From a virus, in the IMG/VR virus record IMGVR_UViG_3300045988_105477: a DNA stretch of 39,638 bases. One strand, given 5' to 3'. Positions 1 to 39,638 of the stretch are shown piece by piece. The notes beneath the pieces were generated by a model. It was not told the origin of the DNA and made no database searches. It saw only the letters and a program-made list of their open reading frames with translations. A program made the position numbers and the translations under genes. Positions within the stretch are counted from its first letter, which is position 1. Each line of letters opens with the position of its first letter.

Positions 1-35
1 AAGCGCAGCTGGGAGCGTTGACAACCGAAAAAGAA

Positions 36-70
36 CAGCGGCCCGGAGCCATCCGAGCCGCTGATTTTTT
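36..70 (+). terminator. Rho-independent terminator after the plus-strand J-domain cassette (duplicate copy at 39555-39589)
   Basis: Stem CAGCGGC (36-42) / GCCGCTG (57-63) followed by ATTTTTT (64-70), 15 nt after the stop codon of the last plus-strand gene. Confidence 0.7.
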
Positions 71-87
71 ATGCCGTTTTCGCCATG

Positions 88-109
88 CTTCACAGTATCT
101 TCACAGTAT
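88..109 (+). repeat. Tandem 11-bp direct repeat CTTCACAGTAT x2 (candidate integrase arm-type site)
   Basis: cttcacagtat at 88-98 and 99-109. The same TTCACAGT core recurs at 286-307. Confidence 0.8.
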
Positions 110-135
110 AGCCAAAAATCCCTTGCCATCCCTAA

Positions 136-156
136 AAAAGTCTTACAAAAGTCTTA
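136..156 (+). repeat. Tandem 11-bp-phased direct repeat AAAAGTCTTA x2
   Basis: aaaagtctta at 136-145 and 147-156, in the int-proximal non-coding region. Confidence 0.75.
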
Positions 157-187
157 AATTTTCACGGTTTTCTCTAAATCCCACTCG

Positions 188-217
188 TTGACACCGTACA
201 CCACCAAAGCCTTTATT
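188..217 (+). promoter_or_regulatory. Weak candidate sigma70-type promoter pointing antisense into int
   Basis: TTGACA at 188-193, 17-18 nt spacer, CTTTAT/TTTATT at 211-217. The -10 element is only a partial match. Confidence 0.3.
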
Positions 218-285
218 TTCAACGCTTTCAGCTTTTTAGACGTTGCTTAATAGTGTTGCACGATGTTGCCGGAATCATTCCCCGA

Positions 286-307
286 ACTTCACAGTAACTT
301 CACAGTT
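286..307 (+). repeat. Tandem 11-bp direct repeat ACTTCACAGT(A/T) x2 (candidate integrase arm-type site)
   Basis: acttcacagta at 286-296 and acttcacagtt at 297-307. Same core and orientation as 88-109, and about 40 nt from the int stop codon. Confidence 0.8.
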
Positions 308-348
308 GGAAGCCCGCTTTTCGCCGAAAAGTTCACACGAAAGTGTTT

Positions 349-1431
349 TTACTTTACAGCTTCAAAATACGCCGTCAGCTTTTCAGCTGCCGTCTGCCTC
401 CGGTCCTGCCGCAGGTGGGTGTAAACTGCCTCCACCACGTCCGGCGTATCGCCCAGCAGGCCAGCCGCCTGTCTGGGGTCAAGCCCTGCCTCATAACAGA
501 TCGTCGCAAAGCTATGCCGGAAGCAGTGCGGCGTGATGGGGAACGTCTCCACCGTTTCACCGTTTTCGCCCTGCTGGATCTCATTCAGCCCCACGTCCCG
601 GCAGTAGTGCCGCCACTCCCGCGTGATCTCATGGGGCCGCATATAGCCCCCATCATCCCCCGGAAACAACAGCCCGATCCGGTTTTTCGGCAGCGCCGCC
701 GCCAGAGGGGGCAGCAGGGGAATGTCCCGCAGACCGTTCTCCGATTTCAGGTGATTCTCAAGTACCGGCTTGCCGGTGGCGTAACTGACCTTTTTCGTGA
801 TATGGATCACACCGGCTTTGCGGTCGATGTCCCGATACGTCAGCGCCAGCGCCTCACCCCGGCGGCATCCGGTGTACAACAGCAGATAACCAAACAGCCA
901 CCAACGGGCCGCCTTTGTCAGCCCTGCCGCTTTCACGGCCTCCTCCTGCTCTTCCGTCAGCGCCTCCCGCTTTTTGCAGGGCAGGCCCCGGCTCTTCTTG
1001 ATCTCCGCCGCCGGACTGATCCTGATGTCTCCCTTGATGACGGCATGGGCAAAGATCATCCGGCAGACGGCCAGCTCAATGCCAACGCTGTTGGCGCTTC
1101 GCCCTTGGGCCTCAAAACGCTTGATGTAGTTCCGCACGTCCACCGGCTCGATCTCCGACGCCCTGCCCGGAAACGCCGCTTTCAGACGTTTCACGGCGTA
1201 GCTGTATACCCGCCGGGTCGATTCGGAAACGTCGCTCTCATGCTCCCGCTCCCATTCATCCGCGATTGCCGGGAAATTCCGGCCCTTCTCCACCTCCATC
1301 TGGTATTCCAGGATTTTACGGTCAATTTCTCGGTCTGTCTTGCCGCGAAAGGCTACCCGCTTGCCGTTGATGGTGCGGATCGCCTCGTGCAGCCCGTCCT
1401 TGCGGACGCCATATTTACTTTTCTTCGCCAT
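349..1431 (-). CDS. int: Tyrosine recombinase / phage integrase
   Basis: 360 aa. Catalytic-domain signature: YTGCRRGEALAL (Arg), HCFRHSFAT (H-x-x-R), LLGDTPDVVEAVYTHL (Tyr). RBS AGGAGGAAAGGAAAAA precedes the ATG. Confidence 0.92.
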   Translation of the reverse strand: MAKKSKYGVRKDGLHEAIRTINGKRVAFRGKTDREIDRKILEYQMEVEKGRNFPAIADEWEREHESDVSESTRRVYSYAVKRLKAAFPGRASEIEPVDVRNYIKRFEAQGRSANSVGIELAVCRMIFAHAVIKGDIRISPAAEIKKSRGLPCKKREALTEEQEEAVKAAGLTKAARWWLFGYLLLYTGCRRGEALALTYRDIDRKAGVIHITKKVSYATGKPVLENHLKSENGLRDIPLLPPLAAALPKNRIGLLFPGDDGGYMRPHEITREWRHYCRDVGLNEIQQGENGETVETFPITPHCFRHSFATICYEAGLDPRQAAGLLGDTPDVVEAVYTHLRQDRRQTAAEKLTAYFEAVK

Positions 1432-1528
1432 TTTTTCCTTTCCTCCTGTTGCATTGCCAGGGGGATCGTGCTATACTGTGATTGATCCTCCTTTGGCTTT
1501 GTCGTGATTGCGATTGGTGGTATCATCT

Positions 1529-1566
1529 GCCGTCTGAGTGTTCCAGCACTCAGGCGGCGTTTTTTT
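1529..1566 (+). terminator. Strong hairpin plus T-tract oriented for plus-strand transcripts (antisense to int)
   Basis: GCCGTCTGAGTG (1529-1540) / CACTCAGGCGGC (1547-1558): 12 bp with one G.U pair and a 6-nt loop, followed by GTTTTTTT. Both neighbouring genes are on the minus strand. Confidence 0.55.
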
Positions 1567-1579
1567 ATTCTGTTATACC

Positions 1580-2311
1580 CTATCCGCCACAAAAACCGCA
1601 TGGCTCAAACCCTAACGCCATAGCATCATCGCAGCTGTTGAAATAAATTAAATTCTCAGGCTTTATTTGGTTCACGTATGGGCAGTCTGAAAAATGATAG
1701 GTATCTCCGCGTCTGCTTGCGCAGAACTCCCCATAGTTCGTAATGGTATAGGTCCGTAGAAATTCGTAGTCCATAGCAGTAGCAACGTGGTCGAGGAATA
1801 GGTCACAGTCTACCCCTTCCGGTCCCATATACACGCTGGCAACATTCTTTTGGGGGTCATATTCGGAATCGCCACTGTCTTCCCTCCCATACGGAAGGCG
1901 TATATTTTCGATGGTGTATCCCTCGTACTTGGAGACTGTTGCAATGCAGAAAATTGAGCTCGTTCCAGTATCCAGCCAGGATGCGTAATTTTGCTTGTAT
2001 GTATCTTGTTCATAAAAAGCCCCGACCTCCGGTTTGGAGCAGAAATGCCAGAGCGCCGCATTTACACCGCCAGCCACAATAGCAGTCGGCAATACAATTC
2101 CATAAACAATCTTACCCGTCATGGAATGTTTTTCTGAAAAAGCACTTCTGAAAAAATCGGCAAGGTTAAACATGCTCCAATCTATCTTTTTCCTCTTGAA
2201 GATCAATTCAAACACGGAAGCTATGAGTGCCCACACAGTCACTAATGCGAAAAAGAAAAATAGAAGTGAGCACACGAAAAGAATCTCTTTAAGGTCTGTC
2301 GTTTTCCCCAC
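1580..2311 (-). CDS. Membrane protein with C-terminal Ada-like (YH..C...N..F.S...A...G..PC..C) Cys motif; lysogeny-operon moron
   Basis: 243 aa. N-terminal hydrophobic helices (ILFVCSLLFFFFALVTVWALIASVF; IVYGIVLPTAIVAGGVNAALW). C-terminus DTYHFSDCPYVNQIKPENLIYFNSCDDAMALGFEPCGFCGG. Visibly more AT-rich than its flanks. Confidence 0.6.
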   Translation of the reverse strand: MGKTTDLKEILFVCSLLFFFFALVTVWALIASVFELIFKRKKIDWSMFNLADFFRSAFSEKHSMTGKIVYGIVLPTAIVAGGVNAALWHFCSKPEVGAFYEQDTYKQNYASWLDTGTSSIFCIATVSKYEGYTIENIRLPYGREDSGDSEYDPQKNVASVYMGPEGVDCDLFLDHVATAMDYEFLRTYTITNYGEFCASRRGDTYHFSDCPYVNQIKPENLIYFNSCDDAMALGFEPCGFCGG

Positions 2312-2326
2312 CTCCCATCAAAATTT

Positions 2327-2680
2327 TTATTCTACATACCGAATGACGCCCCAGCCCCCGTGAGTAGCGTCCAGATAGAGCAGCAGCAGAAAAATCAAAA
2401 GGAACGTGAGAATGCCAAACAGAACCCGCTTCTCCCTCTGCTGCTGGCGAACCAGCCGCCGCAGATCGTCAATGTGGGCGGCGTAAATGCCCCGGTCATC
2501 GTCCTGTTCGCTGTTCCGCAGCACCTCCAGAATCTTTTCGGCCACATCGTCCGGCGGTTTCGCCGCGCCGGAAATGTAGCGTGATACCATACTTTCTGAT
2601 GCATTGCACTGCTCACCGATTTCCCGCAGCGTCAGCGGGCTTTTCATGCGCATTGCCCGTGCTTTTTCAGAAAAATTCAC
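2327..2680 (-). CDS. XRE-type HTH protein with C-terminal transmembrane anchor
   Basis: HTH segment LTLREIGEQCNASESMVSRYISG. C-terminal TM segment VLFGILTFLLIFLLLLYL. GTG at 2680 follows GGAGGGGAAACG; the ORF track extends the frame to 2764. Confidence 0.6.
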   Translation of the reverse strand: MNFSEKARAMRMKSPLTLREIGEQCNASESMVSRYISGAAKPPDDVAEKILEVLRNSEQDDDRGIYAAHIDDLRRLVRQQQREKRVLFGILTFLLIFLLLLYLDATHGGWGVIRYVE

Positions 2681-2895
2681 CGTTTCCCCTCCTTGCAAGT
2701 TTTTTGCAAGGAAAATCCTCCCTTTGAATTGGACTTTCCTGCTAAATGGGTCTATCGTTCTCATAGGCCCACTCCCCTTTCCCCGGTCCCGCTTCGGCGG
2801 GCCGGGGTTTCAAATAGAAAGGAGCGACACCATGACAGACCTTGAATTTCTGGAAACCTTCCGCAGCTTACTGCCGGAGAAGCAAGCCGCCGTAC

Positions 2896-3234
2896 TTATT
2901 GCGATGCAAGAGCTTTTATTATCTCAAACACCCGCGCCCGGTTCTCCGGCGTCAGCTGATGTAAAAGCTCAATGATCCGCTTATCATCTTCCGCCAGCCC
3001 GTCCCCATTCGTGGGGGCGGGCTGTTTTGTTTCGTGGGGGCTATTTGTATACCCCATCAAATAGTCAATCGTGACATTGTACTTTTGGGCGACCGCAATC
3101 CAAAAGTCCGACTTTGGTTCTCTTGCCCCTGTCTCATACCCATTGTATGTGGTGTACCCGATTCCGAGGGATGCCGCAAAATCTTTTTGCGTCATTTTCA
3201 TGGATTTCCTCAGAATCTTTAGATTCCTATACAT
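2896..3234 (-). CDS. CI-like XRE-family repressor
   Basis: MYRNLKILRKSMKMTQKDFAASLGIGYTTYNGYETGAREPKSDFWIAVAQKYNVTIDYLMGYT is a classic HTH_3 layout. ATG at 3234 follows AGAGGGTGG. Divergent from the cro-like gene. Alternative starts at 3243 and 3201. Confidence 0.8.
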   Translation of the reverse strand: MYRNLKILRKSMKMTQKDFAASLGIGYTTYNGYETGAREPKSDFWIAVAQKYNVTIDYLMGYTNSPHETKQPAPTNGDGLAEDDKRIIELLHQLTPENRARVFEIIKALASQ

Positions 3235-3267
3235 TTGAACCACCCTCTTTCACTTTTCTACACTCTC

Positions 3268-3296
3268 ATAGTAGTACAACCGTTCCGCATTGTCAA
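3268..3296 (-). promoter_or_regulatory. Leftward (repressor) promoter
   Basis: On the minus strand: TTGACA (3296-3291), 17-nt spacer, TACTAT (3273-3268). Confidence 0.65.
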
Positions 3297-3343
3297 TAAA
3301 AAAATCCGCATTCTGTGAATTTTTATCTTGACACAATCCGCAT
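3284..3343. promoter_or_regulatory. Three operator-like TCCGCAT sites in the switch region
   Basis: tccgcat at 3284-3290, 3305-3311 and 3337-3343. The third lies in the palindrome CCGCA-TAT-TGCGG (3338-3350), inside the rightward promoter spacer. Confidence 0.55.
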
Positions 3344-3356
3344 ATTGCGGTATTAT
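3328..3356 (+). promoter_or_regulatory. Rightward (early) promoter
   Basis: TTGACA (3328-3333), exactly 17 nt, TATTAT (3351-3356). RBS AAAGGAGG and the cro-like ATG at 3401 lie downstream. Confidence 0.75.
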
Positions 3357-3400
3357 AAAATCGTAATACGCGAAACGTGGATTTTTGAAAGGAGGCACTT

Positions 3401-3592
3401 ATGCGCGACAATATTGAAGCAGAACGCTACCGTCTGCGGATGACAAAAACAGCAATGTGTAGTGTGCTGGGGGTAACTCTTAAAACCTACAACGCTTATA
3501 TCGCCGGGGCATCAATCCCGTCCAGCAAATTAGAGATACTGCGGGAGTTGACTGGCCGTTCTGTGGATTACCTGCTGGGCTTGTCTGCATAG
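3401..3592 (+). CDS. Cro-like XRE-family HTH regulator
   Basis: 63 aa. RLRMTKTAMCSVLGVTLKTYNAYIAG...SVDYLLGL. Strong RBS. Divergent from the CI-like gene. Confidence 0.8.
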   Translation: MRDNIEAERYRLRMTKTAMCSVLGVTLKTYNAYIAGASIPSSKLEILRELTGRSVDYLLGLSA

Positions 3593-3601
3593 GCCCTAAT
3601 T

Positions 3602-3956
3602 TTGCCGGTCTGCTCCGTGCTAAAAAAGAAAACGCCCGGACGGTGCATCGTCCAAGCGCTTTCTGCGGAGATGTTTTCGCAGCGGTGAATCTCTCTCCGT
3701 TACGGTATGGTGGCCGGGTGGGAGAGAGGCGTTTGCACCCGCCTCAGACACCGCCAAGCAGACGTTTAGGCTCCGCGCCTATGCCCGTCTGCTTACCCCG
3801 CCTGGTCTGGCGTTGCGCGAAAATGGCGGCGCGTCATAAGGGAAACGCTCGTAAAGAGCTTGTCCAGTGTGACACACCTCCTCTCTTTCCCAGCAAGGGG
3901 AATGACCGAGAGTGCCGCGCACGGCAAGGCCATTTTAGCACGGAGCAGACCGGCAA
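3602..3956 (+). repeat. 24-bp perfect inverted repeats (3602-3625 / 3933-3956) bracketing a 307-bp non-coding, hairpin-rich segment
   Basis: ttgccggtctgctccgtgctaaaa versus its exact reverse complement ttttagcacggagcagaccggcaa. The interior has several 5-9 bp stems, e.g. AAGCAGACG (3757-3765) / CGTCTGCTT (3785-3793). Confidence 0.9.
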
Positions 3957-3974
3957 GCAAGAGAGGTGTTATTT

Positions 3975-4154
3975 ATGCAAAATTCTCAAAACGATCTCAG
4001 CGATACCGGAAAGGTGCTCCACGAGGACACCCAGAATGAACGTTATAAGCGGTACAAGCACCTGTGCTATCGCAATCTTCTTCTGAAATCGGCGCTCACG
4101 TTCCTCTTCGGCATCCTGTTTAGCGCGTTCCTTGGCGGCTTGATCCGCTGCTAA
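3975..4154 (+). CDS. Small tail-anchored membrane protein (59 aa)
   Basis: RBS GAGAGGTG, then ATG at 3975. C-terminal TM segment ALTFLFGILFSAFLGGLI. Hand-counted third-position GC is about 69%, against about 51% for the overlapping antisense ORF. Confidence 0.5.
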   Translation: MQNSQNDLSDTGKVLHEDTQNERYKRYKHLCYRNLLLKSALTFLFGILFSAFLGGLIRC

Positions 4155-4257
4155 CTTCTTTGCGTATTCTTCAAATTCCCTCTGCACCGCATATCCCCCC
4201 TTGCCCCCAACATACAACAATTCACACCAACTTGCAATCACGAAAAGGAGAATCAAC

Positions 4258-4851
4258 ATGAAAGAACTGAAAGTAAAACTCACCTTCACCGAACCCATCC
4301 TCGGCACGTCCCCCGCCAACCCGGAAATCTACCGGGAGTTTATCGGCTCCAAGTCCCCCGATGCCGCCACCGTGGAGGAGGAAGTTTTCGCGCTGGGCGC
4401 TGATGCCGTGGCAGAAAAGGCCATGACGGTGTTCCCCCGGATGGAGGACGGCACCCCGTTCCTGTATGACTACCAGATCAAAGGCTTTTTCAAGGACACC
4501 TGCGGCGGCCTCCGCAAGGTCAAGGGCACGGCCAGCGAGAAGATCAAGGCCTACAAGAAGGAGATCGATAAGCTGATCTTCCCGGAGCCTCGCGTGATCC
4601 CGCTGGAGTTTGACGGCCCCGTTGGTGAGTGCCAGCGCCCCCTGAGAGCGCAGACGGCCCAGGGCGAGCGCGTCAGCCTTGCCATGAGTGAAGAGATCCC
4701 CGCAGGCGCTACCTGCGAGTTCCGGGTGGTCTGCCTCTGCGACGATCACGAAAAGGCCGTCCGGGAATGGCTGGACTATGGCCGCTTCTCCGGCATCGGC
4801 CAGTGGCGCAACAGTGGAAAGGGCCGGTTCACCTGGGAGGAACTCCAGTAA
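4258..4851 (+). CDS. Conserved-looking early protein of unknown function (RAMP-like motifs noted)
   Basis: 197 aa from the ATG after AAAAGGAGAATCAAC. Motifs YDYQIKGFFKD and the C-terminal glycine-rich GIGQWRNSGKGRF. Confidence 0.7.
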   Translation: MKELKVKLTFTEPILGTSPANPEIYREFIGSKSPDAATVEEEVFALGADAVAEKAMTVFPRMEDGTPFLYDYQIKGFFKDTCGGLRKVKGTASEKIKAYKKEIDKLIFPEPRVIPLEFDGPVGECQRPLRAQTAQGERVSLAMSEEIPAGATCEFRVVCLCDDHEKAVREWLDYGRFSGIGQWRNSGKGRFTWEELQ

Positions 4852-4855
4852 CGCA

Positions 4856-5121
4856 GTGGAATAGCACATCTACGCCACGAGCGGCAAAGGTTTAGCAATG
4901 CGGGGCTATAAGGCGCAAAGCAACGGAAATGCGGAGCTACGCGGCGCGTCGGCATGGCAGAGCGCAGCAACGAGACGCAACGCAACGGAAAAGATGTGCG
5001 ACGACGCGCAACGGAATAGCATTGCATCGAGGCGCTATGGAATGGAAGGGCCGCGAATCGTTCAGCAATGCGACGGCAAAGCATGGAACAGCACCGTTTT
5101 GCAAAGCAACGGAATGGCATA
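4856..5121. repeat. Iteron-like array of short direct repeats in a 350-bp intergenic region
   Basis: GCAACGGAA at 4920-4928, 4982-4990, 5008-5016 and 5106-5114. GCAAAGCAACGGAA at 4915-4928 and 5101-5114. AGCAATGCG at 4894-4902 and 5064-5072. GGAATAGCA occurs twice. Confidence 0.8.
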
Positions 5122-5207
5122 GATAGGCTCGGCAGTGCGGCGGCTTAGTTTAGCTACGCACCGCCAAATCAATCGCAATCACGACAAAACAAAAGAAGGA
5201 GGCCCCT

Positions 5208-5408
5208 ATGGAACATCCAGCATATCGAGACAATCTCGAACAAATCCTCGCCTTTACCGGCGGGCGGCAGCTTCTGAATCTGGCGGACATCCGCAAATTC
5301 ACCGGCATGAAGGACCTGCGCACCATTCAGCGCCATTTCCCTTTGCAGAAGGGCGGCTACATCTCCGCCGCCACCTTCGCCCGGCAACTCTGTGGAGGTA
5401 AAAAATGA
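5208..5408 (+). CDS. Small putative DNA-binding (Xis/MerR-like HTH) protein
   Basis: 66 aa. RBS AAGGAGG. The LLNLADIRKFTGMKDLRTIQRHF segment looks like an HTH. Confidence 0.5.
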   Translation: MEHPAYRDNLEQILAFTGGRQLLNLADIRKFTGMKDLRTIQRHFPLQKGGYISAATFARQLCGGKK

Positions 5409-5620
5409 GCAGCTACAACAGTATCGCCCGTAGCCGTCAGGCCCCGGAAACACCCCACCGTCCGTTACTGGGCACACGGGGAACATGGCCGTTCCAAATT
5501 GAGGACGACCATCCCCGCTTGAAAACCGGCACCATCACTTACATCAACAGCCCGCACCGCTGGTTCCTCGTCACCTTCGACGATGGCCGCCGCCAGTGCT
5601 ATCACTTCGGGGAGGTTTAG
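5405..5620 (+). CDS. Hypothetical protein
   Basis: 71 aa. ATG overlaps the upstream stop codon (ATGA coupling). Confidence 0.5.
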   Translation: MSSYNSIARSRQAPETPHRPLLGTRGTWPFQIEDDHPRLKTGTITYINSPHRWFLVTFDDGRRQCYHFGEV

Positions 5621-5622
5621 CT

Positions 5623-5733
5623 ATGGACACAACCACATTCATTTTCATGCTGATCGGCGTGGCCACTGCCGCCGCGTGGCCCCTGCGGATCGTGGATCTC
5701 ATCGAAAGGGGGCCTCGCCATGAAAAGAGATAA
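5623..5733 (+). CDS. Small membrane peptide (36 aa)
   Basis: GGGGAGG RBS, then ATG at 5623. MDTTTFIFMLIGVATAAAWPL is hydrophobic. Confidence 0.4.
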   Translation: MDTTTFIFMLIGVATAAAWPLRIVDLIERGPRHEKR

Positions 5734-5848
5734 CCGCACACGGGAGGAGCGCCGCCGGGATCGGGCCGACTTCTCCGCCTGGGTTTCCTTCGGCTGCTTC
5801 CTGGGCCTGTTGGCCCTGACTCTGGCTTATATCCTGGGGACGGTCTGA
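5720..5848 (+). CDS. Small membrane peptide (42 aa)
   Basis: ATG at 5720. Basic N-terminus then TM segment FSAWVSFGCFLGLLALTLAYILG. Its stop codon overlaps the next ATG at 5848. Confidence 0.4.
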   Translation: MKRDNRTREERRRDRADFSAWVSFGCFLGLLALTLAYILGTV

Positions 5849-6036
5849 TGGGCCGCCGCCGTCAAATGAAAGAGCTGCCGCCCTGTCCCCACTGCGGGAT
5901 GTACGGCGGGATACGGATGGTAGCCCCCGGAAAAGAGGATCTGTTTTTTGTCCTCTGCGATTCATGCGGCTACCGCACAAAATATTATACGGACATCGCC
6001 CACGCTGTCCGCGTCTGGAGGGAAACTCAGCTATGA
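5848..6036 (+). CDS. Lar-family-like zinc-ribbon protein (putative restriction alleviation)
   Basis: LPPCPHCG...FVLCDSCGYRT......AHAVRVWR matches the CPxCG...C..C...A...W layout of Lar-family proteins. Confidence 0.55.
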   Translation: MGRRRQMKELPPCPHCGMYGGIRMVAPGKEDLFFVLCDSCGYRTKYYTDIAHAVRVWRETQL

Positions 6037-6251
6037 CAAGGAAAAATTACCCAATCTGCAAACACTGCGGCCACCCAATGAACCCCGCCGCGGAGGATGA
6101 CTGCGACCGGATGTTCCAGCTTCCGAACGGCGAGCTGTACTGCCCGCCCTGCTTCAAGGATTACCTGCTGGACGAGCTGGACGGGAATATGGACATCTTC
6201 GCCGATGCCCTCGGCATCCCGGTTCTGTACACGGAGGGGCCGTCATGCTGA
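6033..6251 (+). CDS. Zinc-ribbon protein, unknown function
   Basis: 72 aa from the ATG at 6033, which overlaps the upstream stop codon. CKHCGH...CPPC. Confidence 0.5.
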   Translation: MTRKNYPICKHCGHPMNPAAEDDCDRMFQLPNGELYCPPCFKDYLLDELDGNMDIFADALGIPVLYTEGPSC

Positions 6252-6823
6252 CATTTGACGAGGCCACCCACACCTACACCCTTGACGGCATCCAGCTTCC
6301 CAGCGTGACCGAGATCACCCGCTTCTGCGCCTATGACTACAAGTCAGACCGGCCATGGCTGGCGGAGGCTGCCGCCCGCCGTGGAACCGCCGTCCACGAA
6401 GCCTGCGCCCTCATTGACTACGGCGAGGAGCCGGAGGAAACCCCGGAGATCGCCGGATACCTGAAAGCCTACCGCCGTTTCCTTGCAGACTATAAGCCGG
6501 AATGGGAACTCATCGAACACCCCATGGGGAGCCTTGACGTAGGCTTTGCCGGAACACTGGATCGTTTCGGCACCATCCGCGAAAGTCCATTGATTTTAGA
6601 CCTAAAGACCGGACAGCTCCATGACGCCGCCCTCTCCGCTCAGATGACCGGCTATTACCAGCTGCTCCAGCATGAACGCGGCGGCGTCCTGTTTGCCGAA
6701 CTCTACGCCCTGAAACTCTCCCACGATGGGACATATCGGCTTGCCATGGTCACGCCGCGTCCCGGCCTCTTAGGGGCCTGTATCACCCTCCACCACGCCA
6801 CAGAAAGGAAGAAACTCACATGA
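6245..6823 (+). CDS. PD-(D/E)XK (RecB/Cas4-like) phage exonuclease
   Basis: HTYTLDGIQLPSVTEI N-terminus, GTLDRFG, ILDLKTG (D..(D/E)xK) and QMTGYYQLL motifs. Lies upstream of the annealase and SSB. Confidence 0.75.
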   Translation: MLTFDEATHTYTLDGIQLPSVTEITRFCAYDYKSDRPWLAEAAARRGTAVHEACALIDYGEEPEETPEIAGYLKAYRRFLADYKPEWELIEHPMGSLDVGFAGTLDRFGTIRESPLILDLKTGQLHDAALSAQMTGYYQLLQHERGGVLFAELYALKLSHDGTYRLAMVTPRPGLLGACITLHHATERKKLT

Positions 6824-7539
6824 ATGAACTCGCCCTGTACCAATACAACGCCGCCGCCCTGACGGTGGACCCCGTCCCCCGCTCCGGGAATTACACCATC
6901 TGCGCCCCAGACGGAGCGCCCGCCGTCCTGAAACGCGGCATCGACTTCGGCATGATCCGAAAGAAGAACGGCGACGCCATGACGAAAAACCCCACCCTCT
7001 TCAAGTCTGGCGCGGAGAAGGTGGCCGTGGCTTACGGCCTCTGCCAGCGCTACACGCTGGAAAGCAAGCTGGAGGACATCGAGCACGGCTTTTTCTACTT
7101 CCTCGTCCGCTGCGACCTCATCAAGATCTATGACGGCAAGGAATACGTCATTACCTCCGCCTACGGCTCCGGCAACACCCGGGAGGGCCGCACCGGCTCC
7201 CAGTCCCCCTATGACGGCGCCAACAGTGCCGTGAAGATGGCCCAGAAGCGCGCCCTTGTTTCCGCTGCCCTGTCCCTCGGCTGCGTCTCAGATATGTTCA
7301 CCCAGGACATTGAGAGCGACACCGAGGACGGGGAGGTTTATTTCAAGAGCAAGGACCCGGAGGCCCCCATCACCGCCGCGCAGGTCAAATTCTTCTATTC
7401 TGCTTGTTCCCGCCACGGCCTGACGAAGCAGGAGGCGAGAACCCTCTTGAAATCCCACGGCTATGACAGCGCCAGCAAGGTACTCGGCAAGGACTTTGAC
7501 ACCCTACTGGATGCTCTGGAGCCGAAGGAGAACGCCTGA
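6820..7539 (+). CDS. Single-strand annealing recombinase (ERF-like)
   Basis: GANSAVKMAQKRALVSAALSLGCVSDMFTQD resembles the ERF core GAxSxxxK/RxxLxxxxGxxxD. Sandwiched between the exonuclease and SSB genes. Confidence 0.55.
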   Translation: MNELALYQYNAAALTVDPVPRSGNYTICAPDGAPAVLKRGIDFGMIRKKNGDAMTKNPTLFKSGAEKVAVAYGLCQRYTLESKLEDIEHGFFYFLVRCDLIKIYDGKEYVITSAYGSGNTREGRTGSQSPYDGANSAVKMAQKRALVSAALSLGCVSDMFTQDIESDTEDGEVYFKSKDPEAPITAAQVKFFYSACSRHGLTKQEARTLLKSHGYDSASKVLGKDFDTLLDALEPKENA

Positions 7540-7958
7540 TGTTCATTAACGGACTGCCTACCTACAGCAAGGAAGGCAAGAAGCTGCAAACCGGCCTGAT
7601 CGTGGGCCGCGCCGCCAAGGACGGCCAGATCTACGCCACCCAGAGCGGAAAGGAGGTCGGCTCCGTCTCCGTACCGGCCTACGACAAGCAGGACGGCACC
7701 ACCGCATGGCTCACCGTCAAGGGCTGGGGCCATTGGGCACGGCTCCTTGCCAATGTCCGCAAGGGCGATTCCGTATTCGCCGTGGGCCGCGTGGAGAACC
7801 ATGACTATGAGGGCAAGACCTATAACGATTTGGTGGCAGATTACGTCTGCGTCTCTGCCAGCACCGCTGGACAGGCCCCCGCCCAGAGTGCCTATGCTGC
7901 CCCCGCCCCCACTGATAATTTCGCCGAAATTGAGGATGACGGGGAGCTTCCCTTTTAA
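7539..7958 (+). CDS. ssb: Single-stranded DNA-binding protein
   Basis: 139 aa. OB-fold-like core (WLTVKGWG...VFAVGRVENHDYEGK) and the typical acidic tail EIEDDGELPF. Confidence 0.85.
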   Translation: MFINGLPTYSKEGKKLQTGLIVGRAAKDGQIYATQSGKEVGSVSVPAYDKQDGTTAWLTVKGWGHWARLLANVRKGDSVFAVGRVENHDYEGKTYNDLVADYVCVSASTAGQAPAQSAYAAPAPTDNFAEIEDDGELPF

Positions 7959-8057
7959 CAGCTTTGCCGTGTGTGTCTAAAGAGTGATGACGGGCGGATG
8001 CAAGCAAGCCGCAGCACGATCACCGACATCCCAGGCAAAAGAAAAAGCCCCCCTACA

Positions 8058-8096
8058 CCCCCCTAAAAAGAAAATATATATTTCTCTTAGGGGGGG
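8058..8096. repeat. GC-clamped AT-rich hairpin element, copy A (related copy at 37493-37540)
   Basis: CCCCCCTAA-AAAGAAAATATATATTTCTC-TTAGGGGGGG. Shares acacccccc / aagaaa / tatatattt / tctc / G-run order with the element at 37493-37540. Confidence 0.75.
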
Positions 8097-8133
8097 AGAT
8101 AGATGTACAACAGAAGTACTACAGAGGTTCTAC

Positions 8134-8538
8134 ATGAGAAGAGAAGATATCCAGAAGCTGTTTAACCTGATAGAAACCCTCTATCCCAGTGCAAAGAAAA
8201 ATCCCAGGATCCCCGCAGTACTGGAAGCCTGGGCGCTTGTATTGGAGCCGTGGAGCTATGAGGACGCAAAGCAAGCAGTCATTATTCGTGCCAGGGAAAA
8301 CCGCTTCCCGCCGGACGCCTCCGAGCTTGTCCCCTATCTACCGAAACCGGAACAGCCTTCGGAGAATGCCCAAGGACCGGCGGAGCCAACCCCCGCCCAA
8401 CTGGAAAAGTTCTATACAAAATACAAAACCCTGCATGAGCGGTGGAAAGCCGCAGGCATCCCCACCCCCTCCGAAGCAAAGAAGCAAGGCATGACCTATG
8501 CGGGCTGGGAATCGATAGCGAAAGGAACTGATATGTAA
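8134..8538 (+). CDS. G39P-like helicase loader (SPP1 G39P family)
   Basis: IQKLFNLIETLYPSAKKNPRIPAVLEAWALVLEPWSYEDAKQAVIIRARENRFPPDASELV matches the remembered G39P N-domain pattern (YP.f...W...L....e.a..A......FPPs.aE). Confidence 0.65.
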   Translation: MRREDIQKLFNLIETLYPSAKKNPRIPAVLEAWALVLEPWSYEDAKQAVIIRARENRFPPDASELVPYLPKPEQPSENAQGPAEPTPAQLEKFYTKYKTLHERWKAAGIPTPSEAKKQGMTYAGWESIAKGTDM

Positions 8539-8786
8539 TGGCTGCGGATATAAAGCTGTCGGATTGCCTCATTGTCCCCCACAGCCAGCCCTGTTGGGAT
8601 TGCGCCAACGCCTGCGGCGGGTGCGAGTGGTCGAAAAGCTTCCAGCCGGTGCCGGGGTGGGATGCAGAGCCGGTGCGGAAGATGGTGAAAAACGGGAAAC
8701 GGGAGTGGCGGCCCATGGAATCCTACGCCATCCGCAGCTGCCCGGAGTTCGTGAAGGAGGAGCGCCATGGTGAGACTGGTGATTGA
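8538..8786 (+). CDS. Cys-rich hypothetical protein
   Basis: 82 aa. CWDCANACGGCEWS cluster. Translationally coupled to the upstream gene. Confidence 0.55.
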   Translation: MAADIKLSDCLIVPHSQPCWDCANACGGCEWSKSFQPVPGWDAEPVRKMVKNGKREWRPMESYAIRSCPEFVKEERHGETGD

Positions 8787-8904
8787 CATTAACGAGGGCG
8801 GCGACCTGCTGGCCTGCAAGGAGACGGTGGCTATGCTGCTGGAACCTCTGGGTCGGGTGCGGGTGGTCAGCGTTATCGTTGACGGAAAGGAAGAAAAACG
8901 ATGA
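8767..8904 (+). CDS. Small hypothetical protein (45 aa)
   Basis: GAAGGAGGAGCGCC, then ATG at 8767. Its stop codon overlaps the ATG at 8901. Confidence 0.4.
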   Translation: MVRLVIDINEGGDLLACKETVAMLLEPLGRVRVVSVIVDGKEEKR

Positions 8905-9419
8905 AGATTGATAAACTGTTTAACGGATTGAAGCAAATTGCCAATGGCGACTATGTGCTGGAAGGGGATTTGATTTCCGAAGAAACCATTGAAATTGATC
9001 TGGATGATCGTCTTGTGATTAAAGGGGTAATTAAATCTGGGAGAAACATTGTTGCCCGCTGTGGCATCGAGGCTGGCTGGGGCATCAAGGCTGGCTGTGG
9101 CATCGAGGCTGGCTGTGGCATCGAGGCTGGCTGTGGCATCGAGGCTGGCGGTGGCATCAAGGCTGGCTGTGGCATCGAGGCTGGCTGGGGCATCAAGGCT
9201 GGCTGTGGCATCGAGGCTGGCTGGGGCATCGAGGCTGGCGATGGCATCGAGGCCAAGACATTTATCAATGCCAGCAAGCGTATTTTTGCAGGAATTTCGC
9301 TTTATCGGACAAGCAAGGACTGCAATAAAATCATCCGTTGTGCGGAGCTGCGAAGCGGCGAAATCTGCTATGGAGATTTGACCATTACAGAGAACGGGGG
9401 AAGCCCGGATGAAAGTTGA
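8901..9419 (+). CDS. Hexapeptide-repeat (GIEAG[C/W]) protein, predicted beta-helix-like
   Basis: 172 aa. Eleven consecutive 6-residue repeats (GIEAGW GIKAGC GIEAGC ...) flanked by non-repetitive N- and C-terminal domains. Confidence 0.7.
   Translation: MKIDKLFNGLKQIANGDYVLEGDLISEETIEIDLDDRLVIKGVIKSGRNIVARCGIEAGWGIKAGCGIEAGCGIEAGCGIEAGGGIKAGCGIEAGWGIKAGCGIEAGWGIEAGDGIEAKTFINASKRIFAGISLYRTSKDCNKIIRCAELRSGEICYGDLTITENGGSPDES
9063..9260 (+). repeat. 18-bp tandem repeat x11 (ggcatcgaggctggctgt and variants)
   Basis: Near-identical 18-mers read directly from the sequence. The array is open in three frames, which generates the artefactual ORFs 9049..9381 and 8951..9277. Confidence 0.95.
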
Positions 9420-9939
9420 ATCTACCGTCCCCGTTCTTTACCCGATGGGGGTTTATACGTTTGCCTTTGCATGCGCCCATTGCAAAAACAGAAATTCAGA
9501 CAAATGCCACCTGTGCAAGCGTGAGGAAAAAAGCGGTTTTGAGCCGAAGCGCGAGCCATCTGTGATCGCGTTTGAGATCCCATATCCGGCAACAAAGCGC
9601 GGTAAAGCGGCGTGGAACAAGCGGTTTGGCCTGAACGCGTATTACGCTGGGAAGCATTGGGCGCAGCGGAAGAAGGACGCGGAAGAGCTGCACACCTTGG
9701 CCCACTGGGCAATGCGAAAAGCAGGAATTACAAAACGTCTGGTAAATCACCCCGTCAAGGTGACGTTTTTCTGGAATGACAATCTGGACGTTGACAATCA
9801 TGGTGCGCTGGGCAAGGCCTTTGTGGACGCAATGAAGGGCTACATACTGCCGGATGACAACCCTGAGTGGTTTCACGCCGTTGAACACAAATTTTGGAGC
9901 GGAGATACGATCCGCGTGGAAATTGAGGAGGCAGAATGA
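9409..9939 (+). CDS. rusA: RusA-family Holliday junction resolvase with N-terminal CxxC zinc-finger extension
   Basis: DVDNHGALGKAFVDAMKGYILPDDNPEW matches the RusA D.DN..K...DA......DD core. N-terminus has CAHC...CHLC. Confidence 0.7.
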   Translation: MKVESTVPVLYPMGVYTFAFACAHCKNRNSDKCHLCKREEKSGFEPKREPSVIAFEIPYPATKRGKAAWNKRFGLNAYYAGKHWAQRKKDAEELHTLAHWAMRKAGITKRLVNHPVKVTFFWNDNLDVDNHGALGKAFVDAMKGYILPDDNPEWFHAVEHKFWSGDTIRVEIEEAE

Positions 9940-10049
9940 TGGATGCTGAAGAGTTCCCCATTGCTGTTACCAAACGGCGGTTCGGCACAGTGGAGGAACC
10001 GGGAGACATGGGGCGGTTTTTGTTCCCATGCGGAAAGGATGAATTATGA
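9936..10049 (+). CDS. Small hypothetical protein (37 aa)
   Basis: ATGA overlaps at both ends (9936 and 10046) suggest translational coupling. Confidence 0.35.
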   Translation: MMDAEEFPIAVTKRRFGTVEEPGDMGRFLFPCGKDEL

Positions 10050-10555
10050 GAGATACAAACCTCGTAAATGCGCTGCGTGAGCACGCAGAATGGGCGCGGG
10101 CAAATGAGTGGGAAACTCCCATTACCCTGTGCGACGATCTGACCGAAGCCGCTGACCGGCTGGAGAATCAAAACGCACACATCGCGGCGCTCCAGCAGGA
10201 AATTGAGACGCTGCGGGGGCAGCTGCCCCGGTGGATCCCGGTGGAGGAGCGGCTGCCGGAGAACGCGGAAGCCGTGCTTGTAAGGGGCTATGCAGTTAAC
10301 AGCCCCAAGTACAAGGCTACGTTTAAGGGCCGCTGGATAGCTGCTCACAGTATGCTTGCTGATGATTTTGGGGCAGACAGCGATATGGACCTGGAGTATG
10401 ACGAGGCCGAGGATGAGTATTACATCCCGGAAGGTTGGTTTGAACGCATTGAGAACTGGGATGACTATACCGACATTGCTGTGTGTGATTTTACAATCAC
10501 CCACTGGATGCCGCTGCCGGAAGGGCCGGAGGTAGAAAATGCTGAAACCAAGTGA
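10046..10555 (+). CDS. DUF551-like phage protein
   Basis: WIPVEERLPENAEAVLV ... ITHWMPLPEGP is the characteristic DUF551 pattern. Confidence 0.65.
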   Translation: MRDTNLVNALREHAEWARANEWETPITLCDDLTEAADRLENQNAHIAALQQEIETLRGQLPRWIPVEERLPENAEAVLVRGYAVNSPKYKATFKGRWIAAHSMLADDFGADSDMDLEYDEAEDEYYIPEGWFERIENWDDYTDIAVCDFTITHWMPLPEGPEVENAETK

Positions 10556-10874
10556 CCTGACCAAAGCAGAACTGCTGCAAGTGGTGGAAATGCTGGCGGA
10601 GTTGGCCGGCGAATATTATCTGGACCGTTCGCTGGGACGCATCGAAATGCAGCGGAATGACGTTCACCGCGAAAGATGCCAAAAACTGATCGACGAAGAG
10701 AATAAACATTATGCGGCCTACTTTGCCCTCATGAAACCCTATGATAAGCACCCTCTGAAAGCCGTGCCGCTGGATATTGTCAAAAAAGCACAAAACGAAT
10801 TAGAACAAGCCCAGGCAGCTGGGGCAGAGTGGAACAGGCTGAATGGAATCAGGCTGAAAGGGGAGAAAATGTGA
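10539..10874 (+). CDS. Hypothetical protein
   Basis: 111-aa helical protein in operon context. Confidence 0.5.
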   Translation: MLKPSDLTKAELLQVVEMLAELAGEYYLDRSLGRIEMQRNDVHRERCQKLIDEENKHYAAYFALMKPYDKHPLKAVPLDIVKKAQNELEQAQAAGAEWNRLNGIRLKGEKM

Positions 10875-11296
10875 TGGAGAGATTGACTATCCCAGACGTG
10901 CGTGTGGACGAACACACAACCCGAAGAACAATGATTGATGTAAGGGCCGTAAAGAAGCACGCTATGGACTTTTACTGGCGGCTGAAAGCCTACGAGGACA
11001 CGGGGCTGGAACCTGCGATGTGCGCCAATTACAAGACGTTTGAGGATGAGGCTATTAGTAAGGGCGTGACATTTAAGCGCATTGTCGCACTGATGGAGGC
11101 CGACAGAGCCGGCCGGCTGGTGGTACTGCCGTGCAAGGTGGGCGATACGGTGTATATACTACGCCGAACATTTGATGGGGCTGATGTTGTAGGAGAGACA
11201 GAACTGTGGTGGGACGATATTCCGCAACTCGGTAAGACCGTATTCCTGACCCGCGAGGAGGCGGAGAAAGTATTGGAGGCGATGAAGGATGAATAA
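10874..11296 (+). CDS. Hypothetical protein
   Basis: ATG at 10874 after AAAGGGGAG. The ORF track starts it earlier, at 10829. Confidence 0.5.
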   Translation: MERLTIPDVRVDEHTTRRTMIDVRAVKKHAMDFYWRLKAYEDTGLEPAMCANYKTFEDEAISKGVTFKRIVALMEADRAGRLVVLPCKVGDTVYILRRTFDGADVVGETELWWDDIPQLGKTVFLTREEAEKVLEAMKDE

Positions 11297-11858
11297 GGCT
11301 GTTATGCTGAGTATCCGCCCGAAGTGGTGCGAAAAGATTGCCAACAGCGAAAAGACTATTGAAGTCAGAAAGACCAAGCCGAAGATGGAAACGCCGTTTA
11401 AGTGCTACATTTACTGCACAGTGGAAATGGCTGGGTATGATGCGCTCTGGGTTCCGGACGCTCCAACAAGAGAAAAATACTCGTTTATGGCGATGTCTGC
11501 TTACTTAGAGAACCCAAAAGGTGCAAATAAAGGAAACGGCAAGGTCATTGGCGAGTTCACCTGTGACCGGATTTATGAGTTGGAAACAAAAGCACACGGC
11601 GGCAGTTACTACGTCAAAGGTGAGGATCAGCCGACAACAAACGATGTTGCGCGGCAGTCGTGCCTTACCCTCAAAGATATGCACGAATACCTGAAATCGA
11701 AGGTCGGTTACGGCTGGCATATCTCCGACCTGCGCATCTACGACGCACCGCGCGAACTGAGCAAGTTTACCGGATTACGCAATACGAGATTCGGCGTAGC
11801 GCCATATGACATCAAGCGCCCGCCTCAGAGCTGGTGCTATGTGGAGGCGATGAAATAG
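11289..11858 (+). CDS. ASCH-domain-like protein
   Basis: N-terminus AVMLSIRPKWCEKIANSEKTIEVRKTKP resembles the ASCH beta-barrel start. Confidence 0.55.
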   Translation: MNKAVMLSIRPKWCEKIANSEKTIEVRKTKPKMETPFKCYIYCTVEMAGYDALWVPDAPTREKYSFMAMSAYLENPKGANKGNGKVIGEFTCDRIYELETKAHGGSYYVKGEDQPTTNDVARQSCLTLKDMHEYLKSKVGYGWHISDLRIYDAPRELSKFTGLRNTRFGVAPYDIKRPPQSWCYVEAMK

Positions 11859-12022
11859 TGGATTGCTTTAATTATTCATGCCCGTTTCGGGAAAATACGA
11901 CAAGCAGCCTCAATAGATGCGAGTGTGTAGCATGTCCCAATAGATGCCCAAAGGATATGACATACAGCACGAGCAATCACACGGTGCAAACAGAACAGAA
12001 CAGGAGGGCTGACAATGGCTGA
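11858..12022 (+). CDS. Degenerate Lar-like zinc-ribbon paralogue
   Basis: GTG at 11858 after GGAGG. SCPFREN...CECVACPNRC...NRRADNG shares the SCPF start and an identical NRRADNG C-terminus with 12233..12430. Confidence 0.45.
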   Translation: MDCFNYSCPFRENTTSSLNRCECVACPNRCPKDMTYSTSNHTVQTEQNRRADNG

Positions 12023-12236
12023 ATACAAAATTTGCTTTAGCGTGGCTGGGGCATTCGGCGCTCAAATCAGCTTTGAGGCAAAACCAGGCATATCCTATGA
12101 GGACGTTGCGGCGTCTATTAACAAGGAAAAGCTGGTTCGGTTGATGTGCCTCGACGTCTTGGGCTACTCCGCAAAGGACATTGAGGTTATCACTCCTGAA
12201 CAGTACGAAGCGGAATTTGGAGGCGATGAAGGATGA
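12015..12236 (+). CDS. Hypothetical protein
   Basis: 73 aa. Its start lies in the repeated junction AACAGGAGGGCTGACAATGGCTGAATACA. Confidence 0.5.
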   Translation: MAEYKICFSVAGAFGAQISFEAKPGISYEDVAASINKEKLVRLMCLDVLGYSAKDIEVITPEQYEAEFGGDEG

Positions 12237-12430
12237 CTGAATTGAAGTCCTGCCCGTTCTGCGGGGGAATAGAAATTGTCATTCGGTCAGTATCTGGTAT
12301 CTTCCCAAGGAGTTCGTACCAACGCACATACAAATATATTCAATGTCGGAGCTGCTTTGCAAGAACGGGAGATTACGCTACAAGACCGAGAGCAATCGAA
12401 GCGTGGAACAGGAGGGCTGACAATGGCTGA
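12233..12430 (+). CDS. Lar-family restriction alleviation-like protein
   Basis: LKSCPFCGG ... IQCRSCFARTG ... RAIEAWNRRA is the textbook Lar-family layout. Confidence 0.7.
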   Translation: MTELKSCPFCGGIEIVIRSVSGIFPRSSYQRTYKYIQCRSCFARTGDYATRPRAIEAWNRRADNG

Positions 12431-12671
12431 ATACATCAAGCGAGAAGCGGCGATTATGAAACTAATGCAGGACGGGTGCAACGCAAAAAACTTGCAATCC
12501 ATCTCGGATATCCCAGGTGCCGACGTCGCTCCGGTGGTGCATGGACATAGGGTTGACGACGGTGGATTCTACGCCAGATGCTCTCAATGCGACGGAGTAC
12601 TGCCTCTTTGTGTCAACTATTGCCCCAACTGCGGGGCCAAGATGGACGGAGGTGCTGACCATGACGCTTAG
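12423..12671 (+). CDS. Small Cys-rich protein (CPNCGAKMDGGA C-terminus), paralogue 1
   Basis: MAEYIKREAAI... APVVHGH ... CSQC ... YCPNCGAKMDGGADHDA. ATG at 12423 overlaps the upstream stop codon. Confidence 0.55.
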   Translation: MAEYIKREAAIMKLMQDGCNAKNLQSISDIPGADVAPVVHGHRVDDGGFYARCSQCDGVLPLCVNYCPNCGAKMDGGADHDA

Positions 12672-13017
12672 AGAAAAACTGATGCACTACACGCATGATC
12701 TCGGCTGCGGTGTCGACCTAAAGCAAGAAGCCATTGCAACCATCGAACATATCGCACAATACACGGGCGAAGATGAACTATTGCATCATAGTCGGCCCCT
12801 TGCTATCGCATATCTTGCTCTAACGGAAGATGCTTCTGTGCCGGTGGTGCATGGGCGGTGGATTTCGTGGGAAGAAGCAGGGAATTTTGTTCCGTCACCA
12901 GACAGGCACGAGTGCTCTGTTTGCCACGATGCGGCGCAAGTGCTTGTAAATGGGTTTGAATTGTTGTCGGATTACTGCCCCAACTGCGGGGCCAAGATGG
13001 ACGGAGGTGCAGAATGA
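12661..13017 (+). CDS. Small Cys-rich protein (CPNCGAKMDGGA C-terminus), paralogue 2
   Basis: VPVVHGRW ... CSVCHD ... YCPNCGAKMDGGAE. Shares a 35-nt identical 3' segment with the previous gene. Confidence 0.55.
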   Translation: MTLREKLMHYTHDLGCGVDLKQEAIATIEHIAQYTGEDELLHHSRPLAIAYLALTEDASVPVVHGRWISWEEAGNFVPSPDRHECSVCHDAAQVLVNGFELLSDYCPNCGAKMDGGAE

Positions 13018-13331
13018 AGATATACAAAAATCCGTGGGTGACACGAGAAAGCTACTTTGTGAAAACTGGAACTGCAAAGTCGGCAAAGATGGAGGCATCA
13101 AAATCCAGCGGCTATTCTATTGATTTTTGGGATGGCAAGTGGGTTGTTCGCAAAACGGCTTATTATAACAAGTCCTTATCTGAAATGCCTATTGTGTTCG
13201 AAAACAAATGCAGTTTGCAGGCGCGAATTGACAGGGCGATTGTGGACACGGTTCTTGAGTTTGTAGCGGTGGCCAAGATAGACGGAGGTGCTGACCATTA
13301 CGGCGAGAGAAAGGACGGAGGGGATGGCTGA
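13014..13331 (+). CDS. Hypothetical protein
   Basis: 105 aa. The C-terminus again carries the KIDGGADH segment shared at DNA level. Confidence 0.5.
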   Translation: MKIYKNPWVTRESYFVKTGTAKSAKMEASKSSGYSIDFWDGKWVVRKTAYYNKSLSEMPIVFENKCSLQARIDRAIVDTVLEFVAVAKIDGGADHYGERKDGGDG

Positions 13332-13367
13332 CCGCCAGCCGCCCCGCGCAACAAAAGGAGGTAAGCT

Positions 13368-13568
13368 ATGGAGGATCGGGACAAAAAACTGCTGAAAGCC
13401 TATGCGGAGAACGACATGAGCATGAAAAAGACCGGCGGCGCGGTTTACCTGCATTATAACTCCATCCGCTACCGCTTTCAGCTTATTCAGAGGGAAACCG
13501 GGCTGAACCCACGGAATTTTTACGATCTGGAAAAACTGTTAGCCATGATAGACAAGCAGAGAACCTGA
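13368..13568 (+). CDS. PucR/CdaR-type C-terminal HTH protein (stand-alone)
   Basis: LLKAYAENDMSMKKTGGAVYLHYNSIRYRFQLIQRETGLNP matches the PucR_C HTH pattern (L..y...n......L..H.N..rYR...I...tG). Confidence 0.65.
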   Translation: MEDRDKKLLKAYAENDMSMKKTGGAVYLHYNSIRYRFQLIQRETGLNPRNFYDLEKLLAMIDKQRT

Positions 13569-13621
13569 CCACCTGCATCGGTAGATCAAAGGGGAGGGGC
13601 ACTTCGTAAAGGAGGCCCAAT

Positions 13622-13840
13622 ATGAAATACCGATACACCGTCCAGCAGCTCCAGCAGATGGAGCGCTGCCGCTATCTCACAGACCGGGAGCGGCGGGTGT
13701 TCAATCTTGTTTGCCGCCGGGGCTGGGCGATTGAGGACGCGGCGGCAGAATTGTACCTGTCCCGTTCCGCTGTGACCGCCTGCCTTCGTTCCATCCGGAA
13801 TAAAGCTGGCATATCCCCTCCAAACAAAAAACGTCCTTAA
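13622..13840 (+). CDS. Sigma-70 region-4 / LuxR-like small HTH protein (putative late-gene activator)
   Basis: LTDRERRVFNLVCRRGWAIEDAAAELYLSRSAVTACLRSIRNK. Last gene of the early operon. Confidence 0.6.
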   Translation: MKYRYTVQQLQQMERCRYLTDRERRVFNLVCRRGWAIEDAAAELYLSRSAVTACLRSIRNKAGISPPNKKRP

Positions 13841-13846
13841 ACCATG

Positions 13847-13895
13847 ACAAGCGGTGTCCTGTGGTACGGTAACCATAGAGCACCGCTTGTTTTGC
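13847..13895 (+). terminator. Rho-independent terminator ending the early operon
   Basis: ACAAGCGGTG (13847-13856) / CACCGCTTGT (13881-13890) followed by TTTTG. Confidence 0.7.
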
Positions 13896-13897
13896 GC

Positions 13898-13922
13898 GCG
13901 GAAACAGGGGGTGTATTTTTAG
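13898..13922 (+). promoter_or_regulatory. Shared motif GCGGAAA-CAGGGGGTGT plus ATTTTTA (candidate late promoter), copy i
   Basis: gcggaaacagggggtgtattttta. Related copies lie on the minus strand at 37131-37113 and 37010-36997. Confidence 0.45.
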
Positions 13923-13940
13923 AGAAGGAGGAATCTCTCT

Positions 13941-14528
13941 ATGGCTGAATTTGCAAGTAAGGGCGTCGCAGGCACTGCTCTCGGCACCGGCATTGCCGGT
14001 CTGTCTCTGGGCGTCCTGAACTCTCTGGGCGGGCTCGGCGGTATGCTGCTGGGCAATCGCGCCATCCCCTTTGCCGCTGGTATGGCGGCGGAGGCCGGAT
14101 GCAGCGAGAACCACACGGTGAACCGCTACGAGCTGTCCATGGTGCAGGAGAACGCCAAGCTCCGCAGCGACATTGCCCTGCGGGATGCCAACACCTATCA
14201 AGATCAGAAGATGCTGGAGATGTACAAGTACATTGACGGCAAGCTGAGCGAGGTGCAGGGTGTGTTGGCTTCTCAGGCGGTCAATAATCAGGCCACCAAG
14301 GACAGCTTCCAGCTGTTGCAGGAGCGCGTGGACTGCTGCAAGAACGAGCTGTGCGGGGCCATTTCCCGGGAGCGGGACGAGCGGAAGTGCGCTGACAATA
14401 CCATTGTCACCTACACCAACGCCACCTTTTATCCCAAAATGGTCGCGGACATCACCACCGGCACCGGCACCACGCCCCAGTCCACCTATAACCCCCTCCC
14501 CGTCTCCACCTGCGGCTGCGGCTGCTAA
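13941..14528 (+). CDS. Glycine-zipper / coiled-coil protein with C-terminal CGCGC, unknown function
   Basis: 195 aa. GVAGTALGTGIAGLSLGVLNSLGGLGGMLLG N-terminus, a helical centre and a C-terminal ...PLPVSTCGCGC. RBS AAGGAGG. Confidence 0.7.
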   Translation: MAEFASKGVAGTALGTGIAGLSLGVLNSLGGLGGMLLGNRAIPFAAGMAAEAGCSENHTVNRYELSMVQENAKLRSDIALRDANTYQDQKMLEMYKYIDGKLSEVQGVLASQAVNNQATKDSFQLLQERVDCCKNELCGAISRERDERKCADNTIVTYTNATFYPKMVADITTGTGTTPQSTYNPLPVSTCGCGC

Positions 14529-14545
14529 GAGGCGAAGAGGGAAGA

Positions 14546-14570
14546 AGAGAGGGGCATAGCGCCCCTCTCT
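14546..14570 (+). other. Perfect 10-bp intergenic hairpin without a U-tract
   Basis: AGAGAGGGGC-ATAGC-GCCCCTCTCT, between the first and second cassette genes. Confidence 0.6.
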
Positions 14571-14589
14571 CCCGTCATTGGAGGAATCT

Positions 14590-14928
14590 ATGGTAACATT
14601 GGATCAGATCAAGCAGGGCGCTGCCCGCTATGTGGATGAAGAATTTACCGGCAAGCTCACCGGCTGGCAGAAATGGGCGGTCGGTGCCGGGGCTGCTATG
14701 GCCCTGGGCAATCTGGACGCCAGCCTTTCCACCCTCCGGGAGCATCCCGCCGTAAAGGCTCTCGGCGTCTTTGACGAGGCGGGGGACGTAGATATTGACA
14801 AGATCTACACCTGCCTGAAAACCGAAGCCGCCAAAGGCCCCGTCACCACCAATATCCCCCTGATTGGGAACGTCACGCTGAATGAAACGGATGTGGACAA
14901 GCTCTACACCCTCATAAAGCAGAGTTAG
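14590..14928 (+). CDS. Hypothetical protein
   Basis: ATG at 14590 after GGAGGA. 112 aa. The ORF track starts at TTG 14578. Confidence 0.6.
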   Translation: MVTLDQIKQGAARYVDEEFTGKLTGWQKWAVGAGAAMALGNLDASLSTLREHPAVKALGVFDEAGDVDIDKIYTCLKTEAAKGPVTTNIPLIGNVTLNETDVDKLYTLIKQS

Positions 14929-14937
14929 GAGGTTCTT

Positions 14938-15240
14938 ATGCACGAGATCAGACACTTGGCTGAAGAGATCCGGGAAGAACTGGACGATGCCGAGAAGTAC
15001 GCCCGCGAGGCTGCCAAGCACACCGAGGACAGCCCGGAGGACGCCAGCACCTACGCCGACCTCAGCCGTCAGGAGCTGAGCCATGCCAATAAGCTCCACG
15101 AAATGGCCGTTCGCCATATCGAAAAGGCGAAGGACGCCGGTCACCATCCCACGGAGGCCATGCAGGCCGTCTGGGACTGGGAGCATGAACGGATGCTGGA
15201 CCGCGCCGCCCATGTGAAAACGCTCCTGTCCATGATGTAA
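14938..15240 (+). CDS. Helical-bundle-like hypothetical protein
   Basis: 100 aa, strongly helical and charged (EEIREELDDAEKYAREAAKH...ELSHANKLHEMAVRHIEKAKD). RBS AGGAGG. Confidence 0.6.
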   Translation: MHEIRHLAEEIREELDDAEKYAREAAKHTEDSPEDASTYADLSRQELSHANKLHEMAVRHIEKAKDAGHHPTEAMQAVWDWEHERMLDRAAHVKTLLSMM

Positions 15241-15247
15241 CGCCAAA

Positions 15248-15280
15248 GAAACACCCCCGCCAGACGGCGAGGGTGTTTTC
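15248..15280. terminator. Bidirectional terminator at the convergence of the plus cassette and the minus late operon
   Basis: AACACCC-CCGCC-AGAC-GGCG-A-GGGTGTT hairpin, flanked by an A-run upstream and a T-run downstream. It abuts both stop codons. Confidence 0.75.
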
Positions 15281-18200
15281 TTATTTGTAGGGGTTCTTGG
15301 CGTTGGTGGTGCAGATAATGTCCCACAGGTCCGCCCGGTTTTCCTGACCGGCAAGGGCGGCGCTGGCCTCCGCCTTGCTGACCCTGCCGTTTCCGTCCGC
15401 GTCGGCCCTGTCCTTCATGGAGAAATACTCCTTGGGGGAAAGTCCGGCATCATGCGCCTGCTTTACCTTCTCATAGGCTTTCCCACTCATTTTCTCGCTG
15501 CCGTACTTCTGGTACAGAGCCAGAAATTCCCCGGTGGATACGCCGATATCCCGTTTGGCCGTCTGCGCGTTTTTGATCCATGCGGCGCTTGGCTCATACT
15601 TGGGGTCCACCTGCTGACGGGCCGTCTCTCTGGCGTACTTGTAGACGTTCTGGATGTAGTCCGCCTTTTCCGCATTGCTCATGGACTTGTAGGCGGGCAG
15701 CTTCACCGCCGCCTCCACCAGTTCTTTCCGCGTCTGGCCCATGGCCTTGGCGTACCGGGTGTATTCCTCGCCGGTCAGGGGCCGGGGCTCACCCTTCACC
15801 GTATAAGACTTCTCCGCCGCCGCCGGATAAACGGTGCTGTCTCCGGTGGCCTTTGCCAGCCGCCGGATCTCCTGCGTGGCGGGGCTGTTGTCCTGCGCCT
15901 TCAGGAAGCCGGGGGAGAGGAAAGACTGGAACACCCGCTCCGGCGCGGAGCCGTTGGATACCTCATTGCCCCACATATCCACCATGGGCTGAAGCTGGTT
16001 CCGTGCGCCGAGGACCTTTTTCGCCGCCCCCTGCAAGAAATAGTTCACGTCAGAGGCTACCTGCCCGGAACCCTTTTCCACATAGCTTTTGCGCACCGTA
16101 TCATCAAATACGGACGCAACCTTGCTGCCGATGGTGGGGATATACTGTCCGGCGTAGCTGCTGGCCGCCTTGCTGATAAGATATGCCCCCGGATCATCCG
16201 CATAACTCCAATAGGAGATCAGATCATTCAGGGCGGACAGCATGGAGGTTTCCCAAATAACACTGCCAATATTCTTAGTGGCATCTACAAGAGAAACAAA
16301 TGTCCCGCCGCCCTTCTGAACGGATTTCATGGTGGCAGCGCCCGCGAACAGGGGCATTGCCGCAGGAAGCGCCCAGTCCAATGTATAGGACTTGTCCCCG
16401 ATCTGAATAGCATAATCCTGCCCGCCCATGGACCTCTCAAAGGATTCCTCCTTGTCATCATCACCGGCCCGGACGTGGAGCAGCCCCTCCGCCGCCAGAT
16501 AAGCGCCCAGCGCAAAAATGCCGGTGCCGGTGAGCCCGGATGCAAGGGAATCCACGGCATCCGCCGCCGTGCATTTCCCGGACTTCACGTCAAACATGGC
16601 TTCTTTGATGCCTTTGGCAAGCCCCACAGGGCTATAATCAAGGCCCGTGGTTAGGATGTTGGCTGGGGTCTTGCGAAAGGGGAGAAGCGCATCGGTTACA
16701 AAACTTATACCGCGCTCAACAATATTGTCACTCGCATCATACCGGCCTCGCTTAGACAGCGCCTCAGAAAGAGCCGTGGTGTTGCGGTATGTAGCCTTCT
16801 GCGCTTCCTCGATGGCGTAGGCCCGCGCCGCCTCCACGTCTGCGGCTCTGGTCCCCGCGTTGGCCTCTGCCGCCGTGACCCCCTTGGCTTGCAGCGCTTG
16901 GGCGAAGCTGTCCACATAGGCGTTCCGGTTGAAGATCAAATCCTCACGATCCAGCAATTCGCTGTTCTTTTCGCCTATCCACTGGATAGACCGGGAGAGA
17001 ACGTCCTCCCCCTTGAACATTTTCCGCTTGCTCTGGATCTCACGCTCAATGCCTGCTGTCGTGGCATCGGAATACTTCCCGCTGCCCATGGCCGCGCTCT
17101 GGTCTGTCTCATACTGGCCCTTGGCAAAGTCTTTTAGATCCTTGTCAACATTCACGGCCTTTGTCCGCTGAGAGGGGTCCTTGATGACCGCCCGCTCGAT
17201 TGCGGTTCCGATGCCGTCCTTGATCTTTCGCGCACCCATCTGAATGGCGTTGCCCATGATGTTGCGGATGTGGGTGGTGGGGTTGGTCAGCATGGAGGTG
17301 TACCGCCAGAAATTGGCCTTCTCCATGAAGGTGCTGGGGATCTGGTCTGCAATGGAGGTGGTAATGGCGTCCCACGCCGCCGCCCGCTCCGCGTCCGTCT
17401 CTGCCATCAGGTAGTTGGTGGCCAGCTCGTCAGAGAGGGTAAAGCCCGTCACCTTGTCGATGTAGTCCACCCGTGCGCCTTCCACGTCTCCGCTGTCGGC
17501 GGTGCTCTGCCGGGGCGTCCGGTTCTGCCGTGCCGCCCGGTCATTCATCCGGTCTACCAGCCGCCGCAGCGTCAGCAGACGGCCCTCCGGCGTCAACCGG
17601 TTCATCAGGTTCATGGCCTGTACCATCTGTGCGCTGTCGTGAGCCGCGTCCGCAATGGCCGTTGCCAGCTCAAAAGCAACCTTATGATCTCCTTCGGAAA
17701 TGGCAAGGTTGTAGGCGCTGATGGCCTCGGCGGTGTCCGCCTTGGTGATCCGCTGCCCCAGCTCCGCCTTGGCAATGAAGCTGTTTGCCACCTCCTGCCA
17801 GCCGTCCCGCGCGATCTTGGCCTGCGCCTGCTGCACCGCGCCCTGGTCGGTCTGTACGGTGTAGTCAAATTTGCCCCCGGCAATGGCACTTTCGTAGATC
17901 GGCTTCATTTCTTCGGAGGTCATGGGGCTGTTGAGAATGGTGCTCACCGTCTTTGTGATGTTGTTCCCGGTATCCGGGTTCACGGTGGGCACTTCCGAGG
18001 GGGCTATGTTCTGCTCATTCATGACCCGCCGTGCGCTGTTCTCGTTGATCGGGTGGAACGTATCGCTTTTCGCCTGCATCCGGTCAAAGGGCGTATTCAC
18101 CGCACCCGCCACGGCGTCTCCCGGCGTGTCAAACTCTGCCGCGCCGCCGTTCTTGACATTTTCCGCCTCCTGTGCTATGCTATCATTAGCATTGAGGGGA

Positions 18201-20314
18201 CGCGTACCCTCAACAGGAACTGTTCTCATGGCGTTTGCAGCGGGATCTCGACCCGTGTCAGCATTCGTCATTGGGGACAGTTCTATTTCGTTCAGCTTAT
18301 GAGTGCGGTAGTTGTTTACATCCGGGAATGCCTCAACATCGAAAGAGGCGATATACTGTTTCCCATTGATTTCAACCGGCGCTTCGAAGTAATCAAAGCG
18401 AACCGTCTTTTTTGCCTTGGAACCGTGGGGAACATATTCCCCGCTCCCTACATAAGTGCCATTGCGTACCACATCAGGCAGATTATCCAGCAAAGCCAGT
18501 TTTTCCGCAGTCAGATTTGTGTCGCTGATAACTTTCCCGGGGACACTATTCGGAATGTCCACCGCATAGGGCTGCCCGCCGAAAGAGGTTCCCTCTACAA
18601 CAACGCCCGTTGCGGGCTTGAAGATGCTCTTGTAGACGTTCTTCAGCGTACTCTTAAAGCTCTGCCCCGGCAGAGAAGATTCCAGTCCCCGCGCCCCAGC
18701 AATACGGTTCTGTGCTTGGGTCAAGGCTTCGCTGCTCACCTGCACCGGCGCTGTGTTCTGCCGCTGGGTCTGGGTCGGCACTTCGCCCTTGTAAGGCTTC
18801 TTGATGGTAGTCGCCTGACCAACCCGAATATTCTCCGCCGTCTCCACTCCGGGGGCGGCGTTTTTCGCGCCCTCTGCGGAGTTTGCGGGGGTGGGGGTAT
18901 AAGTCCCGTCCCGAACGTCTGCTTGCGCTCCTGGGGCCTCCTGCGTAGCCGTAGGGGTGTTTCTTGCATTGATTGCGCTGTTGATAAACGTCTGCCCGCC
19001 GCCAAGGATGCCGCCCACGACAGCGCCGCCTGCAAATTCCTGTGCTGCTGTGCGGGGGTTCAGAATGGCGTTTTCATCGGAGAGGGACGCGAGAGGATTC
19101 CCCTTGTGGTATACGGAGTTCTGCATGGCGCGTTCGATAACACCCTGCACCACTTCTTCTTTTCCCTCGTCCACCATGGAATCCACCCATGCTTTCCATG
19201 TAGCCGCGCCATGCTTCAGTTCTTCCGGCAGGGTCTGAATACCTCCGCCTACCTCAACCTCCGCATTCAGCAGGCCGTTGCCAATGGCGTACAGGGCGGC
19301 TTTCGTCCGGGCGGTATTGTTATCATATCTGCCGGACACCCGCATATCCTGCAAAGCCTGCTCATAGCCGTCGCCCACAACCTGCCCAAAGGAAAGCCAG
19401 TACTGCGGGTCTTTTGCTGCTTCAGTCACGGCGCTTCGGACGGTGTTTAACACACTGGGGGAAAGTTCTTTTGCTGCGGTTGAGGCAAGTCCCGCCGCCG
19501 TGCCGGCTTCACTGGCGCCGCTCGTCATCAGGGCAAGAACTGCTTGCGGCACTGCCGCCACAGTAGCACTGCCATAAGTGTCGAAAAGTTCCGCTGCCTT
19601 TCCGCCTTTGGCAATGTTCTCTGCATATTTTTCCTGCAATTCCTGCCCGTTTCGCTGGATTCCTTTCGCCCAAGTATTAAATGGAGCCGTGTCGGAAATA
19701 GCGCCGAGTTCCTGTCCGGAAAACAACTCAAAGGGAGCCAAGAGCAAATCTTCCGCAAATGCAGCGGTGTTGCCCGCTGCCTGTGCTATCTGCTGCCCGC
19801 CTTTCAGGGCAACGCTCTCTAATCCTTTGCGTAAGGAGTATTGGCCGCTCCGGTCTTTTCCGATGCTGGGCGCAGCAACTTCCTGCTTCTGGGCTGTCCG
19901 CAAATTCCCGGCGTTGTACCGGCTATTGGGTGCCGCCGCGTTCCGGCTCACCTGTCCAAGCTGACCGGCATAAGAAATCTGCCGGGGCTGTGCATTTTCC
20001 GCAACGCGGCCCGGAGCCTTATTCTGCGTGGCAATCTCAAAGAAGGACTTTTTCTGCGCAGACGATTTGTTGTTCTTCCCGGCGCTGGCGTTCCCCATAG
20101 GCTGGGGGGAGGCAGAAGGCGTAACGGCCTTCGTCTCCTTGGCCTTGGCTCCGATTTTCGAGGTGTCTCCCACAACCTTGAAGCCGTTCAGCGTCCGGTT
20201 TTCCCCATTGGCAGAAGGCGCGGTGCTCGTCTGCCCCGCGCCTCCATGCTTGACGCCCGCTCCGATCATGGAGGTATCTCCAATCACCTTAAATCCGTTC
20301 AGTGTGTTTGCCAT
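15281..20314 (-). CDS. Giant (1677 aa) virion-associated/ejection-type protein, function unknown
   Basis: Uninterrupted ORF with RBS AAAGGTG. Duplicated N-terminal TLNGFKV(I/V)GDTSxIGA module, hydrophobic helices (TGTGIFALGAYLAAEGLL; LPAAMPLFAGAATM) and a C-terminal DADGNGRVSKAE calcium-loop-like motif. Confidence 0.8.
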   Translation of the reverse strand: MANTLNGFKVIGDTSMIGAGVKHGGAGQTSTAPSANGENRTLNGFKVVGDTSKIGAKAKETKAVTPSASPQPMGNASAGKNNKSSAQKKSFFEIATQNKAPGRVAENAQPRQISYAGQLGQVSRNAAAPNSRYNAGNLRTAQKQEVAAPSIGKDRSGQYSLRKGLESVALKGGQQIAQAAGNTAAFAEDLLLAPFELFSGQELGAISDTAPFNTWAKGIQRNGQELQEKYAENIAKGGKAAELFDTYGSATVAAVPQAVLALMTSGASEAGTAAGLASTAAKELSPSVLNTVRSAVTEAAKDPQYWLSFGQVVGDGYEQALQDMRVSGRYDNNTARTKAALYAIGNGLLNAEVEVGGGIQTLPEELKHGAATWKAWVDSMVDEGKEEVVQGVIERAMQNSVYHKGNPLASLSDENAILNPRTAAQEFAGGAVVGGILGGGQTFINSAINARNTPTATQEAPGAQADVRDGTYTPTPANSAEGAKNAAPGVETAENIRVGQATTIKKPYKGEVPTQTQRQNTAPVQVSSEALTQAQNRIAGARGLESSLPGQSFKSTLKNVYKSIFKPATGVVVEGTSFGGQPYAVDIPNSVPGKVISDTNLTAEKLALLDNLPDVVRNGTYVGSGEYVPHGSKAKKTVRFDYFEAPVEINGKQYIASFDVEAFPDVNNYRTHKLNEIELSPMTNADTGRDPAANAMRTVPVEGTRPLNANDSIAQEAENVKNGGAAEFDTPGDAVAGAVNTPFDRMQAKSDTFHPINENSARRVMNEQNIAPSEVPTVNPDTGNNITKTVSTILNSPMTSEEMKPIYESAIAGGKFDYTVQTDQGAVQQAQAKIARDGWQEVANSFIAKAELGQRITKADTAEAISAYNLAISEGDHKVAFELATAIADAAHDSAQMVQAMNLMNRLTPEGRLLTLRRLVDRMNDRAARQNRTPRQSTADSGDVEGARVDYIDKVTGFTLSDELATNYLMAETDAERAAAWDAITTSIADQIPSTFMEKANFWRYTSMLTNPTTHIRNIMGNAIQMGARKIKDGIGTAIERAVIKDPSQRTKAVNVDKDLKDFAKGQYETDQSAAMGSGKYSDATTAGIEREIQSKRKMFKGEDVLSRSIQWIGEKNSELLDREDLIFNRNAYVDSFAQALQAKGVTAAEANAGTRAADVEAARAYAIEEAQKATYRNTTALSEALSKRGRYDASDNIVERGISFVTDALLPFRKTPANILTTGLDYSPVGLAKGIKEAMFDVKSGKCTAADAVDSLASGLTGTGIFALGAYLAAEGLLHVRAGDDDKEESFERSMGGQDYAIQIGDKSYTLDWALPAAMPLFAGAATMKSVQKGGGTFVSLVDATKNIGSVIWETSMLSALNDLISYWSYADDPGAYLISKAASSYAGQYIPTIGSKVASVFDDTVRKSYVEKGSGQVASDVNYFLQGAAKKVLGARNQLQPMVDMWGNEVSNGSAPERVFQSFLSPGFLKAQDNSPATQEIRRLAKATGDSTVYPAAAEKSYTVKGEPRPLTGEEYTRYAKAMGQTRKELVEAAVKLPAYKSMSNAEKADYIQNVYKYARETARQQVDPKYEPSAAWIKNAQTAKRDIGVSTGEFLALYQKYGSEKMSGKAYEKVKQAHDAGLSPKEYFSMKDRADADGNGRVSKAEASAALAGQENRADLWDIICTTNAKNPYK

Positions 20315-20327
20315 AATGACGCACCTT

Positions 20328-22226
20328 TCAATAAGAAATTCCGTACCGCGCCAACAGGTTCTGGACGGTCTGCTTCTGGCTGGCGGAGAGCTTGTCCCAC
20401 ATGGAAGAAATGCCGCTGTAAAGCGTGTCCGTCTTGCCCTGATCCAGTGCGGAGCGGATGCTGCTCATGGCCGCGTTGAAGTGGCTGGCGTTGTACCCGG
20501 CGCCGCTGCCGCCCTGATACGACGCCCACGCTTCATCCGCAGACAGTCCACCAGCCGCCGCCTTGGAGTTCTTGCCCCACTTGCCGTCTGCCGTCACGCT
20601 GTAAGCCTCCTGCATCTCCTTGACCTGTGCAGAAGTCAGCTTCCCGTTGTTGTAGCTGGAAATGGTATTCCCACTCTTTTTTGTGGGTGTTGTATCAGTC
20701 ACCAGCTTCCCAGTGCCGTACAGGGAATCGTAGGCCCCCTGCCCGTAGTAGTAATCAAAAGCGGAAATCACGTCATCCGTGATAATCCCGTTCTTGATGG
20801 CGTTTTGTGCCTGAGAGGCCGTCAGGGTGGGCTTCGTGGATGTCATGGCGCTCTGCGCCTTGGCGGTCAGTGCCGCCGCCTGCTGCGCCGCCAGTTCGCT
20901 CTGCCGCACATACTCCTGATACAGTGCGTCCGCCAGTTCCGCGTTGCCGGTGGCCTCTGCCTGCGCAATGGCGTTTTTGTAGGTGGTTTCCAGATTGGCA
21001 CGCTGCAAATCCAGATCGGAAAGGGCCTGCGCCTGCTGCCGGTCAATGTCGGAGAGATTCTGCTGGTAAACCACATCCTGCGCCAGCGCCGCCTGCCCGG
21101 TGGTGCCGGTGTTCAGCCCCTGGGCTACCGCCATTTCATTGAAGGCCCCACGGCTCAGGGCGTTCTGGTTGGCGGCACTGTTTCGGGCAATGTCATAACT
21201 CTGGGGAATCTGCTCCCGTGCCGCGTCCAGAGAGTTCACATTCTGCTCATAGGCGGATTTCAGGCTGGCCAACTCCGCCGCCACCTTGTCCGCGTAAAGC
21301 TGTTTCAGGTAATCGCTGCCGTCCCCGATGTCATAGGAACGCCCTGTGGCATTCAGGATGGAACCTGATGCTCCAGTGGTTCCGCCGCCCTGACTTACAA
21401 AATCTCCGTAGTTCTGCACCTGCCCTGCCCCCTGTGCGCCGGGAGACGTGTCCGTCCCCATGAGATAGCGGTAATACTGGGTTTCGCTGCTTTCAGGAGT
21501 GGTGGAAAGGCCAAGCCTTCCCCGCAAGTCGTTGACCCGGGACAGTGCCCCGCTGTCCGTCACATAGCCGTTCTTGTCGATGAAATACCCGTACCCCGCG
21601 CGAATGGCATTGGCCGCCTGATTCGCCTGGTCACCGGAAATCAACCCGGCATTCATCTGCGCCCGGATGTCCGCAATCTTCTGCCGGTCGGAAGCGGACA
21701 GCATTTCGTTGTCCGTCCACGCGCCGCTTTTGCCATAACTACCGTTCCCCGCGTTGATGTCCTGATGGGGGGTATAATCTGCCACGCCCTTCACGGCCTT
21801 TTTGGCGTATCCGTTCTCATCGTAAAACACGGTATAGCCGTTGGACACCGCGTACCTGCCAGCCAGATCAGGGCGTCTGCTCATATCCGCGCCTACCTGA
21901 TAGGTCACGCCGCCCTGCGTGTAGTTCTTTGCCTCGGAGTTACTGGAGGGCATCCCGTAAACGCCGCCGCCGTTGTCCTCGCGGGTGTATTCCACGCCCT
22001 TGTAGCTGCCCTTGGAACTGCCGCCGGAGGAACTGTTACCCCGATCGCTGTTATACTCGTTTCCATACCGTCCGCCGGAATATCCGGCATTGCCGCGGAT
22101 GCTTTCTGCCGCTTTGTGAGCGTCAGCCCACGACATTTCGCCCCGCTGTGCTTTGGACGTTACATCCGCAATGCGGTCTTGGTCCTTCTGAGATAGGTTT
22201 TTCTTATCGTATTCAGAAACTGCCAT
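20328..22226 (-). CDS. 632-aa protein with internal duplicated module and a peptidoglycan-binding-like C-terminal segment
   Basis: RBS AAGGAGG. LSQKDQDRIADV...AAESIRGNAGY versus LSASDRQKIADI...AANAIRAGYGY. LTSAQVKEMQEAYSVTADGKWGKNSKAA resembles a PG_binding_1 helix-loop. Confidence 0.7.
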   Translation of the reverse strand: MAVSEYDKKNLSQKDQDRIADVTSKAQRGEMSWADAHKAAESIRGNAGYSGGRYGNEYNSDRGNSSSGGSSKGSYKGVEYTREDNGGGVYGMPSSNSEAKNYTQGGVTYQVGADMSRRPDLAGRYAVSNGYTVFYDENGYAKKAVKGVADYTPHQDINAGNGSYGKSGAWTDNEMLSASDRQKIADIRAQMNAGLISGDQANQAANAIRAGYGYFIDKNGYVTDSGALSRVNDLRGRLGLSTTPESSETQYYRYLMGTDTSPGAQGAGQVQNYGDFVSQGGGTTGASGSILNATGRSYDIGDGSDYLKQLYADKVAAELASLKSAYEQNVNSLDAAREQIPQSYDIARNSAANQNALSRGAFNEMAVAQGLNTGTTGQAALAQDVVYQQNLSDIDRQQAQALSDLDLQRANLETTYKNAIAQAEATGNAELADALYQEYVRQSELAAQQAAALTAKAQSAMTSTKPTLTASQAQNAIKNGIITDDVISAFDYYYGQGAYDSLYGTGKLVTDTTPTKKSGNTISSYNNGKLTSAQVKEMQEAYSVTADGKWGKNSKAAAGGLSADEAWASYQGGSGAGYNASHFNAAMSSIRSALDQGKTDTLYSGISSMWDKLSASQKQTVQNLLARYGISY

Positions 22227-22238
22227 ACTTGGTCCTCC

Positions 22239-23264
22239 TTATCCGTTCCAGTCGGCCGTAGTCTCCCGGACGTCGATATGGGTAAAACCCTTTTTTGCAT
22301 AGACCCCCACGCCGCCCCAGTCCGGCATGATCTTCCGGGCATAGGCTGCCACCGCTGCCGGCGTCTGCCCCTTGACCACGATGTCCGCCGCCGTGCCATA
22401 GCAGTGCTGGGAGTGCTCCGCGCCGCCCTGCGCAGCGTTGTACTGCGGCGTCCGGTAGCCGCTGTTGATGGTGACCGCCGCCCCGAAATGGTCACGAATG
22501 GTCTGCAATACCATCACCAGCCGGGGCGCCACCAGCACCGCGTCAGAGCCGTCGCGGCAGGCAAACTCGCTGACTTTGAAGTTGCCGGACAGCTTCTTGG
22601 TGCCGTCCTTCGCCTTGCTGTAGGCGTTGATCTCTACCATAGGTTTCTCTCCTTCCGGCTCGAATGCGTCCCCGCTCTTGTACTTCCAGACCAGGAAGAA
22701 CGGAATTACCCGCCCATCCCCGGTAAAGCCATTGCCCTCGCTGTCCATAAAGCAGGTACTCCCGCCGCCGTCCATCATGATGGCGTTGTCCCAGCCGGAG
22801 GATGCCAGCAAATCCCGCAGCTGCTCCGGCGTCCGCCTGTCCCGGCTGACGTAGTAGGCAAACCGGCCGTCTTTCGTACCAATAGCCGTCCGTGCCGCCT
22901 TGTACTTCATGTCTGCCCCGCAGTGGATGGGGCTGATCTTCTTGCCGTCAATCAGAATATGGACGCACTCCATATAGTTTGCGCCGCCGTTGGGTACCTG
23001 CTTCACACCGAAATTCTCCGGCGTGTTCCAGCTGATGCCCCATGCCGTATAGTTCGGCTTGCGCTTCACAGCGCCGTTTGCTTTCAGATGGCAGGCAGGG
23101 GACAGATTCCGCAGGAAAATCGCCCCGTTGCAGAGGGCGTCCCCACCGGCGTCTGCCAGCATCTTTTTCAGGTTCCCGGTGGTGGAGCGCAGACGCTTGG
23201 TATTGAAGTAAATCTTAATCCACTGTAGGCCGGAGAGCGGGACAGTGCCCGCTCTCGTCATCAT
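22239..23264 (-). CDS. Two-domain endolysin: phosphodiester glycosidase (NAGPA/DUF2233-like) plus peptidase M15A-like
   Basis: NGAIF...AIMMDGGGSTCF in the N-terminal half. SGYRTPQYNAAQGGAEHSQHCYGTAADI ... GFTHIDVR in the C-terminal half. Lies directly downstream of the holin gene. Confidence 0.75.
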   Translation of the reverse strand: MMTRAGTVPLSGLQWIKIYFNTKRLRSTTGNLKKMLADAGGDALCNGAIFLRNLSPACHLKANGAVKRKPNYTAWGISWNTPENFGVKQVPNGGANYMECVHILIDGKKISPIHCGADMKYKAARTAIGTKDGRFAYYVSRDRRTPEQLRDLLASSGWDNAIMMDGGGSTCFMDSEGNGFTGDGRVIPFFLVWKYKSGDAFEPEGEKPMVEINAYSKAKDGTKKLSGNFKVSEFACRDGSDAVLVAPRLVMVLQTIRDHFGAAVTINSGYRTPQYNAAQGGAEHSQHCYGTAADIVVKGQTPAAVAAYARKIMPDWGGVGVYAKKGFTHIDVRETTADWNG

Positions 23265-23716
23265 GTATGAGCCTCCGTGTTCTTCTTGCCCTCGTCGCTG
23301 GCCTGACGGATGGCATCCAGCATATTTTTAACAAAGGCGGGGTAGGGCACCCCCATAATGGCGGTATTCTCCAGAATCGACAGTCCCTCGTTGGCAATAA
23401 AAAACATACACACTGCGTCCCGTACAAAATCGCTGGATGTGGCCTGATCCAGTAATGCCCCCATCCATACCAGCGCCAGCATGACGCATTTCTTCGCCAG
23501 CCCTTTGAACCCAGCGTCGGAACTCAGCGCCCCGGTGCCGCTCTTGCCGGACTTATGCCAGATGGCCGCTACCATCCAGCCAGTGGCGTAGTCCAGCACC
23601 ATGAAACAGATCAGCACTTTCAGCGCCATATCCCAGCCCCCCAGCGCCTGCGCAATGACGGAGCCTGCCGTGGCCAGCGCCGCCAGAATCAGGTTTTTCA
23701 CGTGTACCGCGTTCAT
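23261..23716 (-). CDS. Holin (phage_holin_4_1 / TcdE-like family)
   Basis: LICFMVLDYATGWMVA ... GFKGLAKKCVMLALV ... FFIANEGLSILENTAIMGVPYP. RBS AGGAGG. Confidence 0.85.
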   Translation of the reverse strand: MNAVHVKNLILAALATAGSVIAQALGGWDMALKVLICFMVLDYATGWMVAAIWHKSGKSGTGALSSDAGFKGLAKKCVMLALVWMGALLDQATSSDFVRDAVCMFFIANEGLSILENTAIMGVPYPAFVKNMLDAIRQASDEGKKNTEAHT

Positions 23717-23730
23717 ATCGCACCTCCTGT

Positions 23731-24054
23731 TCAGGAGCCAAGCCGCACGGCCTTGACAGGATGTCCGTCCTCGTCATAGGTAATGCGGTACTGCCCCTCC
23801 GGCGTCCATACGGTTTCCTCGGTGCCCGCCTTGTCCGGGCTGAATCTCATGCAGTCGTGAAGATGCTTCACATCCTCGGCGGGTTCACCGGGGTTGAAGC
23901 CCTCTGCCATCTCCTGTTCCGTCCAGCCCGGTACCGTGCCATCGTGGTTCAGGTGGAAGGTGGCACCGGCCTCTTCCAACTTGGCGTTGATGACCTCAAT
24001 GCTGTCGCCATTCAGTCTGCCCTCGTTGATGATCTCTTCGAATTTTCTTTCCAT
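23731..24054 (-). CDS. Hypothetical protein
   Basis: 107-aa acidic protein between the fibre module and the holin gene. Confidence 0.55.
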   Translation of the reverse strand: MERKFEEIINEGRLNGDSIEVINAKLEEAGATFHLNHDGTVPGWTEQEMAEGFNPGEPAEDVKHLHDCMRFSPDKAGTEETVWTPEGQYRITYDEDGHPVKAVRLGS

Positions 24055-24107
24055 AATGTAACCCCTTTCAAAAATTACTTGTTATCCCCAGCCACCCGCT
24101 TGGTGCC

Positions 24108-24809
24108 TTAAAAACAGAAGCCGAAGGATACGCCAAATGCGTAGGTCGCGAGGTTGTAGTTGGCTTGGCCACTGATGACAACGCAGAAACGCGCAGAGCT
24201 GCTGCTATGCGGAGAACGCTCCCACCAAGATTCATCACTGCCGTTGCGGTTCTTCACCTTGCTGTTGCCCGCCTTGTAGTAGTCGTACTGCGTTCCCTCG
24301 CCGCTCTTGGAATAGTGGACGCTGCCGAAAATCTCGATCTCGCTCAGCAGGAACAGCTTGTCCGCTGTGGTGTTGATGGTGGCGCTCTGGTCGCCCGCCG
24401 AGGTCAGCTTGTTCACCTCCCGGATGCCGTTCTGTACCTCTGTTGGCATCAGCGCCAGAATGGCAGGCAGGTGTGTGCTTCGCATGGCACAGCTCGTCCA
24501 GCCGCCTACGTTGGTGTTTGAGCTGTTCATCGGCTTTGTGTCCGCGTAGCAGTCATGCATCTGGAATGTCAGCGGAGCCTTTCCAGAGCCATCAGCATAA
24601 TCGTCATGGCCTTTACCAATGATGTCGATAACGTAAGCCGTTCCGTTAATCGTCATGGCTTTCTGATTCCCAACTACCCACGTCTCTGGCACTTGGTTTT
24701 TGTGGCAGGCGTCAATGATCTGCGCCCACGTATTGTCCGCAAAATTCGCCTTGTACGTCACCGGCGCCGTATGCACCTTGCCCTTCCGCATCATCAAGCA
24801 ATGTCCCAT
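24108..24809 (-). CDS. WWERSP-motif (DUF6273-like, from memory) putative receptor-binding protein, paralogue 2
   Basis: KLFLLSEIEIFG ... ESWWERSPHSSS parallels the upstream paralogue. Confidence 0.6.
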   Translation of the reverse strand: MGHCLMMRKGKVHTAPVTYKANFADNTWAQIIDACHKNQVPETWVVGNQKAMTINGTAYVIDIIGKGHDDYADGSGKAPLTFQMHDCYADTKPMNSSNTNVGGWTSCAMRSTHLPAILALMPTEVQNGIREVNKLTSAGDQSATINTTADKLFLLSEIEIFGSVHYSKSGEGTQYDYYKAGNSKVKNRNGSDESWWERSPHSSSSARFCVVISGQANYNLATYAFGVSFGFCF

Positions 24810-25543
24810 TACGCCACCCCCTTCAGCTGTAGAGTTGTCTCGTCAAACTTGGCGGTAGAGGGGATGATTAGGGCGGGGCGGATGCCATATGAGTTAGATG
24901 CTTTTGTCCTGCCGTTGCTGCCGGTGAGGGTGACGAACCACACGAGGACGGTGCTGTTAGTGTGCGGGGAGCGGAGCCACCACCTGTCAGCCGAGTCATT
25001 CAGGTTTGCAATACGCTTGTTGTTGGCGGATGTACCGTTTCCACTCTCGAAGTAATCCAGCTTTGCGCCATCTTGCGGAAAATATTCGTTATCACTGGTA
25101 GTCCAGCCCAGTTCATAGCCGCCCAACAGGAATACTTTGCATGGCAGACCGTTCGCACCGGTGTTGTCATCGTGGCCTCCAGCGCCGCCCGTGCGATACG
25201 GAATTTTCACCTGTTTAATTATTGCTTGTTCAATCGTCCCTAAACTATTAAAGTAGTCTCCATTTAGCCAAGCGTTGATGGAACTGTTTGCATATCTGCT
25301 CACTTCATCGCTATCCCACACTCTATTGCTATGAATATCTTTCCTCAGCAACCATGTACCATTACAACTACTATCATACAGACTGCTATTCTCAGGTATC
25401 CCCTGATTGACCACCAGATAATCAACAGCCGTGCCACCCTCCATCAGCTTCACCACGGAACCTACCGTCAGCGTCCCGGCCTGAATCACTGTCGTCGGCG
25501 CCGTCAGCAGTGGCACGCGCTTGCTCGTAATGACCATTCCCAT
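24809..25543 (-). CDS. WWLRSP-motif (DUF6273-like, from memory) putative receptor-binding protein, paralogue 1
   Basis: KVFLLGGYELG ... DRWWLRSPHTNS. Contains a visibly AT-rich internal patch at about 25190-25450. Confidence 0.6.
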   Translation of the reverse strand: MGMVITSKRVPLLTAPTTVIQAGTLTVGSVVKLMEGGTAVDYLVVNQGIPENSSLYDSSCNGTWLLRKDIHSNRVWDSDEVSRYANSSINAWLNGDYFNSLGTIEQAIIKQVKIPYRTGGAGGHDDNTGANGLPCKVFLLGGYELGWTTSDNEYFPQDGAKLDYFESGNGTSANNKRIANLNDSADRWWLRSPHTNSTVLVWFVTLTGSNGRTKASNSYGIRPALIIPSTAKFDETTLQLKGVA

Positions 25544-25544
25544 A

Positions 25545-27224
25545 TCACATCACCACCACAACAATGGGGATGCTCACAGTGTTGGCGTCCCCGAAGATCG
25601 TAAATTTGATGCCGCCGTTGTAGGTTTCGGCGTAGCCGTTGGTGATACAGTTGAGATACTGGTTCTCTGCCTCCACAAAGGCGGCGTAGTCCTCGCTTGT
25701 CCCGCTGCCGGTGTAGGCGTGGTCTACCGTGGCCGTGTGGGTGGAGAGCACGCCGGGGATGGCCACGCTCTGGGTCTTGACACCGGTGGTGCTGTCCTCC
25801 GTCCATGTGGTGCCGATAGTAGCGGTGTAGGTTTTCACAGAGGAAATGGCCGGCAGCTGGCTTGCAGGCACCTTGCCGTCCGTGCCAAGAGACGCCGCGC
25901 CAATGTCCGCAGGGGTAAGGGGGTCTGCCCCATTTTTCCCGTGCTGGCTGGCGTGTTTCCCCGCCGCCTTGCCGTCCCACGTGGCTTTCTGTTCGGCCGT
26001 CACGTGGATGTCGCTGTTGCCAATGTGCCCCGGCACGTCTTTCAGCGCCGTGTTGAACGCCGTCTCCGTGCCGGAATACCCGGCTTCCACGGCGGTCTGG
26101 TACGCGCTCTTGCCGTCCGTGCCCTTCACACCTGCGGGACCTCGCGGGCCTTCCGGGCCAATGGCACCCTGCGCACCCTGTACGCCCTGAATGCCCTGCT
26201 CACCCTGCGGACCCTGTGCGCCAGTATCGCCTTTCGGGCCTTGCACACCTTGCTTGCCTTCCGGCCCCTGCGGGCCTTCCGGGCCTTGTAGCTTGCCGAC
26301 GCTGGACCAGTCGTTTTCGATCTCAGACCAGATGTAGCACTCACGGTCTGCTTCCACCATATACATCTTGTCGTTTCCAGCGGGGATGGCGTTCCGCAGC
26401 GCTGCAAGAGTTGGGTAAATATCCTCAATGTAAAGGCTTGTTCCGTCCTTGCCGGGAGCGCCTGCTGGGCCCTGCGCACCAGTGGGTCCCTGTGCGCCTG
26501 CGGGGCCTTGGGGACCTGCGGGGCCCTGAATGCCCTGTGCACCCTGGTCGCCCTTGGGGCCCTGCACACCGGGCACGCCCTGGATACCCTGCGGGCCTCT
26601 TGCGCCCTGTGCGCCCTGCTCGCCCTGTACGCCCTGCGGGCCTTGGGGGCCGCGCACGTTTACGCTCTGAGGAGGGGACGTTACATTTTGCAGGGAAAAG
26701 GACATAACGCCGTTAATGTCCACACTGGGGACGATGGCGGGTCCCACCGGACCCTGTGCGCCGGTGGCTCCGGTATCGCCGGTATCGCCCTTGTCGCCTT
26801 TTTCACCCTTGTCACCCTTTACGCCGGTGACCACGGTCACACCGTTCTGGTCCGTTACCGTGCCGTTGGTGAACTGCATCCGGCTCCGCTGGGGGAGGGC
26901 CTGTCCGTCCGGGCCGATAATCAGGTGACCGGAAGAACCGGTTGCCTGCCAGATTTCGCCGTCCGTGCTGACCTCCAGCACCTTATCGCTGTTCAGACGG
27001 ATGTACTTGAATCCGGCCTCGTTCTGCGGCAGCAGCACCGCCGTTTCCACACCCAGATTTTCCAGCGCCGGGATCAGGGTATCGTTCATGTAAGCCTGAA
27101 GGGCCTTGCCGCCCTCGTCGAACTTGTTTTTCAGCTCGGCGGAAGTCATGCCGCCAACGTCATTGGGTTCATCGTCCAGCGCCGCAATGATCGCCATGTT
27201 TTTGTTGAATTTTTCAATTGCCAC
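25545..27224 (-). CDS. Collagen-like-repeat tail fibre/appendage protein
   Basis: GTG start after GGAGG. Three blocks of G-X-Y triplets ([29 protein letters not shown]; [22 protein letters not shown]...; [31 protein letters not shown]...). Confidence 0.8.
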
Positions 27225-27227
27225 AGG

Positions 27228-28763
27228 TTACACCTCCGTTTTCGGCACTTCGCCTGTCTCGTTGATTTTCCGCTGCAGCTGGCCGTAGCCCGGCCCGCCC
27301 CGTACTTCCAGGGCTTCTTCCTCTGTGGGGGCTGCGCCGCCCTGCGCCTGCTGCATCATCATCTGTTCCTGCTGCATGGTGGCAATCAGGGCTTCTTTAT
27401 CAGTAATCTGGCCGGCAGGCAGTCGTTTCAGATACTCCACGGTGGAAATCTTGCCTTGCATCAGCAGATTGTCCAGCGTCTGCATGGCGGCAATTTCGCT
27501 CCAATAGGAGGCTGCCCCTGCGTCAAGGCCAATGGTAAAGGGGATAGTTTTCAAGGTGGAGAAGTCAAAGGGAACGGCGATTTTCTGCTGGTCGTAGGGG
27601 TTGGAAATTTCCACATACCGTTCGCCGTAATACTCTCCCATAAACTCCATGTAGATGCGCCCCAAGTCCTCAATGCTCTGCAAAAGGCTCTGCTTTGTCA
27701 GTTCCATAGGCGTTGCCGCCGCCCGCTGCAAGGCAATGATGGCGGAGGTGTTGTCCGGGCGGGTATCGCCCAGCGCCACATCCGAGGCTCCAAGGAACTT
27801 CTGAGTGTAGGAAATGGCCAATTCAATAAACTGGCTGATCTGTGGGCTGACCGCCGCCGGGTCAATAATCTTCGCCACGCCCTCCACACTGCCGTTTACC
27901 GGAATGGCCCCGCCCACCCGGTTCGTCCATTTGGCAACCTTGGTGGAATCGTATACGATCTTCGGGTACGCCAGCGTCATCATGGAAATCATGGACAGGG
28001 CGAACAGCTTGTTCACAAAAATTTGGTTGGGAATCAGCCCGGTAATCATGGCCTGCCCGTGATAGCAGTCCTGCACAAAGTCCCACGGCATCCATGTAAT
28101 GGGGTACAGCTTGACCCCCAAGTCCGTGTCGCCCCGGATTTCTGCCTGCCGGGTGCATTCGTAGGCGTGGATAGTGCCGGTTTCCTCGTCCTTCCACAGC
28201 CGGAGGATTACCGTGACTTTCGTCCCGCTGCCGCTCATGGAATCCATATAGGTGCTGCCGCTGTCCTTGTTGTCCGCGTTGATGGCGGTGGGGTCATTGC
28301 CGTACCGTTTCGCCCGCTTCCGGGCTTCTTTCAGCAGCATCCGCCGCTCAATCAGAATATACGGTTGGCTTTGAACGTCCCGGTTGTTGGGATTCCCGAA
28401 CAACACTTGCGTATTCTGCAAGACCTCCGTCCGAATGCAGCCCTTGCTTGTCTGTCCGGTTTCCACGTCTTCATCCCAGTAAGTGTAAGTGCACCCGTCC
28501 CCATCCACGGCGGCGTTCCGGGTAAACTCCCGCAGCACCCCGCCGATGTGATTGAACTCAAAGATGGCGGAAAACTGGTCGTTGAGAATGTCCGCCACCG
28601 TTTCAAGAACCCGGGCAGTCTGCTGCCCGCTGGATGCCATGGGGCGTGCCCACAGCTTCAGGTTATCCGTGGAGATATTGGCAACGGAGAACAGCACCAC
28701 ACGCTTGAGAAAGTTGAATACCGGGGTAGGGAGGCCGTTGCTCTGCACGCCTTCCCACTGCTT
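27228..28763 (-). CDS. Portal protein, exon 2 (joins to 29638..29519)
   Basis: 511 codons starting KQWEGVQSNGLPTPVFNFLKR, with no ATG or RBS of its own. Portal-like features include ALGDTRPDNTSAIIALQRAAATPMELTK. Position is next to TerL and the fibre gene. Confidence 0.65.
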   Translation of the reverse strand, partial: KQWEGVQSNGLPTPVFNFLKRVVLFSVANISTDNLKLWARPMASSGQQTARVLETVADILNDQFSAIFEFNHIGGVLREFTRNAAVDGDGCTYTYWDEDVETGQTSKGCIRTEVLQNTQVLFGNPNNRDVQSQPYILIERRMLLKEARKRAKRYGNDPTAINADNKDSGSTYMDSMSGSGTKVTVILRLWKDEETGTIHAYECTRQAEIRGDTDLGVKLYPITWMPWDFVQDCYHGQAMITGLIPNQIFVNKLFALSMISMMTLAYPKIVYDSTKVAKWTNRVGGAIPVNGSVEGVAKIIDPAAVSPQISQFIELAISYTQKFLGASDVALGDTRPDNTSAIIALQRAAATPMELTKQSLLQSIEDLGRIYMEFMGEYYGERYVEISNPYDQQKIAVPFDFSTLKTIPFTIGLDAGAASYWSEIAAMQTLDNLLMQGKISTVEYLKRLPAGQITDKEALIATMQQEQMMMQQAQGGAAPTEEEALEVRGGPGYGQLQRKINETGEVPKTEV

Positions 28764-29518
28764 CAAGGTTGTTATCGCAGAGGCTTTTTATCCTCTGCTT
28801 CTCATAGTTTCCCATGAGTTCAGCATATCTTTTCACCCGTTCTGGGTGCCCCCGCCTCGTGGTGGCTGATAGCGGTTCACGCCCTGCCACTATGCGTTGC
28901 GGCTGGCTTACATTCCTGTAAGCCTTCACCTCTGATTAGCTTGCGAGACTTATGATTTTTATTTGCCCTCGCTGTGTTTTCACTGCGAGTGATCCACCGG
29001 CAGTTTTCAGGGCAATACCCATCATTGGGGTCAATGCGGTCAATGGTCAGGTCATCCGTGTATCCATGGTGCAGCGCCCACGCCTTGAACGCCTCATAAC
29101 TGTCCCATTCCTCACACACACGAACGCCCTTGCCGCCGTACAAATAGTAGGCTCCACGATTTGCATTGCTGCACCGCTGCCGCATCCCGCTCCATATCGT
29201 GTAAAGCCGCGTTCTGTGGTCATGGCTCTCTCCGTGTAACGTATTCTTTTCCCCCTGTGCTTTGGCCGTTTCTCGACGCAAGCACCCGCAAGAGGATGTA
29301 TTTCCGCTTCGGAGGTTATTGCCGGTGGCAACAACCACCAGCCCACAATCACAGGCGCACTTCCAATATGTCTTGTGGTTTTGCAGGCGGTCGAATCCCA
29401 CAACAACTAAGCGCCCATATCTTTTACCGGTTAAATCAATCATATTCATCCTCCATTAGATGTTTTGTCTCGTTTAGCCTTCCAGCTTTTTTCGGGGGTT
29501 TTACATCGGCAAGCCTTT
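28764..29518 (-). mobile_element. Putative group I intron (755 nt) interrupting the portal gene
   Basis: P1: CAUCGGU (29525-29519) pairs with GCCGAUG (29510-29504), with a U.G pair at the splice site. The intron ends in G (28764). P10: GCUU (29514-29511) pairs with exon-2 AAGC (28763-28760). The exon junction is in frame. An endonuclease-like ORF lies inside. Confidence 0.65.
28877..29449 (-). CDS. Intron-encoded homing-endonuclease-like protein (degenerate HNH_3-type C-terminus)
   Basis: 190 aa. LTGKRYGRLVVV...WKCACDCG...SCGC N-terminal domain. TRLYTIWSGMRQRC...YGGKGVRVCEEW...IDRIDPNDGYCPENCRWITRSEN resembles the HNH_3 block vDHiD....N...NLRw.t..eN with His replaced by Arg. Confidence 0.6.
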   Translation of the reverse strand: MNMIDLTGKRYGRLVVVGFDRLQNHKTYWKCACDCGLVVVATGNNLRSGNTSSCGCLRRETAKAQGEKNTLHGESHDHRTRLYTIWSGMRQRCSNANRGAYYLYGGKGVRVCEEWDSYEAFKAWALHHGYTDDLTIDRIDPNDGYCPENCRWITRSENTARANKNHKSRKLIRGEGLQECKPAATHSGRA

Positions 29519-29638
29519 ACCGATGAAGAAGTTTTCGTTTGTTTCTACACAATCGTACAGGTCTATCCCGGAATTGAAATTCACCCCGGCAGCGTATTCC
29601 TTTGCCACTTGCTCCGGGGTTATGATGCCTTTACTCAT
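29519..29638 (-). CDS. Portal protein, exon 1
   Basis: RBS AGGAGTGGTGTT then ATG, directly after the upstream gene's stop codon. MSKGIITPEQVAKEYAAGVNFNSGIDLYDCVETNENFFIG. Unspliced, the frame stops 5 codons later. Confidence 0.6.
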
Positions 29639-29650
29639 AACACCACTCCT

Positions 29651-31498
29651 TTACTTGACATTTCCTGTGTATCGCAGCTGTACATCCGTCTGCAAAACCG
29701 TTGCCGTTGCGGATGAGGAATCGCTCTTGTAAATCAGCTTGTAGAATGTGGCTTTCTTGACCTTCATCTTCACCCGCCGTACCTGGGGTTTCCGGTTGGT
29801 GCCGAAGGACCAGTGGGCAAAATCCGCATGGGTAAAGGTGCTCAAGCCGGAAGACACGACCTTTTCCGGGTAATCGCTGCGCCGGTTGGTTTCTACCGTC
29901 ACATTCACCCGGGCATTGCTCTCCGGCTGAATGGCCACAAAAATCTGCGGGCTGTACTTCAACACCCAGTCCCGGTCAAAATCCATGGAGCCGGTGGCGG
30001 CGTATGCGTTGATGTTTTCTCCGTCATCATTGCGGTACTGCCGGGAAAAGTGCACCACACTGCCGTCCTCACGGAATCCGTAGGTTTCAAGGCCGATTTC
30101 CTGCATACCCCGGAAATTGATGTTGGTGTAGAGATACCATGCGTCCGCTCCGTAATTGAGAATCAGCGCCTTGTCCTGATAAAGCCACCAGAACTCCTGA
30201 TGATTTTTCCGGTTGAAAATCCGGGTTTCGGCCATATCAAAGCCCTGTAAAGTCACCTCTGCCCGGTTGCTGATGCGCTCTGCGTTCCGCTCATCGGAGG
30301 TGATATTGCCGCCGGTGGATACGGAGCGCCACCGGTAAACCGCTTGGTCATCCAGCGTCAAGGGGTTGTTTTCCAGCAAGTCCACCTGCCCCATGGCCTT
30401 GTTCCCAAACTGCCGGTTCACAGGAGTAATGTAAAAGGCCGCTGTGGTCACGTTGGAAGCGGTGGTCAGGGTGGAATAACTCATGCTCCATGCACTGTCC
30501 TGCTTGAATACCAGCAGCCGCGCATAGTGGCGGATCATGCCGGTGATGGGGGTGTTGGCATCCCCCACTTCCGCTTCATAGAGGTCAGGGAAGTAGTCCG
30601 CCGTAGGTTTGGCCGTTGAGGCGTCAATGCCGGAATAGATGGTCTTGTTGGTGCCGTCTCCGTAGAGGAATACACGGCTGTCCGTCTGCCCGTTGTAAAG
30701 TTCGGCAAACCGCATTCCGGTTACCTCACCCCGCGCTCCTTCCCCGTTGCGGTACACCAGTTCCAGCGTATTGACCCCTGCTGCCGGTGCGGCGGAGAGG
30801 GTGAAGGTTCTCGCTTGCAGATCGGAGGTGTAGGGCTGCTCCGCGTCCCCGATTTTCACGGAAATAATCTCGTCCACATGACTTTCCGGAATCTTAAAGG
30901 TCTTGGCCGTTCCGTCAGGGGAGTAAAGCACCTTCCGTTTTCCCGTCAGCCGGTTCACATTTTCCAGCAGATACCCGCCGCCCTCCGCCGTGGTGGCGTT
31001 CATCACCGTGGGGATATACCCCTCCACATCGGCAAAACTGTTCTCTGCCTTGCCGTCCCAACTCATATATTCGTGTCCGTTCAGCAGATAGACTTTGTTG
31101 CCGAAGCCGAAAAATGTGGTCTGTGCCTGTGTGCATTTGCCCACAACGGAAGCGGCAGCAGATGTCAGGTTGATGTCAAACACAAGCCCACCAAAAGCTG
31201 CCAGCAGCTTTTCTGCACCATTTACAACACCTTCCCAAGACCCGCAATACACCGGGCTTTCCGTTGGGGCGGTGTTCCCCTCCTCGGCGCACCATGCGTC
31301 CCACGTTGTTTTTAGGGTCAGCAGGGTTTTGGTGCCGGGGCGCAGCTGCAAGTGGTTCTCCCGTGTCACCCGGAAGTTTCGCTGCACGCTCATTTCGCCG
31401 TTTTTAATTTTCGTATCGCCGTCCGGGTTCTCATTCAGCCCCAAAAACTGGCGGATCTTCAAGATTTGAATGTCGTTGTTGACGGCAATCCGCGCCAT
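29651..31498 (-). CDS. 615-aa virion structural protein (tail/knob-like by position)
   Basis: Large ORF between TerL and portal. No motif recognised; the call rests on synteny only. Confidence 0.45.
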   Translation of the reverse strand: MARIAVNNDIQILKIRQFLGLNENPDGDTKIKNGEMSVQRNFRVTRENHLQLRPGTKTLLTLKTTWDAWCAEEGNTAPTESPVYCGSWEGVVNGAEKLLAAFGGLVFDINLTSAAASVVGKCTQAQTTFFGFGNKVYLLNGHEYMSWDGKAENSFADVEGYIPTVMNATTAEGGGYLLENVNRLTGKRKVLYSPDGTAKTFKIPESHVDEIISVKIGDAEQPYTSDLQARTFTLSAAPAAGVNTLELVYRNGEGARGEVTGMRFAELYNGQTDSRVFLYGDGTNKTIYSGIDASTAKPTADYFPDLYEAEVGDANTPITGMIRHYARLLVFKQDSAWSMSYSTLTTASNVTTAAFYITPVNRQFGNKAMGQVDLLENNPLTLDDQAVYRWRSVSTGGNITSDERNAERISNRAEVTLQGFDMAETRIFNRKNHQEFWWLYQDKALILNYGADAWYLYTNINFRGMQEIGLETYGFREDGSVVHFSRQYRNDDGENINAYAATGSMDFDRDWVLKYSPQIFVAIQPESNARVNVTVETNRRSDYPEKVVSSGLSTFTHADFAHWSFGTNRKPQVRRVKMKVKKATFYKLIYKSDSSSATATVLQTDVQLRYTGNVK

Positions 31499-31510
31499 AG
31501 TCTGCCTCCC

Positions 31511-32896
31511 TTAACCGTAGGATAGATAGCTGTCGTTCATATCCCCGCCACACATCACATCATCGTAGTCATCCCCGGTGTCGAAATCGTCCTGCACCCG
31601 GATTTCCTCTTTCTGTGCCCCCAGAACACGGGTCACGCAGAAATAGCGGGCTGCATCGCAGATATGGGTAATGTCGTGGGGTTCCGTTGCGCAGTCTGAC
31701 GGGTTCTTCTCGTCGTGTTGAATGGCAGGGAGATTCCGAATCAGTCCTGTACAGTTTTCCGCCACCAGCAGGCCGGGGCGGTCTGTGTCGCTTTTCATGG
31801 GTTTCAGCAGCTCTTTCACTGCCATCCACCCCTGCACCCGGTTGTTGCTGGCTTTCAACAGCCCCAATCCGTTCTGGGCGAATATCTCCGCCATGCTCCG
31901 CCCACTGTCCTTCTGCCGGTTCCACATATCCGGCGGGGCAATGGTAAATTCAATGTGCTCCTCCGGCGGGGTCAGGGCATTTGCCAGCTTTGCCGCCTCG
32001 GACACGATCAGTCTGCTTTGTTGTACCTCCCGGTACACATAGCACCGCCCGTCAAAGTCCACCGCCACCCAAAGGCAGGCGAACATATCAAGGCCATAGT
32101 CGAATGCCCGGTATTTCTTCCACTCCCGGGGCACACGCACAAAAGGCGCAATCACATGGGTTTCTTTGCGGAACTCCGGGAAAAACGTGCCTGCCATGGC
32201 GTCCCAATCGCCGTACCGCCATGCCCGCCGCACGTCCTCCGGCAGCAAGTCCAGCATCTGCTTGTATTCCGGAGACGCCTCCAAAAGCTGGGGGTTATCG
32301 TCCACCGTGGCGGGGATGAAGGTATAGTCCTTGGCTTTTTCCCCCTCCCGGTATTCCCGGTCTACAAACAGCCGCTTTACCCACAGGTGCCCGATGCCGC
32401 CGGGGTTACAGGTCAGGTACATCCGCCGGGGGACTTTCGTGGAGCCACGGAGGCACGCGCCCAGCGTCCGGAACTGCCCCTCGGTAAACTGGGTGGCCTC
32501 CTCCATGAAAATCCAGTCAAATTCAAGTCCCTGATATTCCTGATCGTCTCCGGCGCCGTAATGGCCGAACTTGATAATGCTGCCGTTGCAGAAGAACATC
32601 ATCCGCATACTGCCGTTGTAGCTGCCCACCTCCGGCGGGATCAGCTTCTGCATGGGCAGAATAATGTTCTGCTCCAATTCCGGATATTCCCGACGGACAA
32701 TCAGAATTTTGATGCCGGGGTAGGTGAGTGCCCCTCCCGCCGCTTTCCGCAGCAGCACATGGGTCTTGCCGCCGCCTCTGGCACCGCCGTAAGCCGTGTA
32801 CCGGCTCCGTGATTTGCAGAACTGCATCTGCTTGGGGTTCAGTGACCCCAAATCCACCTGTACGCTGCCCCCGGCAGCCTGCTTGTATCTTGGCAT
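31511..32896 (-). CDS. terL: Terminase large subunit
   Basis: Walker A GGARGGGKTH, Walker B-like DWIFMEEATQF, and a C-terminal RNaseH-like nuclease region (FDYGLDMFACLWVAVDFDGRCYVYRE ... HDITHICDAARY). Confidence 0.9.
   Translation of the reverse strand: MPRYKQAAGGSVQVDLGSLNPKQMQFCKSRSRYTAYGGARGGGKTHVLLRKAAGGALTYPGIKILIVRREYPELEQNIILPMQKLIPPEVGSYNGSMRMMFFCNGSIIKFGHYGAGDDQEYQGLEFDWIFMEEATQFTEGQFRTLGACLRGSTKVPRRMYLTCNPGGIGHLWVKRLFVDREYREGEKAKDYTFIPATVDDNPQLLEASPEYKQMLDLLPEDVRRAWRYGDWDAMAGTFFPEFRKETHVIAPFVRVPREWKKYRAFDYGLDMFACLWVAVDFDGRCYVYREVQQSRLIVSEAAKLANALTPPEEHIEFTIAPPDMWNRQKDSGRSMAEIFAQNGLGLLKASNNRVQGWMAVKELLKPMKSDTDRPGLLVAENCTGLIRNLPAIQHDEKNPSDCATEPHDITHICDAARYFCVTRVLGAQKEEIRVQDDFDTGDDYDDVMCGGDMNDSYLSYG

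Positions 32897-39638: not shown

Follow-up and report, generated by a model that had tools for sequence, protein, structure and literature searches.

Phage morons are autonomous promoter-cargo-terminator units that occupy variable slots in the genomes of temperate phages. Substrates of RNase III include lambda sib and the duplexes of T7 early RNAs, and Correia-type MITEs can yield hairpins in transcripts that are cleavable by the same enzyme. The cwpV switch of C. difficile is a RecV-dependent invertible terminator in which imperfect repeats of 21 bp bound a segment of 195 bp; this segment holds no promoter, and its terminator is located at the repeat junction (PMC2784873).

The element described here is a repeat-bounded cassette downstream of a cro-like gene in a 39.6-kb viral sequence (IMG/VR record IMGVR_UViG_3300045988_105477), the whole of which is referred to below as the window. 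As in cwpV, inverted repeats of about 21-24 bp surround 195-307 bp of non-coding DNA within a transcribed leader, and an intrinsic terminator is found at the junction of repeat and interior in one orientation only, an internal promoter not being required. In contrast to cwpV, the repeats of the cassette are perfect and without dyad symmetry, 19 contigs display it in one orientation, and it is flanked by phage transcription units that converge on it, not followed by a single surface-protein gene. Its interior is also larger and far more structured than a terminator requires.

Like morons, the cassette is polymorphic at a fixed slot, would be transcribed against the flanking lytic genes, and has a predicted terminator together with a candidate promoter of its own; the alternative occupants of the slot are conversion-type genes. 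Here, however, the cargo encodes no protein and has a perfect inverted repeat at its borders. The cassette also recalls lambda sib/tI, where the terminator is placed inside a larger dyad and a long duplex, a potential RNase III site, arises only in read-through. Judged from its sequence, the cassette has a sib-type geometry, with the predicted terminator within the dyad and the left arm past the termination point, but its duplex would enclose 307 nt and not a short loop, and there is no sequence similarity. Leftward transcription from downstream of cro, antisense through cro towards the repressor gene, would resemble lambda PRE/oop, although no CII-like activator is known for the cassette, which is accessory and not part of the core circuit. 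With the Correia elements of Neisseria it shares small size, lack of coding capacity, terminal inverted repeats and possible promoter or terminator activity. It differs from them in having no target duplication, a single copy, and a single slot and orientation, and no copies were found in the host genomes searched.

Anatomy of the cassette and its convergent neighbours

The left arm, TTGCCGGTCTGCTCCGTGCTAAAA (3602-3625), and its exact reverse complement, the right arm (3933-3956), are 100% complementary (24/24 nt) and enclose 307 nt (3626-3932), the whole repeat-bounded stretch amounting to 355 bases. The inverted repeat had been predicted in just this form, and the local stems listed with it were all recovered, with positions agreeing within 1 nt. 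Across its 24 nt the helix of the arms has zero G.U pairs and zero bulges, and the arms as read from the sequence are without internal dyad symmetry. With up to three mismatches allowed, the arm occurs at just two sites in the window and in 0/100 dinucleotide-preserving shuffles. Arms, interior and six nucleotides on the right (GCAAGA) make up a conserved, exchangeable module at 3601-3962 that starts 9 nt past the stop of the cro-like gene. No strand is assigned to this module, to either arm, or to a nested hairpin at 3756-3794 that is a hot spot of variation (6/16 variable columns); the hairpin-rich, non-coding interior is entered on the minus strand, with the fold z-scores given below as its evidence.

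Absence of a credible ORF, also part of the original prediction, is borne out by gene callers, which left the gap empty in 10/10 related contigs. Among 5.8 billion sequences the longest frame (106 aa) has a sole protein relative, a spurious ORF that belongs to a further copy of the element, and when the ORFs of 80 related loci (7,350 in all) were compared by blastx, the element's own copies matched and nothing else. A decayed protein gene was rejected on these grounds, as were two leftward small ORFs of 46 and 47 aa, which have no RBS and are not called as genes in any locus. Nor did any Rfam 15 covariance model match at its gathering score, in line with the earlier impression that this is not a known RNA family. 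A search of Rfam at E<=10 gave nothing usable; its best sub-threshold match, a terminator-like one, was to the terminator half of His_leader (25.8 bits vs. a threshold of 49). The cassette is non-coding, unusual and outside the known RNA families.

Other identities were considered and rejected. A retron or reverse-transcriptase-linked RNA (a1/a2-like repeat) was dismissed since no reverse transcriptase is found in 20 window proteins or among the Pfam-annotated genes of related loci, and a CRISPR-repeat or tracrRNA mimic (the arm starts with TTTTAGC) since no array with the arm as its repeat is present in the genome collection. Antisense targets in trans elsewhere in the phage gave chance-level matches only (<=17 nt). 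Against an immunity operator, the arms have no dyad symmetry and bear no likeness to the PR/PRM operators, and five different cro types accompany the cassette.

The left neighbour of the cassette is the cro-like HTH gene (63 aa; 3401-3592, plus strand), identified by PHROG transcription-regulator matches. Upstream of it is a PR-like promoter, TTGACA-17-TATTAT (3328-3356, plus strand; 11/12 consensus matches), and a cI-like repressor gene (2896-3234) is divergent from it. On the right, the unit had been thought to end at the RBS of the next early gene, a 59-aa plus-strand ORF (3975-4154). This placement fails: the ORF is a shadow of a leftward gene, orfM (72 aa; 3969-4187, minus strand). In a set of 21 different alleles, codon positions 1/2/3 of the 59-aa ORF have 17/4/9 variable sites, and synonymous changes predominate solely in the opposite frame. 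The leftward 72-aa translation is kept across alleles, even over an in-frame 4-codon indel. By codon-position and synonymous/non-synonymous tests, a routinely mis-called rightward ORF is thus judged to hide a leftward gene. The product of orfM has a charged N-terminus and a single hydrophobic segment, and its RBS (GGGGGG) is 7 nt upstream of a GTG start. The leftward orfM operon has a weak candidate promoter, TTGCAA-17-TATGTT (4209-4237, minus strand; 8/12 consensus matches), whose hexamers and spacing are retained in a diverged allele, L014. Because the plus-strand ORF is a shadow, the element is located between convergent genes, cro running rightward and orfM leftward. It had further been claimed that every early transcript must cross the unit. 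For transcripts from PR this is probably the case, as no other rightward promoter was located before 10.4 kb in the window.

A swappable module in a variable cargo slot

Across 18 full-length contigs, in which five unrelated sequences flank it on the left and several on the right, the cassette shows 98-99% identity and no indels; its orientation is identical in these and in one partial contig. In 11 variants, covering all contexts, the full 362 nt are without a single indel. Cassette copies differ by ~1%, whereas adjacent homologous modules differ by 5-28%. Homology among copies begins at 3600-3602 and stops at 3962 in L003 and L012; in relatives without the cassette it picks up exactly at 3963. 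Only the orfM ORF is deleted in L003, and orfM with the -10 of its promoter in L012, yet both retain the six right-hand nucleotides of the cassette.

The cassette is absent from 48 related IMG/VR phage loci. In relatives the slot is filled by various minus-strand protein genes, the RBS of which adjoins position 3963 and the stop codon of which adjoins the cro module. Several of them start with signal-peptide-like sequences and are typical conversion-type genes. The cassette is a swappable accessory module of some human-gut temperate phages, and this phage family has a hypervariable cargo slot with sharp boundaries. In being present in some close relatives and replaced by other cargo in others, at one fixed slot, the cassette behaves as expected of a moron.

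The arm was found on 3 contigs of the JGI metagenomes, all of the same phage family as the window, and element-positive samples include those behind ERZ18707888 (~185x) and ERZ27229847 together with SRR25571554, SRR25448288, SRR14024247, ERR14001289 and SRR10662788. Comparison of the element by blastn with 50,697 phage records and 72,556 plasmids gave no match. The exact arm pattern had 0 matches in IMG/VR, where two interior 21-28-mers gave 0 matches and one chance match (L079). In 185,579 species genomes (596 Gb) a 20-mer of the arm gave one chance match, within a 1058-aa ORF (L011).

Predicted transcription signals, folding and sequence variation

An intrinsic terminator is present on the minus strand at 3617-3664, with a 16-bp stem (3664->3627) followed by a U-run that reaches into the left arm. 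Its stem is the longest among all terminator-like sites in the window. The calculated stability of the hairpin is -25.7 kcal/mol on the minus strand vs. -16.4 on the plus strand, where it has mismatches and is without a U-run; three base pairs of the hairpin that are G.U in minus-strand RNA turn into A.C mismatches in plus-strand RNA. The segment therefore contains an orientation-dependent signal, a terminator at the left junction with its U-run on one strand only, and in silico the case for a strand-specific terminator is convincing.

A consensus match in the right arm suggests a candidate leftward promoter (3932-3960, minus strand), composed of a -35 TTGCTT (3960->3955), a 17-nt spacer and an extended -10 TGcTAAAAT (3940->3932). 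On both strands of the window (79 kb) this site ties for 6th-10th best by a ranking score that was our own and was defined after the site had been seen; a stricter built-in promoter scan missed it. Its hexamers are invariant across the 11 variants, and the 6 nt kept beyond the right arm cover its -35. Terminator and promoter-like site, the clearest functional signals of the cassette, are both on the strand opposite to a leader RNA.

The interior has a fold z of -5.0 (minus strand) and -4.0 (plus strand). When the terminator hairpin is left out, the two strands are near equal (z = -3.55 and -3.57), and the fold z-scores therefore do not pick the minus strand. Genome-wide, z has a mean of -0.58 (sd 1.2, minimum -3.49), and the interior is more structured than 61/61 genome windows of equal size. 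The 11 variants contain 16 variable columns; 113/125 pairs are invariant, 5 are broken in some variants and 0 are compensatory. Sequence variation is too low to give covariation any statistical power. Uncompensated changes in the arms occur at 3602 and 3609 (left arm) in L027 and as G3952A (right arm) in L026; the closing-helix pairs broken at 3609 and 3952 would read A.C in a plus-strand RNA but G.U in a minus-strand RNA. A further change in L027, C3657T, weakens the terminator to -20.3 kcal/mol. In the hairpin at 3756-3794, 5/6 changes are transitions with a mixed wobble fit, some to the plus and some to the minus strand. Calling the working strand from wobble-compatible substitutions was abandoned, since plus- and minus-compatible counts are about equal and uninformative.

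Possible functions of the cassette

The explanation we prefer, although tentatively, is that the cassette is a leftward non-coding RNA and terminator module that may halt transcription of the accessory operon before it goes antisense into cro. The cassette would fill the variable cargo slot of a leftward operon composed of the candidate promoter (4237-4209), orfM and the slot. This operon is probably expressed in the prophage, and would be set head-on inside the rightward PR-cro early operon; the working strand would most likely be the minus strand. We infer that transcription comes from the orfM promoter and/or the promoter-like site of the cassette's right arm, and that the strong terminator adjoining the left arm stops it 30 nt before the end of cro. 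The product would be a structured RNA read leftward, which could form a long 3' UTR or, with a start near 3925 and an end near 3621, an independent transcript of ~300 nt; over its full length it would be antisense to the rightward early leader. As a one-way barrier, the cassette would keep leftward transcription from antisense passage through cro towards the cI gene, which nothing would stop in relatives without it, and rightward transcription from PR would meet the hairpin in its weak, U-less orientation and read through.

A promoter-RNA-terminator model does not explain the 24-bp repeat, which such a unit does not require; a transcript from ~3925 to ~3621 holds neither arm. Our best guess is that the arms pair only in transcripts that contain both, namely the PR transcript or leftward read-through, where they might form a perfect 24-bp duplex and, by analogy with lambda sib, a potential RNase III substrate. 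If the leftward-module explanation is true, the cassette would be a non-coding "moron", an RNA-and-terminator cargo that replaces a lysogenic-conversion protein in some gut temperate phages. It would insulate the cro/repressor switch from head-on accessory transcription, and its RNA antisense to the early leader would constitute an accessory RNA layer in the lysis-lysogeny control of uncultured human-gut phages.

In L027 the terminator is found directly upstream of a leftward protein gene. This layout fits poorly, as the terminator would silence that gene, unless it is a recombination by-product or C3657T leaves the terminator leaky.

The structured-leader reading of the original prediction would place the function in the PR transcript, in which the arms would form a 24-bp helix closing a 307-nt folded domain that serves as an RNase III processing site, stability element or attenuator. 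We regard this as improbable. Both arms are present only in this transcript or in leftward read-through, the perfect 24-bp duplex is of sufficient length for RNase III, and the full element has z = -8.3 on the plus strand, with the closing helix in both minimum-free-energy and centroid structures; there is also an 11-bp plus-strand helix (3712-3722 with 3797-3807) with three G.U pairs that are mismatches on the minus strand. Yet compensatory changes are zero, three closing-helix pairs are broken uncompensated in L026 and L027, and the helix, being free of G.U pairs and bulges, looks like DNA-level identity and not like an evolved RNA stem. Moreover, the strongest hairpin is perfect on the minus strand only, Rfam gave no match, and the element, because it is absent from most relatives, stands outside the family's core early regulation. 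What survives of the reading is an interior with more structure than expected by chance, but to the same degree on either strand. A somewhat lower probability is given to the element having no current function and being a recent recombination product, e.g. of the promoter and terminator of an old leftward cargo unit with an inverted duplication. The very low divergence (~1%) against 5-28% nearby fits recent spread as well as constraint, no function has come to light, and the arrangements in L027 and in L013, which has a solo left arm copy plus AAGAAAAC, resemble by-products of illegitimate recombination. Against this, a perfect 24-nt inverted duplication is very unlikely by chance (0/100 shuffles), the 362 nt stay indel-free in 11 variants in compact phage genomes, and the interior is unusually structured and without a protein-level trace of any cargo gene. 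Insertion of a MITE, i.e. a non-autonomous transposon with 24-bp terminal inverted repeats, downstream of cro had also been suggested, and is hardly credible. Terminal inverted repeats, TG...CA-like ends, a size of ~355 bp, the lack of an ORF and a sharp left edge at the outer repeat end would all suit one, but there is no target-site duplication (2-9 nt) at six left junctions, and the right flank is a constant GCAAGA. All copies share slot and orientation, with one copy in this genome, the 20-mer of the arm has just its one chance match, inside a coding gene, in 185,579 species, and searches of the IMG/VR, phage and plasmid collections revealed no copies.

The possibility of an invertible segment, likewise raised at the outset, is one that we consider unlikely. 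In a cwpV-type inverton, a site-specific recombinase would flip the 307 bp that the 24-bp repeats enclose. With the element oriented as in the contigs, leftward transcription would be blocked and PR early transcription would pass. After a flip, the PR transcript would end immediately downstream of cro, at the same hairpin with a U-run supplied by the second arm, and leftward transcription would go antisense through cro towards cI, resulting in a heritable switch between lytic-competent and locked-lysogenic states. This is the only model that makes direct use of a perfect DNA-level repeat, and the anatomy fits well. Repeat length and spacing are typical of invertons, with a short non-coding segment flanked by inverted repeats at the meeting point of convergent transcription units. 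A strong terminator is located exactly at the junction of repeat and interior with its U-run continuing into the repeat; given two identical arms, inversion would restore it in full on the opposite strand. This layout is very similar to that of the C. difficile cwpV switch (PMC2784873). The single orientation, however, holds in all 19 contigs (18 full-length, one partial), from independent samples and with five left contexts, although assemblies report the majority orientation only and may favour replicating phage, which makes this orientation evidence weak. The element is traversed without a break by several Logan contigs, whose k of 31 exceeds the length of the 24-nt repeat, and ORFs of the inverted form are absent from the protein collection. 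The flipped form would be marked by the sequence CCCTAATTTTGCCGGTCTGCTCCGTGCTAAAATGGCCTTGCC, and its junction would read CCCTAATTTTGCCGGTCTGCTCCGTGCTAAAA joined to TGGCCTTGCC, where the observed junction is ...GCTAAAA joined to AAGAAAACGC. The arms are also without the dyad symmetry usual for recombinase core sites, Pfam scans of 20 other window proteins revealed no invertase, and the sole recombinase seen is an integrase, of three different types among the element-bearing phages. The fuller proposition, that this is a phage-borne invertible one-way terminator placed where PR-cro and leftward accessory operons collide and acts as a portable lytic-competence switch, is slightly less probable again. 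If true, phage lytic competence would be governed by a DNA switch both heritable and reversible, of which no report was found in the literature.

L020 and L024 have, at the position of the cassette, another repeat-bounded non-coding segment that is unrelated to it, a further point in favour of an inverton. The arms of this second segment comprise 16 perfect and 7 further nucleotides enclosing ~154 nt (L020:2579-2764), upstream of a secreted-type cargo gene. Comparison of the arms of the window element with those of L020 revealed no convincing common core. By its position and architecture, this second segment suggests that the cassette may belong to a class.

Genetic context of the element

The window is a temperate phage from human-gut metagenomes, assembled as a circle. 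Positions 1-119 are identical to 39520-39638, a k-mer overlap such as MEGAHIT leaves on circular contigs, so the window corresponds to a complete genome, circular and 39,519 bp long; the ENA contig ERZ27229847:k119_209353 holds the same genome, relative to which the window is circularly permuted. The integrase (349-1431) and a cI-like HTH repressor (2896-3234) are encoded on the minus strand. A cro-like HTH gene of 63 aa (cro63, 3401-3592, plus strand) is divergent from the repressor, with a near-consensus promoter (PR) upstream of it at 3328-3356. The minus strand at 15281-35403 carries the late and structural genes, among them an ORF of 1677 aa; the early operon runs on the other strand, so that the genome's two arms converge at about 15.2 kb. 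The product of 29651-31498, a protein of 615 aa, shows ~26% identity to virion structural proteins of the Bacillus megaterium phages Page, Pony and Pascal, and a tRNA gene (52.8 bits; 36585-36653, minus strand) lies in the interval that separates the late genes from the genome's integrase end.

The 59-aa plus-strand ORF at 3975-4154, usually annotated and taken in the original prediction as the next early gene, is instead the shadow of a leftward gene. Its codon boundaries coincide with those of an opposite-strand ORF of 72 aa (4187 to 3969). Among 21 distinct alleles, variable sites at plus-frame codon positions 1, 2 and 3 number 17, 4 and 9, the distribution expected if the minus frame codes. 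Synonymous changes prevail in the minus frame only (in one related locus, L075, the ratio of synonymous to non-synonymous changes is 9:1 in the minus and 1:9 in the plus frame), and the 72-aa product is conserved, its substitutions being conservative and a four-codon indel leaving the frame intact. The real gene is orfM (3969-4187, minus strand), which has a good RBS and is predicted to encode a small membrane-type protein whose N-terminal half is charged and which has one hydrophobic segment. A weak promoter-like site ahead of it, TTGCAA-17-TATGTT (4237 to 4209, minus strand), is retained in a diverged allele.

With its right neighbour running leftward, the element lies between convergent genes, cro and orfM. 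The proposal that early transcripts cross it survives in part: as no other convincing rightward promoter was found before ~10.4 kb, PR transcripts probably have to pass through the element, and through orfM in antisense, to reach the replication and recombination genes, but no early gene lies directly to its right. The cro stop codon falls within a small plus-strand hairpin, GGGCTTGTCTGCATAGGCCC (3577-3603), with TAATTTT next in the sequence. This hairpin belongs to the cro63 module only. Its U-run extends over the left arm's first bases, and it could act as a weak terminator at the end of cro.

An exchangeable cassette in a variable slot

The inverted repeat and the local stems were found as described: TTGCCGGTCTGCTCCGTGCTAAAA at 3602-3625 and its exact reverse complement at 3933-3956 form a 24-nt perfect repeat enclosing 307 nt. 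No further arm copies (up to 3 mismatches) occur elsewhere in the window, or in shuffled sequence. The absence of a credible ORF is borne out by gene callers, which place no gene in the segment in 10 of 10 related contigs. The long Arg-rich frame has no relatives in 5.8 billion proteins, bar a single spurious ORF that stems from a further copy of the element, and translated comparison of the segment with all ORFs of 80 related loci matched only the element's own copies. Likewise, an Rfam search gave no usable match, in line with the view that this is not a known RNA family.

Exact-protein lookups and pattern scans yielded 18 full-length copies of the cassette (3601-3962) and 1 partial copy, on contigs from independent samples. 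The copies are 98-99% identical and indel-free, with 16 of 362 columns variable; divergence of the adjacent homologous modules is 5-28%. Five unrelated left flanks were seen, namely cro63, cro types of 68, 66 and 70 aa, and, in the variant copy L027, the start of a leftward 288-aa gene. The right flanks comprise two diverged orfM alleles, an orfM deletion (locus L003), a larger deletion (L012) and the flank of L016. Homology begins at the outer edge of the left arm in every case and reaches exactly 6 nt (GCAAGA) past the right arm, and in element-free relatives it resumes at 3963. The element is absent from 48 related IMG/VR phages and many ENA relatives, and no copy outside this phage family was found in any collection searched.

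The position is a hypervariable cargo slot with sharp boundaries. In element-free relatives it holds assorted minus-strand protein genes, several with signal-peptide-like starts, and the element is thus one alternative cargo of the slot. The RBS of these genes abuts 3963 and the stop codon abuts the cro module (in those checked, in the 68-aa cro context), which indicates that they are cistrons downstream of orfM in a leftward operon. In element-free relatives nothing halts this operon before it enters cro in antisense, towards cI, the same geometry as that of lambda PRE. At least 4 unrelated leftward protein genes of 104-290 aa were observed in the slot (~3597-3962; equivalents in loci L015-L078).

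Signals within the cassette and their interpretation

The clearest signal of the cassette is a predicted leftward intrinsic terminator on the minus strand, with a 16-bp stem (3664 to 3627) followed by UUUUCUUUUUU, the final bases of which are the inner A-run of the left arm. Its stem is the longest among the terminator-like sites of the genome. The hairpin has a folding energy of -25.7 kcal/mol on the minus strand and -16.4 kcal/mol on the plus strand, where there are three A.C mismatches and no U-run. The right arm and the 6 extra nt contain a minus-strand promoter-like site, TTGCTT-17-TGcTAAAAT (3960 to 3932), which, by a simple score defined post hoc after the site was seen, ties with the PRM-like promoter and ranks in the top ten of 79 kb. 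Its hexamers do not vary across variants. A leftward transcript using these signals would extend from ~3925 to ~3621, approximately the 307-nt interior.

The structure of this interior exceeds chance (minus-strand z = -5.0, plus-strand z = -4.0; -3.55 and -3.57, respectively, once the terminator hairpin is removed), as judged from a genome background of 61 same-size windows (mean z -0.58, sd 1.2, minimum -3.49). Being equal on both strands, the structure does not identify the working strand, and would be as expected from many short perfect DNA palindromes.

The favoured reading, quite possible if short of probable, is that the cassette is a leftward non-coding module, consisting of a structured 3' UTR or a separate ~300-nt RNA together with a strong terminator. 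Such a module would replace protein cargo within the orfM operon, shield cro, along with the immunity switch, from accessory transcription coming head-on, and yield an RNA whose whole length is antisense to the early leader. The slot, the orientation, the terminator, the promoter-like site and the extra 6 nt are all explained by this reading, and so is L012, which has lost orfM and its promoter's -10 and keeps the cassette's own -35. The 24-nt repeat itself falls outside this account. Speculatively, PR transcripts or leftward read-through, in which alone both arms would be present, might pair them into a duplex of 24 bp free of mismatches, which would be a plausible target for RNase III. Lambda sib, with a terminator inside a larger dyad, is analogous to the cassette terminator inside its repeat.

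The arms might alternatively pair as the closing helix of a leader RNA. This is possible but unsupported: none of the predicted pairs shows compensatory change, 113 of 125 are invariant, and the variant copies L026 and L027 break three closing-helix pairs without compensation; moreover, 24 nt lacking wobble pairs or bulges resembles identity at the DNA level. Insertion of a MITE, also proposed originally, was rejected: the element occupies a single slot in a single orientation and has no other copies in the collections searched, and the target-site duplication already reported as not visible is lacking at every junction.

An invertible terminator is the most interesting live alternative, albeit a weakened one. 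The anatomy closely parallels that of the C. difficile cwpV switch, in which imperfect 21-bp repeats flank a 195-bp segment that is promoter-free inside and has a terminator at the repeat junction (PMC2784873). Since the arms of the cassette are identical, inversion would rebuild the terminator and U-run intact on the plus strand, where it would halt PR transcripts just past cro. However, every contig shows one orientation, several Logan contigs, assembled with a k of 31 that exceeds the length of the repeat, traverse the segment unbroken, no inverted-form ORF is on record, the arms have no internal dyad symmetry, and no invertase was found among the 20 window proteins scanned. The contig evidence only weakens this reading, as assemblies show the majority state alone. 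The first putative invertons on gut viral contigs were reported recently, none of them described at such a position (PMC13501310).

Neither a MITE nor a member of any known RNA family, the element is real, non-random, non-coding, portable and narrowly distributed. The best description is of a moron-type accessory unit of phages whose putative cargo is an RNA and a terminator.

Other repeats and non-coding segments

A solo left arm with AAGAAAAC, followed by a different short leftward terminator hairpin, occurs at L013:115-153 (contig ERZ1026894.12440), flanked on one side by a conserved gene-free 330-nt segment and on the other by an antirepressor-type gene. The contig stops 114 nt past the solo arm and has no second one. 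A conserved ~330-nt segment with no called gene is found at L017:2320-2651 and in ~12 other loci (e.g. L045, L051, L053, L063, L075), in many relatives directly 3' of the 66-aa cro type; its first 65 nt recur downstream of antirepressor genes, and this segment, too, may be a non-coding cargo. At L020:2579-2764 and, identically, at L024:2505-2690 there is a second inverted repeat, unrelated to that of the cassette (16 nt perfect, ~23 with one mismatch). It encloses ~154 nt of AT-rich non-coding DNA (fold z = -7.7) in the same place, with the orfM stop codon on one side and, on the other, the RBS of a secreted-type cargo gene that runs leftward, and may be another element of the cassette's kind or an invertible promoter.

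Within the window, the gene-free gap at 4884-5114, between genes of 197 and 66 aa, contains an iteron-like array of six degenerate direct repeats spaced 26-62 nt apart. Four of the 5 exact copies of GCAACGGAA in the genome, all on the plus strand, fall within this array, a candidate origin of replication or protein-binding array. Two adjacent leftward genes contain the arms of a perfect 17-nt inverted repeat, TTTTTCTGAAAAAGCAC (2129-2145 and 2659-2675), with 513 nt between them. Each arm is near-palindromic and encodes the peptide FSEK, so the repeat may be coincidental; it is also found in the related loci L001, L002 and L005.

Follow-up and report, generated by a model that had tools for sequence, protein, structure and literature searches.

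The interrupted portal gene and its junction

How a phage could make its portal protein from a gene that breaks off after 40 codons and resumes 755 nt later is the question raised by the 39,638-nt stretch of DNA analyzed here (the window), which comes from a phage or prophage of a gut bacterium belonging to the Oscillospiraceae. Our analysis led us to conclude that the 755 nt between the two portal segments (29518-28764) are very probably a mobile, IA-like phage group I intron that separates codon 40 from codon 41 of a P22-type portal gene and whose splicing we infer. All features described below are encoded on the minus strand. Exon 1 (29519-29638; 40 codons, MSKGI...NENFFIG) lies behind a Shine-Dalgarno (SD) sequence, AAGGAG, and opens a frame of 45 codons (29638-29501) that meets a stop codon five codons past NENFFIG, whereas the identical N-termini of uninterrupted homologues run on into KQWEG. 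Exon 2 (27228-28763; 511 codons plus stop, KQWEGV...) matches PF16510 (E 1.9e-10), and the match of the 512-aa portal fragment to phrog_156 begins at profile position 44. The only in-frame start-like codon preceding the exon-2 frame (28763-27228) is a TTG made of the last three bases of the intron, and a search upstream of exon 2 found no SD, compared with an SD for 14 of the 26 long open reading frames (ORFs) of the window, flanking structural genes among them. The split portal described in the original prediction, with a ribosome-binding site before exon 1 and neither ATG nor ribosome-binding site before exon 2, is thus present in the DNA.

Uninterrupted portal homologues of 551-563 aa (72-97% identical) carry ...NENFF[IV]G[KR]QWEGV... 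continuously over the predicted junction, and the intron-less DNA of three related loci (L002-L004) aligns across the 755-nt gap. Removal of the intron restores the frame exactly, and the ligated exons are collinear with these portals, so that the in-frame junction NENFFIG-KQWEGV proposed earlier is exact. The predicted ligated DNA reads ...TTCTTCATCGGT|AAGCAGTGGGAAGG..., and the intron-less site of L002 reads ...GAAAATTTCTTCGTAGGCCGGCAGTGGGAG.... Judged only by aligned DNA, the boundaries could shift by as much as 2 nt, since the intron begins with AAA and exon 2 with AAG; the rules of a U.G pair at the 5' splice site and a terminal G fix them at 29519/29518 and 28764/28763. Both exon frames are intact in the interrupted arrangement, which was met again in independent samples and among portals that are only 84% identical, a recurrence that speaks for selection. 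A megablast search of GenBank phages with the portal region returned no match.

RNA structure and reading frame of the insert

Both ends of the insert displayed the pairings expected of a group I intron. P1 comprises 7 bp, formed by the last seven exon nucleotides CAUCGGU (29519-29525) and the internal guide sequence GCCGAUG (29504-29510), and places the wobble U29519.G29510 at the 5' splice site. Changes in NNNGGU| are matched by changes in GCCNNN among the relatives: the three to four positions preceding GGU| covary with those following GCC, and at least 12 distinct P1 sequences occur. The adjacent guide GCUU (29511-29514) pairs as P10 with AAGC, the first four nucleotides of exon 2 (28763-28760). 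Among the P1 cases of at least 6 bp ending in GGU or GCU, to which the P10 analysis was confined, pairing averaged 4.65 contiguous bp compared with 2.0 for permuted partners, and none of 2,000 permutations reached the observed value; the automatic P1 finder was noisy in AT-rich loci, where shuffled controls often gave 4-5 bp. P1 and P10, the two pairings drawn in the original prediction, thus covary with the differing insertion sites of the relatives. Together with the uninterrupted homologues, this covariation sets the features of the junction apart from coincidence. Two further A-U pairs assigned earlier to the P1 hairpin did not hold as a conserved feature: they share UU with P10, and the loop is variable in the family. 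The 3' tail GAUAACAACCUUG (28764-28776) ends in the expected terminal (omega) G28764 and follows the family-wide form GAUAACA, then N3-8, then G. A final NUG or NCG is common to family 3' ends at unrelated insertion sites and need not be in frame.

The catalytic core, which had escaped inspection by eye and had been expected to overlap the ORF, was found, with compensatory changes in relatives, and coincides in part with the 3' end of the ORF. The 5' strand of P3, CCCCG (29493-29497), pairs across the ORF with CGGGG (28854-28850), and C29498 can add a sixth pair. The A-rich J3/4 (AAAAAAG, 29486-29492) leads to the 5' strand of P4, CUGG (29482-29485), whose partner UCAG (28932-28935) lies within the Q-like element AAUCAGAGG; P4 is 100% paired, as CUGG/UCAG here versus CGGG/UCCG in relatives. 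Next come the 5' strands of P5 (GGCU) and P5a (CGAGAC) at 29467-29479, answered by GUCUCG CA AGCU at 28938-28949, P5 being GGCU/AGCU here versus GCCU/AGGU in the relative L001. P6 and P6a occupy 28901-28930, with P6 formed by GGU (28930-28928) and GCC (28903-28901) and the P6a hairpin by GGCUUACA-GGAA-UGUAAGCC (28924-28905); relatives carry GGU/GCC, ACC/GGG, GCG/CGC, or GUG/CAC in P6, and in L001 the P6a hairpin is wholly replaced. The R-like element (28891-28900) combines J6/7 (GCAAC) with the P7 5' strand GCAUA, and the S-like element (28822-28833; canonical form AAGAUAUAGUC) combines J8/7 (AAAAGA) with the P7 3' strand UAUGC plus U. P7 thus consists of the strands A-[C]-GCAUA and UAUGC-U, in which A28897 and U28822 form a pair that bridges the bulged C28896 and switches from A-U to G-C among relatives. 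Between these elements lie the P7.1 hairpin GUGGC...GCCAC (28862-28890; 99% paired, four of five pairs covarying), the joiner CACGAGG, conserved in the family alignment, followed by the P3 3' strand CGGGG (28850-28861), and the P8 hairpin CACCC-AGAAC-GGGUG (28834-28848; all five pairs covarying). The P9 hairpin CUCAUGG-GAAA-CUAUGAG (28801-28818; six of seven pairs covarying) aligns to P9 of the Rfam model RF00028 in the SW13 relative, and the P9.1 hairpin (28777-28798; all six pairs covarying) carries the conserved loop AUAAAAAG.

Ten helices (P3, P4, P5, P6/6a, P7, P7.1, P8, P9, and P9.1) were supported by an alignment of 52 sequences. The pair counts of this alignment lean towards the model because it was built by a structure-guided parse with hairpins anchored at their bases and loops N-padded, because the J3/4 register (6 or 7 nt) was chosen for five rows, and because the P3 5' strands of six ORF-bearing rows were located by complementarity; with three false rows dropped, 94.7% of cells were paired, compared with 68.9% after shuffling (none of 500 shuffles reached 94.7%) and 33-41% after sliding, P3 and P7 were 100% paired, and compensatory changes on both sides occurred at 42 of 52 base pairs. 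P3, which spans the ORF, was fully paired in all 74 sequences with 19 strand types (CCCCG/CGGGG in the window versus CCCUG/CAGGG in L001), compared with a mean of 20 sequences for permuted partners. In the first scan the sequence of P7 was fixed, and P7 covariation was drawn from the smaller set of the second scan, with the variants GCGUA/UACGC, GGGUA/UACCC, and GACUA/UAGUC; a G-C pair beside the bulge (G28895-C28823 in the window), the predicted guanosine-binding site, was invariant in 122 of 122 sequences. An initial P7 candidate, CAGC (28904-28901) with GCUG (28824-28821), was dropped because GCC/GGU covaries as P6 and GCAUA/UAUGC as P7, and the segment CCAGC that follows P6a was discarded as a partner for P4 because it is UCAG, located ahead of P6, that covaries with CUGG.

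The window copy retains every family helix, with zero mismatches in P1, P3, P4, P7, P8, P9, and P9.1. Folding of the ORF-deleted intron RNA (minimum free energy -97.2 kcal/mol, z about -7) reproduced P1, P3, P4, P5, P6a, P8, P9, and P9.1. Outside the ORF, about 225 nt of the insert make up an RNA structure that is conserved, covaries, and base-pairs with the ends of both exons. One well-supported hairpin, P7.1, lies between P7 and P3', a second occurs only as an optional loop insert, and P2 is absent. In the classification of Michel and Westhof, subgroup IA reportedly has P7.1/P7.2 as one or more additional pairings located between P7 and P3', and we describe the subgroup of the present intron as IA-like.

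Rfam did not reveal this structure. RF00028 gave no match in the window at the gathering score and none in 28500-29800 at E<=10, nor did it match the introns of L020 (ORF-less) and L105 or the terL intron of phage JCL1032; the same held for any Rfam intron family in the window, in 28500-29800 (E<=10), in L020, and in L105. RF00028 detects other introns in the same loci, and the TerL intron of SW13 scores 50.1 bits, exactly at the threshold. The original prediction had counted the lack of a core detectable by covariance models against itself, and with RF00028 that is the outcome. We read the miss as a failure of sensitivity, or a gap in the model seed, rather than as absence of the fold, because an ORF-less member and the JCL1032 terL intron are missed as well and because the SW13/2972-type relative, which shares P9, P9.1, and the 3' tail, reaches the threshold.

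The 190-aa ORF (28877-29449) has its own SD, GGAGG, lies in the P5a loop, and stops in the P7.1 loop; its last ~25 codons, which encode the invariant tail ..RK[LV]IRGEG, overlap the ribozyme core from the 3' strand of P5a through P7.1. Its product matched PHROG 374 (E 1.5e-65), 3377, 2081 (E 1.7e-30), and 953, all named 'HNH endonuclease' (E 1e-65 to 1e-22), of which phrog_2081 carries HmuI-like annotations (PMC11878797). The earlier label 'homing-endonuclease-like' drew its support from these profiles and none from the other searches: Pfam gave no HNH match even at E<=10, the PDB gave no sequence match, and a Foldseek search with the AF2 model gave no match at E<=0.001. The model (pLDDT 76) contains a beta-beta-alpha element at residues 134-163, within which N149 and N158 are invariant, as is D137-R138 (DR) where HNH_3-type motifs have DH. 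The putative endonuclease may be inactive or atypical, given the lack of a Pfam HNH match and the DR in place of DH.

In the mechanism that we propose, folding of the pre-mRNA would bring the guide sequence into pairing first with the end of exon 1 (P1, with the U29519.G wobble at the splice site) and next with the start of exon 2 (P10). The core, made up of the P3-P8 and P4-P6 domains with P7 and P7.1, would be catalytic and would require guanosine, bound at P7, and two transesterifications would excise an intron ending in G28764 and join GGU to AAG, yielding one 551-aa portal. Translation of the HNH-like protein would depend on the SD of its ORF, the final codons of which double as ribozyme core. 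If it has nuclease activity, this protein, or a related enzyme acting in trans, would cut intron-less portal alleles during co-infection, and repair would copy the intron together with flanking exon sequence into the cut allele.

Intron family, mobility, and competing explanations

Exact-pattern scans of IMG/VR recovered relatives in large numbers: the pattern AACGCATAG-N35-65-AAAGATATGCTG occurred in at least 119 contigs and the P7.1-loop pattern in at least 120. Members at the same portal site include L018, L029, the ORF-less L047, L055, L082, and L120, others lie in TerL and many other genes, and further relatives are found in cultured dairy and staphylococcal phages. Judged by these patterns, the intron is a member of a very large and widespread phage intron family. 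Near-identical copies recur in several samples, and the P7.1 loop of the window departs from the family consensus in a manner shared with L024 and L082.

Intron-less (L002-L004) and intron-bearing alleles were found in near-identical backbones, and ORF-less (L047) and ORF-bearing (L055) forms at the same portal site. Relative to the intron-less L002, the window is 93-100% identical over most of ~2.5 kb (one 60-nt block, 87%) but only 65-82% identical between about -180 and +60 nt relative to the insertion site; within that interval it is 87-100% identical to L005, which bears the intron in a backbone that is mostly 70-88% identical. This mosaic shows a co-conversion tract of about -180 to +60 nt, such as recent homing between divergent phages would leave, and offers a clean natural example of homing that shuffles exon sequence between phages of only about 75-85% identity.

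Certain phage genes that a mobile endonuclease gene has split function as two polypeptides, and the portal could likewise be a split gene that functions without splicing, in which a free-standing endonuclease gene has been inserted and a 45-aa peptide and a 512-aa fragment started from TTG 28766 assemble non-covalently. In all portal copies seen, the insert does close with an in-frame start-like codon (TTG in the window, ATG in L001, GTG in L018 and L120), and public gene callers call exactly these fragments, namely a 45-aa ORF, a 188-190-aa ORF, and a truncated portal of 511-519 aa. We nevertheless regard this arrangement as very unlikely: the start-like codon is the family-wide NUG/NCG of intron 3' ends, not always in frame, exon 2 lacks the SD that precedes more than half of the long ORFs of the window, a plain cassette would need none of the ~225 nt of covarying RNA that pairs with both exon ends, and an ORF-less version occupies the same site in L047. 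Interruption of the gene is the sole point in favor of another kind of intervening element, a prospect so slight that it can practically be dismissed on the sequence. The stop codon five codons past the junction, together with the SD and ATG of the ORF, leaves no continuous frame, which argues against an intein; a group II intron is countered by the absence of a GUGYG start, a domain V match, and a reverse transcriptase; and for translational bypass the insert is too long, 755 nt being far beyond any hop known to us.

A different concern is that the element is an intron that has decayed, inactivating the portal of a defective prophage, or one that needs a protein cofactor in vivo. Splicing of the window copy is deduced from its sequence, its P7.1 loop is off the family consensus, and four of nine Bastillevirinae introns were spliced only in infected cells (PMC11878797). 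This outcome is improbable, although somewhat less so than a portal working in two pieces, as the helices of the family model are all intact, the exon frames are open and 97% identical to an uninterrupted portal, near-identical copies occur in several samples, and the P7.1 variant is shared with L024 and L082. A mobile group I intron that would still be spliced from the portal transcript remains by far the best explanation.

The intron goes unflagged by the standard Rfam model, and the members of its family are spread over many different genes; the Rfam miss together with the size of the family implies that a dedicated covariance model would repair many split-gene annotations. More tentatively, and with slightly less than an even chance in our estimation, these introns could make up a separate structural subclass of phage group I introns, one that is very abundant, has members shown long ago to splice (JCL1032), is invisible to RF00028, and lacks a covariance model. 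Its features would be P7 of the form GCAUA/UAUGC with A-U or G-C across the bulge, a P4 of 4 bp, one P7.1, with a conserved loop UGAAAAGAUAUAAU that imitates J8/7 together with the 3' strand of P7, the conserved CCACGAG joiner, the P9.1 loop AUAAAAAG, and the GAUAACA...G tail. If this holds, group I introns of Firmicutes phages and gut viromes would be systematically under-counted, and numerous database entries for 'split' structural and packaging genes would be annotation artifacts.

Comparison with known phage introns

Among the closest known counterparts is the self-splicing terL intron of the Lactobacillus delbrueckii phage JCL1032 (GenBank EU409559, CDS annotated as a join), which is called a proven group I intron in the passage of PMC6669764 that cites Riipinen & Alatossava 2004. 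Its architecture is the same as that of the window intron, with many identical core strings: P1 is formed by AACGGU with GCCGUU and P3 by UGCGG with CCGCA, the R-like and S-like elements are ..AGAGCAUAG and AAAAUAUAUGCCG, the P7.1 loop resembles UGAACAAAUAUAAU and is followed by CCACGAG, and P9, P9.1 with the loop AUAAAAAG, and the tail GAUAACA...G are as in the window. It differs in residing in terL rather than in a portal gene, in the Lactobacillus host of its phage, in a GCAGAG/GCCG variant of the P7 extension pair, in the absence of an ORF from P5, and in a P4-P6 region unlike that of the window in detail.

Group I introns interrupt the endolysin gene and the gene for the terminase large subunit in Streptococcus thermophilus phage 2972, and such introns are described as removed by phage mRNA splicing (PMC6356513). 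The TerL intron of phages 2972, 858, and SW13 shares with the window a 3' module of ~70 nt (J8/7, P7 3' strand, P9, P9.1, and tail) that is 83-88% identical, the same GGU|AAA-type 5' splice site, and a GCCC guide, but has a canonical P7 (GACUA/UAGUC), a larger P7.1/P7.2 region, and no ORF; its GenBank annotation gives two TerL CDS. Through the score of the SW13-type intron with RF00028, the family of the window intron is linked to canonical group I introns.

Phage IA2 introns, represented by T4 td, nrdB, and nrdD, the SPO1 DNA polymerase intron with I-HmuI, Twort, and Bastillevirinae (PMC11878797), share with the window intron the overall order P1-P3-P4-P5-P6-P7-P7.x-P3'-P8-P7'-P9 and an extra hairpin between P7 and P3'. 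Their R and S elements, AACGACUA and AAGAUAUAGUC, are resembled by those of the window, and they likewise carry an ORF in a peripheral loop and are inserted in a highly conserved codon stretch. The window intron departs from them in its P7 (GCAUA/UAUGC), a P4 of only 4 bp, the lack of P2, a P7.1 that is single and has a conserved loop of 14 nt, the placement of its ORF in L5a rather than in P6 or P9, and its invisibility to RF00028. These differences notwithstanding, the element is an ordinary representative of a known kind, a mobile group I intron that carries an endonuclease-like ORF and sits in a phage gene that is both essential and highly conserved.

The interrupted portal gene and its exon junction

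On the minus strand, the gene for a 615-aa virion protein ends at 29651, 12 bases before the start of portal exon 1 at 29638 (-), where an ORF preceded by AAGGAG reads MSKGIITPEQVAKEYAAGVNFNSGIDLYDCVETNENFFIG, continues for five codons, and then stops. The 755-nt insert (29518-28764 (-); GC 51% versus 57% in the window) holds an ORF of 190 aa that has a GGAGG of its own (29449-28877 (-)). Beyond it, the open frame between 28766 (TTG) and 27228 (-) specifies a P22-type portal minus its N-terminus (PF16510, E 1.9e-10; phrog_156 matched from profile position 44). Searching with the predicted ligated protein retrieved thousands of uninterrupted portals of 551-563 aa reading ...CVETNENFF[IV]G[KR]QWEGVQSNGLPTP..., the best of which covers 100% of the query at 97% identity. 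Their collinearity with the ligated product confirmed the interruption described in the original prediction and fixed the exact junction. In the intron-less loci L002-L004, the genes for TerL, the 615-aa protein, and a 551-aa portal lie back to back, the insert is a clean gap in DNA alignments with L002 and L003, and loci L001 and L005-L008 carry a triplet of 45-aa, 188/189-aa, and 518/519-aa ORFs. The similar starts of the intron (AAA) and of exon 2 (AAG) leave a 2-nt boundary ambiguity when sequences are merely compared; the rules of a U.G pair at the 5' site and a terminal G settle the boundaries between 29519 and 29518 and between 28764 and 28763.

P1, P10, and the terminal G have the predicted bases at the predicted coordinates, and both pairings recurred across insertion sites. 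The 5' exon ends in ...NNNGGU, sometimes GCU, and the intron guide GCCNNN' lies 8-25 nt downstream (CAUCGGU/GCCGAUG, ACUCGGU/GCCGAGU, UGUCGGU/GCCGACA, CCACGGU/GCCGUGG, CUGCGGU/GCCGCAG, GGAGGCU/GGCCUCC). In P10, the first 3'-exon bases pair with those immediately 5' of the guide (AUGAUUU/GGAUCAU, GACCAUA/UAUGGU, UAAUAUU/GAUAUUA, CAAUUAU/AUAGUUG), with a mean of 4.65 contiguous bp versus 2.0 for permuted partners, a value that none of 2000 permutations reached. These results bear out the predicted P1 and P10 and put the 3' splice site directly after G28764.

These pairings bear on the alternative that an endonuclease gene was simply inserted and the portal is made as two polypeptides without splicing. 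Gene callers do take the final NUG of the intron as a start codon, and 506-519-aa proteins beginning MKQWEGV or MQSNGLP, which are gene-caller products from other interrupted copies, also appear among the ligated-protein matches. However, the final NUG is part of an intron tail, GAUAACA...G, that is present at unrelated sites, and exon 2 lacks a preceding Shine-Dalgarno sequence, which is found before 14 of the 26 long ORFs in the window; both points argue against an unspliced split gene.

Elsewhere in the window, the gene directly after the portal (25545-27224 (-)) has a 559-aa product that contains long collagen-like Gly-X-Y repeats and whose L002 homologue is marked PF01391 Collagen; between the portal and the remaining head module is an unusual place for such a gene. 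A tRNA gene lies at 36585-36653 (-) (RF00005, 52.8 bits).

Core structure and covariation

Neither the group I model RF00028 nor any other Rfam family matched the insert, at the gathering score or at E<=10, so detection by covariance model failed, whereas comparative structure analysis supported the proposed catalytic core. The L001 insert is only ~70% identical to that of the window, yet it carries compensatory changes in P3, which spans the ORF (window CCCCG/CGGGG, L001 CCCUG/CAGGG), P5 (GGCU/AGCU, GCCU/AGGU), P7.1 (GUGGC/GCCAC, GGGGC/GCCCC), and P9 (CUCAUGG/CUAUGAG, CUUAUGG/CCAUAAG), and the entire P6a hairpin (GGCUUACA/UGUAAGCC in the window) is exchanged. Phage IA2 introns have the R and S elements AACGACUA and AAGAUAUAGUC, canonical forms also seen in the RF00028 consensus, and the insert contains similar strings, AACGCAUAG and AAGAUAUGC.

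Family members were parsed by conserved anchors, with helices in fixed columns and loops N-padded, and MAFFT preserved all 175 columns. Across 52 sequences, 94.7% of cells were paired in the proposed structure, a percentage that favours the model because the alignment was fitted to it; shuffling the 3' letters gave 68.9% (0/500 shuffles reached the observed value), and sliding partners by 1-3 columns gave 33-41%. Changes on both sides occurred in 42 of the 52 pairs (covariation score 0.666 vs 0.18). The shuffled and slid controls, together with the variety of pair types, are stronger evidence than the percentage paired. By helix, pairing was 100% in P3 (5/5 pairs covarying), P4, and P7, 99% in P7.1, 95% in P9 and P9.1, 92% in P5, 90% in P6a and P8, and 83% in P6. 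In compact introns the 5' strand of P3 was placed solely via the adjacent J3/4-P4 motif; pairing was complete along P3 in all 74 sequences, which use 19 different strands, while permuted partners averaged 20 and peaked at 29. The P7 sequence was fixed in the first scan, and its variants come from a second: GCGUA/UACGC in at least nine loci, GGGUA/UACCC in L205, canonical GACUA/UAGUC in L105, and, across a bulge of one base, a sixth pair that switches from A-U to G-C. The usual geometry of the group I guanosine site is a bulge beside an invariant G-C. Deleting the ORF, the window RNA folded at -97.2 kcal/mol (shuffles, -62 +/- 5) and recovered P1, P3, P4, P5/5a, P6a, P8, P9, and P9.1.

A conserved 14-nt P7.1 loop, UGAAAAGAUAUAAU (e.g., L001 2875-2947), nearly duplicates J8/7 together with the first part of the P7 3' strand (GAAAAGAUAUGC); this repeat could be a tertiary-contact element, an alternative partner of the P7 5' strand, or a duplication relic. 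A different loop with an inner hairpin occurs in the window (28862-28890 (-)), L024, and L082.

The ORF and the mobility of the intron

The 190-aa ORF matched PHROG "HNH endonuclease" families (phrog_374, E 1.5e-65; phrog_3377, 8e-38; phrog_2081, 2e-30) and 3609 unnamed homologues of 175-217 aa, with no Pfam HNH match, no PDB sequence match, and no significant Foldseek fold match. Because its AF2 model (pLDDT 76) contains a terminal beta-beta-alpha unit (residues 134-163) and D137-R138, N149, and N158 are invariant, the product looks like a putative His-Me finger in which Arg replaces the usual His; the invariant Asp-Arg occupies the position of Asp-His in HNH_3-type enzymes. With its cysteine clusters, CxCxC and SCGC, as zinc sites, it may represent an uncharacterised variant of that fold. 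The last ~25 codons (28877-28950 (-)) are also ribozyme core, from P5a 3' to P7.1, and the stop codon falls within the P7.1 loop. The protein tail ..RK[LV]IRGEG.., invariant among 30 homologues, is encoded by P5 3', J5/4, P4 3', and P6, and the alternative C-termini PAATHSGR.. and QPQRIxGEKI come from reading the same R element in two frames; tail conservation is therefore imposed by the RNA.

Flanking sequences carry a homing footprint. Identity to intron-less L002 is 93-100% across most of the ~2.5 kb flanks (one 60-nt block, 87%) but drops to 65-82% at about -180 to +60 nt around the insertion site, where the window is 87-100% identical to intron-bearing L005, whose remaining backbone is mostly 70-88% identical. 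This ~240-nt tract, which takes in the 3' end of the 615-aa gene, is the co-conversion expected of endonuclease-driven homing, and it reveals exchange between phages with backbones only about 70-88% identical.

A large intron family and its known relatives

The family to which the intron belongs is very large. At least 119 IMG/VR contigs contain the exact pattern AACGCATAG-N35-65-AAAGATATGCTG, and at least 120 contain a P7.1-loop pattern that leaves P7 free. Most members are compact (~250 nt) and ORF-less, others have an ORF in the loop that also houses the window's ORF, and many different genes are interrupted. The portal site between GGU and AAG is occupied in at least six other phage types (ORF-less in one, L047), and TerL is interrupted between ...YQG and ..QEYDW in three loci. 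At several loci, RF00028 misses the family member yet detects separate, canonical group I introns within a few hundred bases of it. In six loci, stretches of 1-3 kb contain two or three group I introns, mixing RF00028-positive canonical introns with undetected members; one of them, L105, has two family members, with P7 GACUA/UAGUC and GCAUA/UAUGC. The main value lies in a very common intron type that is invisible to the standard model and leads to split-gene annotations.

This phage has prophage relatives in Dysosmobacter, Oscillibacter, and other Oscillospiraceae, and some of these have interrupted portals: in the MAG contigs L237 (400-2828) and L238 (2501-4929), the portal matches take up 2429 nt for only 550 residues, which means that these prophage-borne copies are interrupted as well. 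The bins are Oscillibacter for one contig and Prevotella for the other, the latter probably a binning error.

The exact junction, the covarying core, P1/P10, and the homing footprint support the group I intron originally predicted; the mechanism is read as canonical group I splicing and homing, of which the structure and the footprint are demonstrated and the chemistry is inferred. The literature searched, non-exhaustively, yielded neither the NENFFIG-KQWEG site of P22-type portals nor this host range. BLAST with the 3' core matched cultured phages of S. thermophilus, Staphylococcus, Clostridium, Clostridioides, Lactobacillus, and Oenococcus. The SW13 intron scores 50.1 bits against RF00028, precisely the threshold, and the match there sits between two CDS that each bear the name terminase large subunit. 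The JCL1032 match falls within a terL CDS that is annotated as a join; the sequence there has the full family architecture and is missed by RF00028. The same 3' module as in SW13 occurs at ~2.3 kb in phages 2972 and 858, and 2972 carries group I introns in its terminase large subunit and endolysin genes that are removed by mRNA splicing (PMC6356513). Given these relatives in JCL1032, SW13, and 2972, and the wide reports of group I introns in packaging and structural genes of phages (PMC11878797, PMC7886860, PMC3706429), the portal intron is a known kind of element.
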